A DNA stretch of 11,843 bases from Nitrospinota bacterium (GTDB lineage: Bacteria; UBA8248), in assembly GCA_036231405.1 (NCBI GenBank), contig JAZAHK010000024.1, positions 1 to 11,843 on the forward strand, in the 5' to 3' direction. The first letter of the stretch is position 1, and every line of letters begins with the position of its first letter. The notes under the pieces are model-generated. The model was given only the letters and a program-made list of their open reading frames with translations. It ran no database searches and was not told the origin of the DNA. The position numbers and the translations under genes were made by a program. Below, piece after piece: positions 1-11,843 of this stretch.

Positions 1-393
1 AAAGGGGTACTCAAAGACTACAAAGAAGCAGTCAAGTGGTACACAAAAGCAGCGAACCAGGGATACGCAAGTGCGCAGTACAATCTGGGTTGGATGTATG
101 CAAAAGGATATGGCGTACTCAAAGACTACAAAGAAGCAGTCAAGTGGTACACAAAAGCAGCGAATCAGGGAGTCGCAAAAGTGCAGTCCAATCTGGGTTG
201 GATGTATGAAAGAGGAATAGGCGTTATCAAAGACAAAGTACAGGCACACATGTGGTACAACCTCGCAAGCATTAGCGGAAAAAGTAAATACGCAACTCAA
301 AACAGGGACATTATTGAGAAGGAGATGTCTCGTGCAGAGATACAGGAAGCAAACCGTCTTGCAAGAGAGTGGTTAAGAAAGCATCAAAAGTAA
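1..393 (+). CDS. Sel1-like repeat (SLR) protein, 5'-truncated by the window edge
   Basis: Frame +1 is open from base 1 (KGVLKDYKEAVKWYTKAANQGYASAQYNLGWMYAKG...), so the ATG at 94 is internal. It has 36-aa Sel1 units (AQxNLGxMYxxGxGVxKDxxEAxKWYxKAAxQG) and the usual C-terminal capping segment (QAHMWYNLA...MSRAEIQEANRLAREW). Stop TAA at 391-393. Confidence 0.93.
   Translation, partial: KGVLKDYKEAVKWYTKAANQGYASAQYNLGWMYAKGYGVLKDYKEAVKWYTKAANQGVAKVQSNLGWMYERGIGVIKDKVQAHMWYNLASISGKSKYATQNRDIIEKEMSRAEIQEANRLAREWLRKHQK
4..237 (+). repeat. Tandem 108-bp Sel1 coding units in gene 1 (unit starts 4, 112; degenerate unit at 220)
   Basis: GG(G/C)GTACTCAAAGAC recurs at 4 and 112; GGCGTTATCAAAGAC occurs at 220. 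The period is exactly 108 bp. Confidence 0.95.
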
Positions 394-395
394 TG

Positions 396-438
396 CACTC
401 TGCACGCACTTTGCACTCGTGCGGAACGGTGCAATAAA
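396..438. repeat. 43-bp post-gene hairpin repeat, copy 1
   Basis: CACTCTGCACGCACTTTGCACTCGTGCGGAACGGTGCAATAAA, 42/43 identical to 1621-1663. It starts 2 bp after the stop codon of gene 1. Confidence 0.95.
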
Positions 439-441
439 GTC

Positions 442-450
442 TGCTACAAT
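442..450 (+). promoter_or_regulatory. Putative extended -10 promoter element (TGcTACAAT) for SLR gene 2
   Basis: TG-n-TACAAT lies about 32 bp upstream of ATG 483, with an RBS-like AAGGA at 470-474. There is no good -35 hexamer. Confidence 0.4.
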
Positions 451-482
451 ATAGAAAAATCATTTCACAAAGGATTCCCACC

Positions 483-1613
483 ATGCACTCTTTGAGACCG
501 TGTTTGACTGTGTTCGTCATTGTGTTCGCACTGTGCATCGGTGCAACACAGAGTGCGGAAGGAGGATTTAGAGAAGGATTGGCAGCAGCAAGAAGAGGCG
601 ACTTTGCAACTGCACTCAGAGAGTACCGACCACTCGCAGAAAGAGGAAATAAATTTGCACAGTTCAATCTGGGTGTGATGTACTTCAAAGGAGATGGCGT
701 ACTCAAAGACGACAAAGAAGCAGTCAAGTGGTACAGAAAAGCAGCAAATCAGGGATTCGCAAAAGCGCAGTACATGATGGGTCAGATGTATCGAAGAGGA
801 GAAGGCGTACTCAAAGACATTAAAGAAGCAGCGAAGTGGTACAGAAAAGCAGCGAATCAGGGATACGCAAGGGCGCAGAACAATCTGGGTTATATGTATG
901 AAACCGGATATGGGGTACTCAAAGACAACAAAGAAGCATTCAAGTGGTACACAAAAGCAGCGAATCAGGGATACGCAAGGGCGCAGTACAATCTGAGGAA
1001 ATTAAAAAGCAAGAAAAAAACTGTCTCTTCCAGAACCAGAACCAGCACAAGAACAAATAATTCAACTATTGATGGATATAAAGAAATTAAATTTGGAATG
1101 ACTTTACAGGAAATTAATAATCTTGGGGTTTGTAGTAAGACTTTGAATATCGTTCATATAAGAAATATGAATATGTGTTATTCAATCATAGGTCAAAAAC
1201 GAGAGTTTATCTTTGGGTTTGTAAAAGGAAACAGAGGACTCAAGATGATCACAATCAATTTTGGACGATATGTTCCAAGTCTCCATAATCAAATACGTCG
1301 TATACTCGATCAGAAGTACAAGAAATACTACAGAGGAACGAAAACTGACAGTGACAGATTTCGTTCTGGACAACTACAAGTTTTTAAAGATGCTTGGGAG
1401 AACGGACAAGTTGTTTTAACAATTAAAAGAGTATCCTATTTTACGGAAAAAAGTGTTTTTAAAGGTTGGAATAGTACTGGGGGAAAAAATTATGGAACGC
1501 AAACCGGTACTGCTACAGTCATACAAACACGTCTTATTTACGCGGACAAAGAAATGGCAGGAATCTTTCGTAAAATAATCAGTCAAGAATCAATTAAGAA
1601 GAGTGACTTTTAG
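483..1613 (+). CDS. Exported Sel1-like repeat protein fused to an uncharacterised C-terminal domain
   Basis: AAGGA RBS; hydrophobic signal-peptide-like N-terminus (LTVFVIVFALCIGATQSA); SLR N-cap (GLAAARRGDFATALREYRPLAERG); three full Sel1 units plus a truncated fourth ending at 995; K/S/T/R linker; then about 180 aa beginning IDGYKEIKFGMTLQEI with no family I can name. Confidence 0.92.
   Translation: MHSLRPCLTVFVIVFALCIGATQSAEGGFREGLAAARRGDFATALREYRPLAERGNKFAQFNLGVMYFKGDGVLKDDKEAVKWYRKAANQGFAKAQYMMGQMYRRGEGVLKDIKEAAKWYRKAANQGYARAQNNLGYMYETGYGVLKDNKEAFKWYTKAANQGYARAQYNLRKLKSKKKTVSSRTRTSTRTNNSTIDGYKEIKFGMTLQEINNLGVCSKTLNIVHIRNMNMCYSIIGQKREFIFGFVKGNRGLKMITINFGRYVPSLHNQIRRILDQKYKKYYRGTKTDSDRFRSGQLQVFKDAWENGQVVLTIKRVSYFTEKSVFKGWNSTGGKNYGTQTGTATVIQTRLIYADKEMAGIFRKIISQESIKKSDF
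660..995 (+). repeat. Tandem 108-bp Sel1 coding units in gene 2 (GGxGTACTC at 696, 804, 912)
   Basis: Exact 108-bp period with the same nucleotide framework as the gene 1 units. Similarity ends abruptly after AATCTG at 995. Confidence 0.95.
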
Positions 1614-1620
1614 AGTGTGA

Positions 1621-1663
1621 CACTCTGCACGCACTCTGCACTCGTGCGGAACGGTGCAATAAA
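1621..1663. repeat. 43-bp post-gene hairpin repeat, copy 2
   Basis: One mismatch to 396-438 (T411 vs C1636). It starts 7 bp after the stop codon of gene 2. Confidence 0.95.
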
Positions 1664-1685
1664 AAAATCTGTAAAAAGTCGTAAG

Positions 1686-1832
1686 AAATGTTGTAGTGTT
1701 TCCAAATCAAATCGTGTTAGAAAAACAAATATTTTTATGTTAGATTTCACTTCTTAAATGGTGGTGAACTTACAAACCAACGATACGAATAGTGGTGAAC
1801 AAAGTGGTGAACACGTCATTTAAAAAAACAAT
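1686..1832. repeat. 147-bp non-coding direct repeat, copy 1
   Basis: Ungapped match to 2763-2909 (offset 1077) with 6 mismatches (141/147). Contains GTGGTGAAC at 1761, 1792 and 1804. Confidence 0.97.
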
Positions 1833-1865
1833 GGTGGTGAACAAGTGGTGAACTTGCCACCATTG
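1761..1865 (+). repeat. Cluster of five GTGGTGAAC 9-mers plus a 9-bp inverted repeat; candidate recombinase arm-type sites
   Basis: Exact 9-mer at 1761, 1792, 1804, 1834 and 1845. CAATGGTGG (1829-1837) is inverted at CCACCATTG (1857-1865). The repeats are observed; the function is inferred. Confidence 0.6.
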
Positions 1866-1881
1866 AAAAAGTTATGTAGCG

Positions 1882-1919
1882 TCCTCTATAGATATTATTT
1901 TTCTATAGAGGATTTTTTT
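1882..1919 (+). terminator. Intrinsic terminator-like hairpin
   Basis: Perfect 11-bp stem TCCTCTATAGA (1882-1892) / TCTATAGAGGA (1902-1912) with a 9-nt loop, followed by T7 (1913-1919) on the + strand. It also lies directly downstream of the minus-strand ORF ending at 1918. Confidence 0.65.
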
Positions 1920-2124
1920 ATGCCAAGAGACCAGAAAATAGAAAAGTATCACACTTTATTTGATGGATAATTTCTTTCAGCATATGGAGATATCCTGCAG
2001 GAAGGTCTCTTTTTTTAATTCTATATTTTCTTACGCTATCCTGAACTTCCCAGAGTTTAGAATACAGTTCTTTGTTTACCTTTTTGAGATTTTTGTTTTC
2101 TACGATATTAGTTGTAGCGAACAA
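1918..2124 (-). CDS. Small hypothetical protein or gene remnant
   Basis: 68-aa ORF co-oriented with, and 24 bp downstream of, the 163-aa gene. TTG start; ends at the hairpin; no recognisable motif. Confidence 0.4.
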   Translation of the reverse strand: MFATTNIVENKNLKKVNKELYSKLWEVQDSVRKYRIKKRDLPAGYLHMLKEIIHQIKCDTFLFSGLLA

Positions 2125-2148
2125 AAAAATGAGAAAAAAATCCTATTT

Positions 2149-2640
2149 TTAATATTTGACTATCCTCTCAGAAAAATGGTGGACAAACTTTTCCATGATT
2201 TGGTCTGATTTTTTGAAATCATCGACTATAGAAAGATTTAGATACTTTAGGATACCTCCTTTGTTTGAAAATAAATTGAGAGTAATTTCTTTTAGATTTT
2301 TACTGCTTGTGTTTCCCTCTTTGAATACTTCCATTACGAGGGCACGAATTGGCAAATGTGAGGTATGTGCAACTAAGAAAGTCCAAATTTTATTATTTTT
2401 ATTACTTTCTTTGAACTCCAATGCATAAACCCACATTTTTGCGACTGTAGGGTCACGCTTATTTTTATTATTACTTAAAGTTAAATTGTCATATCTCTTT
2501 ATTAAGTTAGAAATTTTCTTCTCTAATTTTTCTTTTTTTTCTGGATTTTGGCACATAATTTTAAATTTTACTGGATATGGTTCAGCAAATACTAAAGTTG
2601 AAAAACTTAACAATAAAATAATAAAAACGAATTTTTTCAT
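2149..2640 (-). CDS. Hypothetical secreted protein
   Basis: GGAG RBS upstream on the minus strand and a classic Sec signal peptide (MKKFVFIILLLSFSTLVFA|EP). Lys/Asn-rich and AT-rich; no recognised family. Confidence 0.8.
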   Translation of the reverse strand: MKKFVFIILLLSFSTLVFAEPYPVKFKIMCQNPEKKEKLEKKISNLIKRYDNLTLSNNKNKRDPTVAKMWVYALEFKESNKNNKIWTFLVAHTSHLPIRALVMEVFKEGNTSSKNLKEITLNLFSNKGGILKYLNLSIVDDFKKSDQIMEKFVHHFSERIVKY

Positions 2641-2762
2641 TTTTGAGTCTCCGTTTAAAAGGACGGTATAAGAAAGTATAATTTTTTGAAATGAATAAAA
2701 TCTGAAATCTTTTTGATTGTTATGTGAAGACCCTCAAATTTTATGCTAGGTTTCCGTTGTTA

Positions 2763-2909
2763 AAATGTTGTAGTGTTTCCAAATCAAATCCTGTTAGAAA
2801 AACAAATATTTTTATGTTAGATTTCACTTCTTAAATGGTGGTGAACTCACAAACCCACGATACGAAAAGTGGTGAACAAAGTGGTGAACATATCATTTAA
2901 AAAAACAAT
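2763..2909. repeat. 147-bp non-coding direct repeat, copy 2, immediately upstream of tRNA-Leu
   Basis: 141/147 identical to 1686-1832. GTGGTGAAC at 2838, 2869 and 2881. Confidence 0.97.
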
Positions 2910-2942
2910 AGAATCGTCTGAAACGTCTATTCTATGCGAAGT

Positions 2943-3028
2943 GCCCGGGTGGTGAAATGGTAGACACACAGGACTTAAAATCCTGCGAGGGCGACCTCGT
3001 GCCAGTTCGACTCTGGCTCCGGGCACCA
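2943..3028 (+). tRNA. tRNA-Leu (anticodon TAA)
   Basis: Acceptor stem GCCCGGG/TCCGGGC; D-arm GTGAAATGGTAGACAC; anticodon stem CAGGA/TCCTG with loop CT-TAA-AA (TAA at 2976-2978); long variable arm CGAGG-GCGA-CCTCG; T-arm GCCAG-TTCGACT-CTGGC; discriminator A and encoded CCA (3026-3028). Confidence 0.98.
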
Positions 3029-3059
3029 AGCTACATTATTTTTCCTGGAGATATTTGAC

Positions 3060-4049
3060 ATGACTTCCCCTGGGATCATTACAAAAGATTATTTAATAGA
3101 CTCGCTTGATTCCGATATTAAATTGCATGTCCGAGAAAAACGTCCAAAGGGAAAAAAGAAATTTTCACATTCAGAAACCTTGTTGATGTGTCATGGCAGG
3201 ATAGGGGCAGGTCCGATTGCATTTGATTTGCCGGTTCCTGGATATTCTTGGATGGATTACCATGCAGGAAAGGGTATGAACGTATTCACCCTTTCTGTTC
3301 GTGGTTTTGGTTTTTCTTCTCGACCAAAAGAATTTCTAGAGGATCCTTCTAAAAATCCTCCCGCGATAAGAGGGAAGACGGCGATAAAAGATATTGCATC
3401 GGTTGTAAATTTCATTTGTAAAAAGAACAAGAAAAGGAGAATAAGTCTTCTTGGACGTTCATGGGGGACAACACTTTCTGCTGCGTTTGCTGCATCGAAT
3501 CAGGGTAAAGTACATAGGTTGGTGCTGTATGCTCCTTACTATACGTATGAGAATCGGGAAAGAGCTGCTTCATTTGAGAATCCTAAGTTTCCAGGAAAAT
3601 GGGATGCTAGGAGAGGTGCATGGAGTTGGTGTACCGAAAAAGATTTAAAGGATAGATGGTGGGGACACATTCCTGGCAAGAAACATTTTCGATGGAGGGA
3701 CAAAAAAATTGTGAAGACGTATTTTGAAGAGATGTTCAAAACGGAGACTGAACAACATCCTCGTAATGTACCTGCAGTCCGAATTTCTAATGGATCCTTA
3801 CTAGACGCTTATAACCGGGTTTCAAACAAACCACTCTATAACGCTTCGAAAGTTACATGTCCTGTTCTTTTGATTTATGGAGATTATGATGGAGCGGCTA
3901 ACCACGAAGAGGCGTGGGGACTTTTCGAAAAATTAAAGAATAGTAAAGGAAGGGAATATATAGTTTTTAGTGAAGGCACTCACTATATGGAACTTGAGCA
4001 TAGGCGAGAAGAATTCCTCTCCACTATTCACAATTTTTTAATTTCCTAG
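3060..4049 (+). CDS. Alpha/beta fold hydrolase
   Basis: GGAG RBS at 3047-3050; HG oxyanion motif (LMCHG); RGFGFS; nucleophile elbow GRSWG; acid residue in PVLLIYGDYD; His in EGTHY. Confidence 0.9.
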   Translation: MTSPGIITKDYLIDSLDSDIKLHVREKRPKGKKKFSHSETLLMCHGRIGAGPIAFDLPVPGYSWMDYHAGKGMNVFTLSVRGFGFSSRPKEFLEDPSKNPPAIRGKTAIKDIASVVNFICKKNKKRRISLLGRSWGTTLSAAFAASNQGKVHRLVLYAPYYTYENRERAASFENPKFPGKWDARRGAWSWCTEKDLKDRWWGHIPGKKHFRWRDKKIVKTYFEEMFKTETEQHPRNVPAVRISNGSLLDAYNRVSNKPLYNASKVTCPVLLIYGDYDGAANHEEAWGLFEKLKNSKGREYIVFSEGTHYMELEHRREEFLSTIHNFLIS

Positions 4050-4067
4050 TTTTGTTGATTTCCTCTT

Positions 4068-4496
4068 TTACTCGTCAATGACAGCGGTAACAGTAACCTC
4101 CAGAAGGAGTTTGGGGTGAGCTGCTAATCTCTGTATTTGGACGGTGGTAGTAGCAGGTCTATTGTCCCCAAATGTTTCTTCCCAAATCCTGTTCAATACG
4201 TCTTGGTCATCTATATTTTTCAGATATCTATCTGCCGATACTACGTCCTTTATTGAAGCACCTGCTGTTTCTAAACTTTTCTTGATTTTGTTTAAAACCC
4301 CATGGGTCTGCCCTTCCATATCATCAGGTATTGATTCAAACTCTTCTGGTAGGTGTGGATGATGGTGGTACATGGGGGCTGCTGTCGTTCCTGCTAGATA
4401 TATTGTCGTGCCTCCGCTAACTTTTACAATAGGGATAAAGGGTGCCCAGATATCGGGAGCATCTTTCCAGTGAAGCCTCTCTATAGTACTTGTCAT
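4068..4496 (-). CDS. Rid (YjgF/YER057c/UK114) family protein
   Basis: Motifs IYLAG, EGQT...L..I...LETAGASIKDVV, and LN..W...FG..RPATTTVQIQRL...LLEV...AV. AAGGAG RBS upstream on the minus strand. Confidence 0.9.
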   Translation of the reverse strand: MTSTIERLHWKDAPDIWAPFIPIVKVSGGTTIYLAGTTAAPMYHHHPHLPEEFESIPDDMEGQTHGVLNKIKKSLETAGASIKDVVSADRYLKNIDDQDVLNRIWEETFGDNRPATTTVQIQRLAAHPKLLLEVTVTAVIDE

Positions 4497-4560
4497 TGTT
4501 TTCTCCTTGAAAAATTTTCATTCTACGGGGAACTTTCCTCAAACATTTTTTATCTGTTAG

Positions 4561-4588
4561 TATCAAGTGATATTCATAATACTATAAT
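4561..4588 (+). promoter_or_regulatory. Putative sigma70 -10 (TATAAT 4583-4588) with a palindrome TATCA-AG-TGATA (4561-4572) over the -35 region
   Basis: Located in the divergent intergenic region 4497-4620. Perfect -10 hexamer 32 bp before ATG 4621; RBS GGAGG at 4612-4616. Confidence 0.45.
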
Positions 4589-4620
4589 TTACTGTTTTTG
4601 TATTATTCTCCGGAGGTAAA

Positions 4621-5799
4621 ATGGATTTTCATTTAAGTGAGGAGCAAAAAGGTTTACAGAAATTAGCTCGTGATTTCGCCCGGAATGAATTAATTCCGAA
4701 TTGTGCAGAATTGGACCGTTTCCCTGATGGAGAGGACGCTTTTCCGTGGGATCTCGTTGAACGCGGCTCGAAATTAGGATTTAATAATTTAGCAATTCCC
4801 AAAGAGCATGGTGGACATGGAGCGAGTGTATTAACCCAAGTTTTAGTGATCGAAGAACTATCTGCAGGGGAAGCGGCTGTATCAAAAGTGTATAGCCATA
4901 ACTGGAAAGGAATATCTGGAATTTTGGCTGCTGCTTCTGAGGAGCAAATTGCGAGAATACTCCCAGATTATGTAAAAGATCCAAGATATTGCATTGGGAT
5001 AGGGCTTACGGAGCCAAATTCAGGTAGCGACAATTCACTTCCTTATGATGAGAAAGTTTCTGCAGGCCCGATGCTCTCGGCAGTTCGAGATGGAGACTAT
5101 TACGTGCTTAACGGGATGAAACATTACATTGCTCTTTCTGCACAGTGTAAATATATTTCTATTCTTGCAAGAACGGATAAAAATGTTCCTTGGACAGAAG
5201 GGGTTACTGGATTTATGGTTTTTCCTCCTCAGGATGGATTGGAAATAGGTCGTTTACATGACAAGGTAGGCCTTCGTTTATACCCTCAGAATGAAGTCAT
5301 TGTAAATAATATGAGGATTCCTGTAAGTGATCGCTTAGGAGAAGAAGGTAAATTTCACACAAGCAGAAAAACTGTTGTGAATATTGGAACAGTTGAGGCT
5401 ACCGCTACTGCACTTGGAATAGCAAAGAGATCCTATGAATTGGCCCTTCAATATGCAAGAGAAAGAGTACAAGGTGGGAAGCCAATTATTGAACATCAAA
5501 TTATTTCGTGCCTTCTTCTCGAAATGTTTACACGACTTGAGGCATCACGGTCGATGCTATGGAGATCTGCTTGCAGCATAGATAATGGAATTGATGATGA
5601 TCCAAAACTTGCTCGCGTAACAAAGGCTTTCACTGTAGAGGCCCTAAATTACATCACTACCAAAACGGTAGAAATATGGGGAGGTATGGGAGTGATGACA
5701 GAAGCTCCAGTTGAAAAAGTTTACAGGGATGCAATCCAATTATTCCACATGGGTAGTACAAACCAGGTAAATCTTATGAAAGCTATGCCTGATCTTTAA
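4621..5799 (+). CDS. Acyl-CoA dehydrogenase family flavoprotein (atypical active site)
   Basis: MDFxLSEEQ N-terminus; IPKEHGG; LTEPNSGSD; LNGMKHYI; KVGLR; ERVQGGKPIIEHQ; GGMGV; EKVYRDA. Confidence 0.93.
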   Translation: MDFHLSEEQKGLQKLARDFARNELIPNCAELDRFPDGEDAFPWDLVERGSKLGFNNLAIPKEHGGHGASVLTQVLVIEELSAGEAAVSKVYSHNWKGISGILAAASEEQIARILPDYVKDPRYCIGIGLTEPNSGSDNSLPYDEKVSAGPMLSAVRDGDYYVLNGMKHYIALSAQCKYISILARTDKNVPWTEGVTGFMVFPPQDGLEIGRLHDKVGLRLYPQNEVIVNNMRIPVSDRLGEEGKFHTSRKTVVNIGTVEATATALGIAKRSYELALQYARERVQGGKPIIEHQIISCLLLEMFTRLEASRSMLWRSACSIDNGIDDDPKLARVTKAFTVEALNYITTKTVEIWGGMGVMTEAPVEKVYRDAIQLFHMGSTNQVNLMKAMPDL

Positions 5800-5831
5800 A
5801 AAAGAAAAGAATCATTTCGAAAGGAGGAAAA

Positions 5832-6269
5832 ATGAAGGCGTATGAAAAAAAATTAGGAAGAATTTTTCAGATTCAGTATGAAAAAGGTGATGACTTTTAT
5901 CCTAGTTTAAATGCGTTTGTAAAAGAAAAAAAGATTATGGCCGGAACTGTTTTTTTGATGGGGGCATTAACCCAAACAGAAATGATTTCTGGTTTCAAGT
6001 CAATGGAAGGATATGATGTAGACAGAAGAAGTTTTAACGATTGGAGAGAACTGATAGCTTTAGGTTTTATTAGTTGGCCAGAAGAGCCTCCTCCCGCGTT
6101 GCTTCCTCACGAAAAAGAAGAATGGGTTAGTCCAAGTCCTTATGTTCACATACATATGGCGTTGAGTGGTGGCCCTGGCAATAACGAAGATGTCCTTTGT
6201 GGACATCTAAATGGTGGTTTAATCAAAGGTGGAATGACTCTTGAAATTTATGAACATTTACATATTTAA
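5832..6269 (+). CDS. PPC domain / DUF296 family protein
   Basis: GDD near the N-terminus; GAL; ELIALG; HIH...GHL three-His metal motif. AAGGAGG RBS. Confidence 0.8.
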   Translation: MKAYEKKLGRIFQIQYEKGDDFYPSLNAFVKEKKIMAGTVFLMGALTQTEMISGFKSMEGYDVDRRSFNDWRELIALGFISWPEEPPPALLPHEKEEWVSPSPYVHIHMALSGGPGNNEDVLCGHLNGGLIKGGMTLEIYEHLHI

Positions 6270-6374
6270 AACAGTTCATATTTATCACTTGAGTATCGAT
6301 GTTGAAGGTGCACGTTTTTGCCTCTAAGAATATTCAGTGTCTGTGTCTCGAAACCATGAAACAGAAAGGAACTC

Positions 6375-7748
6375 ATGACTGACATAACTCGTGAGTTGGT
6401 AAGATTTGCTAAAGAGACCAATTTAAGTGATATAAATGACAAGGTTGTTCAAGAGGTCAAGAAGTCTATCCTAGACACGTTGGGTGTAACAATTGCGGGT
6501 AGAAGAACTGAAGTGGCAGAAAAAATTGTAGATTATGTGAGTAATGCAAAAGGGATTGGAAATTCTTCAGTTTTAGGTGAGTCTTTTAAAACAATTCCTT
6601 CATTTGCAGCTCTAGCAAATGGAACTATGGGACATGCTCTTGATTTTGACGATTCAAATAAACTTTTAAACGGCCATGGAAGTGTCACAACCTTTCCAGC
6701 ATCTTTAGCTCTCTCAGAAAAAAATCAGAGTTCAGGTGCACAATTCATAGAAGCCTACCTTCTTGGTTTTGAAGTAGCTTCAAAACTTGGTTCAGTATTG
6801 AATATGGAACTATATGAAAATGGTTGGCATCCTACTGCTGTACTTGGGTCGGTTGGTTCTTGTGTTTCGTCAATACATCTTACTAATCTTTCTGCTGACG
6901 AAGCTTGTTCTGCTTTAGGAATTGTTTCATCCCAAGCTTCAGGATTACGTGCTAATTTTGGTACGATGACAAAACCATTTCACGCTGGAATGGCTGCAGA
7001 ATCAGGTGTCCGGTCAGTAGAATTAGCATCTCTTGGAATGACTTCCAATCAAAATATTTTTGAGGCTAATTCTGGATATGCAAGCGTTTTTAGTAAATTA
7101 GAAAAAATTCAAGACGGTGATTTTATAAGTAGTTTAGGAAATCCATTTTGTTTTGAATCTCCGGGTGTGGATATCAAACCCTACCCTTGTTGTATGTCTT
7201 CGTATAATGCGATTGAAGGAATGTTTTCAATTATTAAAGAAGAGCGTGTGAAGTTGGAAGATGTGGAATCGATTGAGGTGGGTTTGTTGGAAAGTGGGTT
7301 CCTTAACTTGAGTTATCATAGGCCAAAGACAGGTCTGCAAGCAAAATTTTCTGTAGAATATATACTTTCAAGAGTACTTAAAGATGAGAATTTGACAATA
7401 AAAACATTCACGGACGAACTAGTGAATGATCCGCTCATTCAAGAATTCATGGGTAAAATTGATGTAAAAGTTGATAATGAACTAGAGTGGGAGCACCCTA
7501 TGCCTAAACCAACTTTGCTAAAAGTTGCTACCAAAAATGGAAAATTATACGAGAGAACTATCTATACGGCTCGCGGGAAAGCTGAGATGCCATTATCTCT
7601 AGAAGAAGTTGAATTGAAATTCAGAGAATGTGTGGATGGCCTGCTTGAAATTGAAACTACCGATAAAGTTATCAACATCGTAAACGATTTAGATCGAGAA
7701 AAAAGTATTGCCCCTTTGATGAAAGCTCTGTCTGGGTGTAATAATTAG
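6375..7748 (+). CDS. MmgE/PrpD family protein
   Basis: AALANGTMGHALDFDD...GH; GWHPT; GTMTKPFHAG; KPYPCC; AKFS. This looks like a family member rather than bona fide PrpD, so no gene symbol is given. Confidence 0.92.
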   Translation: MTDITRELVRFAKETNLSDINDKVVQEVKKSILDTLGVTIAGRRTEVAEKIVDYVSNAKGIGNSSVLGESFKTIPSFAALANGTMGHALDFDDSNKLLNGHGSVTTFPASLALSEKNQSSGAQFIEAYLLGFEVASKLGSVLNMELYENGWHPTAVLGSVGSCVSSIHLTNLSADEACSALGIVSSQASGLRANFGTMTKPFHAGMAAESGVRSVELASLGMTSNQNIFEANSGYASVFSKLEKIQDGDFISSLGNPFCFESPGVDIKPYPCCMSSYNAIEGMFSIIKEERVKLEDVESIEVGLLESGFLNLSYHRPKTGLQAKFSVEYILSRVLKDENLTIKTFTDELVNDPLIQEFMGKIDVKVDNELEWEHPMPKPTLLKVATKNGKLYERTIYTARGKAEMPLSLEEVELKFRECVDGLLEIETTDKVINIVNDLDREKSIAPLMKALSGCNN

Positions 7749-7778
7749 GATTCACTTCAAAAAAAGAGGTTCTTCACT

Positions 7779-8759
7779 ATGACTACATTACCGACTGTTC
7801 GTACAGTTGGAGTAATTGGAGGTGGCTACGTAGGTCATGGTATTGCTCTTCAATTTGCACAATTTGGGTACAAAGTCCTTGTGTTTAATCGAACAAAAGA
7901 GAGTTCGGAAAAAGCGGTAGATTTGCTGAATAAAAGTTTGGAACTCAGTATTCAGATTGGTTTGTTTGCCGAGAGTAAAAAAGAAGATGTCTTTTCTTCG
8001 ATTTCTTTCGAAAACGATTTTGAAGGTGTCGTTAAAAGAAGTGATTTTATAGTAGAGTCCACAAGTGAAAAATTAGATTTAAAGAGAGAGGTTTTTGCGG
8101 ATATGGATTCTATTGCACCTCCTGATGTGATTTTGGCAAGTGAAACTTCAGGTCTTCTTCTTTCGGAAATTATAGAAGGGATTAATAATCCAGAACGTTG
8201 CATCGTTACTCATAGTTATACGCCACCTTTTTTGATTCCAGTCGTAGAAGTTGTTCCTGGAGATAAGACGAGCCATGCAACCTTAGATAAAACTCTTGAG
8301 ATACTGAAGACAGTTGATAAGACCCCTGTGGTATGCAAGGAAACAATTGGTCATATAGGGGTGAGATTAACGACTGCTCTTAGAAGAGAAGCATTTCATA
8401 TCGTACAGGAAGGGTATGCATCTGCGGAATCAGTAGATAAAGTTTTCAGATCGATCTCTACACTTTTCCCTATTTTAGGTGTTTTGATGTTGTCGGATTT
8501 TTCAGGGATTGATGTCTTGTCCGATGTACACAAAAATATACAGCCTCACTTAAATCACGAAAAAGGAAATGCTCATGTTTTAGAAAATTTATTGAAAGAA
8601 GATGCACTTGGAGTGAAAAGTGGGGTAGGTTTTTATAAATGGGAAAAAGAAGATATGAACAAAATAATGCTCGCTAGGAACCGAGAACTTGCTAGGTGGA
8701 CAAAAAAGGATAGTTTTCCAAAAATTCCAGAGGAGAATGAAAGAACTTATTCTCCGTAA
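7779..8759 (+). CDS. 3-hydroxyacyl-CoA dehydrogenase family protein (atypical motifs)
   Basis: Rossmann GGGYVGHGIA; IVESTSEKLDLK; ILASETSG; His-Glu pair (HSYTPP...VEVV); ALRREA; GVKSGVGFYKW. Confidence 0.88.
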   Translation: MTTLPTVRTVGVIGGGYVGHGIALQFAQFGYKVLVFNRTKESSEKAVDLLNKSLELSIQIGLFAESKKEDVFSSISFENDFEGVVKRSDFIVESTSEKLDLKREVFADMDSIAPPDVILASETSGLLLSEIIEGINNPERCIVTHSYTPPFLIPVVEVVPGDKTSHATLDKTLEILKTVDKTPVVCKETIGHIGVRLTTALRREAFHIVQEGYASAESVDKVFRSISTLFPILGVLMLSDFSGIDVLSDVHKNIQPHLNHEKGNAHVLENLLKEDALGVKSGVGFYKWEKEDMNKIMLARNRELARWTKKDSFPKIPEENERTYSP

Positions 8760-8780
8760 CAAAATAAGGAGTATCAGTAA

Positions 8781-9998
8781 ATGGTTGATTATAATTTAGG
8801 TGAGAACTTAAAAAAATGGCAGTCGAAAGTTGCTGAATTTGCAAAAATAGAATTGAAACCAAATGCACAGGAATGGGATAGGCAGAATGGTATTGATCCC
8901 TCTAATCCATTCCCCTTTGAAACCTTAAAGAAGGCTTCCAAAGAGGGGATAAGGACGTTGACAGTACCAAAAGATATGGGTGGGGAAGGTTTGGGTATTT
9001 TTGCCCATGTAGTTTTATTGGAAGAACTTGTAGCTGGAGAAGCAGGTTTTGGTGCGGTCATACATCAAGGATGGAAACTTGCCAAGATGTTATGTGAACA
9101 TACCAACGAGGAACAAAGAAAAGAATTTTTGCCGCGATTTATGGATGTCGATACAAGTACTATGGCGATTGGAATGACTGAACCTGACCATGGAACCGAT
9201 AATATTCGTCCTGCGACGAATATTGATGGAGGAATGAAGCTTTCCGCAGTTAAAAACGGTAATAACTGGGTCCTAAACGGGAAAAAACATTTTATAGCTT
9301 GTGCTGCAATAAGTAATATCAACTTTTTATGTGCTAGGACGGATCCAAATGTTCCTGTCAATGAAGGTGTAACCTTATTTATTATGCCCGGAGAATTGGA
9401 TGGGTATACTAGAGGAATAGTTCATGGAAAGATGGGGTGCAGGTTACTTATGAATGGCGAAATGATTTATGAAAATGCTGAAGTCCCTGAGGAATGGAGA
9501 TTAAGTGAAGTAAACGATGGTCTTCCATATATGTCACGAGTTTTTTCAAGACACTCCCCAACTACTGCAACTTTTGGATTAGGTATTGCACGTGCAGCAT
9601 ACGAAGATGCCATCGATTATGCTAAAGGGCGTGTCCAAGGCGGTGCCCCTATTATCGAACATGATGAAATTCGTGAACGTATAGCGGATATGTATGTCTC
9701 TATTTCTGTCGCTAGAGATGCAATTTGGCAGGCTGCATGGCACGCTGACAATGCACCCGAAGGGGAGTATGATCATAAAGAGGGAATGAGGGTGAAGATT
9801 TTCGCATCTGATATGGCACCTCAAGTTTGCACTAGCGCTATGAATATTTTTGGTGGAGTTGGATACATGACAACACATTCAGCAGAAAGACACATGCGAG
9901 ATGCTATGATGTGTTATCACATAGATGGTCTCAATGACACTGTAAGATGGAAACTTGGGAGATTAATTGCAGGAGAAAAATTTGCGGGCTCTATCTAA
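8781..9998 (+). CDS. Acyl-CoA dehydrogenase family flavoprotein (second paralog)
   Basis: VPKDMGGEG; MTEPDHGTD; LNGKKHFI; KMGCR; RVQGGAPIIEH; KIFASD; FGGVGY; ERHMRDA. Confidence 0.93.
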   Translation: MVDYNLGENLKKWQSKVAEFAKIELKPNAQEWDRQNGIDPSNPFPFETLKKASKEGIRTLTVPKDMGGEGLGIFAHVVLLEELVAGEAGFGAVIHQGWKLAKMLCEHTNEEQRKEFLPRFMDVDTSTMAIGMTEPDHGTDNIRPATNIDGGMKLSAVKNGNNWVLNGKKHFIACAAISNINFLCARTDPNVPVNEGVTLFIMPGELDGYTRGIVHGKMGCRLLMNGEMIYENAEVPEEWRLSEVNDGLPYMSRVFSRHSPTTATFGLGIARAAYEDAIDYAKGRVQGGAPIIEHDEIRERIADMYVSISVARDAIWQAAWHADNAPEGEYDHKEGMRVKIFASDMAPQVCTSAMNIFGGVGYMTTHSAERHMRDAMMCYHIDGLNDTVRWKLGRLIAGEKFAGSI

Positions 9999-10026
9999 TT
10001 TCGGGGCATCTTGGAGAAATTTGTAA

Positions 10027-11058
10027 ATGAAAGCGATGGTTTTGAAAAAATGGGGAGAGAAATTATCTTTTGAAGAAGTTCCTGATCCTGAACCTAAATA
10101 CTCAGAAGTAATTGTTCGTGTGCATGCATGTGCTCCTGATCAATTCGATGTGACTATTCGTGATGGAAGGGCAGGAGGTAACTTGCCACTGATTTTAGGA
10201 CATGAGATTGCGGGCAAGATTGTTTCGATTGGTAAAGGAGTAGAACATTTCAAGGAAGGGGATAAGGTAGTTGCTCATCCTTACCTTACTTGCGGTCATT
10301 GTAGATTTTGCCAAGTGGGTCGAGAGACCTTATGTCTAAATTTTAAAGGTTATCTGGGAGTCCATTCTGATGGTGGTTATGCAGAATATGTTGCAGTTCC
10401 TGAAAAAAATCTATGTCGATTTCCAGATGGTATCGATTTTGCTTTGGCAACTACAATTGTGAGTCCCGTTGCGACGCCTTTAAAGGCTCTCAAAACCAGG
10501 GCAAAAATTCAACCTGGGCAAACAGTTTTGATAGTGGGTGCATGCGGGGGTGTAGGAATTCATGCAGTTCAGATAGCGAAAGCGTTTGGTGCAAATGTTA
10601 TTGCTGTGGATATTGATGATAAAAAACTCTCTTCTGCAAAAGGTTTGGGTGCAGATCATCTAGTAAATAGCATCAAAAAGGATTTTTCTGATGAAGTTCT
10701 TGAAATCACAGATGGGAGGGGAGCAGATGCTGTTTTAGAATTAGTAGGTACAGATTTAACCTTGCCAAAAAGCTTCCGTTCAATTTCTAGGGCAGGAGTA
10801 CTAGTGGTTGTAGGATTTCAACCAGGAAAGATTTTTGAATGTGATCCCACACGTTTTGTCGATGACGAAATATTAGTTACAGGGTCAAGATATGTGAATA
10901 AGGCAGAGTTGAGTGAAGCGGCTGAATGGATAGGAAACGGAAGAATAAAGCCCGTGATTTCTGGGACGTATGATCTAAAAGATGCAGAACAAGCCCTACA
11001 GGATCTTACATCCGGCAAAATTTTCGGTAGAGCGCCAATTCAAATTATAGAAGACTAA
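10027..11058 (+). CDS. Zinc-binding medium-chain dehydrogenase/reductase (alcohol dehydrogenase-like)
   Basis: GHEIAG; structural Zn motif CGHCRFC(x7)C; DGGYAEY; GACGGVG nucleotide-binding loop followed by AVDID. Confidence 0.92.
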   Translation: MKAMVLKKWGEKLSFEEVPDPEPKYSEVIVRVHACAPDQFDVTIRDGRAGGNLPLILGHEIAGKIVSIGKGVEHFKEGDKVVAHPYLTCGHCRFCQVGRETLCLNFKGYLGVHSDGGYAEYVAVPEKNLCRFPDGIDFALATTIVSPVATPLKALKTRAKIQPGQTVLIVGACGGVGIHAVQIAKAFGANVIAVDIDDKKLSSAKGLGADHLVNSIKKDFSDEVLEITDGRGADAVLELVGTDLTLPKSFRSISRAGVLVVVGFQPGKIFECDPTRFVDDEILVTGSRYVNKAELSEAAEWIGNGRIKPVISGTYDLKDAEQALQDLTSGKIFGRAPIQIIED

Positions 11059-11080
11059 TTTTTTTAAGGAGGGATAGAGT

Positions 11081-11470
11081 ATGGCTAAAGTGTTAAGTGT
11101 GAAAAATCTTCCTGTTGATCAAAAATATGAACCAGGATTCAATCTTACGTTTGGGATTACTGACGAGACAACTGGTATAGAAACTGCAACGTTGGTGAGG
11201 ACGAATTTTCCTCCTGATACTGTTAGTAAACCACATTATCATGAGAATGGGGATTTAATGTGGTATCACATGTCTGGTCCCAAAGCTATTTGGAATATAG
11301 GGAAAGAAAAAGTAGAACATGTAACCGAACCAGGGGATTTTATCTTTATTCCAAGAGGGGAAATTCACAATACCGTGAATAATAGTAAAACTGAGTCAGT
11401 AGAAGGGATTGGAGGTTATGGTGGTTGTCCTAATCCTTATAAGAGTGGAAAAATTTTCGTAGAAATTTAA
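11081..11470 (+). CDS. Cupin domain protein
   Basis: Motif 1 PHYHENGD and motif 2 PGDFIFIPRGEIH. AAGGAGG RBS. Confidence 0.88.
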   Translation: MAKVLSVKNLPVDQKYEPGFNLTFGITDETTGIETATLVRTNFPPDTVSKPHYHENGDLMWYHMSGPKAIWNIGKEKVEHVTEPGDFIFIPRGEIHNTVNNSKTESVEGIGGYGGCPNPYKSGKIFVEI

Positions 11471-11483
11471 GATTTCATTTTTA

Positions 11484-11517
11484 AAATAGCGACAGTCTAT
11501 TAAGACCGTCGCTATTT
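11484..11517. terminator. Bidirectional intrinsic terminator-like hairpin between convergent genes
   Basis: AAATAGCGAC-A-GTCT-ATTA-AGAC-C-GTCGCTATTT: a 14-bp stem with one mismatch (G-U pair on the minus strand), between the stops at 11470 (+) and 11530 (-). Confidence 0.8.
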
Positions 11518-11529
11518 CCTCTGGTTTTT

Positions 11530-11841
11530 CTATGATCTTGGTTGAGGGACGACACGGATATACGGAAGCGGTGTTTCCCAACCTTCAGGATACTTTTCTT
11601 TAGCTTCTTCGTCAGAAACTGCTGGTAGAATAATCACATCATCTCCCTGTTGCCAGTTTACTGGTGTTGCAACTTGTTCTTTTGCGGTCAATTGACAGGA
11701 ATCGAGTAGTCGAAGGATTTCATGAAAATTTCTTCCTGTGCTCATAGGATAGGTTAAGGTCGCTTTTTCTTTTTTGTCTGGCCCAATCAAAAATACTGAT
11801 CGTGCCGGTGCATTGTCCGCGGCTGGTCTACCCTCAGAAGA
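11530..11841 (-). CDS. 1-Cys peroxiredoxin (Prx6 subfamily), C-terminal part; 5' end outside the window
   Basis: The frame stays open to the window edge (SSEGRPAADNAPARSVFLIGPDKK...). Motifs RSVF.IGPDKK, YPMSTGRNF.EILR.LDS.QL, VATPVNWxxGDDVII and PYIR are characteristic of Prx6. Confidence 0.92.
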   Translation of the reverse strand, partial: SSEGRPAADNAPARSVFLIGPDKKEKATLTYPMSTGRNFHEILRLLDSCQLTAKEQVATPVNWQQGDDVIILPAVSDEEAKEKYPEGWETPLPYIRVVPQPRS

Positions 11842-11843
11842 AT

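What the first reader, a model, noticed from the sequence alone, without database searches (positions are those of the whole stretch)
4..995. Sel1 units with a frozen nucleotide framework and hypervariable codons, shared across two genes
I aligned the units starting at 4, 112, 696, 804 and 912. Framework codons are identical even at wobble positions; only three columns show synonymous variation (GGG/GGC, GCG/GCA, AAC/AAT). Specific codons change by multi-base non-synonymous swaps: codon 6 TAC/TAC/GAC/ATT/AAC; codon 10 GTC/GTC/GTC/GCG/TTC; codon 21 TAC/GTC/TTC/TAC/TAC; codon 23 AGT/AAA/AAA/AGG/AGG; codon 26 TAC/TCC/TAC/AAC/TAC; codon 30 TGG/TGG/CAG/TAT; codon 33 GCA/GAA/CGA/GAA; codon 34 AAA/AGA/AGA/ACC; codon 36 TAT/ATA/GAA/TAT. 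Inference: unit shuffling or gene conversion between paralogs combined with diversifying selection, giving a modular variable binding surface reminiscent of TALE-, PPR- or VLR-type repertoires.
Basis: partly seen in the sequence, partly recalled or inferred. Interest (0 to 1): 0.7.

Follow-up and report, generated by a model that had tools for sequence, protein, structure and literature searches.

The report
Fast-evolving secreted Sel1-repeat gene family
Two neighbouring genes of an uncultured marine bacterium encode exported Sel1-repeat proteins whose near-identical repeat units differ mainly at residues predicted to line the binding groove, a pattern of recent copying plus diversifying selection already known from other repeat-protein families.

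Summary
Five 108-bp Sel1 units (starts 4, 112, 696, 804, 912) in two adjacent genes are 81-95% identical. With three more units from a related metagenome contig (L021), codon models favour a class with omega about 6-9 (LRT 23.5-28.3 on six topologies; largest of 60 null simulations 8.0). The selected codons (6, 21, 23, 30, 33, 34, 36) are mostly family-wide variable Sel1 positions. Those on helix A lie on one helical face, the helix that lines the concave groove in solved Sel1-like structures. Codon preference does not explain the frozen framework: 10 of 20 degenerate framework codons are non-preferred, and GC3 is 0.48 against 0.28 genome-wide. No reverse transcriptase, adenine bias or silent unit store was found, so a programmed TALE-, PPR- or VLR-like system is unsupported. 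The closest analogue is the Haemophilus influenzae SlrV/msf family. Unexpected extras are a near-identical leader cassette shared with pentapeptide-repeat genes, and framework synonymous divergence between species about 4.5 times lower than in the one flanking gene compared. It is a new member of a known kind, of moderate interest.

The parts
1..393 (+). Gene 1, 3' part only (130 aa). The contig begins inside its Sel1 array, so the unit count is unknown.
   Evidence: ORF list and translation; Pfam Sel1 E 1.2e-28; window = contig C24:1-11843
4..219 (+). Two full 108-bp Sel1 units (4-111, 112-219)
220..390 (+). Degenerate last repeat plus C-terminal capping helix of gene 1. The same cap type ends the L021 gene.
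396..438 (+). 43-nt element just after the stop of gene 1. A second copy lies at 1621-1663 (98% identical), and it also occurs in L021. Its predicted hairpin is no better than shuffles.
439..482 (+). Shared promoter/5'UTR part of the leader cassette. By eye it holds TGnTACAAT at 442-450 and AAGGA at 470-474. The consensus scan reported no promoter here.
483..563 (+). Signal-peptide-like leader of gene 2. About 97% nt identical copies head two pentapeptide-repeat genes (C28, C19) and the L021 gene.
483..1613 (+). Gene 2 (376 aa): leader, Sel1 array, Lys/Ser/Thr-rich linker, and a C-terminal domain of about 130-180 aa with no known family
588..695 (+). First, degenerate Sel1 unit of gene 2. Its second half follows the framework.
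696..911 (+). Two full units of gene 2 (696-803, 804-911)
912..995 (+). Truncated unit (codons 1-28). It joins the AT-rich C-terminal part here, where GC falls from about 0.45 to about 0.31-0.34.
1621..1663 (+). Second copy of the 43-nt post-stop element, after gene 2

Best explanation
These are two members of a lineage-specific, tandemly arranged family of exported Sel1-like-repeat (SLR) proteins in an uncultured marine bacterium. The 36-residue units were copied or homogenised recently, by tandem duplication and exchange between paralogs, which is why framework codons are identical even at wobble positions. After or during that copying, amino-acid replacements accumulated several times faster than synonymous changes at a few positions. 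Five of these (23, 26, 30, 33, 34) sit on one face of helix A, the helix that lines the concave groove of SLR/TPR solenoids; 6, 21 and 36 lie at or beside the helix ends. The proteins therefore most likely act as periplasmic or secreted binding adaptors whose ligand specificity is set by these residues and is under diversifying selection. Shown here: the repeat anatomy, the SLR fold, the site-specific excess of replacements, and the mosaic of highly conserved and diverged segments. Inferred: export, the binding role of the variable face, gene conversion as the homogenising process, and the ligand, which is unknown.
For: Anatomy and SLR identity: Sel1 129 bits against cut-off 30.7; pLDDT about 98 over residues 30-175; Foldseek top hits are all SLR proteins. 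Site-specific selection on 8 units: M1a -420.5 against M2a -408.3, LRT 24.4, omega2 8.3 for 20% of sites, codons 6, 21, 23, 30, 33, 34, 36 with posterior >0.9. LRT is 23.5-28.3 on star, by-genome and 3 random trees. In 60 simulations under M1a the largest LRT was 8.04 against 25.5 observed. Tree-free minimum counts: 6 synonymous changes over 21.3 sites; at least 40 replacements over 27.8 sites at the 11 positions that are variable across the whole Sel1 family (defined beforehand from alignment A1); ratio 5.1, binomial p 1e-5. The other 25 codons give a ratio of 0.54. Recency rather than codon preference: 10 of 20 degenerate framework codons are not the genome's preferred codon, and GC3 is 0.48 against 0.277 (998 long ORFs) and 0.283 (EF-Tu, GroEL, EF-G). 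Exchange between paralogs: W4 and W912 are 95% identical; framework pS is 0.05-0.12 against 0.39-0.57 in non-repeated cap segments. One face: the helical moment of variability on helix A is 0.62 against 0.26 in permutations, p 0.002. Helix 1 lines the concave surface in LceB (passage read). TPR positions 2, 5, 9, 12, 13, 33, 34 are the variable concave-face, ligand-contacting ones (passage read). An independent contig, L021, shows the same architecture.
Against: There are only 8 short units, from two genomes. Site models assume one tree and no recombination, though the result held on every topology tried. Of 66 informative site pairs, 25 are incompatible, yet a PHI-type test gave no positional recombination signal (p 0.9975), so conversion itself is not demonstrated. 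Between the two genomes, framework pS (0.12) is far below that of the one flanking orthologue available (0.54, dS about 0.97). The synonymous yardstick may therefore be depressed by something other than recency. Replacement divergence at variable codons between genomes (pN 0.40) does not exceed that genomic pS. Transitions to transversions are 113:303, which looks like saturation. I had no model coordinates, so 'one face' rests on helical periodicity plus literature, not on measured exposure. Positions 6, 21 and 36 are not on helix A's face, and helix B's stripe (6, 10, 14) was not significant (p 0.08). Export was judged by eye only. No ligand is known.
Confidence: 0.6

Rival explanations
1. 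There is no positive selection. The hypervariable positions are simply unconstrained and old, close to saturated. The framework is held constant at the DNA level by some other force, such as GC-biased or otherwise biased gene conversion among many copies, an RNA- or DNA-level constraint, or repeated exchange between species. The units' own synonymous rate would then understate neutral time.
For: Framework pS between genomes is 0.12 against 0.54 in the flanking orthologue. Conserved segments are exactly the multi-copy ones (framework, leader, first 20 cap codons), and these have raised GC3 (0.41-0.48) in both genomes, while single-copy segments have pS 0.39-0.57 and GC3 0.23-0.30. Ts:tv is 113:303. 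pN at variable codons (0.36-0.40) is below the genomic pS.
Against: Translational codon preference is excluded as the constraint. Many frozen third positions are A, not G/C, so GC-biased conversion alone does not explain them. Neither Rfam nor folding shows a significant structure in the intergenic element; the coding units themselves were not folded. Conversion tracts would have to skip single codons unless selection protects them, which is diversifying selection again.
Confidence: 0.2
2. The array, or its unit order and number, is an assembly artefact of a metagenome-assembled genome, with repeats collapsed or chimerically joined.
For: The contig starts inside the array. Public short-read contigs over 1-1000 are fragments of about 100-240 nt.
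Against: Both reading frames stay open through all junctions. An independent metagenome contig (L021) carries a complete gene of the same build, with the same leader, cap and 43-nt element. A paralog on C19 has the same repeat-linker-C-domain layout as gene 2.
Confidence: 0.05
3. This is a programmed diversification system: a diversity-generating retroelement, or cassette-donor recombination of the VLR or pilin type, that rewrites the variable codons.
For: Variation is focused in a few codons within an otherwise identical scaffold. Leader and 3' sequences that could serve as recombination handles are shared between genes.
Against: No RVT_1 reverse transcriptase was found in the 92%-complete genome. 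Variable columns are not adenine-specific: 13 of 37 have consensus A, and A makes up 42 of 108 consensus bases. nhmmer finds near-identical units nowhere else in the assembly, only diverged ones on C15.
Confidence: 0.03

Closest known systems
Haemophilus influenzae variable SLR family SlrV, including msf (PMC4792463; abstract and section 5 read)
   Same: Contiguous tandem genes for signal-peptide-bearing proteins built of 36-residue Sel1-like repeats. There are different numbers of repeats per gene and a conserved C-terminus. Motifs cluster across genes rather than within them. The locus lies at contig breaks in draft assemblies.
   Different: The C-terminus here has no pair of equidistant cysteines. 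The host is a free-living marine bacterium, not an animal commensal or pathogen. Here the leader cassette is also shared with pentapeptide-repeat genes, and one member is fused to an unrelated C-terminal domain. That paper's section 5 reports no codon-level selection analysis of the repeat positions.
Helicobacter pylori slr/Hcp gene family under positive selection (PMC1941758; abstract and section 9 read)
   Same: A family of secreted SLR proteins expanded by duplication, with dN/dS > 1 and selected residues on protein surfaces.
   Different: In hp0519, 24 of 26 selected sites lie outside the SLR motifs, which are strongly conserved. Here the selected sites lie inside the repeats, many of them on helix A. 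The Hcp cysteine pairs are absent.
Hypervariable concave-face positions of TPR repeats (Magliery and Regan, PMC1261162; passages read)
   Same: A fixed scaffold in which positions 2, 5, 9, 12, 13, 33, 34 vary and contact the ligand. By my own motif alignment, unit positions 23, 26, 30, 33, 34, 21 correspond to TPR 2, 5, 9, 12, 13, 34. That alignment uses the TPR consensus recalled from memory and was not tested with a tool.
   Different: That work describes family-wide variability, not recent within-gene divergence measured against synonymous change. SLRs have different loop lengths.
Solved bacterial SLR proteins: Oxalobacter formigenes 6ok3, Legionella LceB 8sxq and LpnE 6deh, E. coli EsiB/c5321 4bwr
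   Same: Sequence E-values 3e-97 to 2e-55. Foldseek probability 1.0 and rmsd 0.9-2.3 A over about 150 residues.
   Different: Only 35-47% identity. None has the C-terminal domain of gene 2. No orthology is implied.
TALE, PPR and lamprey VLR repertoires
   Same: Only the general design: tandem units with a constant framework and a few specificity residues.
   Different: There is no evidence of nucleic-acid reading, of a one-unit-one-base code, or of somatic or programmed assembly from silent cassettes. The fold is different.

Membership tests
Sel1-like repeat (SLR) proteins, Pfam PF08238 | Match to the Sel1 profile above the gathering score | tested here: met
   P0001 98.9 bits and P0002 129.1 bits against cut-off 30.7; the L021 gene 163.7 bits
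Sel1-like repeat (SLR) proteins, Pfam PF08238 | Pairs of antiparallel helices forming a solenoid | tested here: met
   The AlphaFold2 model has helix pairs at 57-69/77-89, 93-105/113-125 and 129-141/149-161 with pLDDT about 98. Foldseek's best matches are solved SLR proteins.
Sel1-like repeat (SLR) proteins, Pfam PF08238 | N-terminal export signal, usual in bacterial members | tested here: inconclusive
   The leader MHSLRP + 13 hydrophobic residues + ATQSA was judged by eye. No signal-peptide predictor was available.
H. influenzae SlrV-type variable SLR family | Several SLR genes in tandem at one locus, with differing repeat numbers | tested here: met
   Two adjacent genes in the window and two in L021. 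Full units are at least 2 (gene 1, truncated), 2 plus a degenerate and a truncated one (gene 2), and 3 plus a degenerate one (L021).
H. influenzae SlrV-type variable SLR family | Conserved C-terminus with two equidistant cysteines | tested here: not met
   The cap sequences of gene 1 and L021 contain no cysteine.
H. influenzae SlrV-type variable SLR family | Presence and copy number vary between strains | tested here: inconclusive
   Contigs of 4 public runs are too short over the array. Contigs covering 1823-2400 or 2057-2400 continue leftwards with unlike sequence.
Diversity-generating retroelement target | Reverse transcriptase and template repeat | tested here: not met
   0 matches to PF00078 in the 91.9%-complete genome. 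No further near-identical unit copies were found.
Diversity-generating retroelement target | Variation confined to adenine positions | tested here: not met
   13 of 37 variable columns have consensus A, and A is 42 of 108 consensus bases.
Cassette-donor variation systems (VLR, pilE/pilS type) | Store of silent donor cassettes | tested here: not met
   nhmmer with the unit profile finds 10 hits: 5 in the window and 5 diverged ones in an intact gene on C15. Repeats may be missing from a draft assembly.
TALE / PPR modular nucleic-acid readers | One repeat reads one base through defined specificity residues | not testable with these tools
   No binding data. The fold and sequence family are SLR, not TALE or PPR.

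The most novel reading that the evidence does not exclude
The family is a recombination-ready kit. A nucleotide-identical leader cassette (promoter, 5'UTR, signal peptide), a 43-nt 3' element and the frozen repeat framework would be kept alike within and between species because they serve as homology handles. Binding modules (Sel1 units, pentapeptide blocks, a rare C-terminal domain) would be swapped through them among secreted proteins and among strains, giving the population a shuffled repertoire of binders.
Probability: 0.1. Interest if true: 0.7.

Novelty: new member of a known kind. Interest (0 to 1): 0.35.

Why it matters
If the reading holds, this is a clean natural example of a consensus-like repeat scaffold in which a few groove-facing residues per unit carry rapidly evolving specificity. 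It occurs in a free-living marine bacterium, not a pathogen. It marks these proteins as candidates for interaction with other organisms or particles, and it offers naturally varied Sel1 units for studying specificity. The unexplained nucleotide-level conservation of the multi-copy segments between species bears on how multigene families are homogenised in bacteria: framework pS is 0.12 against 0.54 nearby, with GC3 raised by about 0.2.

Tried and rejected
- **Unit number and order from public runs.** The 4 runs laid gave only short contigs of about 100-240 nt over the array. There were many loose ends from other Sel1 genes, and joints at 85% likeness that I could not interpret. No conclusion on unit order, unit number, habitat or expression was drawn. 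Bins 961-1120 had little or no cover, so the Sel1/C-domain junction of gene 2 has no independent check.
- **Recombination test.** A PHI-type permutation on 12 informative sites gave no signal (p 0.9975).
- **The 43-nt element as terminator or structured RNA.** Folding z-scores were -0.5 to -1.6. The terminator scan found nothing there, and Rfam gave no match.
- **Promoter scan.** It reported no sigma-70 site in the leader cassette. The extended -10 is my reading by eye.
- **Taxonomy.** The search for related loci returned only distant Sel1 genes from mixed phyla. A PrpD-like protein search gave unnamed close hits at 82-87% and named ones only at 47% or less.
- **C-terminal domain of gene 2.** No Pfam or NCBIfam family matched, the model was poor, and the nearest Atlas clusters were only hypothetical proteins.
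- **Same-genus genome G002.** A 79% DNA match to the leader region heads an unrelated-looking 395-aa ORF. I did not interpret it.
- **Literature search for conserved-leader variable lipoprotein families.** It returned nothing usable. The resemblance to such mycoplasma families is recalled only and is not used as evidence.

Full report
**Observation.** The window is contig C24 of a 2.09-Mb, 48-contig draft genome with 36.8% G+C. Base 1 lies inside a Sel1 array. Two genes carry the repeats.

- Gene 1 (1..393) lacks its 5' end. It holds two full 108-bp units (4, 112) and a degenerate last repeat with a capping helix (220-390).
- Gene 2 (483..1613, 376 aa) has a leader, a degenerate first unit (588), full units at 696 and 804, and a unit at 912 that follows the repeat only to codon 28.

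Twenty of 36 codons are invariant. Three vary only synonymously (1, 17, 18). All nine listed variable codons read as stated. Four further non-synonymous columns (14, 24, 27, 28) were missed. Units are 81-95% identical. Over whole units pN/pS is only about 1 (0.5-3.5), so any excess must be site-specific.

**What surrounds it.** Both proteins match Pfam Sel1 far above threshold. The Sel1 part of gene 2 models at pLDDT about 98 and superposes on solved Sel1-like proteins.

After unit 912 come a Lys/Ser/Thr-rich linker and a C-terminal domain with no Pfam or NCBIfam family. That domain has only 31 related clusters among 1.84 billion representatives. Of the 8 hits I scanned against Pfam, 2 were fused to pentapeptide repeats.

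A 43-nt element follows both stop codons (98% identical).

The 5'UTR plus signal-peptide coding region of gene 2 recurs at about 97% nucleotide identity in front of two pentapeptide-repeat genes of the same genome (C28, C19). The C19 gene also ends in a relative of gene 2's C-terminal domain. The 5'UTR recurs on C3, where the frame stops after 8 codons.

One scan of public metagenome contigs with the framework pattern gave one contig, L021. It carries:

- the tail of a cap-type gene;
- the same 43-nt element and leader cassette;
- a complete 345-aa gene made of leader, an unmatched N-terminal domain, a degenerate unit, three full units (707, 815, 923) and the same cap.

The architecture is therefore real outside this assembly. 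The family is modular at the level of whole domains.

**Selection tests.** I used eight units, five from the window and three from L021, and fitted codon site models of my own coding.

- On the maximum-likelihood tree M1a gives -420.5 and M2a -408.3, an LRT of 24.4 (p 5e-6). Twenty percent of codons fall in a class with omega 8.3. Codons 6, 21, 23, 30, 33, 34 and 36 have posterior above 0.9.
- The LRT stays at 23.5-28.3 on a star tree, a by-genome tree and three random trees.
- In 60 data sets simulated under the fitted M1a, the largest LRT was 8.04 against 25.5 observed.
- A count that needs no tree gives at least 6 synonymous changes over 21.3 synonymous sites. It gives at least 40 replacements over 27.8 sites at the 11 positions that are 'x' in the consensus of 41 diverse Sel1 proteins. 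That class was fixed before looking at these units. The ratio is 5.1, binomial p 1e-5. The other 25 codons give 0.54.

The window (0.060) and L021 (0.048) lie at the low end of a continuum, not in a class of their own.

**Is the synonymous yardstick sound?**

- The frozen framework is not explained by codon preference. Ten of 20 degenerate framework codons are not the genome's preferred codon. GC3 of the units is 0.48, against 0.277 in 998 long ORFs and 0.283 in EF-Tu, GroEL and EF-G.
- Another Sel1 gene of the same genome (C15) uses ordinary codons: GC3 is 0.30, and 49% of shared residues use a different codon from the window's units.
- One result cuts against a simple reading. The only flanking orthologue available between L021 and this genome has pS 0.54 (dS about 0.97). 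Framework codons compared between the two genomes have pS 0.12, the same as within the window.
- The leader (pS 0-0.11), the first 20 cap codons (0.17) and the intergenic cassette (7 differences in 90 columns) are similarly conserved. The middle and tail of the cap are not (0.39-0.57).
- The conserved segments are the multi-copy ones, and all have raised GC3 (0.41-0.48) in both genomes.

Recent exchange between lineages, biased conversion among copies, or an unknown DNA-level constraint could each produce this pattern. I could not separate them. Under the last two, replacements at the variable codons (pN 0.36-0.40; transitions to transversions 113:303) could be old and neutral. That is the main rival.

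**Where the variable residues sit.** The model's helices place unit positions 22-34 on helix A and 6-18 on helix B.

- Replacement counts on helix A have a helical moment of 0.62 against 0.26 in permutations (p 0.002).
- The 6-10-14 stripe on helix B is not significant (p 0.08).
- In the LceB structure paper, helix 1 of each repeat lines the concave surface (passage).
- In TPRs, positions 2, 5, 9, 12, 13, 33 and 34 are the variable, ligand-contacting concave positions (passage).
- By my own motif alignment these correspond to unit positions 23, 26, 30, 33, 34 and 21. That alignment uses the TPR consensus recalled from memory.

I had no coordinates, so exposure was not measured.

**Alternatives tested.**

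- Retroelement: no reverse transcriptase in the 92%-complete genome and no adenine bias.
- Silent cassettes: near-identical units occur only in the window.
- Recombination: many incompatible site pairs (25 of 66) but no positional signal.
- Artefact: argued against by open frames through all junctions, by L021 and by the C19 paralog. Unit order in the window has no long-read support.

**Comparison with what is known.**

- The nearest described system is the H. influenzae SlrV/msf family. It has tandem secreted 36-residue-repeat genes, varying repeat numbers, a conserved C-terminus, and motifs that cluster across genes. This family lacks the cysteine-bearing C-terminus and is not shown to be related by descent.
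- H. pylori slr genes show positive selection, but mostly outside the repeats.
- Variable groove positions on a fixed scaffold are textbook for TPR and ankyrin repeats.

The finding is therefore a new member of a known kind. The TALE/PPR/VLR comparison holds only as a loose design analogy.

**Verdict.** Interest is moderate (0.35). The shared leader cassette and the cross-species nucleotide conservation of the multi-copy segments are the parts most worth following.

Noticed in passing
window 439-563; G000 C28:32412-32534, C19:7819-7911, C3:61344-61412(-); L021 121-236: A promoter/5'UTR/signal-peptide cassette is about 96-97% identical in nucleotides in front of genes with different mature parts (Sel1 repeats, pentapeptide repeats, an unmatched N-terminal domain). 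On C3 the 5'UTR part matches at 91-98%, depending on the stretch compared, and the frame stops after 8 codons. A same-genus genome has it at 79%.
   Followed up: partly
window 1686-1832 and 2763-2909: A 147-nt direct repeat (96%) flanks an AT-rich stretch of about 930 nt (G+C 25-32%) that holds a 163-aa ORF (2149-2640, minus strand) with no family match. The second copy ends 33 nt before tRNA-Leu(taa) at 2943-3028. This may be a small insertion or duplication at the tRNA.
   Followed up: partly
window 1761-1853 and 2838-2889: The 9-mer GTGGTGAAC occurs 8 times (0.07 expected), all inside the two repeat copies. A 22-nt stretch around it is 73% like the 5' part of the tRNA-Leu gene (2948-2969).
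   Followed up: partly
window 1047-1610 (P0122); G000 C19:8279-8593: The C-terminal domain of gene 2 belongs to no described family. Only 31 clusters match at E <= 1e-3 among 1.84 billion representatives. Of the 8 hits scanned against Pfam, 2 were fused to pentapeptide repeats; other hits are about 180-aa proteins.
   Followed up: partly
window 393-401 and 483-491: The 9 bases ATGCACTCT that open the leader also begin at the last base of gene 1's stop codon and run into the 43-nt element. The element might be a decayed leader remnant.
   Followed up: no
window 1-1000 against 1050-1610: There is a sharp composition break inside gene 2. GC3 is 0.41-0.48 in the leader and Sel1 units and 0.26 in the C-terminal domain. 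With the unit cut at codon 28, this suggests a fusion of parts with different histories.
   Followed up: partly
G000 C15, minus strand, about 24475-25611 within a 703-aa open frame: A long Sel1 protein whose C-terminal part looks by eye like a trypsin-type serine protease (it was not scanned). Many database homologues of the Sel1 part carry PF13365/PF00089. Its units share the framework residues but use ordinary codons.
   Followed up: partly
G010 C1:2810399-2813878 (L002, L023): A relative in the same family with a nearly closed genome (2 contigs) has at least five Sel1 genes in tandem, each matching from about the leader onwards at 52-55% identity. Tandem Sel1 gene arrays thus recur in this bacterial family.
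   Followed up: no
L021 233-600: The N-terminal domain of the L021 gene (about 120 aa) has no tblastx match in this genome and no Pfam family.
   Followed up: partly
window 3060-11470: The rest of the window is an ordinary catabolic cluster: alpha/beta hydrolase, RidA-like protein, two acyl-CoA dehydrogenases, PCC-domain protein, MmgE/PrpD, 3-hydroxyacyl-CoA dehydrogenase, zinc alcohol dehydrogenase and cupin. All have genome-typical GC3 of 0.26-0.33.
   Followed up: no
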